Source of the DNA: an uncultured Candidatus Saccharibacteria bacterium
Lineage (GTDB): Bacteria > Patescibacteriota > Dojkabacteria > SC72
NCBI GenBank assembly: GCA_964480345.1
Contig: CAYZNW010000002.1
Coordinates: 524 to 64,523 of the forward strand
DNA: 64,000 nt
Reading direction: 5' to 3'
Part shown: positions 1 through 64,000 of the stretch, piece after piece
Layout of the letters: the number at the start of each line of letters is the position of its first letter
Numbering within the stretch: the first letter of the stretch is position 1
The notes under the pieces: model-generated
What the model was told of the DNA's origin: nothing
The model's input: only the letters and a program-made list of their open reading frames with translations
Database searches by the model: none
Position numbers and translations under genes: made by a program

Positions 1-49
1 GATTCATTATGGTAAAAATATCCTTCTTCCGTCCTTTGTAATTCCATAT

Positions 50-736
50 ATGATTACAAAAGAAGTTGGGAAGATAGACTTTGATTTAAGGTATGACCTA
101 GCAGAAAAGGATTATATGAATTCAGGACAGAGTATAAGATTTCATACAAAGGAATTTGAGTTCATTCTTTATGATAAAAAGAAAGACTTAGAAAAGGCTA
201 AGAATGGCGAAAAAAGCATAGAGAATGATTCGGATGTACAGCTAAACCTTTTTGAGAAGTTCATTCCGAAGAAGTCATTTGAGATATTGAGAATTGAAGC
301 AAGATTAAACACTACGAAGAGAATAAAGAAAGAGCTAAATCTTGAACAAAAAGATTTAATTTTTAAGAGATTATTTAAATCAGAAATCGCATTAGGGGTA
401 TTGAATAAATATTGGAATATAATTATGGAGAATTATCAGTTAATGAATTTTGATATAGATAATAAGGAAAAGTTTTTGGCTAGTTTTATAATAAATAATA
501 AAGATACAAAGATAACATCTGCATTATCAGCATATGCTTTTTTAGAATTTACAAAGGAATTAGGTATAAGAAGATTTAGAAAACTTCTTGAGCATAAGTA
601 TGATAAAAGATCGTGGTACTCATTAAAGTCTAGAATTAGCAGTTATAATTTAAAGAAAATCCCGTCTAAACAGATAGAATATGTTTCTGAATATTTACAT
701 AGTTACGAACCTATATATCTGAAAGACTTTCAGTAA
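50..736 (+). CDS. hypothetical protein, possibly 5'-truncated by the window edge
   Basis: ORF track. The same frame is open from position 2 up to the ATG at 50, so the protein may start upstream of the window. Lys/Glu-rich with no recognisable motif. It lies directly upstream of the R-M controller-like gene. Confidence 0.4.
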   Translation: MITKEVGKIDFDLRYDLAEKDYMNSGQSIRFHTKEFEFILYDKKKDLEKAKNGEKSIENDSDVQLNLFEKFIPKKSFEILRIEARLNTTKRIKKELNLEQKDLIFKRLFKSEIALGVLNKYWNIIMENYQLMNFDIDNKEKFLASFIINNKDTKITSALSAYAFLEFTKELGIRRFRKLLEHKYDKRSWYSLKSRISSYNLKKIPSKQIEYVSEYLHSYEPIYLKDFQ

Positions 737-782
737 ATCTGTTGCAAAATATTCAAATTATCTTTAATATGTATTTCATAAT

Positions 783-1022
783 ATGGAAACTGTTACCATG
801 TACCTATCTGAAGCATTAAAGACAACTAGGGTAAGGCAGAATTTAACACAAAAAGAGTTGTCTAGGATGTCAGGAATTAGCTATTCCACTATTACAAAAA
901 TTGAGACTGGGGTTATTACCAATCCTAGCTTTTTTCTTGTTGTTAAATTATGTCAGGCATTAGAAATAACTACTGACAATTTACTTAAACTAATTACAAA
1001 TTATGATGGCAAAACAAAGTGA
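783..1022 (+). CDS. XRE-family helix-turn-helix transcriptional regulator (candidate R-M controller 'C protein')
   Basis: 79 aa. Classic Cro/C1 HTH (LTQKELSRMSGISYSTITKIETG). Its 3' end overlaps the start of the mod gene, as is typical for C-protein/MTase arrangements. Confidence 0.7.
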   Translation: METVTMYLSEALKTTRVRQNLTQKELSRMSGISYSTITKIETGVITNPSFFLVVKLCQALEITTDNLLKLITNYDGKTK

Positions 1023-2955
1023 ACCTCAGAGTATATCTCCAATTAAAGGAAGACCAATGCTTCAATGGACTGGAAAGAAGCCTTTAGAATCAATTGAATA
1101 TTTTCCTGCACAAGAGAAAGAAATGTATGGAGATTTAGATGCTAAGGAATTTAACAAGCTATTCTGGGGTGATAACTTACAAGTTTTGTCACATTTGCTA
1201 AAAGAATATAGAGGCAAAATTAATATGATATACATAGATCCACCTTTTGATAGTAAGGCTGAATATGTAAAGAAGATTAAAATTAGAGATAAACAATATC
1301 AAGGACAAAATCAAAGTCTACTTGAAGAGAAGCAATATACAGATATATGGGAAAATGATGAGTATCTTCAATTTATGTATGAAAGATTGGTAATATTAAG
1401 AGAATTGCTTGATGATACAGGGTATTGCTATTTACATGTTGATCCTATCAAAGGTCATTACTTGAAATTAATTATGGATGAGATTTTTGGCCCTGAGAAT
1501 TTTGTAAATCAAATTATATGGAAGAGAACTTTTTCTCATGGTGATGTTGGTCAAGGTGCTGAGCATATGGGAAGGTTGCATGACATGATTCTTTTCTATA
1601 GAAAAACACCTTCTGCTAAATTAAATATTTTATATACACCTTACACCAAGAAATACTTAAAAGATTTTTATAAATATGAAGATGATAAAGGAATTTATCG
1701 TTTAGTATCCCTTCTTGGTCCTGGAGGAGCTTCAAAGGGAAATCCCTACTATGAATTTTTAGGAGTAAGTAGATATTGGGTACATTCAAAAGAAAAAATG
1801 GAAAAGTTATATAAACAGGGTTTAATAGTTCAGACTAAACCAGGTTCTGTTCCTCAAAAGAAGAGATATTTAAACAATTCAAAAGGTGTTCCATTACAAG
1901 ATATATGGACAGATTTAAATCCTGTTCAAGGTTCAAGTTTAGAGAATTTCGGTTATCCAACTCAGAAACCAGAAGCTTTATTAGAAAGAATAATTTCTAC
2001 ATCTTCGGCTAAAGGTGGTTTGGTTCTTGATTGCTTCTGTGGAGGTGGTACTACATTAGCAGTAGCTCAAAAATTAGGAAGAAGATGGATAGGTTGTGAT
2101 ATTAACCTAGGTGCTATTCAAACTACAACAAAGAGATTAAATCAAATTCTTGAAGAACAGAAACAAAAGAAACTTCTTGATAAATCTCAAGGTCTATCTG
2201 CTTTTAAAGTCTACAATGTGAATGATTATGAAATCTTTAAGAATGAAATAGAATCTAAAGAAATCATAATGGAAATGTATGGAGTTGAACCTATTAAACA
2301 AAGCTATTTTGATGGTGTATTAGATCAAAATTTAGTCAAGGTAATGCCTCTCAATAGAGTCTTAAACAAAATGGATGTAGAAAATCTATTAAAAGAAATA
2401 AGTAAATCCACAGATCAATTTACACCTAAAACAACAACATCTAAGGAAGAAGAGACCTATGAGGAAGGGGTTTTAATTATAGCTTCAGGTGTTGAATTAG
2501 ATGCTCAAAATTATTTGAGGAAGGAAAACAAAACTGGAGTAAAAGTTGAAATAAGAGATATTCAAGCAGATAAAAAGAACCTTTTGTTCAAAAAACCAAC
2601 AGAAGCAGAAGTTGAGGTTCATACTGTTGAAAATAAGGCAATTGTCTCTGTCAAGGACTTCTACTCTCCTATTCTTGTTCAAAAGTTAGAGCTAGAAAAT
2701 GAAAAACAACTAAATCCTAAAGGTAAAGTTGTAATAGAAGATTTTAAACAAATTATTGACTCTGTATGTATTGATATAAATTACAATGGAAAACTATTTA
2801 ATGCAGAGATAATGGATATACCAGATAAGAAAAACCTTGTTAGTGCTACATATGAACATGAGTACACATCAAAAGGAAAATATACATTGGCAATAAAGAT
2901 AGTAGATGTCTTAGGTGAAGAATACTTTGAAACATTTGATATTAGTATTAAATAA
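1003..2955 (+). CDS. mod: Type III restriction-modification system methyltransferase (Mod), beta-class amino-MTase
   Basis: Motif IV IYIDPPF (DPPF) lies N-terminal to motif I DCFCGGGTT (FxGxG), which is the beta-class order. It is immediately followed, 2 bp after its stop, by a helicase/endonuclease res gene. Has an extra roughly 250-aa C-terminal region. Confidence 0.75.
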   Translation: MMAKQSEPQSISPIKGRPMLQWTGKKPLESIEYFPAQEKEMYGDLDAKEFNKLFWGDNLQVLSHLLKEYRGKINMIYIDPPFDSKAEYVKKIKIRDKQYQGQNQSLLEEKQYTDIWENDEYLQFMYERLVILRELLDDTGYCYLHVDPIKGHYLKLIMDEIFGPENFVNQIIWKRTFSHGDVGQGAEHMGRLHDMILFYRKTPSAKLNILYTPYTKKYLKDFYKYEDDKGIYRLVSLLGPGGASKGNPYYEFLGVSRYWVHSKEKMEKLYKQGLIVQTKPGSVPQKKRYLNNSKGVPLQDIWTDLNPVQGSSLENFGYPTQKPEALLERIISTSSAKGGLVLDCFCGGGTTLAVAQKLGRRWIGCDINLGAIQTTTKRLNQILEEQKQKKLLDKSQGLSAFKVYNVNDYEIFKNEIESKEIIMEMYGVEPIKQSYFDGVLDQNLVKVMPLNRVLNKMDVENLLKEISKSTDQFTPKTTTSKEEETYEEGVLIIASGVELDAQNYLRKENKTGVKVEIRDIQADKKNLLFKKPTEAEVEVHTVENKAIVSVKDFYSPILVQKLELENEKQLNPKGKVVIEDFKQIIDSVCIDINYNGKLFNAEIMDIPDKKNLVSATYEHEYTSKGKYTLAIKIVDVLGEEYFETFDISIK

Positions 2956-2957
2956 TT

Positions 2958-5498
2958 ATGACTACCCTACTCTTAGAAAAACTCAAAAACAAAGTAGAAT
3001 CTTGGAAGTCAGAAGGTTATCCTGGCATAACATCTGAGACAAGAAAAATCCTTAATCATATTTATAAAGTAAATTACCTTTATAGACCTCAGAAAGAAGC
3101 ATTTGAAACATATGTTTATATTAAGGAAATACTAGCGAATAAAACTACTTCAGATATTATCCCTTCTCTTTATGAATCAGATAGAGAGTTAATAGAAAGC
3201 CTCTCAATATCATCAGAAGAGAAAGTAGATCTAGCATATGATCCAAAAAGAGATGAGAAGATAAAAGAACTTATTGAAAAACAATATGGTCAATTTGCTT
3301 ACCCTAATCAAGTATATGCATTGACAATGGGTGCAGGTAAAACTCTATTGATGGGTACATTAGTAATGTATGAATTTATTTTGTCATCTCAGTATCCTGA
3401 AGACCCTAAATTTGCTAAGAATATACTTGTCTTTGCTCCTGATACAACCATTATTGAGAGCTTAAAAGAAATAAAATCTTTTGATTACAGAATTGTTGTT
3501 CCAAAAGAATATGAAAATGTTGTGCTAAATATAAAATATCACTATTTAGAGACACCTGACACACCTGTAAACCTAGTTGGAAATTACAATATTATTGTTT
3601 CAAATTCTCAGAAGATTATTCTTAAAAAGAAAAATAATGTTTTGAAGTCTGGACAAATCCTATTAAATGAAGCTGATAGAAATAAACAATTCCATAAAAA
3701 TTTAAGAAGAGAAGCTATAAGAAGACTTTCCAATCTAGCTATATTTGTAGATGAAGCTCATCACTCTTATGGCTCAAATCTTGATAAAACATTGAAAAGG
3801 ACAAGACAAACAATAAAATATTTAAATGAAGAAGGTAAAACACCTTTAGTAAATGTTGTTAATCTTACTGGAACACCTTATGTAAACAACAATCTCATAA
3901 GTGATGTTGTATATCACTTTGGATTAAAACAAGGTATTGAAGAAGGGATTTTAAAGCAAGTGAAATTCAAAGATTATGATAATGTAAAGTCAGAGGAATT
4001 TGTTTCAGATGTTGTAGATGAATTTTTAGACAAATACAGTAATATTAAATTAGAAGGTAAATTACCCAAGATAGCCTTTTATTCAAGTAACATAGAAGAT
4101 CTACAACAGAATCTAAGACCAGCATTAGAAAAAGTATTAACAAGTAAGGGTATATCTATAGATACAATCCTTGAATATCACACAAAGAAGGAAGAAAACA
4201 AAGAAGAATTTATTAAGTTGGATACTGAAGAAAGCAAAAAACAATATATCCTTCTAGTAGGTAAAGGTACAGAAGGATGGAATGTTCGTTCTCTAGTGGC
4301 TACAGCTCTCTACAGGAAGCCTACAAGCTCTATCTTTGTCCTTCAGGCTTCTACAAGGTGTATGAGGTCAATAGGAGACAATTCAACCCCTGCTACAATC
4401 TTCTTATCCAATGAAAATGCAACAATTCTAGAAAAAGAGTTGCAAAAGAACTTTGCAGTTACTAGGGCTGATTTAGAAAGGCAAGATATAGAAAAAGTTG
4501 ATTTAGAATTAAATGTTTTAAAAAAGAAGAAAGTTAAAGTTAAAAAAGTTCTTAAAGAGATTGTAAGTATAGAGAAAAAAGAACCTAAAGATATTACTCT
4601 TAAATCAATTGATGATTATGCTTCTGGTATTAAGGGAAGTGTTATTACTGAAGGTGGTATCTTATTGGATAAGGATAATAAGACAGCATACATTCAAACT
4701 AAATCCAAGAAAGAAAAGAAATGGGAGAAATCTTCAATTTCACCTTATCATCTAATTTCTAATCTATCTATTAGAACTCACCTGCCTTGCTTGAGCATTA
4801 AAGAGATCTTGGAAAATAATGATTTAAAAATAGATGATATAGAAAAGCTTAACACTAAAAATTATGATGATATTCTGAACCTAATATCACAAGATATTAC
4901 AAATCAGATTTTTGAGTATAAAGAGAACAAAACTGTTATTGAGGAAGAATTGGAATTAACAAAGAACTTCCCATTTAAGTTATCTAGAGATATAGGAAAA
5001 AGTAAGTTAGTAGTATACAAAGCGGAGGGAGATGATTCAAGATTAGGTTTTCATATAAACCCCTATTCCTTTGATACAGATGATGAAAAGGATCTTTTCT
5101 TATTCTTAAGTGAGACTTTAGAACCTAATGAGGTTATAACAGATGTTTATTTTACAGGGAATATAACTGATTCATCTCATACAGATTTCTATTTTGAATA
5201 TTGGAATCCAACCAAGGAAAAAATAAGTAGATATTTCCCAGACTTTTTGATTGAAACTAGTAAGGGTAGATTTCTTGTTATTGAAGTAAAAGGTGACCAG
5301 GAAAGAACTACATATCAACAAAATAAAGAGATGTTTGAGAAAGGTGAGAAGAAAATCTTTGATGAGGTATATGCAAAAGAATTAGGTTTCAAAGATTTTC
5401 AACAGGAGAATAAGAATTTTGATTATCACATAATATTTAATGCCAAATTACAGCAAAGGCAAAAAGAGTTGTTGGGTAAGATAAATTCAAACATATAA
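2958..5498 (+). CDS. res: Type III restriction enzyme Res subunit (SF2 DEAH helicase + C-terminal PD-ExK nuclease)
   Basis: Walker A MGAGKTLL, DEAH box FVDEAHHS and motif III LTGTP. C-terminal nuclease motif YFPDFLIETSKGRFLVIEVKG (PD...EVK). Gene order mod-res. Confidence 0.75.
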   Translation: MTTLLLEKLKNKVESWKSEGYPGITSETRKILNHIYKVNYLYRPQKEAFETYVYIKEILANKTTSDIIPSLYESDRELIESLSISSEEKVDLAYDPKRDEKIKELIEKQYGQFAYPNQVYALTMGAGKTLLMGTLVMYEFILSSQYPEDPKFAKNILVFAPDTTIIESLKEIKSFDYRIVVPKEYENVVLNIKYHYLETPDTPVNLVGNYNIIVSNSQKIILKKKNNVLKSGQILLNEADRNKQFHKNLRREAIRRLSNLAIFVDEAHHSYGSNLDKTLKRTRQTIKYLNEEGKTPLVNVVNLTGTPYVNNNLISDVVYHFGLKQGIEEGILKQVKFKDYDNVKSEEFVSDVVDEFLDKYSNIKLEGKLPKIAFYSSNIEDLQQNLRPALEKVLTSKGISIDTILEYHTKKEENKEEFIKLDTEESKKQYILLVGKGTEGWNVRSLVATALYRKPTSSIFVLQASTRCMRSIGDNSTPATIFLSNENATILEKELQKNFAVTRADLERQDIEKVDLELNVLKKKKVKVKKVLKEIVSIEKKEPKDITLKSIDDYASGIKGSVITEGGILLDKDNKTAYIQTKSKKEKKWEKSSISPYHLISNLSIRTHLPCLSIKEILENNDLKIDDIEKLNTKNYDDILNLISQDITNQIFEYKENKTVIEEELELTKNFPFKLSRDIGKSKLVVYKAEGDDSRLGFHINPYSFDTDDEKDLFLFLSETLEPNEVITDVYFTGNITDSSHTDFYFEYWNPTKEKISRYFPDFLIETSKGRFLVIEVKGDQERTTYQQNKEMFEKGEKKIFDEVYAKELGFKDFQQENKNFDYHIIFNAKLQQRQKELLGKINSNI

Positions 5499-5501
5499 AA
5501 G

Positions 5502-6995
5502 GTGAGAACAATTCTCTTAGCAAGAGTCTCAACATATGAACAAGAGACTATTCAACAGATAACAAAATTAAAGGAATATATTAACTCAAGACCTGAGCTA
5601 ACACTTGCAAAGGAAGATATTTTTGATTTTGATGAAAGTGCTCACAAGGATCTTTCTCAGAGAAAAAAGTTTAATGAAGTATTAGAAACAATTGCACGGG
5701 CAAGTGAGAAAATAGCAGTTTGTTCTGACAAAATTGATAGAATGACAAGAGATTTTCTTACTTTCTTACCAGTAATTGATCGTCTTAGAAAAAAGGACAA
5801 GGTTGAACTACACTTCCCTGGTGATAATTTAATACTCAACAATGAATCTCCTGCTGGAGATTTATTTAGGTTTAATATGGGTGTAAGTTTGGCTCAATAT
5901 TACTCAGATTCAATAAGTGATGGAGTTAAGAGAAAAATTGCTTACAAGATTAGAGAAGGAGAGATTCTTACCCTTGCCCCATTTGGATATAAGAATGTTC
6001 GTGTTGGAGATACTGAAGAAAGAACTGTAGTGGTAGATGAATATGAGGCACAGATTGTTCTTAAATTGTTTCAACTTTATTCAACAGGTGCTTATTCCTA
6101 TTCTGACTTAAAGAAATTAGTATATGAAGAATACAATGTAGAGCTTGGAGATAAGGATAACAGAGGTAAATCATCAATTGGGAACATATTAACCAACAAA
6201 TTTTATATTGGGATTGCAACTTACAAAAAGAAAAACCTTCAATATCAACATAAATATGAGACCATAGTTCCTGATTATTTATTTAACAAAGTGAGTGAAA
6301 TAAGGGAATCTAGGACTCTCAGCAAGGGTAGAGGTAAGACAAGTAAGAAGGATTTCCTTTATGGTAACACTATCAAATGCTCGGTTTGTGGTTATTCAAT
6401 TACTCCTGAAGAACATAGAGGTAAAGCTAGTTATAAATGTACTGAATATGGAGGTAAGCATGGTGCAAAATATGTACAAGAAAAAGTGTTAGATGAGCAA
6501 TTTAGAAAGGCATTTGAAAGGTTGACATTGCCACAGAAGAAAGCAGAAAAGTTAATTGATGATCTTAGAAAGATAAATGATGTAAATTACTATATTGCAG
6601 AAGGGACATTGGAGAAGCTGTATGAGAAGAAGGATACAATTAAGAAAATGAAATCAAAATTGTATGATGACTATGCCTCTGGTAAGCCAGGTATTACTAA
6701 TGATTTCTATGAAGAAAAGATAAGACAGTATGATTTAGATACTGCTGAGATAGATGAAAAAATTAAAAGAGTTGAGAAAGTAGAAAGTTCCTTTTATGTA
6801 ACAGCAGGATACATTATAGAGCTAACCAAGAATAGTTCTAAACTATTTGAAGTTTCAAAAGAAGAAGAAAGAAGGCTATTGATTAAGACAGTACTTCTGA
6901 ACATAACATGGGATGGAGAAAAGCTTTATTATGACTATAATTCTCCCTTTGATTTGATAGTAAAATTGAATGAAAGTACAGACTGGGGTGTATAA
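5502..6995 (+). CDS. large serine recombinase (resolvase/integrase family)
   Basis: The N-terminus LLARVSTYEQ contains the catalytic Ser motif of serine recombinases. 497 aa, with a C-terminal zinc-ribbon-like CSVCGYS...YKCTEYGG segment typical of large serine recombinases. Starts with GTG at 5502. Confidence 0.75.
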   Translation: MRTILLARVSTYEQETIQQITKLKEYINSRPELTLAKEDIFDFDESAHKDLSQRKKFNEVLETIARASEKIAVCSDKIDRMTRDFLTFLPVIDRLRKKDKVELHFPGDNLILNNESPAGDLFRFNMGVSLAQYYSDSISDGVKRKIAYKIREGEILTLAPFGYKNVRVGDTEERTVVVDEYEAQIVLKLFQLYSTGAYSYSDLKKLVYEEYNVELGDKDNRGKSSIGNILTNKFYIGIATYKKKNLQYQHKYETIVPDYLFNKVSEIRESRTLSKGRGKTSKKDFLYGNTIKCSVCGYSITPEEHRGKASYKCTEYGGKHGAKYVQEKVLDEQFRKAFERLTLPQKKAEKLIDDLRKINDVNYYIAEGTLEKLYEKKDTIKKMKSKLYDDYASGKPGITNDFYEEKIRQYDLDTAEIDEKIKRVEKVESSFYVTAGYIIELTKNSSKLFEVSKEEERRLLIKTVLLNITWDGEKLYYDYNSPFDLIVKLNESTDWGV

Positions 6996-7130
6996 ATGGA
7001 CCTGGTATGGAAGCTAAAGAGAGTGTTTCTAACAGAAGAAAAAAGATTTACAAATACAGAGATTACGCAAGACGATTAGAGAAAGACTTAGGAAAATCAG
7101 GTTTGAAAATACATGCTGAAGATATAAATT

Positions 7131-7583
7131 TTGAGAGAAAATTCAATGAGTAAATATATGCTAGAAGCAATTAAAGAGGCAAAGAAAGGAATATCGCAAG
7201 GACATGGAGGACCTTTTGGAGCTGTAATTGTTTGCAAAGGAAAGATTGTAGCTAAAGCACATAATACTGTATTGCATGATAAAGATGCTACCTGTCATGC
7301 AGAGATGCAAGCTATTAGGAAGGCCTCTAAAGCATTAAAGAAGTTCGATCTGTCAGGCTGTGAGCTGTATACAACAGGTAAGCCTTGCCCTATGTGTAAG
7401 AGTGCTTTGAAGTGGGCTAAGATTAAGAGTGTATATTTCGGTTGTGATTATAGTGATGCTAAGAGAGTAGGTTTTTCTGAAAAAGATGGTAACAGTAATG
7501 GATATGTTGAGAAAAGGCTCCTTTCTAAAGAGTGTAAGGAGTTGTACTCCGAGTACAAGAAATTGAAAATGCCAAGATATTAA
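7131..7583 (+). CDS. CDA-fold nucleobase deaminase, guanine deaminase (GuaD)-like / TadA-like
   Basis: Zinc-binding motifs HAEMQAIRKA and PCPMCKSAL. GGPFGAVIV and the overall pattern resemble small Bacillus-type guanine deaminases. Confidence 0.6.
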   Translation: MRENSMSKYMLEAIKEAKKGISQGHGGPFGAVIVCKGKIVAKAHNTVLHDKDATCHAEMQAIRKASKALKKFDLSGCELYTTGKPCPMCKSALKWAKIKSVYFGCDYSDAKRVGFSEKDGNSNGYVEKRLLSKECKELYSEYKKLKMPRY

Positions 7584-9692
7584 TTACTTCTTTACATATA
7601 GTTTGATATCCACCACTACTGCTCTCTCTTCAGTCAACATTACTGGATTTATATCCATACTTACTATTTCTGGATAGCTTATTAACATCTTCTGAATTTT
7701 AGATAGTAGCTCTATTAATTTCTCTCTTGCTAGTTTAGGTTTTCCTCTATATCCATCAATGATCATAGATACTCTTGTTTGTGATAGTATTTTATCCATC
7801 ATTTCCTCTCTTTCAGGAACTAATATGTGTTTGATATCTCTATATACCTCTGTAAATATTCCACCTTTACCTACTGCGATGAGATGACCAAATCCACATC
7901 CATCTTTTTCGTAGATATCAGATGATCCCTCTCTGTTAGCTCCTATGAAGATCTCTAATTTACCCTCTATCATTTCTTGTATTAAGATATTTGGAGCTGA
8001 TTTGCCTGTAGTTTTAGATATTACATCTCTTAATTCTTGAAATTTCTCTTCAAATTCTGTAATTGTTCTAATATCTAAAAAGAGTCCTTTGTAATCAGTT
8101 TTATGTGCTAAGTCTTCAGCTGTAGCTTTAATAGCTACAGGGAAATTTAATGATGCAAAATCTCTACCCTGTTCTAAGCTACTGGTTACTAACTGTTTTG
8201 GGTAGTCTATTTTTAATTCATCCATTATGGAAATGGCTAAATCATCTGGTAGTATTACTACCTCCTCCTCTTCGCAATATTCGAGTACTTCTTTTTTATG
8301 TTTTCCTTTCTTTGCTAATTTATCTGAAGACATGGAAATTTCTTTGTTTATTGATGTGTCATACTGAATTAGTTTAGAAAGAAGATGCATACACTCCTGT
8401 ATATCGTTGAAATTTGCAACTTTTGCTTTTTCTAATATTCTGGTTCCAGATTTAATACTTTTGCCGCCTAAGAAGCATGTGAATATTGGTTTAGATGTTC
8501 TTTTACATATGTCAGTTATTACTTCTGCTGTACCTTCAATATCAGTTACAAGTTGTGGTGTAAGAATGACCACTACGGAGTCTACATTAATATCTTCTAA
8601 TACTGTATTGATGGCGTATGCATATCTATCGCTTTTGCCATCTCCTAATACATCTATTGGATTAGAGATGTTAGATTCTTCAGGTAGCTCTTTTATGAGT
8701 TTCTGTTTTGTTTTCTCTCCAAAATCTACAACATCTATATTTTCTTTCTCTGCTCTGTCTACTGCAATGATTCCAGGACCTCCTGCATTGGATACTATTG
8801 CTACTTTGTTTCCTTTAGGTAATATGTCTGATTCTACTAATTCCATTAATTTGAAAAGCTCTTCGGAATTTTCTGCGTGTATTAGATTACCTTTCTTGAT
8901 AGCAGCCATTGTTGTGTCGTAAGATGATGCTAGAGAGCCTGTATGTGATGATATTGCTTCTCTGGACTTCTCAGAGCTTCCTGGGGCTATGATTAATATA
9001 GGTTTTTTGGATTTCTGCACAATGGAGACGAACTCTTTTCCATCAGTAAACTCTTCTAAATATATGGCAATTGCCTTGATTGTAGAGTCATTTATTAAGG
9101 ATGGAAGTAATTCGTTCTCATTTATATCTGCTTTGTTCCCAAGAGATATTATGTGTGAGAATCCTAATCCTTTTTCACATGCCATATCAAGGATAGCTGT
9201 ACAGAACGCTCCAGATTGAGATATGAAAGCTATGTCTCCATCTCCGGGGTTCTCTCTTGCAAATGATATATTTGTCTTATTTCTATTATTTATATATCCC
9301 AAACAGTTTGGCCCTATCAATCTAATCTTTGCATCTTTTAATTTCTGAGTTATTCGATCTTCTAACTCTTTTCCCTCTTTTCCTGTTTCTTTGAATCCTG
9401 CAGAGATGATTACTACTGATTCTACTTTTTTCTGAATACACTGGTCTATTACTGCCTCGACAAATTGTCTAGGTATGGAGATACAGACTAGATCTATATC
9501 ATCTTCTACAGCTTGTACATCTGGGTAAGTTTTTCTTCCTTGTAGCTCTTCATATTTAGGGTTAATAGGGTATATTTTTCCATTGTATCCTCCTGTGATG
9601 AGGTTTCTTAGTAACACAGAGCCTATCTTTTCTACATCAGAAGAGGCTCCTACTATGGCTATAGATTTTGGTGAGAGTATTGGTAGTGTCAT
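7584..9692 (-). CDS. acetyl-CoA synthetase (ADP-forming), fused alpha/beta form (acetate--CoA ligase, ADP-forming)
   Basis: N-terminal CoA-binding pattern KSIAIVGASSDVEKIGSVLLRNL...GKIYPINPKYEELQG...VDLVCISIPRQFV...VVIISAGFKETGKEG. About 700 aa with CoA-ligase and ATP-grasp regions. Confidence 0.8.
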   Translation of the reverse strand: MTLPILSPKSIAIVGASSDVEKIGSVLLRNLITGGYNGKIYPINPKYEELQGRKTYPDVQAVEDDIDLVCISIPRQFVEAVIDQCIQKKVESVVIISAGFKETGKEGKELEDRITQKLKDAKIRLIGPNCLGYINNRNKTNISFARENPGDGDIAFISQSGAFCTAILDMACEKGLGFSHIISLGNKADINENELLPSLINDSTIKAIAIYLEEFTDGKEFVSIVQKSKKPILIIAPGSSEKSREAISSHTGSLASSYDTTMAAIKKGNLIHAENSEELFKLMELVESDILPKGNKVAIVSNAGGPGIIAVDRAEKENIDVVDFGEKTKQKLIKELPEESNISNPIDVLGDGKSDRYAYAINTVLEDINVDSVVVILTPQLVTDIEGTAEVITDICKRTSKPIFTCFLGGKSIKSGTRILEKAKVANFNDIQECMHLLSKLIQYDTSINKEISMSSDKLAKKGKHKKEVLEYCEEEEVVILPDDLAISIMDELKIDYPKQLVTSSLEQGRDFASLNFPVAIKATAEDLAHKTDYKGLFLDIRTITEFEEKFQELRDVISKTTGKSAPNILIQEMIEGKLEIFIGANREGSSDIYEKDGCGFGHLIAVGKGGIFTEVYRDIKHILVPEREEMMDKILSQTRVSMIIDGYRGKPKLAREKLIELLSKIQKMLISYPEIVSMDINPVMLTEERAVVVDIKLYVKK

Positions 9693-10564
9693 TTGAATAG
9701 TTTTAATAATTTCTTTATGTTAAATCCTTTAACCTCCTCTACTAATTCTGTAGTAGAAGATTTCCTACTATGTAGGTTTTCATAGAATGTTTTAATACTT
9801 CTATCTTGATATATTATACCAGTATATATCTTTCCATCTTTAATCATCTTTTGAATTAGGTTATGAGCATCATCAAAGGATGTTGGCGAATATTTTTTTA
9901 AAGATGAGACTTTTTCAATATGTTTACTGAACCACTCTGGATTACACTCTTTATTATATGATGGGCATAGTTGGGATATCTCTATGACACTACACCCTTT
10001 ATGTTTGATTCCTTTCTTAATTAAATCTGTTAATTCTACTAAATCTCCAGAGTATCCTTTAGCAAAGAATGTTGGATGTAGACTTAATATGAGTTCATTA
10101 ATGTTGTAATCTTTTTCAGGCTTGCCAAAAGGTAGTGCATACATAGGCTTGCCTTTCATAGTTTCTACAGTCGCTTGCCCTGTTGTTAGTGCAAAGTTCT
10201 GATTGTTATGAATCAAAATTGTTATATCGTAGTTTGATCTTACAGCATTGATTAAATGGTCTAATCCTTCATGGAAGCATGCTCCATCTCCTAGTTGTAC
10301 TACTGTAGTAAATTTTCTGTTTGCTAAATGTGCTCCTGTTGCTAACGCTATGGATCTACCGTGCAATCCCTTAAATGCATAGGTTGCTACAGTATCAGCT
10401 CCGTTTCCGTTACATCCTATGTCAAATGATATAAACGTTTGAGATGGTTCTATATTAAGCTCAGAGAGTGCTTGTCTAAGAGCCATATTTATACCGAAGT
10501 TACCACATCCAGGACACCATGTCGGTTTCTGTTTTGAATTGTATTTTTCTATATTAATACTCAT
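9689..10564 (-). CDS. 2-oxoacid:ferredoxin oxidoreductase beta subunit (TPP-binding)
   Basis: CPGCGNFGI motif and a TPP-binding GDG...N region. Overlaps the alpha-subunit gene end, which indicates an operon. Confidence 0.8.
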   Translation of the reverse strand: MSINIEKYNSKQKPTWCPGCGNFGINMALRQALSELNIEPSQTFISFDIGCNGNGADTVATYAFKGLHGRSIALATGAHLANRKFTTVVQLGDGACFHEGLDHLINAVRSNYDITILIHNNQNFALTTGQATVETMKGKPMYALPFGKPEKDYNINELILSLHPTFFAKGYSGDLVELTDLIKKGIKHKGCSVIEISQLCPSYNKECNPEWFSKHIEKVSSLKKYSPTSFDDAHNLIQKMIKDGKIYTGIIYQDRSIKTFYENLHSRKSSTTELVEEVKGFNIKKLLKLFK

Positions 10565-12268
10565 TTATGAATTGATAAAGTCTAAAATATCTTCAACAAA
10601 GAAGGCTCTTCCATCATATTTTAACAGCTTTTCTTCAAACAGATAGCCAGTTTTCTCTGTTATTAGATTGCCAAGTTGTCCTGTTTGATTGTTTTCTATT
10701 AGTATTAATCTTCTGTTCTTTGAAATTAACTCTTCAAACTTCTTTGTTTTCAATGGAAATATATATTCATAGTGGAGATATCCATATGAGGGATACTCTT
10801 TCAATATATCTAGTATGGTATTTTTAACACTACCAAATCCTATGAATACTGTTTTAGCATCTTTCTTGCCGTAATATTTTGGTTCAGGTAATTTGTTTTC
10901 TAATGTTTGTAATTTTTTCATTCTTTTCTTACTCATTTTCATTACTGCGACAGCATCATCTATGCTGACTCCGTTTTCTAAGTGTTCATCTGATGTTGAA
11001 AGGTATGGTTTAGAAGATCTAGATGGTATCCACCTAGGGGATATTCCATTATCTGTTATCTTATATCTTACAGTACCTTTCTCTATTCCTCTCTCTATTT
11101 TTACTGGTTTTGGGAGCTCGTCTGTTGAGAATAGTCCTTCAGAAATCTGTTTCTCTGTTAAAACTATTACTGGTATTTGATACTCCTCTGCTATATTAAA
11201 TGCATTTTGAATTACCGTGTAGCATGATTCTAAATCACTAACAGATATTACACATTTTGGGAAATCTCCGTGTCCTGACTTTACTGCACTGTTAATATCT
11301 CCTGCTCCTGACCATGTTGGTACACCTGTACCAGGGCCTGTTCTTTGTGCTAAGACTACGACAAATGGAGTTTCAGACATTCCTGCACACGATATTGTCT
11401 CTATCATCAAATCAAATCCTCCTCCTGATGTTGCTGCAAAAGCTCTTGTTCCCATATACATGCTTCCTAACACCATTTGAGCTGCAGTTATTTCGTTTTC
11501 AGCTTGCTTTACTATGATCTTAGTTTCATCAGATGTGTCTCCTAGGAATTTGAAAATTGAAGTAGCAGGAGTCATAGGGTAGCCGTAAAATGCTTTTACT
11601 CCAGCACTTAATGCTCCTAGTGATAGGGCGTCGTTTCCTGTCATAATGTACTGTTTGGTGTTTAGAAAATTCGTTTTAGGTAACTGTATATTTTTACTGT
11701 ATGAATCTCTGTAGGTGGGGTTATTGTATCCAGCTAATATGCATCTTTCTTCTGCTTCTTTATCTATCTTTTTATTTTCAAAAAACTTCATTATCTCATC
11801 AACGATTATCTGTTTCTCTTTCTTTAATATTCTCCAGAGAAAACCTAGTAGTACTGCATTGGCCATTATTTTAGTTCCACCGGATTCGATAGCTATCTTT
11901 TCTGAATCTAATGTTATGAGTGTTATATCCTTTTTCTTTAAGAATATTTCTTCATCTGTTGTTAAATCAGCTTGTTGACCATCATGAATTATCAGTCCTC
12001 CCTCTTTAACTGAGTATATATACTGATGTAGAGATTCGTCTGAGATGGTAGAAAGAATATTGCAGTATTTTGATGATGAGTTTATTTGCTTACTTGAGCA
12101 ATCTATTTGATATGAGGCTACTCCTCCTTTTATCAATGATGGATACTCTCTGTATCCAAATATATGGAAGCCAGTAGCGTTTAAAGCTTGTGTGAGTATC
12201 TGGCCTGTTGTATTGATACCCTGTCCTGATGCTCCAGCAAATTTTATTGATATTCTATCATTTGACAT
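10565..12268 (-). CDS. 2-oxoacid:ferredoxin oxidoreductase alpha subunit (fused gamma-alpha type)
   Basis: The N-terminal gamma-like domain SIKFAGASGQGINTTGQIL is followed by a pyruvate-flavodoxin/ferredoxin oxidoreductase core. 567 aa. Adjacent to the beta subunit. Confidence 0.8.
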   Translation of the reverse strand: MSNDRISIKFAGASGQGINTTGQILTQALNATGFHIFGYREYPSLIKGGVASYQIDCSSKQINSSSKYCNILSTISDESLHQYIYSVKEGGLIIHDGQQADLTTDEEIFLKKKDITLITLDSEKIAIESGGTKIMANAVLLGFLWRILKKEKQIIVDEIMKFFENKKIDKEAEERCILAGYNNPTYRDSYSKNIQLPKTNFLNTKQYIMTGNDALSLGALSAGVKAFYGYPMTPATSIFKFLGDTSDETKIIVKQAENEITAAQMVLGSMYMGTRAFAATSGGGFDLMIETISCAGMSETPFVVVLAQRTGPGTGVPTWSGAGDINSAVKSGHGDFPKCVISVSDLESCYTVIQNAFNIAEEYQIPVIVLTEKQISEGLFSTDELPKPVKIERGIEKGTVRYKITDNGISPRWIPSRSSKPYLSTSDEHLENGVSIDDAVAVMKMSKKRMKKLQTLENKLPEPKYYGKKDAKTVFIGFGSVKNTILDILKEYPSYGYLHYEYIFPLKTKKFEELISKNRRLILIENNQTGQLGNLITEKTGYLFEEKLLKYDGRAFFVEDILDFINS

Positions 12269-12270
12269 AT

Positions 12271-13221
12271 TTACATGGATCCCTCTCCGTTAAAGAGTAC
12301 ATAGTCAAATATTGCACTATGCCATTTTTTCTCTGGAATTAAAATTTCTTTACCTCTATACAGGCCGTTACAGTATGCTGATGCTCGTAACTCAATCATT
12401 CTAAAATCATCCATACAGCTATTGCCGTTAGAAACAAGCATGTTGTAATATACCCCTATATTACCTCCTACGGCTTTTACTGTAACAGTATCTAGTTTAT
12501 ACCCATCTTTCATATCTTGTAGATTTATGGAAACTGTATCTGATGCAGGGTTGAATTTTTTCCAATTATCTAAGAAATTTTCTACATTGTTACACTCTGA
12601 GCCATTATCAGAGAAACAGTAGTTATCTACATCGTCGTCACTGTAAAGTTTGTACTCTCCTGCTTCACCTAGAGCATTGTAATCTTTACCGTATATTCTA
12701 GTGACAGAGAAGCCTGCTTTTGTTTCTCCTTTAGTTACTTTTATGTTAAGTGTACAATCAGTAAAGGTTGTTTCGTTTAATGGTAGGCTCCATATCTGTC
12801 CTGGCATTACTTCGTACGGAGATGTTTGATCTGCTTCTTTCAATGTTAGGTTGTATTCGTTGTCATCTGCAGGAAGACAGAAATTAATAGAGGCTAAGCC
12901 TGTAGCATCACCTAGATTAGTAAGAAGTGCAGATATTTTTTGTTCTTTTTTGTTTTCTTTTAATACTACTCCTTGAGGGAATGTGATTGGTTCACCAATG
13001 GCATTCATGGAAGCCATAACTGTATCTAAAGAGTATGTTGTAAGTTTATCAAGTAAAAAGTCTGATATTTCTAGAGCTTCTGCGGATGCTCTTTCATCTA
13101 CTGTTGATTGTTTGTCTCTATGACTTCTGGAGTATATTGATAGACCTATTATTGCTGAAACTACTAAGACAACCATTGCTATTGCTAATGCTTGAGCTTT
13201 ATACATATTTTTCTTTTTCAT
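12271..13221 (-). CDS. hypothetical membrane-anchored extracellular protein
   Basis: N-terminal basic stretch plus a hydrophobic helix (MYKAQALAIAMVVLVVSAIIGL). No catalytic motif recognised. 2 bp from the downstream OFOR gene. Confidence 0.5.
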   Translation of the reverse strand: MKKKNMYKAQALAIAMVVLVVSAIIGLSIYSRSHRDKQSTVDERASAEALEISDFLLDKLTTYSLDTVMASMNAIGEPITFPQGVVLKENKKEQKISALLTNLGDATGLASINFCLPADDNEYNLTLKEADQTSPYEVMPGQIWSLPLNETTFTDCTLNIKVTKGETKAGFSVTRIYGKDYNALGEAGEYKLYSDDDVDNYCFSDNGSECNNVENFLDNWKKFNPASDTVSINLQDMKDGYKLDTVTVKAVGGNIGVYYNMLVSNGNSCMDDFRMIELRASAYCNGLYRGKEILIPEKKWHSAIFDYVLFNGEGSM

Positions 13222-13241
13222 ATTTTAGTATATCAAATAAT

Positions 13242-15887
13242 TTAGAGACCTTTTGAACCTACCTCTCTTTTGTAAAGTAATGCATCTCTACCGAAGAAAA
13301 TAGTAGATATCTTTTGGAATTTATAGTCATAGTTTAACACAGTAACAGGGTTTGTATTGTTGTACAGCATTAGATCTCTTTGCATATTTACTGCAGAATC
13401 TCCATTTAGATTTTTTCCGAAAGCTACAAGAGCACCGTTTATTTCTACACCATCTCTTGTTAAAGAGGTAGAATCAGCAAATTCTATATTTATTTGATTA
13501 TTTGCTACTACAAAACCATCTATGTAATCATATTTCACTGTATTTGCTGTGCTGTTATATACTCCCTCTTTAATATTCACACTGTTTCTTGCAAAGAATA
13601 TACAACCTGATGTTTTACTACTCCCACTTTCTATATTTGGATACAAGTTTATATTCTTGTCTGACATTACTAATATCTTTCCTTTACACTGTGTTCCAGA
13701 TGCAATATTTATGTCTTCTGTACTAGATAGGTAGCATGACTCTCCATCTAAACATTCATTAATGCTAGTTATTTGTTTTGATGGTGTCTTCTCTTGCTCT
13801 GTTTCAAATTTCTTTTTTAAATATTCGAACCAGAAATCTTTTCTAAGGTTTGAATCCGTTATTGATACTGCTCTTACCGCTGTACTGTTTGGTTTTGTAA
13901 ATTTAGGAATAAACTGGTTAGAAGATGAGAGTATCTCTGTTGCTTTATCTAATGTTTCGTTGTTAATAGTTCGAAGGGACGGTACAGAATTAATCAATTG
14001 AGCTTCTATGCCTGGATAGCCGTATGAGTATACGATAGATCCTTTGGTTGCATACCATGGATCTAATCTGATTTGTGAGGATACGGATGCATAATTACAT
14101 GCTGTATCGTAAGCTGTACCATACATAGTTATGGTACCTAGCTCATTGTTATTAATATTTACTAATTTGCTAGCAGAGTATGGATTTATATTTAGGTTTG
14201 TAAATTTCCATGTATTGCTATCGGTTAACAAGCCTATGAGGTTTTCTGATGGTACATTTTGTGAAGTACTACTTAAGGCAATATTGTTAGGCATAGTTGC
14301 CATAGAGATGTAGTCGCTGTTACCTCCGTTTCCTAGGTCAGTTCTGTAAGCGTTGATTACATAGTTCGAGATGTTAGAAGTACTGTCTGATGAGTACCAA
14401 GAGAGGTTAAATTCTTTTGAAGATAGTATGTCTTTTGTTAATGGTCGTGCTTCTGGATTTATTAAGTCTACTCCCCAATCAAAATATTTTACTGCATTTC
14501 TTTGATCTATTCGTCCATCTTGCATAAACATATATTTATCTAGTGCTGCTCCTCTCATGTTAAACATTCCATTTACTTTGTCTGTGAAAGATATTTCGTA
14601 CTGAGCAGCTACATTTGCTCCTTCATTAATTACTATGTTGTGTATGGAAAGTATTTTTCCTGCTCCTACATCTACTAGTCCATTGTTTGTTAGTATCCAA
14701 TTTTTATCCGTGTTCATGGTGTATATTAATGGGGAGTTTGTCCATGAGTTGTTATTTTTCTTAACCATTATTCCTATTTCATTGGTATCAATATTACTGT
14801 TTGTTGTAGCTATTCGGCTGAATTGGGGTGATGTGTTTGTTTTACTTATCCATAGGACAAATGCTTCTATTTCAGAATTTCCATCTACATCAGTTGATTC
14901 GTATCTGATTTTGAACGGGTTGTTGGCTTCTAGGCCTGTAAATGTTGTGGTCGTACATCCTCTATCTGTAGTAGATGAGTTAGTAATTTTAGTCATGCTT
15001 GAATTTGGAGGAGTATTTACTTTGTAAAAAACTTGTTTTACTGAGGAGTACTGTTTGTTATTATCACATCTGTTTGTACTGTAATACAAAGCACCTATGT
15101 CTCCAGTAGATCCAGGTTTAAAGGCAGAGGTTTTGCTCATGGAGGATGGAGCTATATCCATAGTGTTTACTGTTGATTCTCTACAGTAGTCTTCTGGTCT
15201 TGGGTTGCTGCAATCGCTCCATGCTATCCATTCGTTGTTAATTCCGTAATTATTTCCTCTTAGTATGTATCCTACTCCTCTATCTAGGGAGATGTTTGAG
15301 TATATGAGGGGTTCTACAGTAATTCTCATAGGGCTTGTATCTGAGATTGGAGATACAATTCTAGTAGGGTTATATCTATCTGAGGAGAGTAAAAATGTTG
15401 AATTATCAATACTCATTCTTACTGTAGTTAGTGTTGTAGTTGGAGATGTATTAGTTTCTGCTCGATAGCATGTACCAGATATCCCACAACTTCTTCCACA
15501 ATCATTTGAGTAAGAGCAGCCAATTGTTTTTCTATCATTAGAGCAATAGTTGTTAGGATTTGTAGGAGAATAACCAGCTGGGCAAGATGGTAAAGCGCAA
15601 CTACCACTGCAGGAGTCATCACAAGGACACTCTACTTCACATTGACCATATCCTTCGCAACAGGAAGCACAAACAGCAATATCTTCTCTACAAACTGTTA
15701 CACAACCTTTTGTAGGGCTACATGTTTCTACACAGTTCAAACCTCCTCCTGTTCTTTTACAACAGTTGTTCCAGTCTATACAGCAAGATTCATAACAAGC
15801 TGAATTTACAAGCCCTTTATTGTTAAAAGAAAATAGAAAAATTGTAAATATAGTTGAGAATATTATGGCTAATTTAGAGGTTTTCAT
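13242..15887 (-). CDS. large secreted protein with extremely Cys-rich N-terminal module
   Basis: Signal peptide, then about 40 Cys in the first 150 residues (CCIDWNNCC, CASCCEGYGQCEVECPCDDSCSGSC). The rest is Ser/Thr/Asn-rich. 881 aa. Confidence 0.6.
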   Translation of the reverse strand: MKTSKLAIIFSTIFTIFLFSFNNKGLVNSACYESCCIDWNNCCKRTGGGLNCVETCSPTKGCVTVCREDIAVCASCCEGYGQCEVECPCDDSCSGSCALPSCPAGYSPTNPNNYCSNDRKTIGCSYSNDCGRSCGISGTCYRAETNTSPTTTLTTVRMSIDNSTFLLSSDRYNPTRIVSPISDTSPMRITVEPLIYSNISLDRGVGYILRGNNYGINNEWIAWSDCSNPRPEDYCRESTVNTMDIAPSSMSKTSAFKPGSTGDIGALYYSTNRCDNNKQYSSVKQVFYKVNTPPNSSMTKITNSSTTDRGCTTTTFTGLEANNPFKIRYESTDVDGNSEIEAFVLWISKTNTSPQFSRIATTNSNIDTNEIGIMVKKNNNSWTNSPLIYTMNTDKNWILTNNGLVDVGAGKILSIHNIVINEGANVAAQYEISFTDKVNGMFNMRGAALDKYMFMQDGRIDQRNAVKYFDWGVDLINPEARPLTKDILSSKEFNLSWYSSDSTSNISNYVINAYRTDLGNGGNSDYISMATMPNNIALSSTSQNVPSENLIGLLTDSNTWKFTNLNINPYSASKLVNINNNELGTITMYGTAYDTACNYASVSSQIRLDPWYATKGSIVYSYGYPGIEAQLINSVPSLRTINNETLDKATEILSSSNQFIPKFTKPNSTAVRAVSITDSNLRKDFWFEYLKKKFETEQEKTPSKQITSINECLDGESCYLSSTEDINIASGTQCKGKILVMSDKNINLYPNIESGSSKTSGCIFFARNSVNIKEGVYNSTANTVKYDYIDGFVVANNQINIEFADSTSLTRDGVEINGALVAFGKNLNGDSAVNMQRDLMLYNNTNPVTVLNYDYKFQKISTIFFGRDALLYKREVGSKGL

Positions 15888-17280
15888 GTTTATTTAATAA
15901 CAGATTAAAGAAAAAAGTGTTTCCATCTAATTTATATTTATTGTTCTCCCATACACCATAAACACTCATATTATTATGATATTTTGTCTTTATCATTTTT
16001 AATATGAAAGAATCGGTCAAATCATTAAAATCTTCATCCTGCTTGTACTCATTAGCACACCATATGTATTCAAATAAGTCTTTATCTATTAACATTAGAG
16101 AATGTTTATAACTATATTGCAAGACGCTTTTTAACTGATCTCTTAAAGGGTCATTAATAGGACTTTTATATACTAATTTACACATATGTCCTAATGTAAT
16201 AGCAGAGTTGCTGAGCAAATTAGTACTAATAACAGAATAAGTTTTATCTGTTTCTTCTGCACTTAAGCTTTTAAGATCCTTAAGTATCGATAAGTTCCAT
16301 TCATCAAGAGGATCTTTTGTGATTATTTGTTCTTCTTGTAATCTTTCTTTATTAATGGATTGGACTAAATCTTCTTTAGAATATTCAGGTTTATATTTCG
16401 ATAGGAAATCGATTTTCTTTTGCTCCAGTATAGCGGTAGAGCAGTAATTGTCCGTTAAATATTTTGTAGTATCATTATCTATGAGTCCACTAGCTGATAT
16501 ATCTGAAGCTAAAGAACATGAGAAAGGTACTGCTTTCATTTTAGAATTATCTCCTTTCGATTCTTTGTCTAAGATAGATGTCTTATATTTCTCAACTTGC
16601 TGTAAGTAAGATAAAATGTTTTTAGAGGAGTAATCTTTTAAAAATTCTTGATTAAGTGTGGACATGTAGATTCTACTTTCTATCCATGGTCTTAATAATG
16701 ATTCTAAATTATATCCAATTGTTTCAAAGGAGAACCTGTCACCTCCTTCAAATTTAATAATTCTAAAAGGAATGCCTTTGTAGTCATCTCTAACGACTAA
16801 ATTTTCACCAGTAATTGTGGGATACATCTCTTTTAAGATATTCAAAACATTATCTTTTGAGATCTCTAACTTTTGTATATAAAATTCATTTAATTTGAAA
16901 TTCTCAAAAACAGACTCTCTAGGGAGCTTTAGAAGTATAGAAACTGGAATTATCTCTCTCTCACGAACCGTTTGTAAATCAAATTTCGCTTTATCTAGTG
17001 GTAACGATATATTTTCAACATAGCTATTATCTTTAAATATATTCATATCAAAAGAGAAAGTATTCTGTTCTTCATTAATATGAATATTATAAATTAATCC
17101 TTCTCCTCCATACTCTTTATAAAAGATTTCTTGATCTCCCCCTGTAAATGATGAAAGGAAAGGATACTCTTTCTCTACAAGAGCATTCTTTTTAAATATA
17201 TTGAAATACCAAAGAAAGATACCTGATATAAATAGTACCAACAAGATTATTAGTAGTATTAAAATCCCTTTCTTCTTCAC
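15874..17280 (-). CDS. hypothetical membrane-anchored protein
   Basis: N-terminal TM helix (ILILLIILLVLFISGIFLWYF). No recognisable domain. Overlaps the next gene by 14 bp. Confidence 0.5.
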   Translation of the reverse strand: MKKKGILILLIILLVLFISGIFLWYFNIFKKNALVEKEYPFLSSFTGGDQEIFYKEYGGEGLIYNIHINEEQNTFSFDMNIFKDNSYVENISLPLDKAKFDLQTVREREIIPVSILLKLPRESVFENFKLNEFYIQKLEISKDNVLNILKEMYPTITGENLVVRDDYKGIPFRIIKFEGGDRFSFETIGYNLESLLRPWIESRIYMSTLNQEFLKDYSSKNILSYLQQVEKYKTSILDKESKGDNSKMKAVPFSCSLASDISASGLIDNDTTKYLTDNYCSTAILEQKKIDFLSKYKPEYSKEDLVQSINKERLQEEQIITKDPLDEWNLSILKDLKSLSAEETDKTYSVISTNLLSNSAITLGHMCKLVYKSPINDPLRDQLKSVLQYSYKHSLMLIDKDLFEYIWCANEYKQDEDFNDLTDSFILKMIKTKYHNNMSVYGVWENNKYKLDGNTFFFNLLLNKHENL

Positions 17281-17301
17281 ATGAGCAGTTAATTAACTTA
17301 T

Positions 17302-18090
17302 CTAAATCCAATCTTTACCAAACAATCCTCCTCCTATATTATTATCCATACTCAAAACTCTTTCTATATTCCAAACTAAATCAGGTCTATCTGATACCGT
17401 ATCCTTTAACCATTCTAGATACTCTCTGTCAAGCTTTGCAATATCCTCTAGTGTCTTTCCCGCATATTTACCAAAAGATATATTTCTAATATATGCTGGT
17501 TCTTTTGTAATCATTAACATCTGTTCTGTTGTGAATTTGCTGTTTTGTTGAATATATTCAAATAGATCTTTTAGAAAATAGACATCACTCATAGCATCAT
17601 GGGCTGTTGTATGTTCTTGATTTTCGTTCTTATACAAACCTAGATAATATCTTAGAAATTGTAATGAATAGCTCTCTATATCTCCATTTGTACTCTCATC
17701 TTGAAGTAAGTTTCTAGATAATTTATATGTACATATGTACTTAGATACAGTGATCCCTTTCTTAGCTAATACTTCTAAATCAAACTCTGCATTGTGAGCC
17801 ACCCAAATATATTTTTTAGCTAGAAATTCTAAATACTCTTTTAATGAATTTCCTTCAAATTCTTTATCTTTACCATTTTCATCCACTACTGCATCATTAA
17901 ATAACTCCTTGTCTTTAAGGAGCTCAGGAGTAATATGGTGTACTGCCATTGCCGAAAAAGAAATTCTTTGTAGAGGTTTAAAGTATTTATTTAGAATTAC
18001 ATCCTCACCATCTGTAAGAGCTAATTGAATTATATCTTTAGATTGTACATCTGTTGTTTCTGTATCAAAGAAGAGAAATTTGTCATTCAT
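17302..18090 (-). CDS. DnaQ-like DEDDh 3'-5' exonuclease with C-terminal KYAGKTLEDI..YLEWL (DUF3820-like) tail
   Basis: Exo I FFDTETTD, Exo II HNAEFDLEVL, Exo III HTAHDAMSD. C-terminal FGKYAGKTLEDIAKLDREYLEWL resembles the small domain fused to ExoX-type exonucleases (from memory). Confidence 0.7.
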   Translation of the reverse strand: MNDKFLFFDTETTDVQSKDIIQLALTDGEDVILNKYFKPLQRISFSAMAVHHITPELLKDKELFNDAVVDENGKDKEFEGNSLKEYLEFLAKKYIWVAHNAEFDLEVLAKKGITVSKYICTYKLSRNLLQDESTNGDIESYSLQFLRYYLGLYKNENQEHTTAHDAMSDVYFLKDLFEYIQQNSKFTTEQMLMITKEPAYIRNISFGKYAGKTLEDIAKLDREYLEWLKDTVSDRPDLVWNIERVLSMDNNIGGGLFGKDWI

Positions 18091-18120
18091 GATTAGATAA
18101 TACAGGAATTAGAAAAGTAT

Positions 18121-18248
18121 GTACAACAAAAAATAAGGCATAAAGCACACATATATTTTTAAAATGATGATTTGTAGAGGAGTCTAGGTAAGTATATGTT
18201 AAACATATATTTTAGGATATATAAAATATCACTAAATCTTACCTAGAC
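18121..18248. repeat. 128-bp direct repeat, copy 1 (100% identical to 19051..19178); contains a 13-bp-stem hairpin (18180..18192 / 18238..18250)
   Basis: Base-by-base comparison of the two intergenic regions. Embedded inverted repeat gagtctaggtaag ... cttacctagactc with a 45-nt AT-rich loop that holds a second small palindrome (tatatgtt a aacatata). Confidence 0.9.
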
Positions 18249-18292
18249 TCTCTAGAAGATTCTATACCATATTGATATAGCTCTTCATTGTG

Positions 18293-18943
18293 TTAGTTCT
18301 CCTGAAAGATGGTAGGCTCTTCTTGCAAAGTATAATTGTCACAAAACCAAATCGTAGTAAAGTTATTATTAACAAAATAGTTTTGCACTGGATATCCAAC
18401 AGGACATACAATTTTAGATGGATTACTAATATCCTGAACAATTTTTCGTAAGAGATTTATTTTTGCTGTCGGATCTTTTATGTCTGTGCTACAAAGATAT
18501 ACTACATCATCATGTTCTTTTGCATAATTATATGTATCTACATTGTCTTTATAATTACTCCACATGCTATATTCTTCTGCTGTACACAGAGTTATTGGAT
18601 CTTCATAGAATGCAAATGATGAACAGAACCAATCAGATAACTTACCTGATTCATCTATATTTTGAACAGGAAATGTTCCTTCTTCACATTTGATAGTAGG
18701 TTCATCTACTCTAGATAAAGCTCTACATTCTGAAGTGATAAGATCTTTGTTTTCCATATCATGTAAACACAGAAATGCCCCATCATTTTCTTTACAAGCA
18801 TTATACAATTCAGAATTCTCTTCTTTCTGAAGGTTTAATTCTTCTATAGTACAAAGTGGTGATGTACTCTCTATTGCATACACTGATGCTAATGAGAAAA
18901 ACAACATAACAAAAACTAATGATAACAAACCAAACTTTTTCAT
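18293..18943 (-). CDS. secreted Cys-containing hypothetical protein
   Basis: Signal peptide MKKFGLLSLVFVMLFFSLASVYA and about 12 Cys. Flanked on both sides by the 128-bp repeat. Confidence 0.55.
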   Translation of the reverse strand: MKKFGLLSLVFVMLFFSLASVYAIESTSPLCTIEELNLQKEENSELYNACKENDGAFLCLHDMENKDLITSECRALSRVDEPTIKCEEGTFPVQNIDESGKLSDWFCSSFAFYEDPITLCTAEEYSMWSNYKDNVDTYNYAKEHDDVVYLCSTDIKDPTAKINLLRKIVQDISNPSKIVCPVGYPVQNYFVNNNFTTIWFCDNYTLQEEPTIFQEN

Positions 18944-19050
18944 TTTCTCCTCCTTTTAGAGAACTATTTTTTATTGTTTAAGAGCTAACTAACACAATAA
19001 TATTATATCTAATTTATCACACAAACACAATACTATGGGTCAGTGCATTG

Positions 19051-19178
19051 GTACAACAAAAAATAAGGCATAAAGCACACATATATTTTTAAAATGATGA
19101 TTTGTAGAGGAGTCTAGGTAAGTATATGTTAAACATATATTTTAGGATATATAAAATATCACTAAATCTTACCTAGAC
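19051..19178. repeat. 128-bp direct repeat, copy 2
   Basis: Identical to 18121..18248. Lies 15 bp downstream of the stop of the 19193..20044 gene and about 108 bp upstream of the 18943 start. Confidence 0.9.
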
Positions 19179-19192
19179 ATCCTGCACAAAAG

Positions 19193-20044
19193 TTAGTTGA
19201 TTTGTATCTTTTCTCGGGGATCACCCTGACAACTAAAAATATCTTCCAGTTTAATACCGTTCTTCCAAAGAGCCATGTCTTCATTCCATGAAGATTCATC
19301 AAATACACCACTGTGTAATCCAACAACTAAGTAACAAGACGGATTGTTGTAGTAAAGAATATACCCTTCGTTATATGGTTCCGCTGGGAACGATTCGAAA
19401 ATCTTCTTTTCAGCATTTCCACATACCTGGGAGATTGGTTCATTACTAACAATATATCTTACTTGTTTCTCAGCAAGTCTTGGATCTTCATATTTACCCT
19501 CATTCCAGTCGTAATTTAGCTTGTCAGCTAAAGTCCATACATTAAAACCATTGATGTCTTCTCTTGCGAAAGGATTAATGATTTCATCATATGTGTAATC
19601 AGTTCCACAAGCACAATCTCGCGCTTGAATATATGGAATAGGTGTCACATACTCTGCTGGTCCCATATCAACTGGAGTAATTGGTATTATGTCGATAGGT
19701 GCGTCAGGATTGCGTACAACAGGACAATAGCAACGGATAGTACTATCTTTACCCTTTTCGCACTGTTGTGGCAATCCGTCATAACATAGCGGTAGCTTTG
19801 GATCAGGTTGTACAAATCCATACGTACACCTATAACCTAAATAGTTGGTTTCTAAATCTACTGCACAATTGATTGCATAAGATCCTGGTTGGGGTGTTTG
19901 ACAGCCCTCTGTTGCAATATCAACTTCATCTTTAGTACATGGTCTCGTTTCAGCAAAAGCTGAAGTCACTAAAAAAAGTGACAATACAAAAACGACAAGA
20001 ATTAACAAACGACCGGTTTTCATAATTCCTCCTAGGGGAAACAA
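19193..20044 (-). CDS. secreted Cys-containing hypothetical protein
   Basis: Signal peptide MKTGRLLILVVFVLSLFLVTSAFA and about 14 Cys. No recognisable domain. Confidence 0.55.
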   Translation of the reverse strand: MFPLGGIMKTGRLLILVVFVLSLFLVTSAFAETRPCTKDEVDIATEGCQTPQPGSYAINCAVDLETNYLGYRCTYGFVQPDPKLPLCYDGLPQQCEKGKDSTIRCYCPVVRNPDAPIDIIPITPVDMGPAEYVTPIPYIQARDCACGTDYTYDEIINPFAREDINGFNVWTLADKLNYDWNEGKYEDPRLAEKQVRYIVSNEPISQVCGNAEKKIFESFPAEPYNEGYILYYNNPSCYLVVGLHSGVFDESSWNEDMALWKNGIKLEDIFSCQGDPREKIQIN

Positions 20045-20230
20045 TTTCTTCCAAAATGGAAGTTTTTTAACTGTTAAAGATCAACTAACTTTTAACACAA
20101 CTACATTATATCAAAAATCTACCCCCTCTACAACTCTATAGGCTCAGCTATTGAAGTAGCATAGATATCAACAGAAACAGCAGTATGATATATTTAAACA
20201 AACAGAGAATAAATTTAAAAATAAGCCACG

Positions 20231-21493
20231 ATGAAAATCTTAAAACTTTATGCAGAAGAAATTCTTGATTCTAGAGGTAACCCTACCGTTAAATGCAATA
20301 TACAGTTAGAAAATGGAAATACAGTATCGGCATCAGTACCAAGTGGAGCCTCTACAGGTAAGTATGAAGCATTAGAACTACGGGATGAAGATCAAAGCAG
20401 ATATAACGGTAAGGGTGTATTAAAAGCAGTTCAAAATATTAATGAACGAATAGCCCCCCTATTTGAAAATAAAGAACTGATTTCAATAGAGCAGTGTGAT
20501 AAAGAAATGATTGACTTAGATGGTTCCGAAAACAAATCAAACTTAGGTGCAAATGCTATCCTTGCTGTGTCTATGGCATATATTAAAGCATTAGCTCTTT
20601 CAGAAAATCTTCCTCTATATAAATACATAGCAAAACTTTTTGGTAATGAAATAGGTCAATACAATATGCCAAAGCTGATGGTAAATGTTTTAAACGGTGG
20701 TAAACACGCTACGAATGCCTCAGATATCCAAGAGTACATGCTTGTTCCCATTGGAGCTTCCTCTGTGCAACAAGCTGTCCAGTGGGCTAGTGAGTGCTTC
20801 CATAGCTTAGCAAAAATACTTGCAGAGATGGGTCTTCCTACAACAGTTGGAGATGAGGGAGGATATGCTCCATCACTTCAAAGCAACGAAAAACCTTTAG
20901 AATTAATGATACAAGCAGTAGCAAATTCAAATCTTAAGCCTGGAGTTGATGTAGCTTTAGCAGTAGATTGTGCAGCAAGTAGTTTCTATGAGAATGGGAA
21001 ATATAACTTAGCTACAGAGAATAAGATATTAACTACAGAAGAGTTATGTGATATGTATGCTACTTGGATAGAGAAATATCCAATAATCTCTATAGAAGAT
21101 GGATTTGCAGAAGATGATTGGGATGGGTTCCAGCTATTTGAACAAAGATTCGGAGAAAAGATTATGAATATAGGGGATGATCTATATGTCACCAATGTCA
21201 TTAAATTGAAACAAGGAATTGAATTAAAAGCTACAAATAGTATTCTCATTAAACCAAATCAGATAGGAACAGTAACTGAAACAAAAAATGCTATTGATAT
21301 GGCAAATCAAGCAAATATGAAAAGTATTGTCTCTCATAGATCAGGAGAAACAGAAGACACATTCATAGCAGATCTAGTCGTAGGAGCTGGTACTGGTTAT
21401 ATCAAAACAGGCTCTATGAGTAGAGGAGAAAGGATAGCAAAATATAACAGATTGATGAGCATCGAGAGAGAGATAGAAAGTACAAATAATTAA
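20231..21493 (+). CDS. eno: enolase (phosphopyruvate hydratase)
   Basis: N-terminus ILDSRGNPTV. SHRSGETEDTFIADL active-site region. 420 aa. Confidence 0.95.
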   Translation: MKILKLYAEEILDSRGNPTVKCNIQLENGNTVSASVPSGASTGKYEALELRDEDQSRYNGKGVLKAVQNINERIAPLFENKELISIEQCDKEMIDLDGSENKSNLGANAILAVSMAYIKALALSENLPLYKYIAKLFGNEIGQYNMPKLMVNVLNGGKHATNASDIQEYMLVPIGASSVQQAVQWASECFHSLAKILAEMGLPTTVGDEGGYAPSLQSNEKPLELMIQAVANSNLKPGVDVALAVDCAASSFYENGKYNLATENKILTTEELCDMYATWIEKYPIISIEDGFAEDDWDGFQLFEQRFGEKIMNIGDDLYVTNVIKLKQGIELKATNSILIKPNQIGTVTETKNAIDMANQANMKSIVSHRSGETEDTFIADLVVGAGTGYIKTGSMSRGERIAKYNRLMSIEREIESTNN

Positions 21494-21512
21494 CTACACT
21501 GACTTAGCCAAT

Positions 21513-22679
21513 ATGGAGATAGAACTCTCTAAGAATCAAACATCTGTCCTAGATGACATAATATCTTGGTACAAAAAGCCAAAGTTACAGTATATTACTC
21601 TTGGTGGTTATGCTGGTACTGGAAAGACTACTCTCCTAGGACATCTAAATACTCTTTTGCATAAAGAGAATAATTCATTAAAAATAGCTTACTGTTCATA
21701 TACGGGAAAAGCTTCTGTAATTTTAAGAAGAAAGCTTTTAGAAACAAAGTCATTAAAACACTCTGATTATGTTGGTACTATACATAGACTAATATATAGA
21801 TCTGTACTTGATGATGAGGGCAATATCATAGCGTGGATTAAGATTCCTGAAGAAGATTTCCAGTACAATGTCATAGTAGTAGATGAAGCCTCTATGGTAC
21901 CTGAAGAGATATGGAATGACCTACTCTCTTTTGGTAAGCCAATAATTGCAGTAGGAGATCACGGACAGCTTCCACCTGTAGAGGGTCATTTTAATCTAAT
22001 GGAGCGACCTATGCTCAAATTAGAAGAGATATATAGGCAGGAGAAGGATAACCCCATTATCAAAGTATCTGAAATAGCAAGGAAGTACGGTAATATTCCA
22101 GCTATTGAGTTTAGTAGTACTGTTAAGAAATACAAAACAGATAATGAGGATTTACAAGAGTTTCTGACTGATTCTTTTTCTTCATTTGACAAATCATTAA
22201 TGGTTCTAGTTGGTTACAACAATACAAGAATTAAACTAAACAAATGGATTAGAGAGCTTTTAGAGTTTGATTCTCCGACTCCTCAAGCTGGAGATAGAAT
22301 CATATGTTTAAAAAACAATCACACAGAGGAGATATTTAATGGCATGACAGGTACAGTTCTCTCCATTTCAAAAGAAAAAAACAAAGATTTAGAGTACTAC
22401 GATACTGAGATAGAGTTTGATGATGAAGATAAAATATATTTTCTAAATATGAATATAAAGCAATTTAATAATCCCACCCCTATTATAAAAGCTGATGAAG
22501 GTGTAGATCTGTTTGATTTTGGATATGCTTTTACTGTTCATAAGGCACAGGGAAGCCAAAGTGAAAAAGTAATTCTTTTTGAAGAAAGATTTGCACAGAT
22601 GAGTGATGATACATGGCGTAGATGGTTGTATACAGGAGTAACAAGAGCAATGTCTGAGCTGTATATAATTGGTAAGTAA
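21513..22679 (+). CDS. RecD-like/AAA_30 ATP-dependent DNA helicase (short form)
   Basis: Walker A GGYAGTGKTTLL and Walker B VVDEASMV. C-terminal FTVHKAQGSQSEKVILF is typical of RecD/Pif1/Dda-type helicase C-termini. Confidence 0.55.
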   Translation: MEIELSKNQTSVLDDIISWYKKPKLQYITLGGYAGTGKTTLLGHLNTLLHKENNSLKIAYCSYTGKASVILRRKLLETKSLKHSDYVGTIHRLIYRSVLDDEGNIIAWIKIPEEDFQYNVIVVDEASMVPEEIWNDLLSFGKPIIAVGDHGQLPPVEGHFNLMERPMLKLEEIYRQEKDNPIIKVSEIARKYGNIPAIEFSSTVKKYKTDNEDLQEFLTDSFSSFDKSLMVLVGYNNTRIKLNKWIRELLEFDSPTPQAGDRIICLKNNHTEEIFNGMTGTVLSISKEKNKDLEYYDTEIEFDDEDKIYFLNMNIKQFNNPTPIIKADEGVDLFDFGYAFTVHKAQGSQSEKVILFEERFAQMSDDTWRRWLYTGVTRAMSELYIIGK

Positions 22680-22704
22680 CAGTACTTTTGGTATATAATT
22701 AGCT

Positions 22705-23469
22705 ATGATTGTTAAAAATGAAAATGAAGAGAAACTGTTGTTGGAAGCTGGTAAAATTTCTATGGAGATTCTGTATCAACTTGGACAGAGAGTAAAGGTA
22801 GGAAATACACCTATTGAGATAGATAACTTTGCGGGTGAGCTTTGTAAAGAATATAAGGTGCATCCTGCTTTTCAAAGAGTTGAGGGATATCACTTTAATA
22901 CATGTATTTCTGTTAATGATGTGCCTGTTCACGGTATTCCTACTGGTATACCATTTAAAGAGGGTGATCTTGTTTCAATAGATTTTGGAATTGTTTATAA
23001 GAAGCTGTATACAGATCACTGTTGGACATGGAGTGTTGGAAAGCCAAATGAGAAAAACAGTAAATTACTTACTGCTGGGAGAAATGCTGTAGAGAATGCT
23101 ATATCTAAAGCTATTGTAGGTAACAGAGTTGGTGATTTAGGGTATGAGATGCAGTTAGAGGCAGAGAGAAACGGATTTAATGTTTTAAGTATATTTGTTG
23201 GACACGGTATCGGTCATACTTTGCATGATGATCCAGAGATTCCTGCTTTTGGTAGAAAAGGTAAAGGTACACTTCTTGAAGATGGTATGGTTATTTGTAT
23301 TGAGTGTCAGGTAGTTGATGATGTGGATGATGTGGAGATAGATAAGGATGGTTGGACAGCGAGGACAGTTAATGGTGGAAATAGCGTTATGTTTGAATAT
23401 ATGGTTATTGTTAAAAAAGATGCTCCTCTTGTTCTTACAGACCAGTATAGTTGGTCTACGGTTGCTTAA
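22705..23469 (+). CDS. map: methionine aminopeptidase type I
   Basis: M24 metal-ligand pattern: DFG...D...HG(I)GHTLHDDP...CIEC. 254 aa. Confidence 0.9.
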   Translation: MIVKNENEEKLLLEAGKISMEILYQLGQRVKVGNTPIEIDNFAGELCKEYKVHPAFQRVEGYHFNTCISVNDVPVHGIPTGIPFKEGDLVSIDFGIVYKKLYTDHCWTWSVGKPNEKNSKLLTAGRNAVENAISKAIVGNRVGDLGYEMQLEAERNGFNVLSIFVGHGIGHTLHDDPEIPAFGRKGKGTLLEDGMVICIECQVVDDVDDVEIDKDGWTARTVNGGNSVMFEYMVIVKKDAPLVLTDQYSWSTVA

Positions 23470-23663
23470 GATATCCAAATCGTGGTGTAATACTATAGGT
23501 TGGTCTAATAACCTAAAATATTTCTATTCAATATAGAAATACTGCTCATTAAAAAGGATATCAGCTATATATCACTCCCTATATGTATTCAAATTTATTG
23601 AATGTTTCTAGGGCGTGATATACATATCACAAAACTACTAATCATAAAAAGAGAGAGGCAAAA

Positions 23664-23861
23664 ATGTTAGTAAGAAAAGTATTGAATGAAGTAGCTGTTA
23701 AAGATGGAGAACCCACTATTTGGTCTAGTCCAATAGGAGAACCGTTTGAATTCTCAGGAGAAATTCCTACTGAAATTCTCAGTGGATTTTTTACTATTGA
23801 GAAATCAGTCTTCTATTATTGTCAAGTACCTCCACTGTATCAAGTTTGTGATCCAGTATGA
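23664..23861 (+). CDS. small hypothetical protein (65 aa)
   Basis: ORF track. Followed by a strong hairpin plus T-tract. No motif recognised. Confidence 0.3.
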   Translation: MLVRKVLNEVAVKDGEPTIWSSPIGEPFEFSGEIPTEILSGFFTIEKSVFYYCQVPPLYQVCDPV

Positions 23862-23867
23862 TATCCA

Positions 23868-23950
23868 ACCCGAGTAAGAAGAGGCATACGCTTCGATATT
23901 CTACATTTCATATGTAAAATATCATCTTCTTGCTCGGGTCTTTTTCTTTT
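23868..23950 (+). terminator. rho-independent-like terminator with unusually long loop
   Basis: 15-bp stem (23868..23882 pairs with 23925..23939, one G.U) enclosing a 42-nt loop. Followed by c + TTTTTCTTTT (23941..23950). Confidence 0.5.
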
Positions 23951-24011
23951 AAATACCCTTCAATTTAACAGTATGTTACAATACACATACTAAAATATTT
24001 TCATTAAATAG

Positions 24012-24944
24012 ATGCCTGATAGAAAAATATATGATTTAGCAATAATAGGATCTGGACCTGCTGGATACAGTGCAGGAATATATGCAGGAAGATACAAGCT
24101 TAATAATATTATCATTGGAAAAATGGCAGGTGGTACTATGACAGAGGCTCATAAGATATCTAACTATCCAGGATATTCTGACATCTCAGGTATAGAGCTT
24201 TCTATGAAATTTCTACAGCAAGCAAAAGATATTGGTTCTGAGATATTAAATGAGAGTGTAATAGATGTTGTTAAAGAGGATGACATCTTTAAGATTAAAA
24301 CAAATTCTGAAACAGAGATATATGCACAAACTGTCCTAGTTGCTACAGGTACAGACAGAAATAAGTTGATGATTCCAAAGGAAGACGAATATTTAGGTAA
24401 AGGTCTCTCATACTGCGCTACATGTGATGGTATGTTTTACAAAGATAAGGTGGTTGCAGTTGTTGGAGGTAGTAATGCTGCTACTATGGCAGCTACTATG
24501 CTCTCTGATATCGCAAAGCAGGTATATATCATATATAGGGGTACAGAATTAAGAGGTGAGCCTGCTTGGGTAGATCAGGTTATGCAAAAAGGCAATGTAG
24601 AGATACTATTTACTACATTGGTAACATCATTGGAAGGTGATGGTAAGCTTGAGGAAATTAAACTTTCTAAGGAGTATAAAGGTTCAGAATATCTGAATGT
24701 AGACGGTCTTTTTGTAGAGATAGGCTCTGAGCCAAATAATTTAATGGCACAGAAATTAAATCTTGAAACTGATGAGAAGAGATATATTAAGGTAGATCAA
24801 ACACAGAAAACCAATATTGAGGGTGTATGGGCTGCTGGTGACTGTACTACAAATTCTAATTACTTTCATCAGGTAGTATGTGCTACTTCAGAGGGAGCTA
24901 TAGCAGCTAATTCTATATATACATATTTAAAAGAAAGGATATAA
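24012..24944 (+). CDS. trxB: thioredoxin-disulfide reductase
   Basis: FAD-binding IIGSGPAGYSAG. Redox-active CATCDG. NADPH-binding GGSNAA. 310 aa. Confidence 0.9.
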   Translation: MPDRKIYDLAIIGSGPAGYSAGIYAGRYKLNNIIIGKMAGGTMTEAHKISNYPGYSDISGIELSMKFLQQAKDIGSEILNESVIDVVKEDDIFKIKTNSETEIYAQTVLVATGTDRNKLMIPKEDEYLGKGLSYCATCDGMFYKDKVVAVVGGSNAATMAATMLSDIAKQVYIIYRGTELRGEPAWVDQVMQKGNVEILFTTLVTSLEGDGKLEEIKLSKEYKGSEYLNVDGLFVEIGSEPNNLMAQKLNLETDEKRYIKVDQTQKTNIEGVWAAGDCTTNSNYFHQVVCATSEGAIAANSIYTYLKERI

Positions 24945-24945
24945 C

Positions 24946-25431
24946 CTACTCTTTTGAATTACAGAAATTTACCCACTCTTCCAAATAGTTAGAGCTAGAC
25001 CATATTTTAGGATCTCCAACATTGTACTCCACTACACCTCCGTAGCTCTCTACAACTTCTGCTTCTGGTACTTTCTTTGCAGTATCTCTATCACCTCCTT
25101 TTGTAAATACATCTGGTCTAACAAGTTCTAGAGGCTGACATGAGTCGTATCTGCTTTCATGGTCATATACAACTACATAATCAACATCTTTCAAGTTATC
25201 AATTATATATGCTCTATCTTTTGCAGGAATAAAAGGCTTACCTTTTTTAGTAACACACTGTTGATCTCCATTTAAAATAACTACTAATACATCTCCAAAC
25301 TTTTTTGATTCTCTAATACAGGATATATGTCCTGGGTGAATAGGGTCAAAAAAACCAGATGAAGCAACAATCTTCTTATCTTTCAATTCAGATTCTCGTA
25401 TTTTGGAAAATTCCTCTGCTGAGACAATCAT
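24946..25431 (-). CDS. cytidylyltransferase-fold nucleotidyltransferase (RfaE domain II-like heptose-1-phosphate adenylyltransferase / TagD-like)
   Basis: HxGH motif in SSGFFDPIHPGHISCIRES. Also GDVLVVILNGD, VDYVVVYDH and KGGD patterns. Confidence 0.5.
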   Translation of the reverse strand: MIVSAEEFSKIRESELKDKKIVASSGFFDPIHPGHISCIRESKKFGDVLVVILNGDQQCVTKKGKPFIPAKDRAYIIDNLKDVDYVVVYDHESRYDSCQPLELVRPDVFTKGGDRDTAKKVPEAEVVESYGGVVEYNVGDPKIWSSSNYLEEWVNFCNSKE

Positions 25432-25500
25432 ACAGTTAAAGTAACAACTTAATTAGAGATGTTACACTGTTAAAACGGTCTTAGTCAAATAGGGATAATT

Positions 25501-25535
25501 CAGAGAGTAGAATTTGGAATAGATTCCACTCTCTG
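25501..25535 (-). terminator. hairpin (8-bp stem cagagagt/actctctg, about 19-nt loop) downstream of the 25569..25853 gene; possible terminator without a clear U-tract
   Basis: Inverted repeat seen directly in the sequence, 34 bp after the stop codon. Confidence 0.25.
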
Positions 25536-25568
25536 AGTGAATAAATAGGGAATATTGCTATTCCAGCG

Positions 25569-25853
25569 TTAGAAGAAAGATAACTGATCGAGCTCACCAG
25601 AAGGAAGTATTTTTGCATAATGCATAGGCCAAATAAAATCTTCTTTACATTTGCCATCAGGCATATGTATTACAATATCTTTGTTATACACAGTAAAGTT
25701 GTAAATTAATTCTCCTATATGTACATCTTCTGGACAGAGTGTAACCTCCTTGCCATTCTCATCTAGAAATCTGACTTCATTATACTTCCTAAACGATGTT
25801 CTACTAGGAAAAATCTTTAACAAAGCTGACAATATACCTCGAACAGTTCTCAC
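25569..25853 (-). CDS. hypothetical protein (94 aa)
   Basis: ORF track only. Confidence 0.3.
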   Translation of the reverse strand: MRTVRGILSALLKIFPSRTSFRKYNEVRFLDENGKEVTLCPEDVHIGELIYNFTVYNKDIVIHMPDGKCKEDFIWPMHYAKILPSGELDQLSFF

Positions 25854-26102
25854 TGTAGCCTCCTCTGCTTTAAAAGAACTATTTATTTATCACATATACA
25901 TTATACCATTATTATAGGTTCTAATACAAAATATTAGAATTGAGCAGATAGTGTAGATAGTATAACTTGTAGTAATTAATTATTTAATATCTTTTCTTTT
26001 TGTTACAAATATAACTAGATTCTAACTACACTATGAGATATTGACCAACACCACCTGTTGTTATAGCCTGAATCACTAAGTACAATATGTTGTGTTTTAA
26101 AT

Positions 26103-26552
26103 ATGAAATGTCCGTTTTGTGAGTGTGAAAATACAAAAGTAGTAGACAAAAGAGATAACCGAGATGATGGAACTACAAGAAGAAGGAGACAGTGTCTTAG
26201 ATGTAGTAAGAGATTTACAACATATGAACGAATAGAAAGTATAGATGTAAGTATTGTTAAAAAAGATGGCTCTTTAGAAAAATTTGATCCTATGAAGATA
26301 TCTAAAAGTATAAGGAAAGCTGCTAGTTTGGATAAGATAACTGATGGAGAGATAGAGGATTTCACAGAGGGTATAGAGAGATTAGTGTTAAATAGTGAAG
26401 ATACTATTACTTCGAATCAAATAGGATTGTTGATATTAGATTGGTTAAAAGAGAAAGATCCTTTGGCATATATTAGATTTGCCTCTGTATATAAGAAGTT
26501 TAAGGGTATAGAAGATATTAAAGAAGAGATTAAAAATTTAGAAAAAATATAA
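26103..26552 (+). CDS. nrdR: transcriptional repressor NrdR (zinc ribbon + ATP-cone)
   Basis: MKCPFCECENTKVVDKRD...RRRRQCLRCSKRFTTYE zinc ribbon, followed by an ATP cone. Directly upstream of nrdD. Confidence 0.95.
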   Translation: MKCPFCECENTKVVDKRDNRDDGTTRRRRQCLRCSKRFTTYERIESIDVSIVKKDGSLEKFDPMKISKSIRKAASLDKITDGEIEDFTEGIERLVLNSEDTITSNQIGLLILDWLKEKDPLAYIRFASVYKKFKGIEDIKEEIKNLEKI

Positions 26553-26570
26553 CTTATTACTGTTCACAAT

Positions 26571-28640
26571 ATGGCTGCCCAGAAGAAAAGTAAGACTTCT
26601 ATATTTAAGATACGAAAAAGAGATGGGAGGTTAGTTAGATTTGATAGAGAGAAGATAGAAGTAGGAATATTTAAGGCAGCAGAGGGTGTTGGTGGTAAGG
26701 AGAAAAAAAGAGCTAAAGAGGTTGCAGATGAAGTGATAAAGAGATTAAAGGATAAATACACAGGTAAAAAATATATCAAGACAGAGCAAGTAGCTGATGT
26801 AGTTAAACAAACCCTTCTTGATATGGGGCATACTAAGACCTCTATAGCATTTGGTTTGTTTGTTGATTTGAAGAATCAAGTTAGAAATATTAAGTCTTTG
26901 ATAGATGCAAATACTTTGGTAAAAGACTATATTGATAAGCTAGATTGGCAAATAAATGAGAACAGTAATATGGCTTACTCTTGGCAAGGATTAAATAACT
27001 ACATTTCATCTACTGTTCAATCTAACTATTGGTTACATAGCATATATCCAAAAGATATCTCCAATGGGAATATTAACAAAGATTACCATATTCATGATTT
27101 AGGTATGTTAGCAGCATACTGTTGTGGTTGGAGTTTAGAGGATTTACTACTAAAAGGATTCACTGGAGTTAAGGGTAAGGTGGCTTCTAAGCCTCCAAAG
27201 CATTTTGGAGCTGCACTGGGTCAGTGTGTTAACTTCTTCTATACATTGCAACATGAGGCTGCTGGAGCTCAGGCTTTTTCTAGCTTTGATACATATCTGG
27301 CTCCGTTCATTAGGTATGACAAACTGTCATACAAAGAGGTGAAGCAGAAGATGCAGGAGTTTCTCTTTAATATGAATGTGCCTACTCGTGTAGGATGTCA
27401 GAGTCCTTTTACAAATATTACGATGGATTTAATACCTTCAGGGCAGTTAGCTGATCAGGGAGTTATTATTGGAGGAGTAGTTCAGAAAGAGAAGTACAAA
27501 GAGTTTCAAAAAGAGATAGATATGTTAAATCGAGCTTTCTGTGAGGTTATGATGGAGGGTGATGCTAATGGAAGTCTCTTTTCATACCCTATTCCTACAT
27601 ACAATTTGACCAAAGATTTTGACTGGGACAAGAAAGAATATATCCCTATCTGGCAGATGACAGCAAAGTATGGAATACCGTACTTCTCCAACTTCATTAA
27701 TTCAGACATGAGTCCAGATGATGCAAGAAGTATGTGTTGTAGACTACGATTAGATAATAGAGAGTTAAGAAAGCGGGGTGGAGGTCTTTTTGGAGCAAAT
27801 CCTCTTACTGGGAGTATTGGAGTAGTAACGATAAATTTGCCTAGAATAGGTATAGAAGCAAAGAGTAAGAAAGAGTTCTTCAAGATATTGGATAGTAGGA
27901 TGGATCTAGCCAAAAAAAGTCTGATGATTAAAAGAAAGTTCATAGAGAAATATATGGATATTGGGCTATATCCTTACTCCAGATTCTATCTTGCTGATAT
28001 TAAGAAGAGGTTCGGAGAGTATTACAAGAATCACTTTAATACAATTGGGATATTAGGTATGAATGAGTGTTTAATGAATTTCTTCCATGACAAGAGTAAG
28101 GATATTACTTCAAAAGAGGGTAGAGAGTTTTCTTTGGAAATATTAGATCATATGCGAGATAGGTTGATTAAGTATCAAAATAAGACTAATCAGCTGTTTA
28201 ATTTAGAGGCTACACCAGGAGAGGGAGCTACATACAAATTTGCAAAAGCGGACAGGAAGAAATTTGGTAATCAGATTATCACAGCTTCAGATGTTGGTAA
28301 AACAATGACTGATGTCCCCTATTACACTAATAGTACACAGCTACCAGTAGGACTAACAGATGATATTTTTGAGACATTGGATTTGCAAGATGAGTTCCAA
28401 TGTAAATATACAGGTGGTACTGTCTTACATATTTATCTAGGAGAGAAGGTGTCATCTGCTGAAGCTACAAAGAATTTGGTTAGAAAGATAGCGACTAATT
28501 ACAAGCTTCCATATTTTTCAATTACTCCAACATTTAGTATATGTCCTAGGCATGGATATATATCTGGAGAACATAAGTATTGCCCTGTTTGTGATTCGGA
28601 GAGAGGCTACAAGGAAGGTATGCCTTTTGATGAAGAATAG
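26571..28640 (+). CDS. nrdD: anaerobic ribonucleoside-triphosphate reductase NrdD (class III), core lacking the canonical C-terminal glycyl-radical segment
   Basis: N-terminal ATP cone (IFKIRKRDGRLVRFDREKI). Zn-ribbon-like C-x2-H...CPVC near the C-terminus. The ORF ends ...CDSERGYKEGMPFDEE without the RVxGY...NxGKQ.E...RV motif. Confidence 0.85.
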   Translation: MAAQKKSKTSIFKIRKRDGRLVRFDREKIEVGIFKAAEGVGGKEKKRAKEVADEVIKRLKDKYTGKKYIKTEQVADVVKQTLLDMGHTKTSIAFGLFVDLKNQVRNIKSLIDANTLVKDYIDKLDWQINENSNMAYSWQGLNNYISSTVQSNYWLHSIYPKDISNGNINKDYHIHDLGMLAAYCCGWSLEDLLLKGFTGVKGKVASKPPKHFGAALGQCVNFFYTLQHEAAGAQAFSSFDTYLAPFIRYDKLSYKEVKQKMQEFLFNMNVPTRVGCQSPFTNITMDLIPSGQLADQGVIIGGVVQKEKYKEFQKEIDMLNRAFCEVMMEGDANGSLFSYPIPTYNLTKDFDWDKKEYIPIWQMTAKYGIPYFSNFINSDMSPDDARSMCCRLRLDNRELRKRGGGLFGANPLTGSIGVVTINLPRIGIEAKSKKEFFKILDSRMDLAKKSLMIKRKFIEKYMDIGLYPYSRFYLADIKKRFGEYYKNHFNTIGILGMNECLMNFFHDKSKDITSKEGREFSLEILDHMRDRLIKYQNKTNQLFNLEATPGEGATYKFAKADRKKFGNQIITASDVGKTMTDVPYYTNSTQLPVGLTDDIFETLDLQDEFQCKYTGGTVLHIYLGEKVSSAEATKNLVRKIATNYKLPYFSITPTFSICPRHGYISGEHKYCPVCDSERGYKEGMPFDEE

Positions 28641-28668
28641 ATATATTTAAATTATTTTAAATACTGTT

Positions 28669-28797
28669 ATGAAAAAAGTTACTAGACAAAGATGTGAGAT
28701 ATACTCTCGAGTTGTGGGATATATTAGACCTATATCTCAATGGAATGTAGGAAAACAGGCTGAGTGGTCTGATAGAGTGATGTATAAAATTAAATAG
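28669..28797 (+). CDS. stand-alone NrdD glycyl-radical domain mini-protein (42 aa)
   Basis: Translation MKKVTRQRCEIYSRVVGYIRPISQWNVGKQAEWSDRVMYKIK. It carries the class III RNR glycyl-radical signature RVxGY plus WNxGKQxE...RV. The stop at 28795-97 lies 2 bp before the nrdG ATG. Not in the supplied ORF track because it is too short. Confidence 0.7.
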   Translation: MKKVTRQRCEIYSRVVGYIRPISQWNVGKQAEWSDRVMYKIK

Positions 28798-28799
28798 GT

Positions 28800-29483
28800 A
28801 TGTTACCTATTTACTATTTTGAAAAGGCATCTCTTTTAGATTATCCGAATAAAATATCCATTGTGGTCTTTCTTTACGGATGTAATTTGAGATGTCCATA
28901 CTGTCATAATCCTGAGTTAGTGATTGAGAAGTATGATGTTTCTAAAGTTATATCAGAGAAACAGGTATTAAATTTCCTTAGAAAGAGGCAGGGAAAACTT
29001 GATGGAGTTGTTATAACAGGTGGAGAGCCTTTACTCCATAAAGAGTTATTGGATTTTGTGAAGAAAATAAAAAAGCTTGGTTTTCTAGTAAAACTTGATA
29101 GTAACGGTTTACTTCCGTCCACTTTAAACAAATTTATTAAATCAGGATATATTGATTATGTGGCAATGGATGTCAAATATCCTCTTGTTGGTTATTTGAA
29201 AGAGACAGATAGGAAGAATATAGAGAAATCGATTGATATATTGAGAAATTCAGATGTAGAGTATGAATTTAGAACAACATATGTTAAAGGTATCCATAAC
29301 AACGATTCTGTAGAGGAGATTTGCAAAATGATAAATGGAGCAAAGAGATATTTCATACAAAACTTTCGTGAAGGGAAAAGTATAGACAGCTCTTTAAATT
29401 CGGAAAATAGCTTTACACAGAAAGAATTAAAAGAGTTTAAAAAGATAGCTAAAAAATATATTAAAGATGTGCAGATTAGATAG
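28800..29483 (+). CDS. nrdG: anaerobic ribonucleotide reductase activating protein (radical SAM)
   Basis: CNLRCPYCHNPEL (CxxxCxxC) radical-SAM cluster motif, with GGEPLL. Genomic context nrdD-nrdG. Confidence 0.9.
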   Translation: MLPIYYFEKASLLDYPNKISIVVFLYGCNLRCPYCHNPELVIEKYDVSKVISEKQVLNFLRKRQGKLDGVVITGGEPLLHKELLDFVKKIKKLGFLVKLDSNGLLPSTLNKFIKSGYIDYVAMDVKYPLVGYLKETDRKNIEKSIDILRNSDVEYEFRTTYVKGIHNNDSVEEICKMINGAKRYFIQNFREGKSIDSSLNSENSFTQKELKEFKKIAKKYIKDVQIR

Positions 29484-30126
29484 CTGGATTTTCTAAAACT
29501 TTAATAACTTTTCCATTAATAATACTTTCTGTATTTTTATCTATAAATATAGGCTGGTTAAGTGGGTTTGTAGAGTCTGGATACAAGATTATCATCTCAT
29601 TGTTTTTCCTATATCTCTTAACAGTAGCACCATTTTCTACAATAGCAACAACAATATCGCCATCTTCTATCTCACAATCTTTTTGGATAATTATATATGT
29701 ACCATCTTCGAGTTTCTTACCGTCTATTTCTGCTAAGTCCATTGAATCCCCTTTCACAATCAATGAGAAGAGATTCTCTTTCTTACCAACTATATTTTGA
29801 TCTACCTTCAAAACACCTATATTCTCCTCTTCTGCAGAGACAAGAGGTGTACCTGCATTAGCATAACCAAGAATAGGGATGCCAACAAGATAGTCGTATA
29901 CTATCTCATCATCTTTCTCCACCATATGTATACCCCTAGGTTGACCAGTTCTAAATATATATCCTTTCTTCTCTAAAGCAACAAGATGGCCCACTACTCC
30001 TCTTTTGGTAGAAATGCCGAGTTCGTACTGTAATTCTGATAGAGAAGGAGCAAAACCGTTCTCTAAATAATACTGCTTTATAACTCTTAGAACATTTTCC
30101 TGCTTCTTTGTGAGTATACCATCCAT
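29476..30126 (-). CDS. lexA: LexA repressor (S24 peptidase)
   Basis: N-terminal winged-helix LSELQYELGISTKRGVVGHLVALEKKGYI. C-terminal VKGDSMDLAEI (Ser nucleophile) and a downstream Lys (RYRK). Confidence 0.85.
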   Translation of the reverse strand: MDGILTKKQENVLRVIKQYYLENGFAPSLSELQYELGISTKRGVVGHLVALEKKGYIFRTGQPRGIHMVEKDDEIVYDYLVGIPILGYANAGTPLVSAEEENIGVLKVDQNIVGKKENLFSLIVKGDSMDLAEIDGKKLEDGTYIIIQKDCEIEDGDIVVAIVENGATVKRYRKNNEMIILYPDSTNPLNQPIFIDKNTESIINGKVIKVLENPAI

Positions 30127-30224
30127 AACGTGTTGCTTGATATTTTAGTTATACCTAGTATACCCCTCTGGCAGGAAATCGCAACTACTTATAGTACACA
30201 AATAATTTTGGTATAGATACTCCT

Positions 30225-31316
30225 CTATTTCTCCTTTTGAGATACAAAGAAAGCAGCTAAATAGGTGGTAATGGGAACAGCAAGAATTAGCCCTATACTT
30301 CCAACAAGTGTTCTTACTATCTCTGTTGATACCATCTCTATATTTACGACATCGCTAAAAGGTCTAGGATTGTTTGAGAATATCAGTAGTAAAGGTAGTG
30401 AAGCCCCAGCGTAGACTAGTACCAATGTATTTATCATAGAGGCTATATGATCTCTTCCAATATTTAATGATCTTCGAAATAGCTCTCTCCTACTAATATC
30501 TTTTTTCAAATCTTTAAGCTGAAAAACAATAGCTGTTTGAGATACAGTAATATCATCCATAACTCCAAGAGTACCTATTATGATTCCAGCAAGTAGTATC
30601 CCTTGTAGATTGTATTTAGATCCTGTCATGCTTTGCAGAATCATAGCCTCTTCTGTTTCAGCTCCAGTTAAATGAGCATACTGCACAAATATATATGAAA
30701 GGATACCTGTGATGATTAATGAAACAAATGTCCCTAATATTGCAATAGTAGTTTTCTTTTCAAAAGAGTGTGATAGATAAAAAGTAATTGGGACTATGAG
30801 TAAACAGCCTAATATGGCTATCAATACCGGATCATTTCCTTGCTGTATTCTTGGTAATATAAAGTTGATGATAATAAGGAATGAGAGAATCATTGAAACA
30901 ATAGAGAAGAAGCTTTTCTTTCTTCCTACTAAGATGGCTAAGATCACAAAGATAATAGATAATATCAGTAGAGGAGTACTTCTAACATATCCCAATATAT
31001 AATAGATGGTATTCCCTTCGATATCTGTATCTTGTGTAATCTCAATTCTGTCTCCAACACGATACTGGATCACTTGTGTCGATGGAAACAATCCATTTTC
31101 AATCTCTATACTCTCTTCTGTATTAAAAATCTCCACTTTTAGTTTTTGATATTTCTGGGTTTGCTCCTCAAATTGAATATCTCTCTCTTCTAATATCTCT
31201 ACTATTTTTCCTTTCAAATATGTTGTTTCTCGCACTTCTGCTTGAGAGTAAATATTTGATGAAAAAGAAGAAAATAGAAAAAGTGAGATTATTAATTTTG
31301 GAATGAGGTTTTTCAT
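30225..31316 (-). CDS. polytopic membrane protein (YibE/F-like topology: signal/TM, extracytoplasmic domain, 6-7 TM)
   Basis: Hydropathy by eye. Family assignment tentative. Confidence 0.35.
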   Translation of the reverse strand: MKNLIPKLIISLFLFSSFSSNIYSQAEVRETTYLKGKIVEILEERDIQFEEQTQKYQKLKVEIFNTEESIEIENGLFPSTQVIQYRVGDRIEITQDTDIEGNTIYYILGYVRSTPLLILSIIFVILAILVGRKKSFFSIVSMILSFLIIINFILPRIQQGNDPVLIAILGCLLIVPITFYLSHSFEKKTTIAILGTFVSLIITGILSYIFVQYAHLTGAETEEAMILQSMTGSKYNLQGILLAGIIIGTLGVMDDITVSQTAIVFQLKDLKKDISRRELFRRSLNIGRDHIASMINTLVLVYAGASLPLLLIFSNNPRPFSDVVNIEMVSTEIVRTLVGSIGLILAVPITTYLAAFFVSQKEK

Positions 31317-31333
31317 AGTTGGGCTTAATGAAA

Positions 31334-31407
31334 TCGGGGAGACAGGACTTGAACCTGCGGCCTCTGCGTCCCAAACGCAGCGTTCTAGCCATCTGAACTA
31401 CTCCCCG
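31334..31407 (-). tRNA. tRNA-Pro (anticodon UGG)
   Basis: Manual cloverleaf. Acceptor CGGGGAG/CTCCCCG, D-stem GTTC/GAAC, anticodon stem CTGCG/CGCAG with loop TTTGGGA, T-loop TTCAAGT. No encoded CCA. Confidence 0.8.
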
Positions 31408-31457
31408 TTTCTGACGATGATTCTAACATATCTGGTATCAGTTAGGCAAAAGTTGTA

Positions 31458-31778
31458 CTAAATATACGCCATAGCTTTAAGAACATATTGTGATATGAAA
31501 GGTAGTACAAGAGGTTTTCTTTTTAAAACTCTATCTACAGCTAGTATCAGCAATATTACCCCTATCAGAATTAGAAACTGTATCTGTGTTACAAATAGAA
31601 TAGTAACAAAAGAGAAAATAATTGAGTGATATTTAACAAAGAGATCATCCTTCTCAAATATTAAAAAATATATCGAGATCACAGGTATACAAGCAAGTAA
31701 AGAGTTCCTTGAATTCTCAGGATTGTATTTAATATCCTCCATTTTGTATATCCGTCTTGCTTTGATTTCTTTTACCAT
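31458..31778 (-). CDS. small membrane protein (2-3 TM), hypothetical
   Basis: ORF track. Hydrophobic segments. Confidence 0.35.
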   Translation of the reverse strand: MVKEIKARRIYKMEDIKYNPENSRNSLLACIPVISIYFLIFEKDDLFVKYHSIIFSFVTILFVTQIQFLILIGVILLILAVDRVLKRKPLVLPFISQYVLKAMAYI

Positions 31779-31826
31779 ACAGAAGTAGTATATACAGATT
31801 TATTCATCACATCAACATTCACAACA

Positions 31827-31851
31827 GGTCTGACCTAGGTCAGACCTCCAA
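31827..31851. promoter_or_regulatory. GC-rich perfect palindrome GGTCTGACC-TA-GGTCAGACC (+TCCAA) in a divergent promoter region; shares a 20-nt identical core with 55802..55821
   Basis: 20-bp perfect inverted repeat. It lies 49 bp upstream of the 31778 start and 73 bp upstream of lemA. GC-rich against an AT-rich background. Confidence 0.5.
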
Positions 31852-31923
31852 AGATAGTTGATTGTTCATGCTATTTATGTATAATAAATATGGATATCTA
31901 TTTAAATTGATTTCTTTACCGTT

Positions 31924-32475
31924 ATGATGTGGTTATATATATTAGGTGGTGTAATTGTTGTTCTTCTGCTTGCACTTGTAGGATTGTATAACAGACTTGC
32001 AAGACAGAAAGTTACTGTAGAGGAAGCAGCTTCAGATATTGAAACTTTCCTTAAGCAGAGATACGATATGATTCCTAATCTTGTTGAGATTGTAAAAGGA
32101 TATGCAAAGCATGAGAAGGAAACATTTGCTGAAGTTACCAATCTAAGAACTAAAGCAATGTCGGCAGGATCATTAGAGGAGAAAATGGAGATTGAGACAG
32201 CATTAAACAAAGGTATTTCTAAGATTTTTGCAATAGCAGAAAACTACCCAGAACTAAAAGCGAATCAGAACTTCGTTCAGTTACAGCAGACTCTTGAGAC
32301 TTTAGAGGGTGATATTCAGAAATCTAGAAGGTATTACAACGGCACTGCAAGAGATTTCAATGCAATGATTGTAGTGTTCCCAAACAATATAATTGCAAAT
32401 ATGTTGAATTTCAAAAAAGTGGAATTCTTTGAAGCAAGTGAGGAAGAGAAAAAGAATGTTGAAATAAAATTCTAG
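31924..32475 (+). CDS. lemA: LemA family protein
   Basis: N-terminal TM followed by the characteristic LemA region (NRLARQKVTVEEAASDIETFLKQRYDMIPNLVE...). Confidence 0.8.
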   Translation: MMWLYILGGVIVVLLLALVGLYNRLARQKVTVEEAASDIETFLKQRYDMIPNLVEIVKGYAKHEKETFAEVTNLRTKAMSAGSLEEKMEIETALNKGISKIFAIAENYPELKANQNFVQLQQTLETLEGDIQKSRRYYNGTARDFNAMIVVFPNNIIANMLNFKKVEFFEASEEEKKNVEIKF

Positions 32476-32487
32476 TAATATCTATTT

Positions 32488-34200
32488 ATGAAAAGGATAT
32501 TCTCTTTTGTATTACTATTCTGTTGTCTGTTTGCTTTTTGCACACCTATTAATGCGCAAGATTCATATTTCTACTATAACGATATAGAGAAGATTACATT
32601 ATTTGAATCTAATATAGAGTTAAAACAGGATACAGAGATACTTGTAGAAGAGAAGATTCATTACTACTTTCCAATAGAGAAACACGGTATTTACAGAGAT
32701 ATTCCTGTTTCCTATCGAGTATTAGGAGGTTTTAGAAGACCAACTATTATTCAGATGAAAAGTATCAAATACTATCCTGAGAATGATAGCAGTAGTACAA
32801 AAACAGGGTATGAGAAAAGTCTCACAAATGGATATATTAGATTTAAGATAGGAGAAGAAGAGGAGCTAATTTCAGGTAACTATATATTTGAACTTTCATA
32901 TACTATTCAAAATCTTACGAACTACTTTGATGATCATGACGAACTGTATCAAAATATAACAGGGAATAACTGGACAGTTCCTATAGATAAGGCAATTTCT
33001 ACTATTTCTCTGCCTGGAGAAATTACTAAAGATATCTGTTTTACGGGTGTAAAAGGATCAAATGAAAGCAACTGTACAATTACAAAACTTACCAATTATA
33101 AGGTAGAGGTAGAAGCAAATCATTTAGGTAGTAATGAGGGTTTGACTGTTGCTTTAGCAATGCCTAAAGGAACTTTAGCTGATACTAGAGCTAGACAGAG
33201 GAGAGAGTTCTTTATTGCAAATGCAGGCATACTACTTCCTATCCCTACTATTCTAGGTTTATTCTTTTTTGTGAAGAGAAATAATAGGAACAAGAAGCTC
33301 ACCGTTATTCCTCACTACGATGCTCCAAAAGGTATATATCCATTACTTTCATATAAGATATTAAGGACTTTCAATACTAATAAGGCGATATCTGCTGAAA
33401 TAATTAGATTAGCAATTACTGGATATATCAAAATTGAACAAGAGGGGAAGAAGAAATATATACTTCATAGGACAGAGAAAAGTGATGAAAAACTAAACGA
33501 AACTCAGAAACTTCTGTTAAACGGCATATTTGAGGATAAAGATCAGGTAAATATAAACGACCTTCAATCATCATTTTACAAAACAGTGGCTTCTATAAAC
33601 AGTGCTTTAGGTAAGGAAGAAGTAGAGTCTGGATACATGAATAAGAAGAGCCTGAATATTAAAAATGCTATGTTTGCTCTAGGTGTTCTTTTCGTAGTTC
33701 CTGGAGTTTTCCTTATTGGATTAGCTGTACAGTATGCATTTATAGGCTGGACACTAGGCCTACTTCTATCAGGTATAGCTATAATAATTGCAGCTATCTT
33801 TATTGATGTTAGAGCCAAAAAGGGAAATTCTGTTTACTATGAATTACAAGGTCTTAAGATGTATATAAATACAGCTGAGAAAAGAAGAATAGAGTTCCAT
33901 AATGATCCGAAGAAATACTCTGGAGTATTTGAGAAATTGCTTCCGTACGCAATGATATTTGGTTTAGAAAGGAAATGGGCTAAAGAGTTTGAAGATATAT
34001 ATAAACAGCCAGATTGGTATGAGGGTGATTTTGATACATTTAATACAGTGATGCTTGCTAACTCTATCTCGAATATAAATAACAATATTACATCTAATGT
34101 AGCGGAATACAGTAGTTCAGGTGCAGGATCTTGGGGAAGTGGTTTTAGTGGAGGAAGTAGCGGGGGTGGAGGTGGTGGTGGCGGAGGAGGAAGTTGGTAA
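32488..34200 (+). CDS. DUF2207-domain membrane protein with C-terminal poly-Gly tail
   Basis: Signal peptide and internal TM segments. C-terminus GSGFSGGSSGGGGGGGGGGSW, typical of DUF2207 proteins that pair with LemA. Confidence 0.7.
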   Translation: MKRIFSFVLLFCCLFAFCTPINAQDSYFYYNDIEKITLFESNIELKQDTEILVEEKIHYYFPIEKHGIYRDIPVSYRVLGGFRRPTIIQMKSIKYYPENDSSSTKTGYEKSLTNGYIRFKIGEEEELISGNYIFELSYTIQNLTNYFDDHDELYQNITGNNWTVPIDKAISTISLPGEITKDICFTGVKGSNESNCTITKLTNYKVEVEANHLGSNEGLTVALAMPKGTLADTRARQRREFFIANAGILLPIPTILGLFFFVKRNNRNKKLTVIPHYDAPKGIYPLLSYKILRTFNTNKAISAEIIRLAITGYIKIEQEGKKKYILHRTEKSDEKLNETQKLLLNGIFEDKDQVNINDLQSSFYKTVASINSALGKEEVESGYMNKKSLNIKNAMFALGVLFVVPGVFLIGLAVQYAFIGWTLGLLLSGIAIIIAAIFIDVRAKKGNSVYYELQGLKMYINTAEKRRIEFHNDPKKYSGVFEKLLPYAMIFGLERKWAKEFEDIYKQPDWYEGDFDTFNTVMLANSISNINNNITSNVAEYSSSGAGSWGSGFSGGSSGGGGGGGGGGSW

Positions 34201-34202
34201 TA

Positions 34203-35261
34203 CTACCAATTGATGGTATATCCCTTAAGCCGTGTTCTTATATATGAATATATATAGTAGACCCAATACTTAATCTTTGAGATAGCAAGGTCTCTACTGT
34301 GCATATATGTAATTTTCTCTCCCCCTAAGCTTTCTTTAAAATCCCCTACTCCTTTCCAGGGGTGGTTTGAATTCTCATATCCTTTTGGAACAACTCCTCC
34401 AAACATATCAAACACAGAGCAACCTAGTTCTTTTCCTAACTCTAAAGTCTTCCAATATAGTAAGGTTGTCATAATCATGTTTTTCTCTCTATATTCGGTA
34501 CTGGAACAAGCTTGATACAGATGGATATTTTTGCCAAAAACAGTACACTGCCAAATGGAGATAGGAACTCCTTCAGAGTATCCTACAAGCATATAGCACA
34601 TGCCGTTACTTACTTGGATATCAAGCTCCTTCATAAGCATATCTACAGGCTTATCTGTATACCCTTTCAATTTAACCGTTTCTAAATGAAAGTTTTTGAA
34701 AATATCAAATGCTCCTTTGTCGTTAAATACTTTAACTTCTATTGTACTGTCTCGTAAGAGCTTGTTTAGTCTATTTTTTCTACTACTACTCAGATCACTC
34801 TTTAATTCGTCCATACTTTTTGTCAAATCCATATGTTGAGAGATTAAAGCATCTACATTATGAATGGGAGCTTTAATGAAATTGTTATCTTTATAGAATT
34901 TCTCTAAGACAGAGTCTTCCTGAACAAGAGGAGCAAAGCGAAGCATGAAGCAGTTGTTTTCAACTGCTAAATTCTTACAAAACTCCGTGATATCTTTCAT
35001 GTACTTTTCATTATATGAATTCAGTAGTGGGGAGTGCTTACACTCTAGGAAAGAACCGAAGAGTTTTGATATTCCTATACTTCCAGTAATAATCCCTAGA
35101 AACTCGTCAGCATGAAAAATGGCATATCTGAACGATTCATTACTCTGTAATTTATTAAATCGATACCTAGCACTACTATTAAGAAATGAATACTCTTTTA
35201 ATTTAAGAACGTACTCATCCCACTGCTTATCATCTTCTATTTCTCTAAATGTTAACTCCAT
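34203..35261 (-). CDS. FemAB-family (GNAT-fold) peptidyl/aminoacyl transferase-like protein
   Basis: C-terminal LLYWKTLELGKELGCSVFDMFGG resembles the FemABX signature region. About 350 aa. Tentative. Confidence 0.4.
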   Translation of the reverse strand: MELTFREIEDDKQWDEYVLKLKEYSFLNSSARYRFNKLQSNESFRYAIFHADEFLGIITGSIGISKLFGSFLECKHSPLLNSYNEKYMKDITEFCKNLAVENNCFMLRFAPLVQEDSVLEKFYKDNNFIKAPIHNVDALISQHMDLTKSMDELKSDLSSSRKNRLNKLLRDSTIEVKVFNDKGAFDIFKNFHLETVKLKGYTDKPVDMLMKELDIQVSNGMCYMLVGYSEGVPISIWQCTVFGKNIHLYQACSSTEYREKNMIMTTLLYWKTLELGKELGCSVFDMFGGVVPKGYENSNHPWKGVGDFKESLGGEKITYMHSRDLAISKIKYWVYYIYSYIRTRLKGYTINW

Positions 35262-35278
35262 TACAGTTGTACAAAAAG

Positions 35279-36541
35279 TTAGATAGGTTCTCCGTACTTA
35301 TTAACTATATTACAAATTCTTATTGCTGTCTTTTCATCTACATCTATATTTGTAGGTAAATTAAAAATATATTTGGAGACAAATTTGGTATTTGGATATT
35401 TACCGTATACAAATCCGATTTCCTTGTAATACTTTTTGTCTATTGGAAACACAGGAGAGGTGTACCATCTTCCAGTTATAATCTCTATTTTAGCTAAAGC
35501 AACTTTTATTTCATTAACATTTCTTAGCAAGATAGGGTATCGCAATAGCGCTTTGTTTTCTTTATGATTGAAAGTAAATTCTTTACTTAAATTTTCATTA
35601 TATATATCGACGATCTTCTCTCTATGTCTGTTGAAAATATCTACATCATTAAGTTGACGAAGAAGAAGTTTAGCTTGTATATCACTCATTTTTGAAATGT
35701 CATCAAATTTCAATGAGTTAGCTGAAGCTTGTTTTTTAATTAAACCGTGTATTCTGTATATAACTATTAATAGCTTTCCTACAGTAATTTTACTGAACGG
35801 AACTATATGTTTAAAATACTTTCTCTTTATCCTGTCCCACAGAAGAATATATTTTGCATTATACATCGCTGAAGATCGTTGCTGTTCTTTAATTAAATCG
35901 TACTCTTGATCTACTCGATTTAGAATAGAAAGCTTCTTAAGTAGCAGGAGTGATCCTTGTGTAGAGCTAATCACTTTATCTTGAGCGAAGCTAAAAAACA
36001 CAGCATCGCTATATTCTCCTATATGGTATTTAGAGTACTCTGTAAGGAAAAGATGAGCACAATCTTCAACTATATATATTTTTCTATCGCAATCCCTCTT
36101 GTGATTGATTTTATCGACTATCTCTCTAATTTTCTTTACATTTATGATGTTACCAAAGGTGTGTTGAACAATAATCACTCTGGTATTAGGAGTTAACTTG
36201 TTTTTCAAATCTTCAATATCTATGTTGAAAGTTTCTCTCTCTATATCCACATAGACAGGGTTGCAATTTACCCAACATATTGGTGCTACAACCGATATAC
36301 ATGTAAAAGGTTGTGTAATTACTTCGTCACTATTCTGAAGTTTTAATTGTTTAAGAAAGAAGTATAGAGAATCTCTTCCCCTATTAAACAGAAATACTTC
36401 TTTATCTGGAAACATCTTCTGGAAATGTTTTGTAAGTTTGGTCATAGAACCCTCTGCTAATGAGGAATTCTTAGTTATTTCTCTTGCCAAAACTAAATCT
36501 TTTTCTGTCACATTCGGTGTAGAACCGATAAATACTGCCAT
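35279..36541 (-). CDS. DegT/DnrJ/EryC1/StrS-family PLP-dependent sugar aminotransferase
   Basis: DEVITQPFTCISVV...NPVYVDIERETFNID...VIIVQHTFG...YIVEDCAHL...FFSFAQDKVISSTQGS (PLP-Lys region) matches the family pattern. Confidence 0.55.
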   Translation of the reverse strand: MAVFIGSTPNVTEKDLVLAREITKNSSLAEGSMTKLTKHFQKMFPDKEVFLFNRGRDSLYFFLKQLKLQNSDEVITQPFTCISVVAPICWVNCNPVYVDIERETFNIDIEDLKNKLTPNTRVIIVQHTFGNIINVKKIREIVDKINHKRDCDRKIYIVEDCAHLFLTEYSKYHIGEYSDAVFFSFAQDKVISSTQGSLLLLKKLSILNRVDQEYDLIKEQQRSSAMYNAKYILLWDRIKRKYFKHIVPFSKITVGKLLIVIYRIHGLIKKQASANSLKFDDISKMSDIQAKLLLRQLNDVDIFNRHREKIVDIYNENLSKEFTFNHKENKALLRYPILLRNVNEIKVALAKIEIITGRWYTSPVFPIDKKYYKEIGFVYGKYPNTKFVSKYIFNLPTNIDVDEKTAIRICNIVNKYGEPI

Positions 36542-38382
36542 TAATATGTTCGTTCAAAATGTGAATCTATTTCATTTAATGTTAATTTCCATACTACTGG
36601 TCTTCCATGAGGACAGCTATATGGATTCTCGCATTTTGTTAACTCTTTGACTAACTCCATCATTTCTTCCCTGTTTAATTTCTGGCCTGTTCGAATACTG
36701 CTATGACATGATATTGTTGCTAATACATCATTTCTCCTTTCCTTAAAAGATTTTGTGAGGTTAATTAAATTATCATCTAATTCAAATATATCTAAAAAGA
36801 TCTGCTTGTAGTCTGATTCTGAGTACTCAGCAGGTACTGTCTTTATACTTATACCCTTATCTGTTATATCAAATATGAACCCTATATCATCAAAGAATTG
36901 CTTATTCTCTTCTAAGAAGAGGATTTCTTCCCTGCTTAGACCTATAGAGGTAGGAACTAAAAGATTCTGTAAATTCATCTTACTAGATTCCCTTTTCATT
37001 AATTTTTCATAATTAATTCTCTCAGCTGCAGCGTGTTGATCAACTATCCAACATATATTGTCATTAAATTCTACAACTATATATTTATTAAATATTTGTG
37101 AAAGAGAAACAATCTCCCCTATTGTACCTTTTTCTCCAGGCATGAACGGATCATTACTTTCTTTTAGAATTTCACTAGAGAAAAGCAAGGTATCCTTAAC
37201 AGAACTACTTTTAGAACCTAAATAGATGTCTCGAGGTTTGTAATATTCGTTTGATTCATTACCTATATGTTCTTCTGTACCATGATTAAATCTATCTCTT
37301 AAAGCAGAGAAATTAGTAGAAGAAGCTTGTGATTGTTCTTGAGTTCCTGTGTCAGATGAAGAGGTATATGAAAGATTCTTTTGTAAGGAGTGCTTAACTG
37401 CTTCCTCAATGGCCATATACACTCTAAAAGGATTTTCGAATCTAACTTCTTCTTTTCTAGGATGAACATTAACATCTACTAAATCAGGCTTTATTTCTAT
37501 ATTAACAACAAAGTCAATCTTTTCTCCAAATGGAAGATATCTGGCATATCCCTCCATAATAGCTCTAACAATACCTCTATCAGTAATTGGTCGTTTGTTT
37601 AAAAAGATATACTGCTGCTTGTTCTTGCTACTATGAGATGAAGGATGCCCTATATATCCAGATATCTTGATACCTGCTCCAGAAGAGAAGATCTCTAACA
37701 TACTCTCTACAGTATCTTTCCCTAAGACCTGCTCTAGCCTTTCTTTCTTAATCTCACCAGCTTTACTTTCCAAAACTTCATGAATGTCATCAACTACCTT
37801 TTCATCTTTCTCTAATACAAAGTTAATATTTGGATATATCAGGTAATATTTCTTAAGAATCTCATATATTTTTCTAAACTCTGTAGGAGCAGATTTAAGA
37901 TATTTCTTTCTTGCGGGGATATTGTAAAAAATATTTTCTACTTTAATAGTGGTACCTGACTCTTTAGCTACAGTAGAAACCTCAGACTTACCATTATCAT
38001 CAAAAGAAACTCTTCCTCCTTTCTCCTCTTCTACAAACTTCGAATCTAATATTACTTTTGAAACAGAAGTTATGGTAGACAGTGCTTCACCACGAAAACC
38101 CATGCTAATTAATGAATTAAGATCTTCAATATTTTTTATTTTACTTGTAGTATGAGCATCAAATACTGATGACAGATTCTCTCTTGGTATACCGTAACCG
38201 TTATCAGAAACCTCTACCATATCAATACCACCATTCTTAACTTTCACAACAATTTTTGTAGCTTCAGCATCAATTGAGTTGTCAACTAACTCCTTTACCA
38301 CAGATGCTGGCCTCTCTATGACCTCTCCAGCAGCTATCTGATTTATCACTTCTTGTGAAAGTTTATTCAAGGTATTTTTCAT
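36541..38382 (-). CDS. mutL: DNA mismatch repair protein MutL
   Basis: GHKL ATPase N-terminus INQIAAGEVIERPASVVKELVDNSIDA. 613 aa with a C-terminal dimerisation region. Confidence 0.9.
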   Translation of the reverse strand: MKNTLNKLSQEVINQIAAGEVIERPASVVKELVDNSIDAEATKIVVKVKNGGIDMVEVSDNGYGIPRENLSSVFDAHTTSKIKNIEDLNSLISMGFRGEALSTITSVSKVILDSKFVEEEKGGRVSFDDNGKSEVSTVAKESGTTIKVENIFYNIPARKKYLKSAPTEFRKIYEILKKYYLIYPNINFVLEKDEKVVDDIHEVLESKAGEIKKERLEQVLGKDTVESMLEIFSSGAGIKISGYIGHPSSHSSKNKQQYIFLNKRPITDRGIVRAIMEGYARYLPFGEKIDFVVNIEIKPDLVDVNVHPRKEEVRFENPFRVYMAIEEAVKHSLQKNLSYTSSSDTGTQEQSQASSTNFSALRDRFNHGTEEHIGNESNEYYKPRDIYLGSKSSSVKDTLLFSSEILKESNDPFMPGEKGTIGEIVSLSQIFNKYIVVEFNDNICWIVDQHAAAERINYEKLMKRESSKMNLQNLLVPTSIGLSREEILFLEENKQFFDDIGFIFDITDKGISIKTVPAEYSESDYKQIFLDIFELDDNLINLTKSFKERRNDVLATISCHSSIRTGQKLNREEMMELVKELTKCENPYSCPHGRPVVWKLTLNEIDSHFERTY

Positions 38383-38428
38383 ACTACTGATATTCTAACA
38401 TATACATATATTTGCTAAAATAGAGCAT

Positions 38429-40393
38429 ATGAGCGAATTCAAATTACACTCTCCATATACCGCTTCAGTAGATCAACAGAGGGCTACTGAACAAATATTG
38501 GAGAACATGAAGAGTGATCAAAAACAAACAGTATTAGGAGTTACAGGCTCTGGTAAGACTTTTCTAATGGCTAGTGTCATAGAGAAATCTAATAGACCTA
38601 CTTTAGTTCTGTCGCATAACAAAACCCTAGCTGCACAGCTCTATGAAGAGTTCAAGGAGTTTTTTCCTGAAAATTCTGTTAAATATTTTGTCTCTTACTA
38701 CGATTACTACCAACCAGAAGCATATATTCCTACAAAAGATCTATATATTGAAAAAGAATCGGAGGTAAACAAGCAGATAGAGAATTTAAGATTTGGAGCT
38801 ATGAATTCTGCCATAACAAGAAGAGATACTGTTGTAGTAGCATCTGTATCTTGCATATACAATATTGGGGAGCCTGATAACTATCAGAACAAAGCCTTGT
38901 CGTTTTTCGTTGGTCAAAATATAAATATCTCTGATATGGCATTGCAATTAGTTTCAATGAGATACGAAAGAGACACATACGACTTTACTAATGGCGTATT
39001 TAGAATATCAGGAGATATCATAGAGATATTTCCTCCTTACGAGGATGTATCTATTCGAATAGAACTCTTAGGAAATACTGTTGAGCGAATATCTAAAGTG
39101 GATCCCATAAGTAAACATCGAATTACAGAAGAGAAAGAGATTCTGATATTTCCTGCCACTTCATTAGTATATTCAAAATCTACCATTGATAGCGCTACAG
39201 AGAAAATTGAAACAGATCTAAAACAGAGGGTTGCATTTCTCAAAAACATAGGAAAAGAGTTTGAGGCTCACAGATTGGAGCAAAAAACTAATTACGATTT
39301 GGAGATGTTAAGAGAGGTAGGATACTGTAAAAGTATGGAGAATTACAGTATATATTTTGATGGTCGAGAACCAGGAGAGCCTCCATACACATTGTTAGAT
39401 TACTTCCCAGATGATTACATGATGTTCATAGATGAATCACATATCACTATACCTCAAATTGGAGGTATGTATAACGGAGACAAAGCAAGAAAGGATAACT
39501 TAATAGAGTACGGTTTTAGATTACCTACAGCTAGAGATAACAGACCGTTAAATTTTGAAGAATTTAGAAAGAAGCAAGGTACAACAGTATACTTCTCAGC
39601 TACTCCCGCACTGTGGGAGATACAGGATAGTAATAACAAAATTGTAGAGTTATTAACCAGACCTACAGGTTTACTTGACCCAACTATTGAAGTTAGAAAA
39701 ACAGAAAACCAGATAGATGATGTGATTAATGAAATATCAAAAAATGTACAGAAAGGTCAAAGAGTAATTCTAACCACACTAACTAAGAAAATGGCTGAAG
39801 ATTTAACCTCGTACCTAAAAGATATTGACATTAAAGTACAGTATATTCACTCAGACATAGACACTATTGAAAGAGTAGATATTTTAAGAGATTTAAGACT
39901 AGGAGAGTACGATGTAGTTGTAGGCATCAACTTGCTTCGAGAAGGAATCGATCTTCCAGAAGTATCTCTTGTCATCATATTAGATGCAGACAAAGAAGGT
40001 TTTCTGCGATCAAGAACAAGCTTAATACAAACGGTGGGAAGAGCAGCTAGACATGTAGAAGGTCGAGTCATCATGTACGCTGACAAGATAACAGAGAGTA
40101 TGAAGTACGCTATAGAGGAAACGGAAAGAAGAAGGAAATATCAAGAGAATTACAACAAAGAAAACGATATTACTCCAAAAAGTATAGAGAAAGAAATTAG
40201 AGGAAGATTAGTTAATACAGAGGAAACAGATTTGAACACAGATTTAGATATTGAAAAAATGGATATAAAACAGAAGAAGATATTAATAAAAGAGCTAGAG
40301 CAGAAGATGTTAATAGCTGCAGATAACTTAGATTTTGAAAAGGCTGCGAAACTTCGTGATGAGATTAAAGAAATAAAAGCAGAGTTACTTTAG
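38429..40393 (+). CDS. uvrB: excinuclease ABC subunit B
   Basis: Walker A LGVTGSGKTF, helicase motifs, and a C-terminal UVR domain (DFEKAAKLRDEIKEIK). Confidence 0.95.
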   Translation: MSEFKLHSPYTASVDQQRATEQILENMKSDQKQTVLGVTGSGKTFLMASVIEKSNRPTLVLSHNKTLAAQLYEEFKEFFPENSVKYFVSYYDYYQPEAYIPTKDLYIEKESEVNKQIENLRFGAMNSAITRRDTVVVASVSCIYNIGEPDNYQNKALSFFVGQNINISDMALQLVSMRYERDTYDFTNGVFRISGDIIEIFPPYEDVSIRIELLGNTVERISKVDPISKHRITEEKEILIFPATSLVYSKSTIDSATEKIETDLKQRVAFLKNIGKEFEAHRLEQKTNYDLEMLREVGYCKSMENYSIYFDGREPGEPPYTLLDYFPDDYMMFIDESHITIPQIGGMYNGDKARKDNLIEYGFRLPTARDNRPLNFEEFRKKQGTTVYFSATPALWEIQDSNNKIVELLTRPTGLLDPTIEVRKTENQIDDVINEISKNVQKGQRVILTTLTKKMAEDLTSYLKDIDIKVQYIHSDIDTIERVDILRDLRLGEYDVVVGINLLREGIDLPEVSLVIILDADKEGFLRSRTSLIQTVGRAARHVEGRVIMYADKITESMKYAIEETERRRKYQENYNKENDITPKSIEKEIRGRLVNTEETDLNTDLDIEKMDIKQKKILIKELEQKMLIAADNLDFEKAAKLRDEIKEIKAELL

Positions 40394-40414
40394 ATAATTT
40401 TAGCTTCATATTAT

Positions 40415-40687
40415 ATGAAAAGAGGCATATTAATATTAGAGAAAGCAGAGCTTGAAGAGTTATGTAAGTATTACGATATCAATAAAGATCCAGAATCTAC
40501 CCTATCTATAAAATTAAAAGCTGCACTAGATACGATTCAACAAAGTAATTCCATATCTGTTTCTTCAGATGAATTAGAGTGCATAATGGATGAAATAGGC
40601 TTTGTGGATGATGATAGACCGCTACTAAAACATACAATGAGTAAAATAGCTATTACGCTTGCAAATTTCAACGATCAAAACTACTAA
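40415..40687 (+). CDS. small hypothetical protein (90 aa)
   Basis: ORF track. Ends 4 bp before the tRNA-Gln 3' end. Confidence 0.3.
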   Translation: MKRGILILEKAELEELCKYYDINKDPESTLSIKLKAALDTIQQSNSISVSSDELECIMDEIGFVDDDRPLLKHTMSKIAITLANFNDQNY

Positions 40688-40691
40688 TATA

Positions 40692-40762
40692 TTGCGGGAC
40701 ATGGACTCGAACCATGATTCTCGGCTTCAAAGGCCGGTGTCCTACCATTAGACGATCCCGCA
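40692..40762 (-). tRNA. tRNA-Gln (anticodon UUG)
   Basis: Manual cloverleaf. U1:A72 acceptor (TGCGGGA/TCCCGCA) as in bacterial tRNA-Gln, D-stem GTCT/GGAC, anticodon loop CTTTGAA, T-loop TTCGAGT. Confidence 0.75.
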
Positions 40763-40821
40763 CTAAATCACAGGATTATACTACACAAATTATTCATACT
40801 CCAATATGATATCATTAACTC

Positions 40822-41922
40822 ATGCCAATATTTAAACGAAAAAAAGAAAAAGTTACTCCTCCACTTAATTTATATATGCCCAAAAAGAAGCCATCAAACA
40901 AAGCTGTTAAGAAAAAGAAAAGAGCATTCTTTCTTCCTCAAAGAAGTAAGGTTCACAGGAAAGGTAGAAAGAGGAAAGTTGATGGTTCTAAACTACCAAG
41001 AATTTTAATGGCAATATTCATACCTATATTTCTTGTTGGTTTTTCATTTCTTTTGATAAAAGCTGTTCTTACTCTAAGAAATCAAGAGACCGTATATAAA
41101 AAAGAGGATGTAATAGGTATAAAATCTATACCTACATATCCTGGATCTACATTTATGTTCCCTAACGACATGAATGATGCATATGTATCTAATTTTATCA
41201 GCTCTGGGAATTCAGCATACAAGATGCCTGATGGAGTTAATATTGATGATATATATACATACTACAATGAAGAATTACCAAAGAAAGGTTGGACATATAT
41301 ACAAACAGTCCCTATTGGTTCTGAGGAGATGAAAGATGGCATGTATTGGCAGAATGAAACAGGAGGCTTACGAATATATTCAAAACATAAAGATATATGG
41401 TATGAAAGTATATCTATAGAGGAGGCTCAAAGTGGACTAAAGAATAGAATAGATGAAAAGATTTCCAGAGATCTGTTGCTACATGATAGAGATACTCAAG
41501 ACTTACTTCCAGATTTTCCATGGGTAATAGAGATACCAAATGAATATTTAATTTCATATCGCTCTACTAATTTCGAAGACAATAGATCTGTAGAGTTCAA
41601 GAAGTTAGGAACTACAGAGAGTGTTAAGTTAGTACCAATAGGGAAATATACAGGTCAAGCACTAGATGTGTTTCTAAGACGATATGTAGATGATATAGAA
41701 GCAGAAGAGAAATGTTTAATATCAACTACTCATCTATCAACTACTCCATACTCCTCTACTCTTCGAGGGACTCTATCTTGTAACAATACAATACACTCTT
41801 CAGCTGTAGTGATTAATTCAACCAGAAATATTGCCTATGTGATTGATAGCAACATGGGAGATACAGAGTTCTTTAAGTATGTTTTGGAGAATCTAACTCC
41901 TCAGAATTCTTTAAGGTACTAA
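40822..41922 (+). CDS. hypothetical membrane-anchored protein with highly basic N-terminus
   Basis: Lys/Arg-rich first 60 aa, one TM helix (ILMAIFIPIFLVGFSFLLI), extracytoplasmic remainder. No motif. Confidence 0.45.
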   Translation: MPIFKRKKEKVTPPLNLYMPKKKPSNKAVKKKKRAFFLPQRSKVHRKGRKRKVDGSKLPRILMAIFIPIFLVGFSFLLIKAVLTLRNQETVYKKEDVIGIKSIPTYPGSTFMFPNDMNDAYVSNFISSGNSAYKMPDGVNIDDIYTYYNEELPKKGWTYIQTVPIGSEEMKDGMYWQNETGGLRIYSKHKDIWYESISIEEAQSGLKNRIDEKISRDLLLHDRDTQDLLPDFPWVIEIPNEYLISYRSTNFEDNRSVEFKKLGTTESVKLVPIGKYTGQALDVFLRRYVDDIEAEEKCLISTTHLSTTPYSSTLRGTLSCNNTIHSSAVVINSTRNIAYVIDSNMGDTEFFKYVLENLTPQNSLRY

Positions 41923-43372
41923 AATATTCAACAATATTTTTAGATGTACTACTATTTCTAATTACCAAATTAATTTCTTCAAACGATGCTCTCTTTATAC
42001 CATCAATACTTTTAAATTGCTTCAAAAGCCTTACCTGTCCTTTTCTTCCTAAACCTACGATATTCTCCAACTCAGAGTGCTTACCCTCTCTCACCCTCGC
42101 TTTTCTGTGATGTAAAATAGCAAATCGATGAGCTTCATCCCTTAGCTCTATTAGAATAGCTCTGTTTTTTAATTTAATAGGACATACTTCATTGCTATTC
42201 CGATCTACCATCCAAAACTCATCAACTGTCTTTTTACCTGCTCTTTTTAACCTTTTTCCTTTTGAAATTCCTAGGAGCAGTACATCCTTAGGCACGCTAT
42301 TTGATACCACAGAGAGTTGAGATTTACCCCCATCAATTAAAACGATGTCTGGTTTGCGAGGATATTTTTCTATATGCTTAAATCTTCTAGTTAATACTTC
42401 TTTTAACATCTCGGGATCATTTGGTGTATCTAAATTCTGTATTTTAAATATTCTGTACTCTCCGTTCTTTATCTCGCCATGCTCTGCAACACTCATTGAA
42501 GCGTAAGGGAAGATTCCTTGAATATTAGAAATGTCGTAACACTCTATCCTAGTTAAGGTTTTCATACCAAGCTCTATTCTAAGGTCGTGAAAATTAGAAA
42601 GAAGCATCTTTTTTCTCCTTTCAATATACGACTCTTCATCATCACCGTATTCAAATTCACTTTTCTCTCCAAGATATTTCAAATCATATAATCTATCCCT
42701 CACTAATGCGGCTTGTTCGTATTTCTTGCTTAAAGAAAGTTTGTTCATTTCTTTTTCTAATTCATTAAGATGTCCTCGTTTTCTACCTCTAAGAAACTTT
42801 ATGATTTCATTAATATTTTTCCTGTAATCCTCTTTTGATATATGTCCTTGATGCGGACCAGGACATAGTCCTAGGTGGTAATAGAGGCATTCTTTACTGT
42901 TTTCTTTTCTACATGTACAGAATGGGTAAAGTTTTCGTAAGTATGTAAAGATTCTTTTTACAGTAGATCCTTTGGGGTATGGGCCAAAAAGTTCTCCTCG
43001 TTTTAAATCATCATTTGAGATTTTTCTTACAATTTTAACTGTAGGAAACTCATCTTTAACAGGTATATATATCCATACATATGACTTATCATCTTTTAGA
43101 TCACTGTTATATTTAGGCTTATACTTCTTAATCAGGGCGGATTCTAAAACAAGAGATTCTATCTCGTTATTTGTTTTAACAAATTCTATACTGTTAATCA
43201 GAGGAATCATTTGTTTTACATACGGTCTGTCTAGGAGATCGTTATTAAAATATGACTTCACTCTATTCCTTAGATTTATGGCTTTACCTACATACAAAAT
43301 ATCTCTTTTACTGTCATAGAATTTGTAAACACCAAAACTAATTGGAAGCTTGTCAACATCATTTATATTCAT
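41873..43372 (-). CDS. uvrC: excinuclease ABC subunit C (short form, about 500 aa)
   Basis: N-terminal GIY-YIG (GVYKFYDSKRDILYVGKAINLRNRVKSYF). UvrBC-interaction and RNase H-like regions. Shorter than typical, so the HhH tail is probably reduced. Confidence 0.8.
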   Translation of the reverse strand: MNINDVDKLPISFGVYKFYDSKRDILYVGKAINLRNRVKSYFNNDLLDRPYVKQMIPLINSIEFVKTNNEIESLVLESALIKKYKPKYNSDLKDDKSYVWIYIPVKDEFPTVKIVRKISNDDLKRGELFGPYPKGSTVKRIFTYLRKLYPFCTCRKENSKECLYYHLGLCPGPHQGHISKEDYRKNINEIIKFLRGRKRGHLNELEKEMNKLSLSKKYEQAALVRDRLYDLKYLGEKSEFEYGDDEESYIERRKKMLLSNFHDLRIELGMKTLTRIECYDISNIQGIFPYASMSVAEHGEIKNGEYRIFKIQNLDTPNDPEMLKEVLTRRFKHIEKYPRKPDIVLIDGGKSQLSVVSNSVPKDVLLLGISKGKRLKRAGKKTVDEFWMVDRNSNEVCPIKLKNRAILIELRDEAHRFAILHHRKARVREGKHSELENIVGLGRKGQVRLLKQFKSIDGIKRASFEEINLVIRNSSTSKNIVEYFSTLKNSEELDSPKHT

Positions 43373-43383
43373 ACCGTATTATA

Positions 43384-46300
43384 TCAATTTTCGAATATTC
43401 TTTGCCATTTCTCACACTCTTCGTCTACTAATATTGTTTTGTTTAAAATCACTTTGTTTACCCCTGCTCCATCATCAACCACTATTTTTACGGCTGTATT
43501 GCCGTTGGAGTTTTCTATGAAGTGTTTTAATGCTGATACTTCTTCCTCAGTGTGGGATGGTAATATTTTAAATGTAACACCATCAAATTTGGATGAGTGT
43601 TTTTTTTCATCAACATATTTTGCTTTCTGAATCAGTATACTTTTCTCGCCATCTCTCTCATTAATCCTGCCAACAATTAGCATCGGTATATTCTCTTTTA
43701 ATGTATCCTTTAGCTCTTGGTATACTCTGGGGAATACTACTCCATCTGTACTTCCGCTTTTATCTTCTATAGTTAAGAACGCCATCATCTCTCCTTTTCT
43801 AGTGGTGATTTTTCTAAATTTGGTAACCATTGTACCTAATACAACAATATCTCCATTCTTTCGATTTTCCAAAGCTTCGGAAATAGGTATAGCTCCTCTA
43901 CTGTCAAAAAACTCTTTTAACGAATCTAGAGGGTGGCTGGAGAAGTATATTCCTAATAGCTCTCTCTCCCACTGTAGCATCAGATTCTTCTCCATCTTCT
44001 CGGTACTTACTAACTCTGTCTTATCTATTCTCTCAATACTGCCTCCACTTAGAGAGAAGAAGTCAAACTGTCCTACATTCTCTACTTTCTTTCTGTTCTT
44101 CTCTTTATCGTAGACTATTGGTAATGTCTGCAAAACCTCAAACCTATCTCCAAATGAATCCATAGCTCCTGCCATTATCAGATACTCCATGGCTTTACGA
44201 TTTACAAAATCATATGTTCTATGAACAAAATCGTCTAAGTGAAGATACTCTCCATTTTTATCTCGCTCTTGGACAATATTTTTCACAATATCTAAACCTA
44301 CATTTTTAATACCACCTAAACCGAATCGTATCTCTTTCTCGTTTTCTGTTTGGAAGTAGAAACCGCTTTTGTTGATATCTGGAGGTAGTACATTAATTCC
44401 TAATCTTTCGCACTCTTTTAGATCAATGATTACCCTATCAAATTTTTCTAAATCTCCTTCAAGTAGAGCGGCCATATACTGCAGGGGGTAATGAGTTTTT
44501 AGATATGCTGTTCGGTATGCAATGGTAGCGTAAGAAGCGCTGTGAGCCTTGTTAAATCCGTAGTTAGCAAAAAGCAGTAACTTATCCCACAGCTGTTCCA
44601 CTTTCTCTTTTTGAAAACCGAGATTCACGGCTCCATCTATAAATGCTGGTTTTTCCGCTTCCATTACCTCTACCTTCTTTTTACCCATTGCTCTTCTTAA
44701 AACATCTGCTTTTCCAAGAGAGTATCCAGCAATAACTTGTGCGATTCTCATAACCTGCTCCTGATAAGTTATGACTCCATTTGTGATAGCAAGAACTGGT
44801 TCTAGTTCTGTAAAGATATAATCAGGTTCCTGTTTTCCATCTTTTACAGCTTGATATTCTGCAATATACTGCATTGGTCCAGGACGATATGCTGCTAATA
44901 TATAACAGATGTCTTCTAAAGTATCAGGTTTTATAGTTCTAACTGTTCTTTTCATTCCTTCGCTCTCCATTTGGAATATACCCACCGTGTGTCCACTCTT
45001 AATGCTGTCAAATGTACTTTTATCTGTGTAATCTATTTTTTGCAAATCTACTTCTTCGTCCCTGTCTCGTTTTATTTTCTTCAATGAGGCACCTAAAATA
45101 TTAAGATTTCGGAGACCTAAGAAATCGTATTTCATTAAACCAAGAGGTTCAATGTCACCCATTTCATACTGCGTCATTCCCATTCCACCACCGTGAGCAT
45201 CTCTTTGGATAGGACAGTACTCTACAACCGGTTCTGGAGTAATTAAAATACCGCAAGCATGCGTGGATACGCCTCGACATAGACCAGAAACTTTTCTAAC
45301 TATTTCGGCCAAGTGTTTTGTTTCCTCTGAAGAGTTGATTATTTCGGCAAATTCAGGGTTATGCTCAATCATATGATCTATGCTTTTGGATTTACCAAAG
45401 ACTATTTCGACCATTTTAGATAGTGTGTTTGCTATCTGAAGATCAACACCTATTACTCGAGCCACATCTCTAATGGCTTGTCTTGTTTGTAGCTTACTGA
45501 ATGTACCTATCTGTTTAACATTATCTGCTCCGTATTTATCGATTGTATACTGTATAACTTCATCCCTTCGTTTATCTGCAATATCTATATCAAAATCAGG
45601 AGGACTTGGTCTTTCAGGATTCAAAAACCTTTCAAAATACAATTCCCAGCTAATGGGCTCTATGTCTGTAATATCAATAGCATAAGCAACAACAGAACCA
45701 CATCCTGATCCTCTAATACCAACTACTATATTGTTGTCTCTACAAAACTTAATGAAGTCTCTAACAATTAGAAAATAGTCATCATACCCCTTTTCATGAA
45801 TAATTTTTAATTCATAATCCACTCTTTCTTTCAATTCCTTATCAATTGTTTTATATTTCTTCTCAATCCCTTCATATACCAATTCTTTAAGGTACTCTCT
45901 AGAAGTTTTACCCTTTGGGAGGTCTAAGTATGGAGCCTCAATTCTTTCAAAGGTAATATCGTACTCTTCAATCATATCGGTTATTTTCTGAGTATTTTCA
46001 ATAACCTCAGGTATATCCTTGAAAAGCAGCTCCATCTCCTCAGGAGTCTTAACATAAAACTCGTTTGTGGGCATACGCCTCCTTTTTGGATCATCCATAG
46101 TATATCCATCGCTAATACACCAAAGAATTTCTTGAATCTCTGCGTCTTCTCTATTTAAATAGTGGGAATCGCATGTAGCTACTAACGGTAAGTTGAGTTC
46201 CTTTGCTATTTCTATTAATTTTTCATTAACAATATTTTGCTCTTCCATACCGTTTCTCTGAATTTCTACAAAGAAATTGTCTTTAAATATCTCTGCGTAC

Positions 46301-46776
46301 TTCTTTGCGTTGTTTTTAGCTTCTTTGTAGTTGTTTTGTAAAATTGGTGAAGCTATTGGTCCTGCTAAACATGCAGAGAGAGAAATTAAACCCTCTGTAT
46401 ATTTAGAAAGAGTTTCAAAATCGACTCTAGGTCTGTAGTAGAAGCCGTCCATATGTGCTATAGACACGATTTTCATTAAATTTTTGTACCCTGTGAAATT
46501 TTTTGCTAACAGTATTAAGTGGAAGTAGTTGTTATCTATCCCAAACTCTTTGTCCTGCATAGTACGAGGAGCAATATATATTTCGCAACCAATAATAGGT
46601 TTGAGACCAGCCTTCTTCATAGCATCTTGAAATTTAAACACACCATACATATTACCGTGATCAGTAATAGCACAGGAATTCATACCGCTTGATTGCAATT
46701 TCTCTATTAAATCAGGTAATCTTGTTGTTGCATCTAACAAAGAGTACTCTGTATGTAGATGTAAATGAGTAAACAT
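43384..46776 (-). CDS. dnaE: DNA polymerase III alpha subunit
   Basis: PHP domain N-terminus MFTHLHLHTEYSLLD. 1130 aa polymerase core. Confidence 0.95.
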   Translation of the reverse strand: MFTHLHLHTEYSLLDATTRLPDLIEKLQSSGMNSCAITDHGNMYGVFKFQDAMKKAGLKPIIGCEIYIAPRTMQDKEFGIDNNYFHLILLAKNFTGYKNLMKIVSIAHMDGFYYRPRVDFETLSKYTEGLISLSACLAGPIASPILQNNYKEAKNNAKKYAEIFKDNFFVEIQRNGMEEQNIVNEKLIEIAKELNLPLVATCDSHYLNREDAEIQEILWCISDGYTMDDPKRRRMPTNEFYVKTPEEMELLFKDIPEVIENTQKITDMIEEYDITFERIEAPYLDLPKGKTSREYLKELVYEGIEKKYKTIDKELKERVDYELKIIHEKGYDDYFLIVRDFIKFCRDNNIVVGIRGSGCGSVVAYAIDITDIEPISWELYFERFLNPERPSPPDFDIDIADKRRDEVIQYTIDKYGADNVKQIGTFSKLQTRQAIRDVARVIGVDLQIANTLSKMVEIVFGKSKSIDHMIEHNPEFAEIINSSEETKHLAEIVRKVSGLCRGVSTHACGILITPEPVVEYCPIQRDAHGGGMGMTQYEMGDIEPLGLMKYDFLGLRNLNILGASLKKIKRDRDEEVDLQKIDYTDKSTFDSIKSGHTVGIFQMESEGMKRTVRTIKPDTLEDICYILAAYRPGPMQYIAEYQAVKDGKQEPDYIFTELEPVLAITNGVITYQEQVMRIAQVIAGYSLGKADVLRRAMGKKKVEVMEAEKPAFIDGAVNLGFQKEKVEQLWDKLLLFANYGFNKAHSASYATIAYRTAYLKTHYPLQYMAALLEGDLEKFDRVIIDLKECERLGINVLPPDINKSGFYFQTENEKEIRFGLGGIKNVGLDIVKNIVQERDKNGEYLHLDDFVHRTYDFVNRKAMEYLIMAGAMDSFGDRFEVLQTLPIVYDKEKNRKKVENVGQFDFFSLSGGSIERIDKTELVSTEKMEKNLMLQWERELLGIYFSSHPLDSLKEFFDSRGAIPISEALENRKNGDIVVLGTMVTKFRKITTRKGEMMAFLTIEDKSGSTDGVVFPRVYQELKDTLKENIPMLIVGRINERDGEKSILIQKAKYVDEKKHSSKFDGVTFKILPSHTEEEVSALKHFIENSNGNTAVKIVVDDGAGVNKVILNKTILVDEECEKWQRIFEN

Positions 46777-46814
46777 AGCAAATATAGCCCTCTATTTGAT
46801 ATACTGAATATATT

Positions 46815-47534
46815 ATGACAGATGCCCTAGAGAAGATTCAATACATTTCATTGAAAGAGAGGTTCTCTAACTCCAGTATTATTAGAGTAATACTGTTTCT
46901 ATTAGCTTTAAGCATTTACTCTTGGCTACTCTCACCAAAAGTAGAGGCTAAATTAGTAAATACTTTCTCTAAATTGTATAGGGAGTATTCCTTCTCAGAA
47001 ATAAATGCATTAACTCCTGTATACGATATTTATGCATATACAGGTAATTACAATTTAACAACAAACAGTACAAACGAAGATATTGTTTCTCGGAGTAAAT
47101 TTTTCACAATGGATACTAGAATATTAGCAATGAACAAGTTCTTAAAAGATTACCATTCACCTATGGCAAAACATGCACAGACATTTATTCTAGAAGCAGA
47201 CAAGCACGGTCTAGATTGGAGACTGCTAGTTTCCATCTCAGGAGTAGAATCAGCATTTGGAAATATTACTCCTGCAAATTCAAACAATGCATGGGGCTGG
47301 AGAGGTATAAATGGTAATGAAGCAGGTTGGAGTATGTTCTCTTCGTGGGATGATGCCATATCACACATAACAGAGAGAATGGCACAAGGGTACGGTACTA
47401 ATTTAACTCCTTTTCAAATAGAAGGAACTTACTGTCCTCCATGTGGAGAGAACCCTGAACATGTTTGGGCAAATGCTGTAAATAATTATATGAATCAGTT
47501 ATCATATTATTTAAATAACTTATCAGAATTTTAA
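46815..47534 (+). CDS. membrane-anchored glucosaminidase-like (FlgJ/mannosyl-glycoprotein endo-beta-N-acetylglucosaminidase family) cell-wall hydrolase
   Basis: N-terminal TM. LVSISGVESAFGNITPANSNNAWGWRG resembles the ESGwG...NNlFGik glucosaminidase signature. Confidence 0.45.
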   Translation: MTDALEKIQYISLKERFSNSSIIRVILFLLALSIYSWLLSPKVEAKLVNTFSKLYREYSFSEINALTPVYDIYAYTGNYNLTTNSTNEDIVSRSKFFTMDTRILAMNKFLKDYHSPMAKHAQTFILEADKHGLDWRLLVSISGVESAFGNITPANSNNAWGWRGINGNEAGWSMFSSWDDAISHITERMAQGYGTNLTPFQIEGTYCPPCGENPEHVWANAVNNYMNQLSYYLNNLSEF

Positions 47535-47536
47535 AA

Positions 47537-47824
47537 ATGATTAAATTACTCATTAGATTGGCATATATAGCTTCAATGATAATACAAGGAGTATTAATAT
47601 TGAAAATCGTATTAGTAATCATTAAAGCTGATATGACTAATCAATTTGCTGCTTACATAGACCAATACAGTAATACTTTTGTCAAGCCGTTCTACGGATT
47701 AGTTACATCAACATTAGAAGTAAATGGAGCTAAACTAGCATTAGTATTCCCTGCGGCATTAGTCATATACATAGTTGCCTCATTTATACTCTCCGAAGTT
47801 CTCAAAACATACTCTAGCGATTAA
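47537..47824 (+). CDS. YggT-like small membrane protein
   Basis: 95 aa with two hydrophobic helices. Size and topology like YggT/Ycf19. Tentative. Confidence 0.3.
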   Translation: MIKLLIRLAYIASMIIQGVLILKIVLVIIKADMTNQFAAYIDQYSNTFVKPFYGLVTSTLEVNGAKLALVFPAALVIYIVASFILSEVLKTYSSD

Positions 47825-47859
47825 TTAAGAGATACAACACACATGTGGTATAATCAGCA

Positions 47860-48594
47860 ATGGCAAAGATTGATCTGAAAAGCATATCAGGTTTACCAAT
47901 TATATATGAAAATGACGAAATTCTGTTTAAAGATTTCACTTACAGAGAGAAGGTTTCTGTAACTATAGATGATATACGAGAACAGCTTCTAAACCAGAGT
48001 CTTGATTGCCCCGAAATTTTCTACGATGTATATAAATATGTGGATTTTAATTCCATTTTCAAAGATAAGAATGTTAGGGTAAATATATATCTTGTAAAAG
48101 CAAATATTGCAGGAGTCGAATATGTGAAAACAAAAGCGATGCGGTGCAAGAAGTATCCTAAGATTCTAGAAATACTTTCAGGTACAGGTACAATCTTGAT
48201 GCAGAAATACAAATCACCTAGGGAGAATCGAATTATTAAGATACCTGTAAAGAAAGGTCAAAAAGTCATACTTCCTGCAGAACATGACTTTGTAGCAATA
48301 AATACTAGATTAAATATGCCATTAATATTTGCCGAATACTCTTTTTCCAAAGCTATTTCCAGAATAGTCCTTGATGATAGTAACGGTATGGCCTATTATG
48401 TAATCAGGAAAAATGCAAAACAGGAGATAGTAAGAAATTCTAACTACAAAATAGTTAATGAACCTGAAAAAATAGAACTTGACAAACTGCTCTCAAGTTA
48501 CGGAATTACTCCAAAAACTCCTGTAACAAAACAAATATTAAGAAAATATGAGAAATTTGATTGGTTATTTAAGGAAAACTCTGTATCTATTTAG
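47860..48594 (+). CDS. hypothetical protein, possibly cupin-fold (distant resemblance to archaeal-type cupin phosphoglucose isomerase without the His ligands)
   Basis: Segments EILSGTGTILMQ and IPVKKGQKVILPAEHDFVAINT resemble cPGI beta-strands. The TKGHFH metal motif is replaced by TKAMRC. From-memory comparison only. Confidence 0.25.
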   Translation: MAKIDLKSISGLPIIYENDEILFKDFTYREKVSVTIDDIREQLLNQSLDCPEIFYDVYKYVDFNSIFKDKNVRVNIYLVKANIAGVEYVKTKAMRCKKYPKILEILSGTGTILMQKYKSPRENRIIKIPVKKGQKVILPAEHDFVAINTRLNMPLIFAEYSFSKAISRIVLDDSNGMAYYVIRKNAKQEIVRNSNYKIVNEPEKIELDKLLSSYGITPKTPVTKQILRKYEKFDWLFKENSVSI

Positions 48595-50452
48595 CTTTCT
48601 TTTTCTTCTTTCATTTTTCTATACTCCACAGAAACTCTTCGCACAAGAAAACTTCAAGGTATATACAAACTTCAACCATGTGATTGGGGAGAAAAGTATC
48701 AATGTCGAGGCAATAGTACAAATAAGAAGTGAAGATACTAGAGTGCTTTCTTTCTATACAGCCTCTATTCCCATTAAAAACCTAGATGTCAGATGTAAGA
48801 TTGTAAAGGGAGATAAAGAGGTAAACTGTACAAAATATTATAGAGGTTCTGTAACAGACATACTAATTGATTTACAAAACTCTGTAATGTCAAAAGATTC
48901 CCCTATTGAAATCCTTCTAACATACTCAGTACCTACTGAAGACAGCGATAGTTACAAGCTCACATCAAAAGTTCTAGATGCAGTTACAAATTCTGTAACA
49001 ATAAATTATGACCAAGCAAAAGGAACTCCACTTTGGACATCAGATCCCGCAAGTGATATTCGTTTGAATGGAAACCAGTATCAGATACTAATAAATAACC
49101 CTGTCAATGCTGATGTGTCTGTCCTTTTTGGTAAAAATATAATCTACAAATTCTCAGTAAATAGGGTTTTCTCCAATCAAGGAAACACAGAGCCTCAAAC
49201 ATTTGAATTAGTTATGCCTCCAGACAATCAGTACCAAACGATACTGTGGGAGGATATATCTCCATTACCAAATTCAACCATTCTTGACGAAGACGGGAAT
49301 TACACTTTTAAATATATTGTTCAAGCAGGAGAAACAATCGATTGTAAAATAGCAGGCCATATATTAAAGCAAAGTTCTGATCAAAAAGCACAATACAATA
49401 CATTTTTAACTAAAGAAAGTGGGTATTGGAATATAACAGATAGCGCAGAGAAAAAACGAGTCATATCGTATTTGCTAGAGAAAGGTCTTACATTTCTTAA
49501 TGAAAATACTGACTTAGAGAAGATGAGTGATGAGCAGAAAGATGTATTTTACAAGAACCTTTATACATACATCATTGATAGGTTAAATTACAGTAAAGAT
49601 TTGAAATTAGGAATAGTTAATTCTCCAAGACTAGGTGCAAATGCAGTTATTAAAACACCAAACAGTGCAAATGCTCAAGATTATGCCGATTTCTATGTTG
49701 CACTTCTACGAAAATTCCAAATACCAAGCAGGCTAGTAATAGGTTATGTGTCTAATATATCAGGCTACTCTGCTGATGGCTTCTATCACTACTGGGTAGA
49801 GTACTTTGATTCAACTAAGTCTGTTTGGAGGCAAGCAGACCCATTTTTAGAGGAGTATACAGGTCACTCACTGTTTGGCAGTGAATTTCATGACCATATA
49901 ACAGTGGTGGCTAGAGGGAGATCTCCTTTAACCCCAACTATTACATTTTATTCACCTAATGATTTCCTACTCTCTGCTGATACAAAGAGTACGATCGAAA
50001 AGAATATCGATGTACTATCACAGCTCTATTTCAACGATTACAGTACGGCTAATAGATACGCTATCGGATATATTTACTCTTCCAACAATGGGAATGTAGC
50101 GATTACTGGTTCTACTCTCAAAAAATCAAACATAGCTGATATTTCAAAATACATAGATCCTGTTATGACAAATTCGTCTCAGATACTTCTTCCAAAACAG
50201 AATCGTATCATACAGTTAAATATCCCATCTGATAAATTAAAGTACTCTGATCTGTTCATATCTGTAGATCACTTAAATCCAAGTGGATTACTAAGAACAG
50301 AAGAGGTACGAACAGTACTTACTCACACAGCTCCAACCTCTATGAAAATATTAAGCAAAATTACTTCCATAGGTATTTTTTCATTATCAGTTCTTCTGAT
50401 ATACTTGTTACTTAATAAAATCATACAGAGAAGAGAATGGAAACGACATTAA
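48548..50452 (+). CDS. secreted, C-terminally membrane-anchored protein with transglutaminase-like domain lacking the catalytic Cys
   Basis: Signal peptide. DYADFYVALLRKFQIPSRLVIGYV...FYHYWVEYFD...WRQADP matches the transglutaminase-core pattern (dfA..allRalGIPaR.v.Gy...HaWvEvy...W..DP), but there is no Cys at the nucleophile position. C-terminal TM SIGIFSLSVLLIYLLL. Confidence 0.5.
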   Translation: MRNLIGYLRKTLYLFSFLFLLSFFYTPQKLFAQENFKVYTNFNHVIGEKSINVEAIVQIRSEDTRVLSFYTASIPIKNLDVRCKIVKGDKEVNCTKYYRGSVTDILIDLQNSVMSKDSPIEILLTYSVPTEDSDSYKLTSKVLDAVTNSVTINYDQAKGTPLWTSDPASDIRLNGNQYQILINNPVNADVSVLFGKNIIYKFSVNRVFSNQGNTEPQTFELVMPPDNQYQTILWEDISPLPNSTILDEDGNYTFKYIVQAGETIDCKIAGHILKQSSDQKAQYNTFLTKESGYWNITDSAEKKRVISYLLEKGLTFLNENTDLEKMSDEQKDVFYKNLYTYIIDRLNYSKDLKLGIVNSPRLGANAVIKTPNSANAQDYADFYVALLRKFQIPSRLVIGYVSNISGYSADGFYHYWVEYFDSTKSVWRQADPFLEEYTGHSLFGSEFHDHITVVARGRSPLTPTITFYSPNDFLLSADTKSTIEKNIDVLSQLYFNDYSTANRYAIGYIYSSNNGNVAITGSTLKKSNIADISKYIDPVMTNSSQILLPKQNRIIQLNIPSDKLKYSDLFISVDHLNPSGLLRTEEVRTVLTHTAPTSMKILSKITSIGIFSLSVLLIYLLLNKIIQRREWKRH

Positions 50453-50853
50453 TCCTAACAATAGCTATATTACTACTAATATCTGTTCTTTTTGTAGTTG
50501 TATATCTAAATCAAAAGAGTGTAAGTAAAGCTAAAACTAAAAAGATATTAAGAGGCTTAGAGGAATTGCAAATGGATGCAGTAAGCACAGAAAACTCAGT
50601 AAGAAGAGATGCTGTTATAAAGTTAGACAACTTATTAACAAAAGCACTTCAATCGTATTACAACAATGCATTAAGCTGTGGAGATAATTTAAAGAGAGCA
50701 AAAAACATATTTAAGAAGAATGAGTATAATGATATATGGGAAGCACATAAAATACGAAATAAAATAGTGCATGATGACAAAGATATTACACAAGAAGAAG
50801 CAAAACAGGTATATAATACATATAAATTAAGTATAATAAAGATAATAAGATGA
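50437..50853 (+). CDS. small membrane-anchored protein with C-terminal R-x4-H (HEPN-like) motif
   Basis: N-terminal TM. C-terminal AHKIRNKIVHDD contains R-N-x-x-x-H. Confidence 0.3.
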   Translation: METTLILTIAILLLISVLFVVVYLNQKSVSKAKTKKILRGLEELQMDAVSTENSVRRDAVIKLDNLLTKALQSYYNNALSCGDNLKRAKNIFKKNEYNDIWEAHKIRNKIVHDDKDITQEEAKQVYNTYKLSIIKIIR

Positions 50854-51503
50854 GAAAAAGACTTACATACAAATTTATAACGACCCTTTTCTTCCTAAGC
50901 ACACTGACTTTTACTCCACTACTCCAAACATATGCTGATGGTGCACCTGAGAATCAACTAACCCCTGTCACTCAGAGTACAAATACTGAGAAGAAAGTAG
51001 AAAAGATAGATGAAAATCAAACAAAGGTAACTACTAAATATTTTGACCTTCTTCTTATTAGAAAAAGTCAATCAGCTATCTTCGGATATGTTCCGTACGA
51101 ATTACAGATTACTCCGCATCTGGACTCGAGCAAAACCCAAATTCTATGGTATACACCTACTACACTTTCGGCATCTGCTACACACAAAGAATTTATATCA
51201 ATGAAAGAAGGGGTTACTTACAAGGTTAGAGCTAATATTAAACCATTGAAATCAGGAACATATGAAATAACAGCATCTGTTATCTCTTGGCAACATGATA
51301 CTAATTATGCAAACACAATAAATGACACTATCACTTTTGATAAATCTTTAGTTTTGCAACCATCAAGTACTCGTTACGCTATAATGTCTGTACTTAAGTA
51401 TGTAATAATCATAGCAATCTTTGTTGCAATATCTTTCTTAATAGTGAAGCTTTCAAAGAAATATGCAGGCAAAGCAAGACAGTGGTTAACTCCACCGTAC
51501 TAG
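50850..51503 (+). CDS. hypothetical secreted protein with C-terminal membrane anchor
   Basis: Signal peptide (LTFTPLLQTYA) and C-terminal TM IIIAIFVAISFLIV. Overlaps the previous gene by 4 bp. Confidence 0.4.
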   Translation: MRKRLTYKFITTLFFLSTLTFTPLLQTYADGAPENQLTPVTQSTNTEKKVEKIDENQTKVTTKYFDLLLIRKSQSAIFGYVPYELQITPHLDSSKTQILWYTPTTLSASATHKEFISMKEGVTYKVRANIKPLKSGTYEITASVISWQHDTNYANTINDTITFDKSLVLQPSSTRYAIMSVLKYVIIIAIFVAISFLIVKLSKKYAGKARQWLTPPY

Positions 51504-51712
51504 TCTTCTAGGAAATATGAAATACTCTTGTTTAACTCTTTAGCTATTTTAAGAAGATTACCAATAGGGGGGTATGTATAACCGTTTTCATATACACTAA
51601 TAGACTTGTCGGAAAGACCAACCCTCATACCTAAAGATCTTTGGGAGTAGCCCATATCTTCCCTAGCTTTTTTTAATCTTTGTGCAAAAATTTTACTATT
51701 CATTTCTTCCAA
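51500..51712 (-). CDS. XRE-family HTH transcriptional regulator (70 aa)
   Basis: FAQRLKKAREDMGYSQRSLGMRVGLSDKSISVYENG is a canonical XRE HTH. Overlaps the upstream gene by 17 bp. Confidence 0.7.
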   Translation of the reverse strand: MEEMNSKIFAQRLKKAREDMGYSQRSLGMRVGLSDKSISVYENGYTYPPIGNLLKIAKELNKSISYFLED

Positions 51713-52268
51713 AAAATAATTCTAATACTTTCTCCCAGAGGGAGTATTCTTTATTAACAGGTTTACTTAAATTACTATAATATGAGGTAGATACTGAGGT
51801 GTTTTCTGTTTCTAAAAGCTTCTTATCTGTTATATACGGCACATCTTTTGAACCTCTCAGCTCTTCAATCGTACTGTTCTTTTCATTAAGTAAGTTATTT
51901 AATTCGTTGATCTCACTCTCTTTGTCTTCTATTGCTGTTCTTAATTTCAATATAGTTCCTTCTAACAACTTTCCCATTTTTTCTAATTCAGGATATTTGT
52001 GACCCTTTTCGATTAATTTCTTATGTTCTTCACCATTAAGCAATGCCTCTATCAACTCATCAGTAGATAAAGAGCCAAATCTATGATATGAGAGTTCTCT
52101 TGTAGAGGGTTCTCTTCCTAAAATCACTTCATATATTCCTCGTATCTCTCTATCTCTCTTACTATTTCCATTAAATAGAGAGCCTTGCATAGGACGAGCA
52201 GAACCTCCCTTTGCATAGTTATCTGTACTATCTCCCTTATCCCACATTGGTACATCAACACTTTTCAT
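51696..52268 (-). CDS. DUF4214-like / coiled-coil hypothetical protein
   Basis: IYEVILGREPSTRELSYH resembles the DUF4214 core (Y..iLgRepd..gl.y). The central region has coiled-coil character. Confidence 0.35.
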   Translation of the reverse strand: MKSVDVPMWDKGDSTDNYAKGGSARPMQGSLFNGNSKRDREIRGIYEVILGREPSTRELSYHRFGSLSTDELIEALLNGEEHKKLIEKGHKYPELEKMGKLLEGTILKLRTAIEDKESEINELNNLLNEKNSTIEELRGSKDVPYITDKKLLETENTSVSTSYYSNLSKPVNKEYSLWEKVLELFFGRNE

Positions 52269-52338
52269 AACATGATTATATTACAAATTGTGGATAAGTA
52301 GAATAGCTAAAGGCAAATAATGTATTAATAAGGGAATA

Positions 52339-52414
52339 TGGAGCGGGGGACGGGACTCGAACCCGCAACCCTCTGTTTGGAAAACAGATATTCTAACCAT
52401 TGAACTACCCCCGC
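52339..52414 (-). tRNA. tRNA-Gly (anticodon UCC), CCA encoded
   Basis: Manual cloverleaf. Acceptor GCGGGGG/CCCCCGC, D-stem GTTC/GAAT, anticodon stem TCTGT/ACAGA with loop TTTCCAA, T-loop TTCGAGT, 3' TCCA. Confidence 0.85.
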
Positions 52415-52432
52415 AGGAGTCCAATATTAATA

Positions 52433-52900
52433 CTATTCTTCTTTAACTTCCTCTTTAACCTCTTCCTTAACTTCTTCTACTACTGCCTCTTCTGTATCTA
52501 CTACTTCTTCCTCTCCTTCAACAGGAACCTCAACTTCATCTGTCATATATACATCTTTAATATTTTCAATTTTCAAAGCTCTTCTACCAACTCTCTCTCT
52601 AAGATAGAACAGTTTAGATTTTCTAACAGAACCTCTCTTTACTACCTCTATCTTATCTATTGTTGGAGAGTGAAGAGGTACTATCTTCTCTACACCAATA
52701 CCGTAAGATATTTTTCTAACAACCAAATTTCTGTTCATACCTGTTCCTTTAATAGCAATGACTACACCCTTAAACTGCTGTACTCTTTCCTTTTTACCCT
52801 CTACTATTCTAATAAATAATTTTACATGATCTCCAACCTTTACATCAGGTCTTTTCTTATAATTATCTCCCTCTATTTTCTTTATAATATTTGTATCCAT
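52433..52900 (-). CDS. rplS: 50S ribosomal protein L19 with about 40-aa acidic C-terminal extension
   Basis: Core KVGDHVKLFIRIVEGKKERVQQFKGVVIAIKG...RKISYGIGVEKIVPLHSP. Tail VEEVKEEVKEEVKEE. Confidence 0.9.
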   Translation of the reverse strand: MDTNIIKKIEGDNYKKRPDVKVGDHVKLFIRIVEGKKERVQQFKGVVIAIKGTGMNRNLVVRKISYGIGVEKIVPLHSPTIDKIEVVKRGSVRKSKLFYLRERVGRRALKIENIKDVYMTDEVEVPVEGEEEVVDTEEAVVEEVKEEVKEEVKEE

Positions 52901-52999
52901 AAATATAGTTTATCACATTAATTTTTAATAGCAGTTGTGATTATAGAATAAATTTCAAAAATATGCCACAATATAGATGAAATATACAAATCACTGCCT

Positions 53000-54529
53000 A
53001 TGAATGCTAAACAAAAAGTCATGCTCATAATCTTAGATGGACTCGGTGCAGCTCCTAAATCAAAAGGAAATGCTGTAACAATCGCAGATCCTAAACACTT
53101 ATCAACTTTTTGGAATATATCTCCTCATACCTATCTACTTACTTCTGGCGAATCTGTTGGATTACCTAAAAATGTAAAAGGTAATAGCGAAGTTGGACAT
53201 TTAAATATTGGAGCAGGAAGAACTGTTAGTCAAAATTTACCAAGAATAAACTCGGCTATTGAGAAAGGTCTAATTTACAAAAACAATACTTTAAGAGATG
53301 CATTTGTACATGCTACAAAATTTGGTAGCAATATTCATCTTGTAGGATTACTAAGTGATGGTTCTGTACACTCACATATCAACCACTTCAAAGCAGTTAT
53401 CGACTACTTCTCAAAAAGTAATTTTCAAAATGAGATATTTATACATGCTTTTACTGATGGGAGAGATACACCAACTAATGTTGCACTAACATACTTAACA
53501 GAAATGGATAGATACTGTCTGGAAAATGGGACCGGAAAGATAGGAACATTAGTAGGTAGATATTACGCTATGGATAGGAATATGAAATGGGATAGAACTC
53601 AACGAACATATGAGCTCCTAACACAAAATGCAGGAGATCAGTTCTCTACATATCAGGAAGCGATACAATCATACTACTCTAGAGGTCTAACAGATGAATT
53701 TCTAGAACCAGCAGTGATTAATCCTAGTAAAATTAAAGCAAACGATGTTGTTCTCCTAATGAACTTTAGACCTGATAGGATGATTCAACTTGCCGAAGCA
53801 TTTTTAACTACACCATTTAAACCGTTCTCCACTCAACCTATTCCCAACCTTTTCGTAGCATCAATGGTTGAATACAGAAAGAATTTTCCAGAAAAAGTAA
53901 TCTTTCCAAAGCAATATATTAATCTACCACTCGGTAAAATCATTGAATCTGTTGGAATGAATCAGCTCAGAGTAGCAGAAACAGAGAAATTCCCTCATGT
54001 TACTTACTTCTTCAATGGAGGCATACCAATTGTTTACGAAAGAGAGGACCGGATATTAATTCAATCTCCAAAAGTAGCAACATACGACATGAAGCCTGAG
54101 ATGAGTGCTTTTGAAATAACAGAATCCATTATGCAGAGAATTCCTTCAAATATATATGACTTCATACTGGTAAACTTTGCAAATACTGACATGGTTGGAC
54201 ATACTGGTAATTTAGAAGCAGGTATAAAATCTGTAAAAGTGGTAGATGAGTGTGTAAGAACACTGACTAGAGAATTCACATTACATGGAGGAGCCGTATT
54301 AATTACTGCAGATCATGGAAATGTAGAGGAGATGGTGAACCTTACAAACGATCAAATAGATACAGAACACTCTTTAAATCCAGTACCGTTGATAATCACA
54401 GGAACAAAAGTAACAAGAAGAAATCTACCGTACGGCTCTCTTAGAGATATTGCTCCTACCATATTAGATATCATGGGTATAACAAAGCCAGCAGAAATGA
54501 CAGGCACTTCTCTTATTCGAAATGTTTAA
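53000..54529 (+). CDS. gpmI: 2,3-bisphosphoglycerate-independent phosphoglycerate mutase
   Basis: N-terminus MLIILDGLGAAP and Ser-phosphorylation site region GNSEVGHLNIGAGR. 509 aa. Confidence 0.9.
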   Translation: MNAKQKVMLIILDGLGAAPKSKGNAVTIADPKHLSTFWNISPHTYLLTSGESVGLPKNVKGNSEVGHLNIGAGRTVSQNLPRINSAIEKGLIYKNNTLRDAFVHATKFGSNIHLVGLLSDGSVHSHINHFKAVIDYFSKSNFQNEIFIHAFTDGRDTPTNVALTYLTEMDRYCLENGTGKIGTLVGRYYAMDRNMKWDRTQRTYELLTQNAGDQFSTYQEAIQSYYSRGLTDEFLEPAVINPSKIKANDVVLLMNFRPDRMIQLAEAFLTTPFKPFSTQPIPNLFVASMVEYRKNFPEKVIFPKQYINLPLGKIIESVGMNQLRVAETEKFPHVTYFFNGGIPIVYEREDRILIQSPKVATYDMKPEMSAFEITESIMQRIPSNIYDFILVNFANTDMVGHTGNLEAGIKSVKVVDECVRTLTREFTLHGGAVLITADHGNVEEMVNLTNDQIDTEHSLNPVPLIITGTKVTRRNLPYGSLRDIAPTILDIMGITKPAEMTGTSLIRNV

Positions 54530-55146
54530 TTCTTCTTTGGCTTTTTGAAGATACTGTAACCAATATATCCTAATACCAATACCGCCATTAAGATAATAAT
54601 GACATTTTCATATTTATTAATATACAAAGACACATTTTCCCACTGAGAGCCAAGCAAGTAACCTGCTACTATCAAGATAGTAGACCATACAGCAGTACCT
54701 AACAGTGTATAGATTGTAAACTTCCAAAAATTCATCTTAGATGCACCTGCTGGAAAAGAGATAAGTGTTCTAACAATAGGAACAACCCTCCCTATTAATA
54801 CAAAAATATTTCCGTATTTATCAAAAGCATCATAACCCTGCTTTACACTCTCTTCTGAAATAAAAAGATACTTACCGTATTTAGCAAGAAATTTATGAAC
54901 ACTCTTCTCTCCGAGATAGCCAATGATGAAGAAAGGTAAAGAGCCTAGATAGGCAGAAAATGTTGCAACTAATATAACCAAATATAGATTTAATGAACCA
55001 CTAGATGCTACAAATCCCGAGAAAGGTAAAATTATCTCACTAGGTATAGGAGCAAAAAAACTCTCTATAAACATAGATAGAGCAACTCCAGGATAACCAA
55101 GAGTTTCAATAATATTTACTAACCAATCAACAAATGAAGATATCAT
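54526..55146 (-). CDS. DedA/SNARE-associated family membrane protein
   Basis: 206 aa polytopic protein with the DedA-like pattern (G..G....F..P.P.E...). Moderate. Confidence 0.5.
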   Translation of the reverse strand: MISSFVDWLVNIIETLGYPGVALSMFIESFFAPIPSEIILPFSGFVASSGSLNLYLVILVATFSAYLGSLPFFIIGYLGEKSVHKFLAKYGKYLFISEESVKQGYDAFDKYGNIFVLIGRVVPIVRTLISFPAGASKMNFWKFTIYTLLGTAVWSTILIVAGYLLGSQWENVSLYINKYENVIIILMAVLVLGYIGYSIFKKPKKN

Positions 55147-55162
55147 GACGATCTTATTTAAA

Positions 55163-55756
55163 TTAAGTAGATTGTATATTGTTCATTACAACACTGTTAC
55201 CAATAACAACATCATTATTCTTACAAAAATCAGAGTTAACCTCAAGCACATATCGATATTTCTCTGAAGAAGTTATTGATGGACAGTATGATTTGTTACA
55301 AGGCTCATTATTTTCTTTAATATCTACAATAAACCCACCACTATCTATAAATATAATATCAAGAGGCATATTCATATCCTTCATCCAAAAAGCGGTTGTC
55401 GTATCTTCAGGAAATATGAATAACATACCATCATAAGTTCCTAGATTCGTTCTAAACGATAGCCCTAAGCTCCTCTCCGCCTCTGTAGAGGCTGTTTCTA
55501 CATTAACTGCAATAGTTGTACCTTTCGAATTGAATATCTCTACAAACTTCTTACTATCCTCATCGCTCCCCTGCTCAGTTGCTTCCTCTTTATCTTCAGA
55601 GCTACTGTTACTTTCTTGTTTAGATTCACTCTCGTTTGTTATCTTAATATCTAAAACATTCAAAAAGTGAAACTTCTCCTGTACCTTCCACAAAGCAAAA
55701 CAAACAAGTGCAATCAACACAATACTTTTCAAATGTCTATTCATAAATACAATCAT
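55163..55756 (-). CDS. DUF192-domain secreted/membrane-anchored protein (start adjusted to an internal ATG)
   Basis: MLFIFPEDTTTAFWMKDMNMPLDIIFIDSGGFIV matches the DUF192/COG1430 core. The track ORF begins at a TTG (55792) and reads through the upstream palindrome. An ATG at 55756 or 55744 precedes the signal/TM segment and is the more plausible start. Confidence 0.55.
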   Translation of the reverse strand: MIVFMNRHLKSIVLIALVCFALWKVQEKFHFLNVLDIKITNESESKQESNSSSEDKEEATEQGSDEDSKKFVEIFNSKGTTIAVNVETASTEAERSLGLSFRTNLGTYDGMLFIFPEDTTTAFWMKDMNMPLDIIFIDSGGFIVDIKENNEPCNKSYCPSITSSEKYRYVLEVNSDFCKNNDVVIGNSVVMNNIQST

Positions 55757-55782
55757 ATACAAGAACAGCTCGTCGTGCAAAC

Positions 55783-55821
55783 GGAGGTCCAACCTAGGTC
55801 CGACCTAGGTCAGACCTCCAA
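55783..55821. promoter_or_regulatory. GC-rich imperfect palindrome GGAGGTCC-AACCTAGGTC-CGACCTAGGTC-AGACCTCC; shares a 20-nt identical core with 31832..31851
   Basis: Outer 7-bp arms ggaggtc/gacctcc. Two tandem ACCTAGGTC units. Located between the divergent DUF192 and HelD-like genes. Confidence 0.5.
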
Positions 55822-55885
55822 CTGTTGAAAAACTTCACTGTTTAATATATACTGCTATTCGTTAGCCGACAAAACAAAAAGTATC

Positions 55886-58108
55886 ATGCAAACATTCACA
55901 AAGTATCTAAATCCGTTGTACAAGGATATAGACGCTGTGTCCGATTTTTCAGATGTGAGAAAGGATACAAAGCTATTAGAAGAGGAGTACCCTCATCTAG
56001 AGAAAGTCTCACAGATTACCAAAGAGAAGTTACAATTTCTTCTTCCAAAGCTACACAATCTCGAACAGGAGTTAGAAGATCAGATTTTAATCATAGATGC
56101 AGAATCTGATTTGAATTCGCAAAAGGAAGCAAAGTCTGTATACAACAAAATATTAGCTGAAATTGAGCTAACAGTTGGAAGAATCAACAATGAATTAATA
56201 ACTCTTGATTCTCCATATTTTGGAAAAATCTCTTTCTTACCGTATGATGCCACAACAGGCAAGCCAATTATTATCTACATCGGCAAATTTGCAATGTTAG
56301 ATAAAGATACACATTTACCACTAATAACTGATTGGAGATCTCCTATTGCCAATGTTTACTATCAAAACTCTGGGCCGAAAGAAAACACCTCTTACATAGC
56401 CCCTATTGGGGAACGAAAAGGTGATTTACTACAAAAAAGACAGTTCCAAATTTCAAGAGCTAGAATTAAAGGAATATATGATGCAAAATCAGGAAATGTT
56501 GCAGCCGATGAATTTCTACTTGTTCAATTACATGAAAGGCTAGGTAAGAAATTACAAGATATTGTAGCTACTATTCAATCACAACAGAATGAAATCATTA
56601 GAGAGGATATAAACACGCCAATATTGATGCAAGGAGTAGCAGGGAGTGGAAAAACAACTATATTACTACATAGGCTTGCATATATTCTTTACACATACAA
56701 AGAGCAGATATCGGACAAAAACACGTTAATAATAGCTCCAAATCAAATGTTCATAGATTATGTGTCAGATGTACTTCCTAATTTAGGAGTAAGAAAAATA
56801 GATACTCTTACATATCTTTTCTGGGGTAAAAAGATACTTGGCTGGGATAAATACTACACTATTTCAAATTTAAAAGAGGATCAAACTATCAAGGAATTCA
56901 AAGGATCTATTAAATTCCTTGAAATATTAGATAAATATATTGAGAAGGTAGAGGAACAGATATTAGACAATATGCCTTACTCTCAAAAAGAATTAGTAGC
57001 CAAAAGATACTATGAACTAAAAAATGAGTTTGAGAATATTGAAACACCAGAGAGATTAGAATTAGCACTAGAGTATGTCATGGGACAGAAACAAATCAGA
57101 GACTCCTTTAGTAAACCGTGGGAGCGAAGAGGAGAAGATCTCTCCACTATTAAAAATGAAGTTTTAAGATATTTCAAAAAATCATATAACCCGCACACAC
57201 TTTACAAGAACCTATTTAGATCAGGAATACTTCCAAAAGATATCAACAAGTACACTTTAGACGGTTTGACTGCTAATGGAAGAATTCGTAATTACAGAAT
57301 AGAGGATCTAGCTCCAATAGTGTATATATATTTCAAAATTCACGGAGTAAAAGAAGACAGAAGAGATTATGTCATGGTAGACGAAGCTCAAGATATGAGT
57401 TTTACACAACTAGCTACATTAGCTATGATTGCCAAAAATGCAAATATTGCAGTTACAGGAGATCTAGCTCAATCTATTATTCCTCCTTTCTATATTAAAG
57501 ATTGGAGCGATGTGATTACTTTACTAAAGAAATACTGTAAGAAAGATCCTGTCTACTATCAACTTAATAAATGCTACAGAACGACTGTTGAAATAGTTGA
57601 GTTTGCAAATAGAATTTTTGAAAAATATTTTCCTAAAACATTTAAATTGCCAGAAGCTGTTCTAAGGCATGGCGAGAAAGTGGAGATACTGGAATACGAC
57701 AAAGAAATTTCAGAATTAGAAGAAGATCAAATGAAATCATTACTATCTATACTTGAAGATCGTTTTGAAAAAGGAGCTGTAACCTGTGCCCTCCTATGTA
57801 AAGATAAAAAGCACGCCAACAACATATATACCAAAATAAAGAAATATGAGAAGTTAATTGGTAGAGAAGTTGTTAGTTATCTAGAGAATGACTATCAAAC
57901 AGGATTACTTGTACTACCGATAGAGAGTGCAAAAGGTTTAGAATTTGATTGTACAGTAATCTTAGATTTAACAGAGAAACTATATACTGAGAAAGAGGAA
58001 GATATTAAATTACTCTATGTAGCTATGACTAGAGCTTTACATAAGACATACATTACAACTACAAGAGAGAGTCAGTTATTAAATAAATTACTTGGATCGA
58101 TGATATAA
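55886..58108 (+). CDS. HelD-like (helicase IV / UvrD-family) DNA helicase
   Basis: N-terminal domain with DWRSPIANVYYQ. Walker A GVAGSGKTTILLHRLAYIL at about residue 250. VMVDEAQDMSFTQL. C-terminal LYVAMTRALHKTYITTT. Confidence 0.6.
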   Translation: MQTFTKYLNPLYKDIDAVSDFSDVRKDTKLLEEEYPHLEKVSQITKEKLQFLLPKLHNLEQELEDQILIIDAESDLNSQKEAKSVYNKILAEIELTVGRINNELITLDSPYFGKISFLPYDATTGKPIIIYIGKFAMLDKDTHLPLITDWRSPIANVYYQNSGPKENTSYIAPIGERKGDLLQKRQFQISRARIKGIYDAKSGNVAADEFLLVQLHERLGKKLQDIVATIQSQQNEIIREDINTPILMQGVAGSGKTTILLHRLAYILYTYKEQISDKNTLIIAPNQMFIDYVSDVLPNLGVRKIDTLTYLFWGKKILGWDKYYTISNLKEDQTIKEFKGSIKFLEILDKYIEKVEEQILDNMPYSQKELVAKRYYELKNEFENIETPERLELALEYVMGQKQIRDSFSKPWERRGEDLSTIKNEVLRYFKKSYNPHTLYKNLFRSGILPKDINKYTLDGLTANGRIRNYRIEDLAPIVYIYFKIHGVKEDRRDYVMVDEAQDMSFTQLATLAMIAKNANIAVTGDLAQSIIPPFYIKDWSDVITLLKKYCKKDPVYYQLNKCYRTTVEIVEFANRIFEKYFPKTFKLPEAVLRHGEKVEILEYDKEISELEEDQMKSLLSILEDRFEKGAVTCALLCKDKKHANNIYTKIKKYEKLIGREVVSYLENDYQTGLLVLPIESAKGLEFDCTVILDLTEKLYTEKEEDIKLLYVAMTRALHKTYITTTRESQLLNKLLGSMI

Positions 58109-59193
58109 TGACAATTAATAATATGGAAAATGAGAATATAAACAGTAAACCAGGACAAATAGAAGATGGTGACAATAGAAATATTGCTCTAGATATGATG
58201 TCTGCAGTACCTACAGAGAATATTACGGATAAAGGAGAACTACTTCTCTCCACAGTATATCCAAAACCCTTAACCGAACATACATTAAAGAACATAGAGA
58301 GTAGTATGGAATCAGAGATCATCAACGGTATGTCAGTAGTAGCTGCAAGAGCATTTGATATGCAAACAATACAAAACTCAGAAGTTCCTGTACAAAGCGT
58401 TGACTACCCAATATTTTCTGGACTTAGAGAAATAACTTCAATATATGCAAAACGATTAAAAGAAGATGGTGTATCTCCCAAACAGTTTGTGAAAGCGGTT
58501 ACAAATATAGCTGGAGAGTACCTAATGCATACAACAGAAGAGAAAGGACAAAAAGATACAAAAGATTTGCTAAAAGATATGATGAGTAAAGAGAAATTTG
58601 GAATTTTAAGATTAGATTCAACTCAAGCATTTAGTGATATTCCTGCAACAGTCAGAATATTGAAAGATATGAAATCTAACTTAAATAATAGATCTTTCTA
58701 CAGTGCTGTAGAAATTAAACCTAGTGAAAAACTACCTGATTTACAAAGTAATCTTAATGCATATAATGATTTAAAAACTCGACTAGTAAACGAAGATCTT
58801 CCCCTACTCATTTCATTAGATATTAGAGCTATAGCTCCATTTTTTGAAGCAAGTAGAAATTTTGAACAGATGACTGATGAACAGAAAAGGATATTCTGGG
58901 AGCAATCTGAGGAGAAACGAATACAGTTTATTGACAATATCTTAACAAATTCTCCAAAAGATATTGGCCTCATAGAGCTTTCAGGAACAAATTACTACGA
59001 CAGAATCAATCATTCATCTCCATTTGAAGATAAGCCTTCACAAGTTACTGTAGATTTAGTACAGCAGAAAGAGAAATCTAACCCTACTTGGGGTCTACCA
59101 AATAGTAAGTTAGGCTTCATTATAGAAACTCACCCCGTAATACTAAAACAGTTCACTAAAGAGTTATCAGAAAAAGGTAAAACACTACTCTAA
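58108..59193 (+). CDS. hypothetical cytoplasmic protein (361 aa)
   Basis: Start overlaps the HelD-like stop. No recognisable motif. Confidence 0.4.
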   Translation: MTINNMENENINSKPGQIEDGDNRNIALDMMSAVPTENITDKGELLLSTVYPKPLTEHTLKNIESSMESEIINGMSVVAARAFDMQTIQNSEVPVQSVDYPIFSGLREITSIYAKRLKEDGVSPKQFVKAVTNIAGEYLMHTTEEKGQKDTKDLLKDMMSKEKFGILRLDSTQAFSDIPATVRILKDMKSNLNNRSFYSAVEIKPSEKLPDLQSNLNAYNDLKTRLVNEDLPLLISLDIRAIAPFFEASRNFEQMTDEQKRIFWEQSEEKRIQFIDNILTNSPKDIGLIELSGTNYYDRINHSSPFEDKPSQVTVDLVQQKEKSNPTWGLPNSKLGFIIETHPVILKQFTKELSEKGKTLL

Positions 59194-59585
59194 TGATAAA
59201 ATGTATAAACTGCAAAAAAGAATTTACAGAAAGTGACAGTATTGGAACTAAAAATCGTAATCACTGTCCTTACTGCTTAACCTCACTTCATCTTGATGAT
59301 AAGAAGCCTGGAGACAGGGAATCAAAATGTAAAGGTTTAATGAAACCAATAGCACTTACATTTAAAGATCCAAAAAATTCTAAATATAGTAAGGAAGAAT
59401 ACGGAGAACTAATGATAGTTCATCAATGCACTCTGTGTGGAAAAATGTCAAAAAACAGAGTAGCCGGAGATGATGATCCAGAAACGGTACTAGAAGTTCT
59501 ATCTAACTCTCAATCTCCAGTAGGTATTAATATTGCAAAAGAGAGTGATAGAGAAGAAATCAAAAGACAGTTACTTGGAGAGTAG
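59193..59585 (+). CDS. RNHCP-domain zinc-ribbon protein
   Basis: CINCKKEF...KNRNHCPYCL...CTLCGK contains the eponymous R-N-H-C-P motif flanked by CxxC pairs. Pfam RNHCP family recalled from memory. Confidence 0.5.
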   Translation: MIKCINCKKEFTESDSIGTKNRNHCPYCLTSLHLDDKKPGDRESKCKGLMKPIALTFKDPKNSKYSKEEYGELMIVHQCTLCGKMSKNRVAGDDDPETVLEVLSNSQSPVGINIAKESDREEIKRQLLGE

Positions 59586-59605
59586 AAAACTGGTACAATA
59601 CAGAT

Positions 59606-60172
59606 ATGAATAGTAAGAAATTTGCAAGAATAATCTCAGAGGTATTTAGTGGGTTTGCTTTAATGATTCTAACTGTTGCTATTCCTATACTTCTCTCAGA
59701 GCTTTCCGTTTCAAAAAAGCTTATTTATACCATCATATATACATTAATTCCTCTAATTTCATATTTCACAATAAAGAAGTATGCGAAAATATCTGACCAT
59801 GACCTAACAGATAGAAAAGAGAGACCACCATTTTTTGTTTCGTTGACTGTTCTATTTGGAATAATGTATGTATTTATACAGAGGGAGAACATAGCAACAT
59901 TAACTGACTCTTCACTAGCTCTTTTTGCATCAACCGCTATGCTTACCTTTATAACTTTCTTCTGGAAAATTAGTGGGCATATGACCTACTCAACCCTTTT
60001 CTTTACAACTATCTTATACATATCAAACAATCCTTACTTTCTTCTTCAATATATACTTACACCCATAATTGGTTGGTCAAGGATAAAACTTTCAAAACAT
60101 ACTTTAGCTCAAGTAGTAGCTGGAACATTAGTGACTTTAAGCATTTCTGTTCTAATTTACTTTGTATTCTGA
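59606..60172 (+). CDS. PAP2-family membrane phosphatase
   Basis: Motif 2 KISGHMTY (SGH) and motif 3 GWSRIKLSKHTLAQVVAG (SRx5Hx3(Q/D)). Polytopic, 188 aa. Confidence 0.5.
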   Translation: MNSKKFARIISEVFSGFALMILTVAIPILLSELSVSKKLIYTIIYTLIPLISYFTIKKYAKISDHDLTDRKERPPFFVSLTVLFGIMYVFIQRENIATLTDSSLALFASTAMLTFITFFWKISGHMTYSTLFFTTILYISNNPYFLLQYILTPIIGWSRIKLSKHTLAQVVAGTLVTLSISVLIYFVF

Positions 60173-60210
60173 TAGAATATCTGGCGTAATATATATACTC
60201 TTAACCATAA

Positions 60211-61662
60211 ATGGATAATTTCACATTAACTGAATTAAGTAAAAAACTTCAAAACAAAGAGATTTCTTCAAAAGAAATAGTTACTTACTATATGGATAGA
60301 ATTAAGAGGTATGACAAAAAACTTAATTCATATATTACTGTATGTGAAGAGGAGTCTCTAAAAAAGGCCGAAGAGTATGATAACAATTTTGAGAAATATA
60401 AAGAGAAGAAGTTAGCAGGAATACCTATTACATTAAAAGATGTTTTTTCTACAAAAGACATATTAACTACCTGTGCATCACACATACTTGATGGATACAC
60501 TCCTGTATTTAACGCTTCTGTAGTTGATAGAATATTAAATGAAGGAGCTATTATCCTAGGTAAGACAAATTTAGATCAGTTTTGTCATGGATCTGGTACA
60601 GCCACTTCATATTACGGTCCATCTAGAAATCCATGGGATTTAACAAAATTACCTGGAGGATCAAGTGGCGGATCTGCTTCAGCATTAGCAGCAGATTTAT
60701 GTACTGCATCTCTAGGAACAGAAACTGCAGGCTCCATAAGGTTACCTGCTTCTTGGTGTGGATTAGTAGGATTAAAACCTACATACGGAAGAGTACCAAG
60801 ATATGGAGTATTGGCAATGGGATCATCTTTAGATTCTCCTGGACCAATAACAAAATCTGTAGAGGATGCTGCCCTGTTACTTAGCATAATAGCAGGATAT
60901 GATTCAAATGATATGACATCATCTACTACAAAAGTACCTAACTATCTCAAAAATCTAAGTATTGAAAAGTTAAAGGGTATGAAAGTTGCACTACCAAAAG
61001 AGTACTTAAATCTACAAATAACAGATGGAGTTAAAGAAAATTTCATGAAATCTGTTGATATATTAAAAGGTTTAGGAGTACAGATTGAAGAGGTTAATAT
61101 ATTAGATCCAAAATACTCCATAGCTGTATATACAATTACATGTAGAAGTGAGGTGTCTTCTAATTTAGCAAGGTATGATGGTACTAGATACGGTCTGGAA
61201 GGAAGTAAGAGCAATAGTATAAAAGAGTATTATGAAAGTACAAGAGGAGAGGGTCTAGGAGAAGAGCCAAAGCGTAGGGTTATGACAGGAACATACTCTC
61301 TTTCGTCAGGATACTCTGATGATTATTTTAAGAAATCAGAACAGGTCAGACAGTTGATTAAGGAGAACTTAGATACGGTTTTAACAAAATATGATGCTAT
61401 AGTTGCTCCTACTACTCCATCAACAGCACTGTCTGACAAAGATGCAGAGAATCCACTCTTTGGAGAGATTGCAGATGTATTGGCCGAAGGAAGTTCAGAA
61501 GCAGGACTACCAGGTATTACTTTACCGTCTGGTCTATCTGATGGTATGCCAACAGGGGTACAGTTTATAGGAAGAAGATTTGACGAACAGAGTATATTAA
61601 ATCTAGCTTACGGAATAGAGAAAAACATAGAGAGGTTGATTCTTAAGGATATAAATATATAA
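60211..61662 (+). CDS. gatA: glutamyl-tRNA(Gln) amidotransferase subunit A (amidase signature family)
   Basis: Amidase signature GGSSGGSASALAA. The N-terminal KDVF..KD...TCAS pattern is typical of GatA. 483 aa. Confidence 0.85.
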   Translation: MDNFTLTELSKKLQNKEISSKEIVTYYMDRIKRYDKKLNSYITVCEEESLKKAEEYDNNFEKYKEKKLAGIPITLKDVFSTKDILTTCASHILDGYTPVFNASVVDRILNEGAIILGKTNLDQFCHGSGTATSYYGPSRNPWDLTKLPGGSSGGSASALAADLCTASLGTETAGSIRLPASWCGLVGLKPTYGRVPRYGVLAMGSSLDSPGPITKSVEDAALLLSIIAGYDSNDMTSSTTKVPNYLKNLSIEKLKGMKVALPKEYLNLQITDGVKENFMKSVDILKGLGVQIEEVNILDPKYSIAVYTITCRSEVSSNLARYDGTRYGLEGSKSNSIKEYYESTRGEGLGEEPKRRVMTGTYSLSSGYSDDYFKKSEQVRQLIKENLDTVLTKYDAIVAPTTPSTALSDKDAENPLFGEIADVLAEGSSEAGLPGITLPSGLSDGMPTGVQFIGRRFDEQSILNLAYGIEKNIERLILKDINI

Positions 61663-61669
61663 TTGGTTA

Positions 61670-62818
61670 ATGAAACTGTTAAGAGTAATTAGCATAATAG
61701 GGATTATACTTGGAGTAGCAGTGATTCTCCCATCTCTTTACCTCATACTTTTAAATGACCCCTCCTCTGCCCAAATTATTACAACATATAACCAGCAAGA
61801 TAGTAATGTTGAAGAAAATGATAATGAACCTGTCATAACAAAAAATAATATTAGTCAGAAAGATACACTCCCTGTAAAAAAAGAGTACATACTAGAAGAA
61901 TCTGGATGGATACCCTACTGGGCTTTTGATTTAGGAATAGAAAGTCTAAAAAACAACCTTTCTATTATAAAATCAGTAAGTCCTGTTCTTTACTCTATTA
62001 ATTCAAATGGCGCTTTACAAAAAAACAGTATACAAGCACTCTCTCTTACTAATGGAATTAGATATATAAAAGAAAATAATATTAAATTAATTCCTACTGT
62101 TAGTTCAAATAATTTTAATAATACAAATATTCTTTTTTCTAATGAATCTGTATATAAGAAAAATATAGATGACATATTAAATGAAATAGATATTAACGAT
62201 TATGATGGTGTAGATTTAGACTACGAATCTATACATACAAAACATAAGGATTCGTTCATTACATATTTAAAATTACTTTCAGAACAGTTACATAAGAAAG
62301 GTAAGATACTCTCTGTTACTGTATTTACACAATGGGAAAATGCTAAGTATTTAGATCATATAGAAACAAGAGTGGTACAAGATTACGCAACTATTTCTCA
62401 GTTAGCAGATGAGGTTAGGATAATGGCTTATGATTACACATCTCCACAATCAAAGACAGCAGGACCGATAGGACCTATCACTTGGATACGAGACACTCTA
62501 GAGTATGCTCTAAAATATTTTTCTAAAGAAAAGATTGTATTAGGTGTTCACCTATATAGTTATGAGTGGCAGGATTCAAAAGTATCAGCTTTGACTAATA
62601 CTACAGTGGCAAATATGTTAAACAAAGGGATAGCTAGAGAGTATAAGGAAGATATAGCAGAAGGGTACGCTACTTATGGTTGTAGTAATGGGTTGAAGTG
62701 TGAGATGTATTATCAAACCAAAGAGGGTATTAAACAAAGAAGAGAGATTGCAAAAGAATTTGGCATTAAAGGCATATCTTATTGGAGACTAGGTGGGGAA
62801 TTAGATATATTGAAGTAA
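61670..62818 (+). CDS. glycoside hydrolase family 18 protein (chitinase/peptidoglycan-hydrolase-like), membrane anchored
   Basis: N-terminal TM. Catalytic DxxDxDxE motif in DYDGVDLDYE. Confidence 0.7.
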   Translation: MKLLRVISIIGIILGVAVILPSLYLILLNDPSSAQIITTYNQQDSNVEENDNEPVITKNNISQKDTLPVKKEYILEESGWIPYWAFDLGIESLKNNLSIIKSVSPVLYSINSNGALQKNSIQALSLTNGIRYIKENNIKLIPTVSSNNFNNTNILFSNESVYKKNIDDILNEIDINDYDGVDLDYESIHTKHKDSFITYLKLLSEQLHKKGKILSVTVFTQWENAKYLDHIETRVVQDYATISQLADEVRIMAYDYTSPQSKTAGPIGPITWIRDTLEYALKYFSKEKIVLGVHLYSYEWQDSKVSALTNTTVANMLNKGIAREYKEDIAEGYATYGCSNGLKCEMYYQTKEGIKQRREIAKEFGIKGISYWRLGGELDILK

Positions 62819-62836
62819 CAAGAGATAAACAGCTTA

Positions 62837-63391
62837 TTATCTTTTCATATTACTTGTTAACCACTCTCCTACTTGATTCCATAAATCACTTTGTGGAATT
62901 CTCATTATTCCTTCATTCTCACACTGTGCTGTCGTCTTACCATCTTCTCTAAAAGACATAACTTGATCTACAGCTGTTGCTTTTCCTGATTCTTTTGTAA
63001 CAAAGTATCCCTTCGTATCGGAAGTAAAACTTTTGATTTGATCCTTATCAATATATGTAACACATTCTCGAAGTATTATATCTTTGTTCTCCTTGTCCTT
63101 CATTAAGTTGAGGAAATCTTGAGAGGTAAACCATTTGTTGACATACGCCATATATGGTCCTGGAAAACCATTAAGAGCAGGGATTATCCAACTACCATCA
63201 CTTACAATTAAAGGTTTCTGAACTTTCTCGTAAGCTTGTTTTGCTTTAAACTGAGATATTTCTACAATATCATCTGATTGAGGCTCTACAATCCCATCAA
63301 CTTTTAATCCTTCAACTTGGATATTAAAAGGCTCCAGCATACTATTTGCTGTTACTATCTTAGTTTGGTTTGATGTTATGTAGAGAAGCAT
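62837..63391 (-). CDS. non-canonical purine NTP pyrophosphatase (Ham1/RdgB/ITPase family); start trimmed to an internal ATG
   Basis: IVSDGSWIIPALNGFPGPYMAYV matches the Ham1 motif (DDSGL.VdAL.GaPGvyS). The track ORF start at 63448 would overlap tRNA-Lys. The ATG at 63391 precedes KIVTAN. Confidence 0.5.
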   Translation of the reverse strand: MLLYITSNQTKIVTANSMLEPFNIQVEGLKVDGIVEPQSDDIVEISQFKAKQAYEKVQKPLIVSDGSWIIPALNGFPGPYMAYVNKWFTSQDFLNLMKDKENKDIILRECVTYIDKDQIKSFTSDTKGYFVTKESGKATAVDQVMSFREDGKTTAQCENEGIMRIPQSDLWNQVGEWLTSNMKR

Positions 63392-63420
63392 TTGGAAAAG
63401 TAGATTAAAAATAATAATGG

Positions 63421-63493
63421 TGAGGCGCCCGAGACTCGAACTCGGCACCTACTGCTTAAAAGGCAGTTGCTCTACCGGATGAGCTAGCGCCCC
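63421..63493 (-). tRNA. tRNA-Lys (anticodon UUU)
   Basis: Manual cloverleaf. Acceptor GGGGCGC/GCGCCTC (one G.U), D-stem GCTC/GAGC, anticodon stem ACTGC/GCAGT with loop CTTTTAA, T-loop TTCGAGT. No encoded CCA. Confidence 0.8.
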
Positions 63494-63544
63494 ACATCTC
63501 AAATGACTCAGCATTATACTATCAAAGAAAGCAATATTACAACC

Positions 63545-64000
63545 CTACTCAATACCGTACATAATATTAGCCTTATCAGAAACCACTGAAGGTAGCTTGC
63601 CATCCCATTTCTCTATCCACATCTTCTTCAAAATCTCTGGTGTTAATGCAGCTGTTTGTACAGCATTTTTCTCTGCTTCTGCCTTTGCTGTTTGAACCTC
63701 ATACTGAGCCTTCTGTGTTAACTGCTCTGCAATCTGCTTAGCCTCAATAGCTTTGTCGAATTCTTTACTAAAAGTAATATCTGTTAAAGAGATATCATCT
63801 ACCCTAACCCAATATGTAACTAATCTTTCTGATAGTTTATCATCAATTGATGCCTTAACTTCCTCTCTCTTTGTCAAAAGCTCTTCTGCTCTATACTGAG
63901 AAAACACCCCTTTTACTACTTCTTGAATCGCTGGAAATATAACTTTTTCATACAACATATCATCATCACCTATTCGTCCAAAAATATCAGAAGCATCCTC
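63545..64000 (-). CDS. SPFH/band-7 (prohibitin/HflC-like) protein, C-terminal part; gene continues past the window end
   Basis: FSKEFDKAIEAKQIAEQLTQKAQYEVQTAKAEAEKNAV matches the SPFH C-terminal coiled region. The frame remains open to position 64000. Confidence 0.5.
   Translation of the reverse strand, partial: EDASDIFGRIGDDDMLYEKVIFPAIQEVVKGVFSQYRAEELLTKREEVKASIDDKLSERLVTYWVRVDDISLTDITFSKEFDKAIEAKQIAEQLTQKAQYEVQTAKAEAEKNAVQTAALTPEILKKMWIEKWDGKLPSVVSDKANIMYGIE

Follow-up and report, generated by a model that had tools for sequence, protein, structure and literature searches.

The first 7 kb of the DNA that we analyzed, a 64-kb stretch referred to below as the window, are the right-hand part of a small integrative element from an uncultured Dojkabacteria (CPR) bacterium, an assignment that is strongly supported. 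In its complete form, the element is probably 8 to 11 kb long, combines a Rep-like gene, an XRE-mod-res cassette, and a large serine recombinase (LSR), and is inserted here in a hydrogenase-like gene. Positions 2 to 6989 belong to the element; the left end of this copy (attL) lies outside the window.

All genes of the element are on the forward strand. The C-terminal 244 codons of the Rep-like gene (2–736) are followed by a 79-aa helix-turn-helix (HTH) protein of the XRE/Cro-C1 family (783–1022; HTH_3 in Pfam, 4.9e-15); Mod, a 650-aa beta-class N6/N4 DNA methyltransferase (1003–2955; N6_N4_Mtase, 6.8e-47); Res, an 846-aa SF2 helicase-type ATPase with a PD-(D/E)xK motif (2958–5498; ResIII in Pfam, 6.6e-8); and the 497-aa LSR, which has a GTG start (5502–6995). 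According to the list of open reading frames, the XRE gene and mod overlap by 20 nt, and the gaps are 2 nt between mod and res and 3 nt between res and the LSR gene. We recovered all five frames with the spacing and motifs that a preliminary description of the sequence had given them. The frame at the left edge had been called 5'-partial, and it is: it is open from 2 to 736, with no stop codon ahead of the ATG at 50.

A recurrent element with defined ends

The preliminary description had proposed a mobile island driven by the LSR, and comparisons with other metagenomes bear this out. The block of Rep-like gene, XRE gene, mod, res, and LSR gene recurs in unrelated contexts (L001/L002, L003, L004/L005, and L006/L007) at 79–93% nucleotide identity, with sharply defined ends. 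Identity to the window is 79–85% from the Rep-like gene to the 5' part of mod and 90–93% from the 3' part of mod to the LSR gene. Between L007 and L003, the element is 93.6% identical, whereas the flanking genes reach just 67–70%; for the host flank of the window, identity to the closest genome is 77.6%. Judged by these sequence identities, conservation is far higher in the element than in its hosts. The L001 and L002 copies are 99.99% identical across 10.8 kb, but their left flanks differ, and at least 11 different left flanks were found across the copies.

Every copy starts with TGGGGTCATGTAGTGG at its left end and finishes with ...GACTGGGGT at its right end, which falls at the LSR stop codon or a few bases before it. 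In the window, blastn similarity to all other copies stops at 6990–7004, placing the end of the element at about 6989. A search for the left end in metagenome contigs gave 10 matches, all of them attL-type junctions, and the circle junction expected of an excised form, GTACAGACTGGGGTCATGTAGTGG, was absent from one metagenome scan and one viral scan. No type IV secretion or coupling-protein genes were found in the 6.3- to 10.8-kb elements. Having an integrase of its own and defined ends, without conjugation machinery, the element can be classed as an IME-like defense island. An exact look-up of the Mod and LSR proteins of the window in public assemblies returned no record, and neither this element nor BPTD_3080, the restriction endonuclease family discussed with Res below, was found described in literature searches.

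The recombinase and its target sites

The LSR matches Resolvase (1.3e-14, aa 4–154), Recombinase (PF07508, 4.7e-8), and, slightly under the cut-off, Zn_ribbon_recom (PF13408, 1.9e-4). Its LLARVSTYEQ segment holds the (A/Y)RVS motif with the nucleophilic serine, and it aligns along its full length with the PHROG 95 integrase (1.4e-61). The LSR of L007 is 97% identical to it in amino acids; in NCBIfam, it comes closest to the XisF and CcrA models. With phiC31, Bxb1, CcrA/B, and XisF it shares the Resolvase catalytic domain, the Recombinase domain, the zinc ribbon, and att sites with imperfect dyad symmetry around a short core. It differs from them in targeting a tRNA 3' end and in having a reading frame that crosses the core, and, unlike in those systems, no recombination directionality factor was identified in the elements.

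The element half of attR, TGAATGAAAGT-N10-GT, occupies 6967–6989 and ends in the core TGGGGT (6984–6989), where similarity to the other copies stops. The core is found at both ends in relatives, and only attR falls in the window. Because the left ends of the other copies start with TGGGGTCATGTAGTGGACTTATTCA, we infer an attP of the form TGAATGAAAGT-N10-GT-N10-ACTTATTCA, an imperfect dyad about the GT with TGGGGT as its core. The LSR would recombine this attP with a chromosomal site; the chemistry of the reaction and the central dinucleotide are presumed as well. The last codons of the LSR gene and its stop lie beyond the core, in flanking DNA, and the C-terminal tail of the protein varies with the junction. 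Since the frame crosses the core, the LSR has 497–515 aa in integrated copies, and 532 aa are predicted for the circular form; its tail would thus switch between the excised and integrated forms, a change that might help to set directionality with no separate factor needed.

A tRNA-His gene on the minus strand adjoins the LSR gene in L003, L004, L007, and L044, with the same TGGGGT core, which reads as the reverse complement of the ACCCCA 3' end of this tRNA. From these junctions, the usual target appears to be the 3' (CCA) end of tRNA-His, which would be regenerated on integration. No tRNA-His site free of the element was retrieved.

The copy in the window sits elsewhere. To the right of its core, an in-frame GCINGPGMEAKESV...INFERKFNE and a stop codon form the 3' end of a hydrogenase-like gene. 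This remnant (6986–7153, forward strand; the last 55 codons and the stop) is the host half of the junction and comes from a gene resembling the C-domain of the [FeFe]-hydrogenase large subunit; it corresponds in tblastn to residues 231–288 and 233–285 of the intact L010 and L012 genes (285–289 aa), with 66–74% identity and E values of 1e-21 to 1e-22. The preliminary description had housekeeping genes following the LSR immediately. A cytidine/deoxycytidylate-type deaminase (7146–7583, forward strand; dCMP_cyt_deam_1, 1.1e-25), an ADP-forming acetyl-CoA synthetase, and a 2-oxoacid:ferredoxin oxidoreductase do lie there, but the 135-bp "intergenic" stretch 3' of the LSR gene is the remnant, which comes first. 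An inversion that placed the 5' part of the hydrogenase-like gene elsewhere in the window was ruled out by tblastn.

Among the host genes, that of the deaminase is the first to be intact, and it serves as the synteny anchor. Its product is 78% identical in amino acids to that of Candidatus Dojkabacteria isolate SBF912SR1HQ0033, which is syntenic with the window along 8.5 kb at 77.6% nucleotide identity. An empty-site comparison had been suggested, and an intact version of the insertion site does exist in related genomes: in six related loci (L003, L010, L012, L013, and L015 among them) the hydrogenase-like gene is complete and followed by the same deaminase. The window junction flank gave no matches in an exact search of metagenome contigs, and hence no empty or occupied site from the same species. 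As the closest genome lacks the hydrogenase-like gene altogether, this gene appears to be dispensable. This copy probably used a look-alike site in this gene, which is now interrupted some 55 codons ahead of the stop; the modest likeness between the tRNA-His and hydrogenase sites outside the core (8/20 positions by our count) speaks against this. Dispensable genes are often interrupted by IMEs with serine recombinases (PMC5704250), and LSRs can use pseudo-attB sites (PMC5937489).

Alternatively, the element may first have occupied tRNA-His, and a deletion, recombinase-mediated or other, may then have removed the tRNA and the intervening genes and fused the right end to the hydrogenase look-alike site a few kilobases downstream. 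Only 3.4–5.9 kb separate the tRNA-His junction from the hydrogenase-like gene downstream of it in L007 and L003, where this gene is on the same strand and precedes the deaminase, so that an independent insertion at such a short distance from the usual site would have to be coincidental; moreover, tRNA-His, glmS, and the Zn-peptidase gene are found nowhere in the 64-kb window. Yet a deletion would have cost the host tRNA-His and glmS, both likely essential in a small genome. The gene order around the deaminase also differs among the Dojkabacteria loci L008, L010, and L012; therefore, the neighborhood of tRNA-His in L003 and L007 need not apply to the host of the window. In addition, given the established directionality of LSRs, recombination of attR with a pseudo-attB is, to our knowledge, not a normal reaction of these enzymes. 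We consider the deletion scenario unlikely and favor direct insertion into the hydrogenase-like gene.

The restriction-modification cassette

In Mod, the motif IDPPFDS (aa 78–84, with DPPF at 80–83) precedes FCGGGTT (aa 345–351), and the target-recognition domain (TRD) lies between the two. Breaks in blastn similarity and the protein alignment place the variable TRD at 1444–1950 on the forward strand (about aa 130–315): similarity to L001 and L004 breaks at 1443–1951, and similarity to L007 at 1522–1953. Three TRD alleles are present in the Mod alignment, and the N- and C-terminal parts flanking them are near-identical. Thus, Mod TRDs have been swapped between near-identical elements. A phase-variable simple-sequence tract was looked for in mod, and none was found. 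Mod also carries a conserved C-terminal extension of about 235 aa. Its nearest solved structure is EcoP15I Mod (1.4e-18); in PADLOC, the best model is the Type II methyltransferase MTase_II (1e-78), followed by MTase_III (3e-55).

Res belongs to a family of 897 homologs; wherever we read the genomic context, a mod gene immediately precedes res. Across 36 of these homologs, GAGKT, DEAHH, LTGTP, GKGTEGWN, QxxTRCxR, and a C-terminal PD(x14)EVK (PDF...EVK) are invariant. The Pfam ResIII match exceeds its gathering cut-off. The NCBIfam model for the BPTD_3080 family restriction endonuclease matches all 36 family members examined; the window Res scores 4.7e-31, which is below the cut-off of this model. 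By comparison, the window Res matches no PADLOC model, and REase_III reaches E 0.004 in 2 of its 36 relatives. Sequence and profile searches of the PDB with Res returned nothing, and Foldseek with an AF2 model (pLDDT 67) returned generic SF2 helicases only, with EcoP15I outside the top 50. When the family profile was compared with the EcoP1I Res of phage P1 by hhalign, 56 columns aligned, covering motifs V–VI only (E 0.06).

The preliminary description had assigned the cassette to Type III restriction-modification (R-M). In common with EcoP1I and EcoP15I, mod precedes res, Mod is a beta-class enzyme of the m6A type whose TRD is central, and Res has both SF2 ATPase motifs (GAGKT and DEAH) and a C-terminal PD-(D/E)xK; these parts of the assignment stand. 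Homology to the EcoP1I/EcoP15I Res proteins was not detected beyond helicase motifs V–VI. Furthermore, unlike in those systems, Type III Res models fail to recognize the window Res, Mod has the extra C-terminal region, and an XRE gene overlaps mod. One could argue from the silence of the REase_III model and the PDB, the generic helicase fold of Res, and the Type II methyltransferase as best PADLOC model for Mod that the pair forms another type of defense system, with a methyltransferase and a helicase-nuclease, or an epigenetic regulator with an unrelated partner. The strict adjacency of mod and res throughout the family, the ResIII match together with a restriction endonuclease family as nearest NCBIfam model, the invariant ATPase and PD-(D/E)xK motifs, and TRD swapping, which is typical of specificity-determining Mod subunits, all run counter to this, and we give such readings only a slim chance. 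Overall, a Type III-like R-M system with predicted restriction activity is largely supported. The cassette would restrict incoming DNA, with its specificity presumably changed through Mod TRD swaps, and it probably also stabilizes the element via post-segregational killing.

The role of the XRE protein is harder to assign. It had been likened to the controller (C) proteins of R-M systems, and what holds of this comparison is a Cro/C1-type HTH protein that travels with the Type III cassette. Namely, the XRE gene is present in all copies carrying Type III genes and absent from Rep-LSR elements devoid of them, indicating that it tracks the cassette rather than the backbone. All copies keep its 20-nt overlap with the start of mod, an arrangement suggesting that its expression is coupled to that of the R-M genes. 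The HTH itself is generic. Its best NCBIfam match is the RstR family repressor (8.5e-11), its PADLOC match to Control_protein is weak (1.2e-5) next to stronger ones to HTH_VI, RmrA, and CapH, and in the PDB it matches 434 Cro, Stl, and SinR at least as well as C.BclI (1e-3). A search of the 46 bp upstream, as the preliminary description had called for, uncovered no conserved C-box, only AT-rich partial palindromes that differ between copies; promoter-like matches there fall below shuffled expectation.

Classical C genes go with Type II systems and have conserved C-box operators. The XRE gene resembles those of C.PvuII, C.AhdI, and C.BclI in being a small Cro/C1-type HTH gene upstream of, and overlapping, the R-M genes, and in its weak matches to Control_protein models and C.BclI. 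It differs in that no conserved palindrome was found and in that it precedes mod rather than res. A controller role is plausible. The competing reading, to which we assign somewhat less than an even chance, is a maintenance or immunity repressor of the element, like RstR beside the G2P-type RstA of CTX-phi, or an antitoxin-like regulator. The RstR match, the HTH_VI, RmrA, and CapH matches, the structural matches to 434 Cro, Stl, and SinR, and the upstream region devoid of a conserved palindrome all fit this option, as does the finding that no XRE gene was found upstream in other members of the same Mod-Res family. Against it stand the lack of the gene in Rep-LSR backbones that carry no Type III cassette and its constant overlap with mod.

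A modular backbone with a Rep-like gene

The partial frame at the left edge had been suspected to be cargo. It is instead a conserved backbone gene resembling G2P/CRI replication initiators. The full-length protein has 375–383 aa in relatives, so that the N-terminal 139 or so codons of the window gene must lie to the left of the window; accordingly, the part present aligns with residues 140–383 of the product of L001 6789–7940. The 79 members of the family share invariant K144-N145, Y196-D197-K198, and R236/E238/R240, with Y196-D197-K198 as the candidate for the catalytic tyrosine. PF05144 (Phage_CRI/G2P) matches 6 of 25 family members (best 2.6e-6), and three database relatives carry it as a precomputed domain; the close full-length homolog from L001 has no Pfam match. 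With an AF2 model (pLDDT 87.5), Foldseek against BFVD retrieved unnamed viral proteins (E 1.2e-8; TM 0.52/0.55) and Inoviridae proteins (one at 3.9e-7), among them an annotated G2P (E 2.9e-4) with a moderate fold match (TM 0.38/0.40). Profile and Foldseek searches of the PDB gave nothing significant. On the strength of the 6 of 25 members and the moderate fold matches, Rep appears to be distantly related to the G2P/CRI initiators of filamentous phages, and it would probably copy or maintain the excised circle.

Given this kinship, one might read the block not as a plasmid-like integrative element but as a filamentous (inovirus-like) prophage, either defective or a satellite. Apart from the Inoviridae-related Rep family, the RstR-like match of the XRE protein and one Rep-LSR locus on an IMG/VR contig point that way. 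No copy, however, contains genes for morphogenesis, a coat, or a Zot-like ATPase; the smallest is 6.3 kb long with only four ORFs; and an exact search for the left end in viral contigs gave 0 matches. A prophage origin thus seems decidedly improbable, and we retain the integrative element.

The backbone of this element consists of the Rep-like gene, near one end, and the LSR gene, at the other, and its cargo slot lies between them. In a Dojkabacteria relative, the order is Rep, an MmeI-like Type IIG enzyme, and LSR, followed by tRNA-His; in a Saccharibacteria relative, Rep and LSR are followed by tRNA-Ser; and on the IMG/VR contig a 71-aa ORF separates Rep from LSR. The slot can therefore hold the XRE gene with the Type III genes, hold the Type IIG enzyme, or be empty: the backbone is modular, and whole cassettes have been exchanged.

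IMEs with serine recombinases, proteins resembling rolling-circle initiators, and R-M cargo are known (PMC5704250). Like such IMEs of Firmicutes, the element is small, has a site-specific serine recombinase at one end, encodes a protein of the rolling-circle-initiator type with a possible role in circle replication or mobilization, carries R-M genes as maintenance or cargo genes, and can interrupt a dispensable gene. It differs from them in its CPR host, in a Rep that is G2P/Phage_CRI-like and not Rep_trans/MobT or Rep_2, and in its preferred target, the tRNA 3' CCA end, which the IME review links to tyrosine recombinases (PMC5704250). Another difference is that we identified no relaxase, no oriT, and no helper conjugative system here; by analogy with MobT, which doubles as a relaxase (PMC5704250), Rep could serve as one.

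The significance of these findings lies first in the host group. They define a compact CPR element with both ends, a target site, and a modular cargo slot, and they show that R-M cassettes, like the specificity domains of Mod, travel from one Dojkabacteria species to another. The mobile elements of CPR/Patescibacteria have been little characterized, and R-M is thought to be a major part of the defense of these bacteria. The window copy, in our favored reading, is a natural secondary-site integration that inactivated a hydrogenase-like gene. With its short, defined attP and the conserved attB at tRNA-His, the serine integrase could also become an integration tool for these bacteria, which are hard to engineer. 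More tentatively, the element may represent an undescribed family of minimal integrative replicons that shuttles R-M cassettes in at least two CPR phyla, possibly aided in its directionality by the switch of the LSR tail. If so, a G2P-like Rep and an LSR targeting tRNA 3' ends would be the sole backbone genes in each member, and cassettes (none, Type IIG, or XRE with Type III) and Mod specificity domains would be swapped between Patescibacteria species.

A five-gene block that recurs on other contigs

Five forward-strand genes occupy the left of the window. The first is a partial ORF ending at 736, here called Rep-like; because its frame is open up to window base 2, it is 5'-partial. It is followed by XRE (783–1022; Pfam HTH_3), mod (1003–2955; N6_N4_Mtase), which shares 20 nt with XRE, res (2958–5498; ResIII), and, beginning 3 nt past res, the gene for a 497-aa large serine recombinase (LSR; 5502–6995; Resolvase, Recombinase, and Zn_ribbon_recom). 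The preliminary description gave these ORFs with the same spacing, as our ORF reading bears out; Pfam backs its domain calls for XRE, Mod, Res, and the recombinase, and the motifs that it quoted are present, those of Res being invariant in 36 homologues. The G+C content is ~28–33% in the block and ~32–38% in downstream DNA.

The host genes of the window place its source in Candidatus Dojkabacteria. Res has 897 database homologues, of which more than 120 are full-length with at least 52% identity, for the most part from CPR bacteria. On the contigs of the closest homologues, all five genes are kept in the same order: a 375–383-aa protein of unknown family, an HTH protein, Mod (589–597 aa), Res (846–848 aa), and a serine recombinase (497–515 aa). 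The window is 79–85% identical to the other copies at the nucleotide level over 1–1443 and 90–93% over 1951–7004; the closest genome (isolate SBF912SR1HQ0033) has 77.6% nucleotide identity to the window, with synteny kept over 8.5 kb. Between two other loci carrying the block, L007 and L003, identity is 93.6% within the element and 67–70% in the flanking genes. That the element is better conserved than host genes indicates a recent horizontal spread of the block. Since the five genes recur together at other loci, with sharp ends and conservation exceeding that of the host, the earlier proposal of a mobile island with a large serine recombinase holds; the block is real and mobile.

Ends of the element and the junction in a hydrogenase-like gene

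At the right end, the match to each of the copies ceases at window 6990–7004. In L003, L004/L005, and L007, the recombinase gene enters a tRNA-His gene of the opposite strand through its 3' end, and the common core, TGGGGT, reads ACCCCA, the end of that tRNA, in reverse complement. The left end of the copies is the 29-mer TGGGGTCATGTAGTGGACTTATTCAGAAC (in short form, TGGGGTCATGTAGTGG...), to the left of which lie at least 11 different flanks, counting ten further metagenome contigs retrieved with the 29-mer. L001 and L002, two copies that are 99.99% identical across 10.8 kb, diverge immediately left of the core. In L007 (a 671-kb contig), the element measures 10,761 bp from core to core. The predicted junction of the excised circle is ...GAAAGTACAGACTGGGGTCATGTAGTGGACTTATTC..., and from the joined ends we infer an attP of the form TGAATGAAAGT-N10-GT-N10-ACTTATTCA, which, on our reading of the end sequences, is symmetric around the GT dinucleotide.

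The recombinase ORF crosses the core (window 6984–6995; L005 6842–8389; L007 15735–17228), so its stop codon comes from flanking DNA. Integrated, it encodes 515 aa in L005, compared with 497 aa in L001, L007, and the window; for the excised circle, a length of 532 aa is predicted. Other CPR LSRs likewise end within a tRNA 3' end (His or Ser; L041 15016–16685, L046 10157–11793, L044 13347–14868), some of them merely 21–31% identical to that of the window. CPR serine integrases may often target tRNA 3' ends.

Housekeeping genes were described as following the recombinase immediately. The deaminase there is indeed shared with relatives, but a gene remnant comes first. The seemingly intergenic stretch at 6986–7153, right of the core, translates in frame as GCINGPGMEAKESV...INFERKFNE*, the last 55 codons of an [FeFe]-hydrogenase large-subunit C-domain-like gene; the product matches the last 53–58 residues of a 283–289-aa Fe_hyd_lg_C protein. 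The first ~230 codons were not found anywhere in the window. Comparison with related genomes for an empty site, proposed earlier, did yield intact versions of this site: in L003, L010, L012, L013, and L015, an intact Fe_hyd_lg_C protein precedes the same deaminase, and in L010 the same acetyl-CoA synthetase comes next too, on the opposite strand. These loci read ...GATGG(A/T)GG(G/T)TGTATTAATGG..., and the window reads ...GACTGGGGTGTATAAATGG.... The hydrogenase-like gene is wholly absent from the closest genome (L008), which suggests that it is dispensable.

The simplest reading of the window junction is LSR-mediated integration at a secondary site within the hydrogenase-like gene. Use of pseudo-attB sites by large serine recombinases is documented (PMC5937489), and integrative mobilizable elements (IMEs) with serine recombinases that disrupt genes are known (PMC5704250). 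By our count, the hydrogenase and tRNA-His sites have in common the core and 8 of 20 positions beyond it, a match that is suggestive only. Alternatively, a deletion reaching from a tRNA-His junction to the hydrogenase-like gene, which lies just 3.4–5.9 kb downstream of that junction in L007 and L003, might have produced the same arrangement; we consider this improbable and retain it because the window begins inside the element.

The Type III-like cassette and the XRE protein

The gap between the two stretches over which the window resembles the other copies falls in central mod. In protein alignments, three unrelated target-recognition domains (TRDs) lie within an otherwise near-identical Mod: those of the window (1444–1950; Mod aa ~130–315), of L001/L004 (L001 8645–8994), and of L007 (11936–12187). 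Specificity has therefore been swapped between elements, and the occurrence of such unlike domains in near-identical elements implies a recent exchange by recombination.

The assignment to Type III R-M stands as regards architecture: mod precedes res, Mod is of the beta class with a central TRD and has EcoP15I Mod as its closest solved structure, and Res joins an SF2 ATPase to a C-terminal PD-(D/E)xK motif. Sequence kinship of Res with the EcoP1I/EcoP15I enzymes did not emerge. The alignment of the Res profile with P1 EcoP1I Res is confined to helicase motifs V–VI, sequence and profile searches of the PDB found nothing for Res, and its fold matches are generic SF2 helicases. PADLOC left Res unmatched and matched two of 36 relatives, with marginal E-values; the nearest curated model, the NCBIfam “BPTD_3080 family restriction endonuclease,” was hit below its cut-off by all 36 members. 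Judged by sequence, Res lies outside the characterised EcoP1I/EcoP15I Res family, and the Mod-Res system is Type III-like.

XRE is a generic Cro/C1 HTH protein that matches controller-protein models weakly, no better than phage repressors, SaPI Stl, SinR, or antitoxins. The 46 bp 5' of the gene (window 737–782) yielded no conserved palindrome, and promoter-like matches 5' of it were not above chance. XRE overlaps mod in every copy and goes with the Type III cassette, not with the backbone, two points that speak for a role as R-M controller; such a role is plausible.

The Rep-LSR backbone and its cargo

The partial ORF corresponds to the last 244 codons of a conserved protein whose family counts 79 members in the database, Dojkabacteria and Saccharibacteria sequences among them. 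Its distant homologues are once more paired with an LSR overlapping a tRNA 3' end. The 6.3-kb element of Dojkabacteria HGW-1 consists of a 58-aa ORF, Rep, an MmeI-like Type IIG enzyme (1061 aa), and an LSR at tRNA-His; it has no XRE, its LSR is 51.5% identical to that of the window, and its left end is like that of L007. The LSR of a Saccharibacteria genome (31% identical) comes right after Rep and overlaps tRNA-Ser, and in an IMG/VR contig a 71-aa ORF separates Rep from the LSR. Since gene content between them differs while the pairing recurs, Rep and LSR form the backbone, and varied R-M cassettes occupy the place between them; the idea that the upstream ORF is cargo is refuted.

Cargo from the left end to Rep also differs between copies. 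L001 (3445–6429) and L007 (6656–9640) carry a 149-aa ORF, an ADP-ribosylglycohydrolase (395 aa, with a C-terminal extension), an alpha/beta hydrolase, and a Cthe_2314-like HEPN protein; L004 (5811–6479) carries a single 222-aa ORF. The Mod-Res pair is also found without this backbone and without XRE, in some cases standalone and in others in mobile settings of another kind that include Toprim primase, other recombinases, or DUF2779. L041 (1–16620) and L043 (458–13046) hold the Mod-Res family with Toprim primase, DUF5659, DUF2779, a tyrosine integrase, and an FtsK-like protein, and apparently represent separate mobile elements of CPR bacteria.

The Rep-like protein itself had no match in Pfam, PHROG, NCBIfam, or PDB sequence searches; six of 25 aligned family members matched Pfam PF05144 (Phage_CRI/G2P N-terminal; best, 2.6e-6). 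Its AF2 model is confident (pLDDT 87.5, pTM 0.85) and matched Inoviridae proteins in BFVD, an annotated G2P among them (E 1.2e-8 to 2.9e-4; TM 0.38–0.55), and nothing among solved structures. Invariant family residues include Y196-D197-K198 and R236/E238/R240. With moderate confidence, drawn from sequence and model, it is a probable rolling-circle-type initiator. Directly 5' of Rep, three lineages have a 49–68-aa ORF (L001 6635–6841, L004 6635–6820, L044 8820–8996, L046 8606–8755) with a common motif, L-x-(K/Q)-I-(N/D)-(E/Q)-R-x-(K/Q)-I-(V/I); blastp did not link its distant copies. The ORF may encode a directionality factor or a regulator. A terminator-like hairpin with a T-run after it lies upstream of Rep, where the conserved core begins (L007 9825–9850, L001 ~6620–6650, L004 ~6610–6640), its stem kept and its loop varying among copies. 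Some 190 bp 5' of the Rep gene (L001 6599–6789) are conserved.

We found no description of this element in the open-access literature. Among described kinds, it comes nearest to integrative mobilizable elements or defence islands that combine a serine recombinase and an RCR-initiator-like protein with R-M genes as cargo (PMC5704250). In contrast to described IMEs (PMC5704250), its host is a CPR bacterium, its Rep is G2P-like, its recombinase ORF spans the core, and its recombinase targets a tRNA 3' end, a kind of target associated with tyrosine recombinases (PMC5704250). Its value is moderate and lies chiefly in the biology of CPR mobile elements, with possible use as an integration tool.

Follow-up and report, generated by a model that had tools for sequence, protein, structure and literature searches.

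A three-way-junction element repeated behind two secreted-protein genes upstream of exoX in a Dojkabacteria genome

The window, by which we mean the whole 64-kb stretch of DNA that was analysed, contains a minus-strand gene array in which a perfect 128-bp repeat occurs in two consecutive spacers. In the direction of transcription, the order is a 276/283-aa gene, repeat copy 2, a 216-aa gene, repeat copy 1 and a 262-aa gene, as described in the original prediction; all features below with an orientation lie on the minus strand. The 276/283-aa gene (19193..20023) encodes a signal peptide, and its product measures 276 aa from an ATG preceded by AGGAGG, or 283 aa from an upstream TTG (19193-20044). 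The product of the 216-aa gene (18293..18943) consists of a signal peptide and two tandem ~90-aa Cys-containing domains. The 262-aa gene (17302..18090), which had previously been left without an identity, encodes an ExoX-like 3'-5' exonuclease according to its Pfam matches (RNase_T and ExoX-like_C), and is conserved downstream of the element described here. Its start is of the leaderless type, with a -10-like TATTAT (18097..18102, outside the repeat) 6 nt before the ATG and no Shine-Dalgarno sequence. A LexA operator was considered for TTGTACAT at the repeat end and rejected, as there was no informative enrichment and no clear copy upstream of lexA.

The two repeat copies, at 18121..18248 in the 216-aa gene/exoX spacer and at 19051..19178 in the 276-aa gene/216-aa gene spacer, match at 128 of 128 positions and are spaced 930 bp apart. 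The sequence and a repeat search of the window thus bear out the perfect identity that had been reported. The pair is the sole long repeat of the window; the remaining direct repeats are at most 41 nt long with 65–96% identity, which is chance level. The earlier statement that the region has no other repeats therefore holds, except for a 26-nt palindrome at 31826 and 55796. Each copy runs from a stable branched hairpin just past a stop codon, through an A/T-rich spacer (18121..18174 in copy 1), to TTGTAC (18126-18121 in copy 1), which is the -35-like box of the exoX promoter. This anatomy fits the earlier idea of a combined terminator/promoter module. A template/variable repeat pair of a diversity-generating retroelement was rejected, because the window encodes no reverse transcriptase and both copies are non-coding and 100% identical.

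The structured part of the repeat, which we call element E, measures ~80 nt and is followed by ~50 nt of A/T-rich spacer. Copy 1 lies at 18175..18254 and copy 2 at 19105..19184; both were delimited by folding and by covariance models, and copy 1 scored 100 and 96 bits with models R1 and R2. The stems GAGTCTAGGTAAG/CTTACCTAGACTC are as originally described, with 13 bp in copy 1 (18180-18192 with 18238-18250) and 11 bp in copy 2 (19112-19122 with 19168-19178, also recovered by an inverted-repeat search). The palindrome TATATGTT-A-AACATATA was likewise found inside the 45-nt loop. However, the simple nesting that had been proposed does not stand, since the loop holds two hairpins (hairpin 1, TTTAG.T.GATAT/ATATC.CTAAA; hairpin 2, TATATGT/ACATATA) and each copy therefore folds as a three-way junction. 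In copy 1 the 13-bp outer helix is extended, past a bulged C, by 4 bp that reach 6 nt beyond the repeat. In copy 2 the 5' flank differs (AGGA) and pairs with the same 3' arm (TCCT). The free energy of E is -32.6 kcal/mol (z = -7.4), and the minimum free energy fold is the same three-way junction in all 8 variants. Both strands fold equally well. Between the stop codon of the 216-aa gene and copy 1 lies a small simple hairpin (18255..18286, z -3.8); such hairpins are frequent between stop codon and E, and could be the actual terminators.

The secreted-protein genes upstream of E are organised as self-contained cassettes. Each has its own -35/-10-like boxes and its own AGGAGG Shine-Dalgarno sequence, and promoter and leader are common to the cassettes, as is a short inverted repeat around GTTAGTT. 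In the 216-aa gene (family 2), the 3' arm of this inverted repeat (AACTAACACAAT on the gene strand, 18287..18298) overlaps the stop codon, and the 5' arm (ATTGTGTTAGTT, 18987..18998) lies in the leader just past the -10 box; the arms pair at 12 of 12 positions. The promoter-like region read from the sequence (19002..19039) comprises CCCATAGTATTGTGT, 17 nt and TATAAT, and its architecture recurs in L009, L087, L096 and L005. The 276-aa gene (family 1) has 19-nt arms with 89% pairing, again overlapping the stop codon (19188..19206) and in the leader (20075..20093, from an inverted-repeat search), downstream of a promoter-like region at 20106..20143 (CCTATAGAGTTG ... GATATAAT). Exact inverted repeats were read directly here, because RNAduplex scoring of leader against tail was dominated by long A/U-rich duplexes. 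A search with the 276-aa protein returned only itself, and its homology to L094 and L007 was found by direct BLASTP. The AlphaFold model of the 216-aa protein has a mean pLDDT of 61, was built on only 3 sequences and is too weak for a fold search. GTTAGTT-bracketed cassettes were also sought in distant relatives, but the paired TGTTAGTT matches in L014, L018 and L027 were located in coding sequence and dismissed as chance.

A search of related genomes revealed further copies of E, one in each of the Candidatus Dojkabacteria relatives whose ExoX is 70–85% identical (L005, L006, L007, L008, L009, L088, L094, L095, L096 and L098). The element always lies 10–70 nt past the stop codon of a signal-peptide gene, and in 8 of 9 cases it is directly upstream of the exoX promoter. 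The genes upstream of it belong to three unrelated families, of which 0, 1 or 2 members are present at the locus: family 1 in the window, L007 and L094, family 2 in the window, L006/L009/L098, L095 and L096, and family 3 in L005 and L087. This single element copy and the varying gene number in relatives support the earlier suggestion that a recent event underlies the perfect identity in the window, and fit a cassette-like insertion or gene conversion. The number of copies is low throughout, with 2 in 64 kb of the window (filters off) and 1 per related locus in 425 kb. Exact matches to the stem numbered 2 among 185,579 species genomes, one per genome, and phage and plasmid collections and two pattern scans of viral contigs gave no match to E. 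The original prediction had overlooked the conservation in other genomes, the three-way junction and the modular nature of the flanking cassettes with their shared promoter, leader and inverted-repeat motifs.

Comparison of the homologues supports the structure by covariation. Since a MAFFT alignment misplaced the inner hairpins, we used a hand alignment (with N as gap placeholder) and an Infernal alignment; both were fitted to the structure and contain only 8–9 distinct sequences. In the hand alignment 92.7% of the cells pair and 18 of 38 pairs change on both sides, compared to 91.1% and 18 of 30 in the Infernal alignment; none of 500 shuffles reached this level in either case. The outer helix covaries, with double changes in 10–12 pairs and a bulged C or T retained. 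While the outer helix varies freely in sequence, there is no variation in TTTARTGA or in the hairpin 2 core (ATGT/ACAT), which suggests sequence-specific recognition and is more than a plain terminator requires. The aligned cells comprise 248 Watson-Crick pairs, 6 G.U pairs on the gene strand and 10 A.C combinations, which are G.U on the other strand. This nearly pure Watson-Crick pairing without strand bias, together with the equal folding of both strands, does not point to an RNA of one particular strand.

Two comparisons between relatives indicate what E is associated with. In L087, exoX directly abuts enolase, without a co-directional gene upstream and without E, and yet has the same promoter (TTGTACA, 17 nt, TGTATTAT); the -35-like TTGTAC is indeed kept in all relatives. 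The E copy of L087 lies behind a family-3 cassette, two genes from exoX. Hence, E goes with the cassette and not with exoX. A deletion scar of E at the empty site of L087 was sought and rejected, as local alignment there was no better than with shuffled sequences, the promoter excepted. From the exoX promoter onward, L006 and L007 hardly differ, but they have different cassettes and E variants; their similarity ends at a breakpoint ~21 nt upstream of the position corresponding to the repeat end of the window.

How could these observations be explained? We give roughly even credence to the reading that E is a transcript-end or insulator module that moves with each cassette, and that a recent recombination or gene conversion has doubled in this genome. 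According to this reading, E would be a lineage-specific intergenic module that forms the 3' end-piece of self-contained cassettes (promoter, leader, Shine-Dalgarno, ORF), which are exchanged upstream of exoX within one group of Dojkabacteria. As the last part of the cassette mRNA, E would fold into a branched hairpin that terminates or attenuates transcription and/or shields the 3' end, and the leaderless exoX promoter would thereby be insulated from read-through. This genome would carry two tandem cassettes, each closed by E; the spacer element is present twice because there are two tandem secreted-protein genes. A recent homologous event could then account for the 100% identity over 128 bp, whether the 216-aa cassette was inserted through E or the two E copies underwent gene conversion. 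Judged from sequence, action at the RNA level, a terminator or insulator role and one of these recombination routes are the most likely assignments. E starts 14 nt (copy 2) and 38 nt (copy 1) past the stop codon. However, it is not a canonical intrinsic terminator, given that the window copies have no U-tract directly past the helix (CUCCUCUACAAAUCAUCAUUUU) and that the stem is A/U-rich and branched. A U-run 3–5 nt past the helix occurs only in L007, L088 and L094, and a terminator scan of the window returned nothing at E. Similar long or branched hairpins lie at other gene ends of the window; one of these (23864-23950, z -9.5) has a U-tract behind it and is also conserved in L087.

An alternative explanation, which we consider unlikely, is that E is or yields a discrete functional RNA, either a small RNA derived from the 3'-UTR or a protein-binding element, acting in cis on the cassette mRNA or in trans. 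The earlier proposal of a structured element is supported by the covariation, which is strong in two helices, and the very stable fold, the invariant nucleotides in hairpin 2 and at the base of hairpin 1, and a -10-like TAGAAT just upstream of copy 1 would all suit an RNA. In contrast, copy 2 lacks a promoter-like sequence of its own, the G.U pairs have no strand bias, and E is confined to a narrow group and a single genomic context. Moreover, Rfam at gathering thresholds found only 4 tRNAs in the whole window and nothing at E, and at an E-value of ≤ 10 over 18050-19250 it gave only chance snoRNA and miRNA matches far below threshold. The lack of strand bias would be expected if E worked as DNA. 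For instance, a regulator or nucleoid protein might bind the nested palindromes as a double-stranded operator or architectural site and control the cassettes and/or exoX. The invariant palindromic cores (ATATGT..ACATAT and TTAGTGA..TCCTAA), the pairing by Watson-Crick pairs only and the position next to the exoX promoter are in line with such a site. Yet, a duplex site needs no compensatory changes 45–60 bp apart in an outer helix, the exoX promoter of L087 is conserved without E, and no regulator gene is linked, which makes an operator very unlikely.

Folded DNA would also be the substrate if E were a structure-specific recombination site (attC-like or a folded single strand) at which secreted-protein cassettes are captured, excised and shuffled, with the duplicate marking an integration. 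A conserved structure with a freely varying outer helix and retained bulged bases, and the near absence of G.U pairs on either strand, are what one would expect of such a site. Furthermore, E moves with unrelated ORFs, the L087 cassette sits elsewhere, and ORFs extend into a common end motif from which their stop codon comes, in cassettes with short terminal inverted repeats. Against this, the Pfam scan of the window proteins found no tyrosine recombinase or integrase, transposase or reverse transcriptase, and none beside E; the only recombinase is a large serine recombinase (5502-6995) located 11 kb off, beside a type III restriction-modification system. RYYYAAC/GTTRRRY core sites are missing from the helix base, every cassette has promoter-like boxes and a Shine-Dalgarno sequence, each genome fragment has just 1–2 copies, and the L006/L007 breakpoint indicates that there is no fixed crossover point. 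A recombination site is accordingly improbable, and a dedicated site-specific one, in a strong sense, is not supported: no recombinase gene lies nearby, attC-type core sites are missing, and that breakpoint does not coincide with the repeat end of the window. It is more speculative still that E and the GTTAGTT/AACTAAC terminal inverted repeats form an undescribed CPR cassette system, analogous to attC, with a folded-DNA site next to exoX and a different, unlinked recombinase. Insertion of a MITE on two occasions, comparable to Correia, ERIC or RUP elements, would account for ~80 bp with 13–17-bp terminal inverted repeats in an intergenic location where it would be co-transcribed with genes. 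It is nevertheless barely credible, as there is no target-site duplication (the flanks TCTAGA/CTCTAC and GCAGGAT/CTCTAC are not direct repeats), the copies are few and always in the same context, and the repeat runs 54 bp past the inverted repeats on one side only. Finally, the tandem arrangement might be an assembly artefact, in which a graph loop caused by a strain mixture, a small circle or an amplified segment was resolved as A-E-B-E-C. The largest k-mers of assemblers are about as long as this perfect 128-bp repeat, and the 216-aa protein is recorded only from the NCBI contig and not from the Logan assemblies of three runs that contain the flanking genes. However, the Logan contigs of SRR15237809, -10 and -11 end exactly 30 nt (k-1) inside the repeat from both outer flanks, so that the contigs of these independent assemblies imply branch points in the reads at both repeat ends, and both junctions between E and the 216-aa cassette must exist in the reads, even though an integrated copy and a 930-bp circle would look alike in graph topology. 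A Logan contig of the 216-aa segment would measure ~862 nt, which is below the length of every Logan contig found and may explain the missing protein. A family-2 gene occupies the same place, directly upstream of E and exoX, in L006, L095 and L096. We therefore regard an artefact as highly improbable.

To our knowledge, the non-coding elements of CPR bacteria are almost unexplored. E adds a three-way-junction element that is supported by covariation and absent from Rfam. It also reveals that, in one group of Dojkabacteria, genes for fast-evolving secreted proteins are organised as modular units that have promoter, leader, end motifs and end-piece in common, and that the number of these units differs between strains. 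The cassette proteins are likely factors for host or surface interaction of these episymbionts. If E is a terminator, it would represent an unusual branched, U-tract-poor type in this phylum, and other genes of the same genome end in similar structures; as a recombination site, it would belong to a new cassette system. Either way, the exoX locus offers a defined place for studying gene-content variation in uncultured bacteria from existing metagenomic reads.

Compared to known systems, E resembles intrinsic terminators, including hairpins without a U-trail, in being a very stable, gene-oriented hairpin soon after a stop codon and before the next promoter. It differs from them in its A/U-rich three-way junction of ~80 nt and, in the window copies, the lack of an adjacent U-tract, which sister structures behind other genes of this genome possess. 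Its inner hairpin is invariant across genomes, while plain terminators need no such invariance. REP/BIME, ERIC, Correia, RUP and BOX elements are, like E, palindromic and intergenic, and can serve as terminators, mRNA stabilisers or recombination substrates. These occur as tens to hundreds of dispersed copies, in contrast to the one context and 1–2 copies of E.

The attC sites of integrons include the 120–130-bp repeats of Vibrio cholerae, and long attC sites can be branched. E is similar to them in size, in the conservation of structure over sequence, in its extrahelical bases and in its position 3' of unrelated ORFs; near-identical copies within one array are another shared feature. However, E lacks R''/R' core sites: its helix base reads GAGTCTAGG...CCTAGACTC, and the sole GTTAAAC forms the apex of an inner hairpin. 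Nor is there an intI tyrosine integrase among the window proteins or an attI or Pc nearby. Integron cassettes are promoterless and depend on a common promoter, whereas each cassette here has promoter-like boxes of its own, and the array has only 1–2 units without a fixed crossover point. In gene content, a further likeness is to variable islets that lie between conserved core genes and are exchanged by homologous recombination: next to exoX, otherwise syntenic genomes have 0, 1 or 2 fast-evolving genes for secreted proteins. Unlike such islets, each unit at this locus has conserved non-coding ends, consisting of the promoter and leader, the GTTAGTT inverted repeat and E, and thus constitutes a modular cassette.

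The 128-bp direct repeats at 18121-18248 and 19051-19178, first described as set in a region otherwise free of repeats, match at 128 of 128 positions. All remaining direct-repeat families in the 64 kb are at most 41 nt long with 65–96% identity, and none approaches this pair. The window has a G+C content of 33%. In gene order, the minus-strand array runs from a 276-aa signal-peptide protein (19193-20023; 283 aa with an upstream TTG start) through repeat copy 2, a 216-aa signal-peptide protein (18293-18943) and repeat copy 1 to exoX (17302-18090), which encodes a 262-aa ExoX-like 3'-5' exonuclease (Pfam RNase_T and ExoX-like_C). The 276-aa and 216-aa proteins show no relationship to each other. 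In Logan assemblies of three sequencing runs, the flanking genes encode identical proteins, and contigs stop exactly 30 nt (k-1) inside the repeat from both the exoX side and the 276-aa side. Hence, independent read sets contain the branches at both repeat boundaries. We regard the repeat as real, and as explained in outline.

In the 216-aa protein, a Cys-containing domain of ~90 aa occurs twice in tandem through internal duplication (BLASTP between halves, E = 5e-10). Among 5.8 billion clustered proteins, the 216-aa protein has just two homologues, and AlphaFold models it with low confidence (pLDDT 61). An 881-aa protein (13242-15887), encoded two genes downstream of exoX, has a signal peptide and an extremely Cys-rich stretch of ~100 residues at its start, and finds no match in Pfam. 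Secreted or surface proteins seem to take up the entire minus-strand array.

Each repeat copy had been described as a stem around a 45-nt loop holding a palindrome. Stems and palindrome are present, but the loop is not a plain one: its remainder forms a second hairpin, giving a three-way junction. This ~80-nt element, E (copy 1, 18175-18254; copy 2, 19105-19184; minus strand), combines an outer helix with hairpin 1 (TTTAG.T.GATAT/ATATC.CTAAA) and hairpin 2 (TATATGT/ACATATA). Its free energy is -32.6 kcal/mol, with z = -7.4 on the gene strand and -6.6 on the opposite strand. The 5' flanks outside the repeat differ (TAGAGA in copy 1, AGGA-T in copy 2), yet each can use a register of its own to pair with the common 3' arm, so that both copies keep an extended outer helix.

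Minimum-free-energy folding gave the same three-way junction in all eight distinct variants of E, even though their outer-helix sequences diverge widely: the 5' arm reads GAGTCTAGGTAAG in the window, GAAGCTAGGTAAG in L088 and L087, GGGA-T-GCCCGGATAGAA in L007 and GGGA-T-GTTCGGATAGAA in L094 (L numbers denote loci or contigs of related Dojkabacteria). A hand-made structural alignment, with N as gap placeholder, had 92.7% of cells paired and both-side changes in 18 of 38 pairs, values reached by 0 of 500 shuffles; slid registers paired just 22–54% of cells. An Infernal-made alignment gave 91.1% paired cells and both-side changes in 18 of 30 pairs (shuffles, 0 of 500). Since both alignments are structure-fitted and hold 8 sequences each, the covariation evidence that the structure is under selection is good but not final.

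A scan for the outer stem in one genome per GTDB species returned two matches, both Candidatus Dojkabacteria assemblies with E between a secreted-protein gene and an exoX orthologue. Among exoX loci gathered independently of E (80 metagenome loci plus contig look-ups), only the closest relatives, whose ExoX is 71–85% identical, have E upstream of exoX (L005, L006/L008/L009/L098, L007, L094, L095, L096 and L088), once per locus. Where ExoX identity is 66% or less, E is absent and the gene neighbours are different. Two covariance models, run over ~430 kb of related loci and, with filters off, over the window, gave no further copies beyond a partial one where a contig ends in L087. Logan contigs from several other samples (L088-L093 and L087) likewise terminate within E or at its edge, and the loop of hairpin 1 varies by a 1-nt indel (ATATTATG vs ATTATG); these populations too may have a polymorphic or repeated E.

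The genes directly upstream of E belong to three unrelated families: family 1 (the 276-aa protein, L094, L007; 36–37% identity), family 2 (the 216-aa protein, L006/L009/L098, L095, L096; 44–47%) and family 3 (L005, L087; 50%). Each forms a cassette with a promoter-like CC(C)ATAGTATTGnnn, 17 nt and TATAAT, a leader starting (T)TGTGTTAGTT, AGGAGG, the ORF, and a short inverted repeat; the leader motif serves as its 5' arm, and the 3' arm (AACTAAC...) lies across or after the stop codon. This repeat matches at 12 of 12 positions in window family 2 (18287-18298/18987-18998), L005 and L009, over 19 nt at 89% (14 nt perfect) in window family 1 (19188-19206/20075-20093), and over 9 + 10 nt in L087. 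The bases beside the shared core GTTAGTT are unlike between cassettes and matching within each. The L096 cassette is also bracketed by GTTAGTT/AACTAAC, a motif that gives stop codons in several frames and both orientations. With one arm at the predicted mRNA start and the other over the stop codon, these repeats could serve 5'-3' mRNA pairing, or be terminal inverted repeats or inversion sites. The promoter-like block and leader (TTGTGTTAGT..GTTAG..TTTAAA) are common to unrelated secreted-protein genes (window 19002-19039 and 20106-20143, minus strand; L009 2080-2200; L087 5790-5906; L096 745-845; L005 4545-4660), which suggests co-regulation or a common modular origin.

E is part of the upstream gene cassette. 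L006 and L007 are near-identical from ATGCCTTAATTTCTGTTGTAC onward, through the exoX promoter and gene, but differ upstream of it in both cassette and E variant; thus, E goes with the cassette. Their breakpoint, ~21 nt upstream of the window repeat end, argues against a single fixed crossover point. In L087, exoX abuts enolase with no adjoining cassette and no E, keeping promoter-like boxes (TTGTACA, 17 nt, TGTATTAT, 8 nt, ATG); there, E follows a family-3 cassette two genes beyond exoX. A single cassette adjoins exoX in L005, L007, L094, L095 and L096; L006/L009 have a 649-aa gene besides their one cassette, and the window has two cassettes.

Relatives carry family 1-E-exoX or family 2-E-exoX, and the window family 1-E-family 2-E-exoX. 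Because E diverges strongly between genomes even where exoX is near-identical, a 128/128 match within one genome indicates a very recent event, a duplication explained by the two cassettes in tandem. Copy 1 looks like the resident copy from its L005-like 5' flank (TAGAGA|GTCTAGG) and native exoX promoter. Copy 2 joins the tail that belongs to family 1 at one end; at the other, 11 nt lead to the family-2 promoter. Possibly, a family-2 segment bearing E was inserted homologously through E; gene conversion between two older copies of E fits as well. The window encodes no tyrosine integrase, transposase or reverse transcriptase, and the repeat/cassette segment has no match in phage, plasmid and viral collections. 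Its sole recombinase, a large serine recombinase (5502-6995) 11 kb away, follows a type III restriction-modification pair made up of an N6/N4 methylase (1003-2955) and a Res helicase (2958-5498); together, the three genes (1003-6995) may form a module that is mobile or can invert. That these bacteria have a structure-specific cassette system seems to us unlikely.

E is a conserved, covariation-supported three-way-junction module closing secreted-protein cassettes in one Dojkabacteria group. The best-supported reading, to which we give an even chance, is a module of the cassette transcript end that would stop or attenuate transcription and/or shield the 3' end, thereby insulating exoX. The repeat comprises exactly the branched hairpin and the spacer that runs to the exoX promoter, up to its -35-like TTGTAC; the -10-like TATTAT of this promoter stands 6 nt before the ATG, and a Shine-Dalgarno sequence is lacking. 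Across ~80 Dojkabacteria exoX loci, an extended -10-like box (TGnTATACT/TATTAT) lies 6–9 nt before the ATG without a Shine-Dalgarno (window 18088-18126), suggesting a conserved leaderless exoX mRNA. Hairpins of this kind, long or branched (z -3.7 to -9.5), occur at other gene ends of this compact genome: a three-way junction at 23864-23950 (plus strand, z -9.5) followed by the U-tract CUUUUUCUUUU, with a counterpart at L087 95-183; 23566-23626 (plus, z -5.9); a very stable one at 23468-23566 (plus); and 25494-25542 (minus, z -6.0). In this lineage, branched structures resembling terminators may be widespread. A GC-rich perfect palindrome, AGGTCTGACCTAGGTCAGACCT then CCAA, occurs in divergent intergenic regions upstream of a LemA gene (31826-31851) and, partly duplicated, of a UvrD-like helicase/DUF192 pair (55785-55821); it looks like an operator or bidirectional hairpin.

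Against a canonical terminator count the absence of a U-tract adjoining the helix in both window copies (a U-run lies 3–5 nt past it only in L007, L088 and L094) and the small simple hairpins sometimes found between stop codon and E. Alternatively, E could be a recombination site or a protein-binding site. Its pairing is nearly all Watson-Crick, at 248 cells; a further 6 cells are G.U on the gene strand, and 10 are A.C, which would read G.U on the other strand. As neither strand is favoured, the selected fold is compatible with RNA from one strand, RNA from either strand, or DNA. The hairpin 2 core (ATGT/ACAT) is invariant while the other helices vary, which suggests specific recognition and is a further point against a canonical terminator.

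Among known systems, Rfam families gave no match to E. A dispersed MITE/REP-type repeat was ruled out by the 1–2 copies, single context and missing target duplication, and a DGR repeat pair was also rejected. E resembles long integron attC sites in size, in keeping structure while sequence varies, in bulged bases and in its place after unrelated ORFs; however, core sites, integrase and promoterless cassettes are all missing here, which places E outside the attC family. Although E in this genome departs from intrinsic terminators in the U-tract, it is closest in working to a non-canonical intrinsic terminator or 3' end-piece.

Follow-up and report, generated by a model that had tools for sequence, protein, structure and literature searches.

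The locus described here raises the question of where a class III ribonucleotide reductase (RNR) carries its radical glycine when the gene for its catalytic subunit, nrdD, ends before the codons for it. To our knowledge, the radical glycine lies on the same chain in every NrdD solved and described. Glycyl radical enzymes (GREs) in general are, as far as we know, described as single chains with their own radical glycine, the sole accepted exception being GrcA/YfiD (and Y06I of phage T4). GrcA/YfiD and T4 Y06I repair pyruvate formate-lyase (PFL). In the window (the whole stretch of DNA analysed, 64 kb in length) the cluster reads nrdR-nrdD-mini-ORF-nrdG (Table 1), with nrdR as its first gene, a position that is kept in relatives. 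The nrdR product matches the Pfam models Zn_ribbon_NrdR and ATP-cone. The nrdG product scores 200.5 bits with TIGR02495 NrdG2 (cut-off 131); the gene of the cognate activase adjoins the mini-ORF.

Table 1. Features of the nrd cluster, with positions in the window
Feature	Position	Strand	Support or remark
nrdR, transcriptional repressor of nrd genes, 149 aa	26103..26552	+	TIGR00244 NrdR, E 2.6e-41
nrdD core, class III RNR catalytic subunit without glycyl-radical loop, 689 aa	26571..28640	+	PF13597, NF006126
ATP-cone, core residues 13-88	26607..26834	+	PF03477, E 4e-14
SMCCR motif, core residues 387-391	27729..27743	+	retained across the alignment (consensus ARSMCCRLRLDNRELRKRGGG)
Zinc ribbon CPRH-x9-CPVC, core residues 658-674	28542..28592	+	aligns with T. 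maritima NrdD CxxxH...CPVC
Core tail DSERGYKEGMPFDEE with D-x-E-x-G-[YF]	28593..28637	+	
Intercistronic spacer, 28 nt, AT-rich	28641..28668	+	
Mini-ORF, 42-aa glycyl-radical peptide	28669..28797	+	PF13597 positions 531-562 of 562, E 2.1e-9
Gly17 codon GGA, predicted radical glycine	28717..28719	+	invariant G-Y in the 147-sequence alignment (G706/Y707)
nrdG, radical-SAM activase, 227 aa	28800..29483	+	TIGR02495 NrdG2, E 1.6e-59; PF04055
CNLRCPYC cluster motif of NrdG	28881-28904	+	

The nrdD core covers positions 1-530 of the 562 positions of PF13597 (NRDD; E 2.6e-181, 604.6 bits against a cut-off of 26.2) and positions 3-650 of 684 of NF006126 (995 bits, cut-off 548), and reaches 506.6 bits with TIGR02487 (cut-off 326). 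It is 52-61% identical to the loci from outside the Dojkabacteria, fused and split, and 54-60% identical to the fused NrdDs in the alignment. The Cys-containing SMCCR segment corresponds to SCCR in T. maritima NrdD (PMC4493059). The zinc ribbon is predicted, without metal-binding data; its match in T. maritima NrdD (4coi) sits just N-terminal to the radical loop, and a Zn site was reported in the corresponding domain of that enzyme (PMC4493059). The chain ends as ...CPRHGYISGEHKYCPVCDSERGYKEGMPFDEE*, just past the zinc ribbon. The preliminary description had nrdD ending at this point without the radical motif, and both the coordinates and the partition of the family profile agree with it. No RVxGY motif is found on the 689-aa chain; it is found on the separate 42-aa product, and the motif requirement is met by the two pieces jointly, not by a single chain. 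The claim that the radical domain forms a separate cistron holds for the glycine loop and the C-terminal helix but not for the zinc ribbon, which remains on the core and is counted within the glycyl radical domain by structural papers (PMC11226230). A degenerate 'ERGY' remnant of the motif, also claimed for the core, could not be substantiated: in Smith-Waterman comparisons with the radical segment, the core tails align no better than shuffled tails. Of 52 distinct split-core tails, 44 contain the motif D-x-E-x-G-[YF], which canonical fused forms lack; because it is kept, the core tail is under constraint rather than decaying.

The mini-ORF encodes MKKVTRQRCEIYSRVVGYIRPISQWNVGKQAEWSDRVMYKIK, a beta-hairpin with RVVGY followed by a short C-terminal helix. 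It takes up the part of PF13597 that the core leaves free (37 bits, gathering cut-off 26.2), so that the profile is partitioned at position 530/531 between the two ORFs, and it aligns with positions 648-683 of 684 of NF006126 and, at E 7e-15, with an HMM built from 72 fused NrdDs. All three models support its earlier identification as the C-terminus of NrdD with the radical Gly of RVVGY. Against Pfam and NCBIfam at E <= 0.01 only NrdD models were matched, and no PFL-type Gly_radical or GrcA model; the HMM from fused NrdDs detected no further segment of NrdD or radical-domain type anywhere in the 64 kb of the window. Judged from these profile searches, the match to NrdD far exceeds chance. The homologues of the mini-ORF form 51 clusters with lengths of 39-68 aa. 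The pN/pS ratio is 0.14, compared with 0.11 for the zinc-ribbon segment of the core, and over 31 codons in 30 sequences the variable sites number 13, 6 and 30 at codon positions 1, 2 and 3, i.e. the third positions are almost saturated and the protein is conserved. By this substitution pattern the mini-ORF is a functional coding sequence under purifying selection. Trypsin would be expected to release VVGYIRPISQWNVGK and QAEWSDR from its product. Of 183 small homologues, 175 have the cysteine that is Cys9 in the peptide (CEVY). A role for this residue as a fourth zinc ligand bridging the two chains was considered and is not supported; it was dropped because T. maritima has Asp at this site and some fused forms have Thr or Asn there, and because the core has C-H-C-C already.

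The break itself closes all three reading frames, by TAG at 28638-28640 in the nrdD frame (the nrdD stop), TAA at 28648 in the frame of the mini-ORF, which is +1 relative to nrdD, and TAA at 28658 in the third frame. The mini-ORF stop (TAG, 28795-28797) is followed by GT and then by the nrdG ATG, a gap of 2 nt. A re-check of the sequence and coordinates reproduced these stops and this gap as they had been given before. TACTGTT lies immediately 5' of the mini-ORF ATG. Scans of the spacer gave neither an Rfam match nor a terminator, its RNA fold is not significant (z -0.76), and no ORF, intein motifs or mobile element were found at the break.

Many uncultured bacteria and archaea share the split, as does cultured Halanaerobium. 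An identical mini-ORF with the identical layout was recovered from two separate sequencing runs, and relatives in GCA_012842045.1 and in three further runs have the same nrdR-core-mini-ORF-nrdG-lexA synteny. Among related loci from GTDB species genomes 58 of 80 are split, including all 29 determinable loci of species of the Dojkabacteria clade (70-88% identity; two truncated loci of the clade were excluded as not classifiable). In each of these 29 species the core adjoins the peptide gene and nrdG. The other 29 split loci belong to Woesearchaeota, Micrarchaeota, Nanoarchaeota, Shapirobacteria, other Patescibacteria and Halanaerobium/Halanaerobiales. In the protein database, the radical motif is present in none of 103 Dojkabacteria-type cores, versus 112 of the 112 closest relatives of a fused NrdD. 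The position of the split is fixed in Dojkabacteria. The spacers of relatives measure 17-32 nt with little sequence conservation, and the mini-ORF occurs in all three frames relative to the core; its start, ATG-MKK, is conserved. Core and mini-ORF overlap as ATGA or TAATG in DPANN genomes, and in Woesearchaeota and Halanaerobium, which are SD-using lineages, a correctly spaced AAGGAGG gives the mini-ORF a strong SD of its own. In Halanaerobium the gene order is core-nrdG-mini-ORF, so that nrdG (about 700 nt) separates the two pieces, and the peptide gene stands behind a hairpin. Its status as an independent cistron is supported by these arrangements and start signals. The preliminary statement that no frameshift or indel artefact is involved is borne out by the independent assemblies, the 58 split loci, the varied spacers, the use of all frames and the SD sites; the same assemblies and the Dojkabacteria survey also supply the comparison with related genomes and across the lineage that had been suggested. 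Fused and split forms interleave in an NJ tree, which is rough and cannot tell whether the split arose once, long ago, and was later undone in places by refusion, or arose several times independently. One fused form (L061) still has the tail and the linker, and in one in-frame relative (L013) only the core stop separates the two ORFs. Some relatives carry an intein at a different site, after PTRVGCQ.

Radical-domain genes of this type were also observed outside the split arrangement. At one locus (L088) a complete nrdD is accompanied by an extra radical-domain gene and by nrdG; by gene content this is a true spare-part layout, elsewhere than in the present genome. Many phage contigs carry orphan mini-type genes with no core or nrdG within 3.5 kb, and these orphans are counted in support of a presumed action in trans in nature. 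A scan of viral contigs with a single protein yielded only four NrdDs, all of them fused.

Structure prediction was run with AF2 on both pieces concatenated as an artificial single chain. Without an alignment the result was unusable (pLDDT 36); with the 147-row alignment a pLDDT of 83.7 and a pTM of 0.78 were obtained. The hairpin and helix were predicted confidently (strands 699-704 and 707-710, helix 716-722 in concatenated numbering), and the junction residues 679-690 were disordered and of low confidence. The top 36 Foldseek matches were all class III RNRs (E down to 4e-31). In the model the core thus meets the expectation of an alpha/beta-barrel with a Cys-bearing finger-loop segment. Around the junction the zinc-ribbon knuckle was placed out of register by MAFFT, and the model therefore says little on the core tail; for this reason, and because a single chain was modelled, non-covalent docking cannot be proved from it.

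Taken with the demonstrated gene structure, the homology of each piece, the conservation across lineages, the independent translation signals and the purifying selection, we consider it quite probable that the locus encodes an obligate two-subunit class III RNR, whose expression, docking, activation and catalysis are all inferred. The operon would yield a catalytic subunit, the 42-aa radical peptide and the activase NrdG. The 689-aa subunit is predicted to comprise ATP-cone, alpha/beta barrel, Cys-bearing finger-loop segment and zinc ribbon, without a radical glycine, and the peptide, made from its own ATG, would be the missing C-terminal beta-hairpin (RVVGY) and helix. It would dock non-covalently in the barrel, at the site of the C-terminus of fused NrdD, where NrdG and SAM would abstract hydrogen from Gly17, and the glycyl radical would then generate the catalytic thiyl radical as in any NrdD. 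Being untethered, the radical carrier should be exchangeable, and after oxygen cleavage at the radical glycine a 42-residue peptide would be replaced, not a 730-residue enzyme. Docking, activation in trans, exchange and repair remain inferences, with no expression, proteomic or biochemical evidence. The peptide is read as an obligate subunit here because the core next to it lacks a radical glycine. The analogy with GrcA/YfiD that had been proposed thus stands as to how the peptide would work, but not as to its role, since it would be obligate and not a back-up spare part, nor does it belong to the GrcA family. There is a precedent for a GRE body that functions with a separately supplied radical domain: truncated PFL(1-695) with truncated YfiD, once activated, was reported to equal the wild type in activity, although YfiD bound the fully truncated PFL body very weakly and was activated 32-fold more poorly (PMC8683613). 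In view of this weak binding the 42-aa peptide may need extra binding determinants, of which none has been identified; the D-x-E-x-G-Y tail is only a candidate. The radical domain of NrdD is described as mobile, being invisible in the dATP-bound state (PMC11226230).

In a single sequence, a truncated essential enzyme with its missing end behind it would look like a broken gene, as expected if sequencing or assembly had gone wrong or if nrdD had recently become a pseudogene. The same structure comes, however, from independent samples and assemblers and is conserved to about 52-60% identity in two domains of life, with near-saturated third codon positions and a conserved protein, and artefact or decay, to which we give practically no credence, is refuted for practical purposes. 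Recoding of the mRNA into one NrdD chain, by programmed +1 frameshifting, by ribosomes bypassing the 28-nt gap or by stop readthrough, could draw on the shortness of that gap and on those same-frame relatives in which the core stop is the sole barrier; a few of them, such as L013, would in principle need readthrough of only one stop codon to yield a fused chain. It is nevertheless extremely unlikely, given three closed frames in the window, relatives with all three relative frames and with 17-32-nt spacers of little conservation, a conserved ATG-MKK start, SD sites in SD-using lineages, nrdG between the pieces in Halanaerobium, and a spacer without significant RNA structure or Rfam match. The mini-ORF might also serve as a spare part, in the manner of GrcA, to another and complete NrdD encoded elsewhere in the genome, with the core at this locus inactive or otherwise employed. 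Such a layout does exist in another organism (L088), and only 64 kb of the genome were seen, so that the rest of it could still hold a further complete nrdD or an RNR of another class. Yet the core is highly conserved (995 bits with the NrdD equivalog model), retains its catalytic motifs and always stands beside the peptide gene and nrdG in the 29 species; none of the 103 Dojkabacteria-type cores in the database is complete, no second NrdD lies within the 64-kb window, and the genomes are small, with contigs of 750-760 kb carrying the same split genes. We regard this explanation as very unlikely.

The remaining alternative to a split of functional benefit is neutral gene fission, in which the two products would form a permanent heterocomplex equivalent to fused NrdD, without peptide exchange and without any benefit in repair or regulation. 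It bears on why the split arose and not on the identity of the genes. Split genes are frequent in reduced CPR and DPANN genomes; the interleaving of fused and split forms in the tree, together with the tail and linker of L061, suggests easy interconversion, and the tight operon with its 2-nt gap to nrdG would fit stoichiometric co-production. Against this, the Halanaerobium peptide gene, after nrdG and with a hairpin and its own SD, permits separate dosage, the phage orphans and the extra gene of L088 make sense only with action in trans and exchange, and the split persists across phyla under purifying selection. Neutral fission is accordingly judged rather unlikely, without being dismissed. 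The contrary extension of the two-subunit reading would make the radical loop a diffusible, exchangeable cofactor peptide, activated on or off the enzyme, swapped after O2 damage and supplied by phages as an auxiliary gene to boost dNTP synthesis in hosts that have class III RNR, within a family of obligate-subunit, spare-part and phage-orphan forms of which the 42-aa peptide would be minimal. This extension is put forward tentatively, as a possibility that we rate as somewhat less likely than not.

No description of a split NrdD was found in the literature searched (subscription-only works were outside its scope), in agreement with the earlier remark that the arrangement was undescribed. Spare-part proteins are known for formate lyases only, according to a 2026 review (PMC13450708), and with only two PFL spare parts validated, it has been asked whether they exist for other GREs (PMC8683613). 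The two-subunit reading, whose working mode is inferred, would provide a natural and evolutionarily stable system in which an essential anaerobic RNR has its radical loop on a 42-residue peptide, and the spare-part question beyond PFL becomes directly testable, cultured Halanaerobium included. The peptide would be a minimal natural substrate for studies of activase recognition and radical-loop extraction, and the system is of relevance to the repair of oxygen damage in obligate anaerobes with tiny genomes. In NCBI and UniRef records the peptide is a 'hypothetical protein' or is missed, and when the metabolism of CPR and DPANN organisms is reconstructed, split cores would look like defective RNRs. 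The orphan copies in phages suggest a new type of viral auxiliary gene. If the loop does act as a cofactor peptide, the GrcA principle would reach a second GRE class, class III RNR would keep its radical store apart from the catalytic barrel much as class I does, and autonomous glycyl radical proteins of the NrdD type would make up a large family that has gone unrecognised.

Among known systems, the closest is canonical NrdD with NrdG (E. coli, phage T4, T. maritima, P. copri; 1h78, 4coi, 8p23, 9d3x), which is of the same family and fold and shares the ATP-cone, zinc ribbon, RVxGY loop, T. maritima-type SCCR segment and an NrdG with CxxxCxxC; it differs in that the chain here stops after the zinc ribbon, the loop and helix being a separate 42-aa product. 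GrcA/YfiD and T4 Y06I are similar in that a small stand-alone protein gives the PFL barrel its glycyl-radical loop in trans, and phage versions exist in both systems, Y06I for PFL and the orphan NrdD-type genes here. GrcA/YfiD is activated by the activase of its GRE; for the mini-ORF a free-standing gene is supported, and activation and function in trans are inferred. GrcA belongs to the PFL-type Gly_radical family (IPR011140), has 127 aa and is a back-up to an enzyme with its own radical domain, whereas the mini-ORF product matches only the NrdD family, has 42 aa and would be the sole radical site available to its core. The split class II RNR NrdJa/NrdJb of Pseudomonas aeruginosa is likewise encoded by two adjacent genes whose products must associate, and its C-terminal piece has a zinc-finger and tail function (PMC9669993). 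It is of the B12-dependent class, however, both pieces are large, and the part removed is a redox-active C-terminal domain and not a radical carrier. Interrupted yet functional RNR genes are also known as 'genes in pieces' in phages: nrdA-a/nrdA-b of Aeh1 are split by mobE, T4 nrdD contains a group I intron, and nrdD is fragmented in phiAS4 and Lactococcus phage 949 (PMC3653736). Those breaks stem from introns, inteins or homing endonuclease genes and are found at different sites and only in particular lineages, unlike the present one, which has a spacer of 17-32 nt and no mobile element and is inherited across phyla. A conceptual likeness exists with alpha and beta of class I RNR, in which the stable radical is stored apart from the polypeptide of the catalytic barrel; class I beta is an unrelated ferritin-like metalloprotein with long-distance radical transfer, whereas the peptide described here, a homologue of the NrdD C-terminus, should by prediction enter the barrel directly.

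Two co-oriented, conserved and separately initiated coding sequences were shown to make up jointly a complete NrdD, beside NrdG and NrdR: a 689-residue core without radical glycine and a 42-residue peptide that bears the RVVGY motif. The mini-ORF encoding the peptide is in frame +1 relative to nrdD, and the spacer plus the nrdD stop closes all three frames (TAG 28638, TAA 28648, TAA 28658). The ORF ends, spacer, stops, mini-ORF coordinates and 2-nt gap to nrdG in the preliminary description are all correct. The convergent nrdG/lexA pair is kept in Dojkabacteria relatives (L001-L006; L-numbers denote related loci and P-numbers database proteins). The region upstream of nrdR (26025-26100) has a sigma-70-like promoter (TTGTTA-17-TACAAT, 26058-26086) and two AT-rich palindromic segments that resemble NrdR boxes (acactatgagatattg and acaatatgttgtgt), which suggests that the whole operon may be autoregulated by NrdR.

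Features of the nrdR-lexA region in the window
Feature	Coordinates	Strand	Remarks
nrdR	26103..26552	+	first of four consecutive features
nrdD, 689 codons	26571..28640	+	3' end ...SICPRHGYISGEHKYCPVCDSERGYKEGMPFDEE, then TAG stop
spacer nrdD/mini-ORF			28 nt, AT-rich
mini-ORF, 42 codons	28669..28797	+	encodes MKKVTRQRCEIYSRVVGYIRPISQWNVGKQAEWSDRVMYKIK; TAG stop, GT, then nrdG ATG
nrdG	28800..29483	+	TIGR02495 NrdG2 activase, CNLRCPYC cluster motif
lexA		-	convergent with nrdG; 3' ends share 8 nt, 29476-29483

The NrdD profile is partitioned cleanly across the two products. The core matches positions 1-530 of the 562 in Pfam NRDD (PF13597; E 2.6e-181) and the mini-ORF positions 531-562 (E 2.1e-9, exceeding the gathering cut-off); in NCBIfam NF006126 (684 positions) they match 3-650 and 648-683. 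An HMM built from 72 fused NrdDs (single chains with their own loop) scored the core at 1104 bits and the mini-ORF at 50 bits (E 7e-15), and found no further NrdD segment in the 64-kb window. These matches bear out the claim that the mini-ORF encodes the NrdD C-terminus. Pfam and NCBIfam contain no model specific to the small protein, which is matched by full-length NrdD models only and is labelled 'hypothetical' or 'uncharacterized' in the NCBI and UniRef records examined. A word-indexed search of 5.8 billion proteins gave 51 homologous clusters, every one of 39-68 aa, and exhaustive phmmer against 1.84 billion cluster representatives gave 2880 matches at E <= 1e-3; among the best 150 of these, 149 were small proteins of 45-126 aa. 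A giant protein of 4779 aa (P0147) has four stretches matching the radical peptide (E 1.6e-9). In three small radical-loop proteins (P0052, P0060, P0151) the EVYSRVVGY... segment is repeated exactly in tandem, which reflects either misassembly or a genuine radical-loop duplication.

The NrdD glycyl radical domain comprises a zinc site, then a buried glycine loop, then a C-terminal tail (PMC11226230, PMC4493059). The zinc ribbon is retained on the core (CPRH-x9-CPVC, aligning with CxxxH...CPVC in the T. maritima NrdD); the separate peptide comprises no more than the loop and helix. Canonical fused relatives read CPKC-x3-5-CEVYSRVVGY, and split cores carry, after CPxC, a tail that in 44 of the 52 distinct forms begins D-x-E-x-G-[YF]. 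This tail is taken to be constrained because the motif is conserved across phyla; that it serves peptide docking is a guess. An 'ERGY' sequence in the core had been read as a decayed RVVGY copy, which is unsupported, as shuffled versions of the tails align to the radical segment just as well (mean score 14.9, against 15.2 for the tails themselves; 0/52 at p <= 0.05). The Micrarchaeota MAG locus L061:4001-6205 is fused, yet has a tail of the split type and a linker of ~30 residues (CPVCDREIGYTNMQKVRVSGGDVDQELLEEVEKKRKKCEVYSRVVGY) before CEVYSRVVGY, and is either a pre-fission intermediate or a refusion. Since this fused chain retains both tail and linker, linker insertion and fission are linked, with the order and number of events not resolved. 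AF2 was run on the concatenated core and peptide, guided by an alignment that combined 72 fused NrdDs with 34 split cores and 40 peptides; this artificial single chain reached pLDDT 83.7 and pTM 0.78 (pLDDT only 36 without alignment). Near the C-terminus confidence was low at residues 679-690 only, i.e., the tail end and first peptide residue. Predicted strands 699-704 and 707-710 flank Gly706 (Gly17 of the peptide), with a short helix at 716-722, and the top Foldseek matches in the PDB were exclusively class III RNRs. The model fits a break within a flexible connection on the surface, subject to the use of a single artificial chain and an alignment partly misregistered near the junction.

The split is genuine and has been conserved. 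Two other sequencing runs contain an identical 42-aa product in the same gene neighbourhood, and a 46-aa relative occurs in nrdR-core-mini-nrdG-lexA order in GCA_012842045.1 (Candidatus Dojkabacteria) and three further runs. A core-based scan of GTDB, with one genome for each species, yielded 80 loci, classed by tblastn and ORF tracing as split (58), fused (20) or interrupted by contig ends (2); with the same layout in independent runs, these counts uphold the view that no simple frameshift or indel is involved. In the Dojkabacteria clade (70-88% identity to the window) every one of the 29 classifiable loci is split, and the arrangement was also found in Woesearchaeota, Micrarchaeota, Nanoarchaeota, Shapirobacteria and other Patescibacteria, cultured Halanaerobium saccharolyticum, Halanaerobium sp. 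and Halanaerobiales MAGs. In the protein database the radical motif is present in 0/103 Dojkabacteria-type cores and in 112/112 close relatives of L067, a fused NrdD. Split and fused clades are interleaved in a rough NJ tree. Many Dojkabacteria nrdD cores contain a 319-aa intein located after ...PTRVGCQ and before SPFTN (L001:1939-4971 and L066; also P0205, P0211, P0306 and others of about 1000-1092 aa); it starts with Cys and ends ...GN with Ser next, with LAGLIDADG/Intein_splicing Pfam matches in some, and is absent from the window's nrdD. Many Dojkabacteria peptides have Cys-rich ends (CGC, CxxC, CDC, CCC; L001, L008, L009, L011, L014, L017, L018, L021, L035, L066), recalling the redox-active C-terminal Cys pairs of class I/II RNRs; the window's peptide ends …MYKIK, without such a tail.

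Spacer length varies over 17-32 nt in the Dojkabacteria clade, and the mini-ORF lies in frame 0, +1 or +2 to the core, by species; the peptide start is invariably ATG-M-[KT]-K. The two ORFs frequently overlap as ATGA or TAATG in DPANN archaea, Shine-Dalgarno-using lineages have a properly spaced AAGGAGG 5' of the mini-ORF (L038, L044, L046, L039), and the Halanaerobium order is core, nrdG, GC-rich hairpin, AAGGAGG-7nt-ATG, 44-aa peptide. Synthesis by frameshift, hop or readthrough was rejected because it cannot explain the variable frames and spacers, the start overlaps, the separate Shine-Dalgarno sequences or nrdG standing between the pieces in Halanaerobium. Rfam gave no match for the window's spacer, whose predicted fold is no better than that of shuffled sequences (z -0.76), and no terminator-like site was detected in 25800..29700, an interval that includes everything from nrdR to nrdG. 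In this 33% GC genome a Shine-Dalgarno sequence is missing from most genes, and its lack in front of the mini-ORF is therefore not noteworthy. A T[TA]ACTG[TC] motif is located 2-12 nt 5' of both the nrdD and mini-ORF starts (26553-26570, 28655-28668) and recurs in the spacers of L007, L014, L018, L019, L022, L023, L027, L031, L032, L035 and L040; ACTG precedes ~8/46 long window ORFs (counted by eye, against ~2.4 expected from a rough estimate based on composition). The motif may serve as an initiation signal specific to the lineage, most genes there being without Shine-Dalgarno sequence. The mini-ORF is under purifying selection: across 30 distinct Dojkabacteria-clade sequences (31 codons), 13, 6 and 30 sites vary at codon positions 1, 2 and 3, and pN/pS is 0.14 (pS 0.69, synonymous sites close to saturation), comparable to 0.11 in the core zinc-ribbon segment. 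In this cultured genus and related Halanaerobiales MAGs (L041:6074-7043 of H. saccharolyticum, and L039, L052 and L053) the peptide gene is 3' of nrdG, preceded in L041 by a GC-rich hairpin (gctgccggcagc plus T-run) and its own AAGGAGG. This position and these signals permit separate regulation and make Halanaerobium a tractable experimental system.

Related arrangements were also observed. A metagenome scaffold from ENA (L088:2-794) carries a complete fused nrdD (ending ...CEVYSRVVGYMRPVSQWNEGKQQEFKARKEFKIKTKEL and a stop), then the gene of the 101-aa P0087, which has a CxxC...CxxC ribbon and a radical loop of its own, then nrdG; judged from sequence, class III RNR has here a genuine 'spare part' layout of the GrcA kind. 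P0087 belongs to a family of stand-alone proteins of 74-126 aa (alignment A2: P0057, P0087, P0089, P0120, P0126, P0136, P0156, P0173, P0179, P0184, P0188, P0193, P0195) with four invariant Cys and an invariant G-Y, in which a novel zinc ribbon (CHDCG ... KCxxC[FY]) precedes CEVYSRVVGY...; neither Pfam nor NCBIfam was seen to have a model dedicated to it. With this family, 80 loci (L090-L169) were retrieved from IMG/VR viral contigs, containing 77 radical-loop ORFs by motif scan, 74 of them < 200 aa. The short ORFs are 40-60 aa minis or 90-135 aa Zn-ribbon proteins (e.g., L099:3432-3779, L104:3333-3773, L162:3489-3611), some being 40-43 aa and of Dojkabacteria type (L121, L162). Within 3.5 kb a long NrdD ORF was detected in only 3/80 viral loci (HMM from fused NrdDs) and NrdG in 0/80 (phmmer, window NrdG as query); the surrounding genes are of phage type, among them head-morphogenesis, tape-measure/tail-lysozyme, endolysin, helicase, exonuclease and HNH genes. 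These orphans may be viral auxiliary radical-domain genes, in which case they would be comparable to T4 Y06I for PFL. The scaffold layout, the Zn-ribbon family and the phage orphans are compatible with a radical domain acting in trans. In two Bathyarchaeia MAGs (L082, L085) a ~780-aa NrdD-like paralogue lies upstream of, and in tandem with, a normal fused NrdD, and Ala replaces the radical Gly (…CFSR[IV]SAKY[KR]PSSFWN…). Aminoacyl (alanyl) radical enzymes have recently been described, and the paralogue may be their NrdD-family counterpart.

With good though not complete confidence, the locus is regarded as an obligate two-piece NrdD, which supports the preliminary reading once the ERGY remnant is dropped, the peptide taken as an obligate subunit instead of a replaceable back-up, and the zinc ribbon assigned to the core. 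The peptide would dock in the barrel, as the C-terminus of fused NrdD does, NrdG would abstract hydrogen from its Gly17, and catalysis would thereafter proceed as normal. Trans complementation of a glycyl radical enzyme body is established for PFL, where PFL(1-695) plus truncated YfiD has wild-type kcat once activated, with weaker binding and activation (PMC8683613), and the NrdD radical domain is mobile (PMC11226230). A radical carrier without tether should be exchangeable, so that repair of oxygen cleavage would be cheap. This adaptive reading is plausible but unproven, neutral fission being its main rival, and exchange or repair as the reason for the split is entertained only tentatively.

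The locus meets every class III RNR sequence criterion except a radical motif on the catalytic chain, and represents a variant of a known enzyme class that is widespread, under selection and apparently unrecognised. In agreement with the preliminary description, full-text searches turned up no account of a core/radical-loop split in NrdD; subscription-only literature was not covered, and an earlier mention is not fully excluded. NrdJa/NrdJb is a split RNR, but of class II (PMC9669993), and Aeh1 NrdA and the nrdD of T4, phiAS4 and phage 949 owe their interruptions, which lie elsewhere in the gene, to introns, inteins or homing endonucleases (PMC3653736). The proposed analogy to GrcA/YfiD, the autonomous glycyl radical cofactor of PFL, would hold for the inferred mode of working but not for family or partner: the peptide matches only NrdD models and is not a GrcA family member, and its core lacks a radical site of its own.
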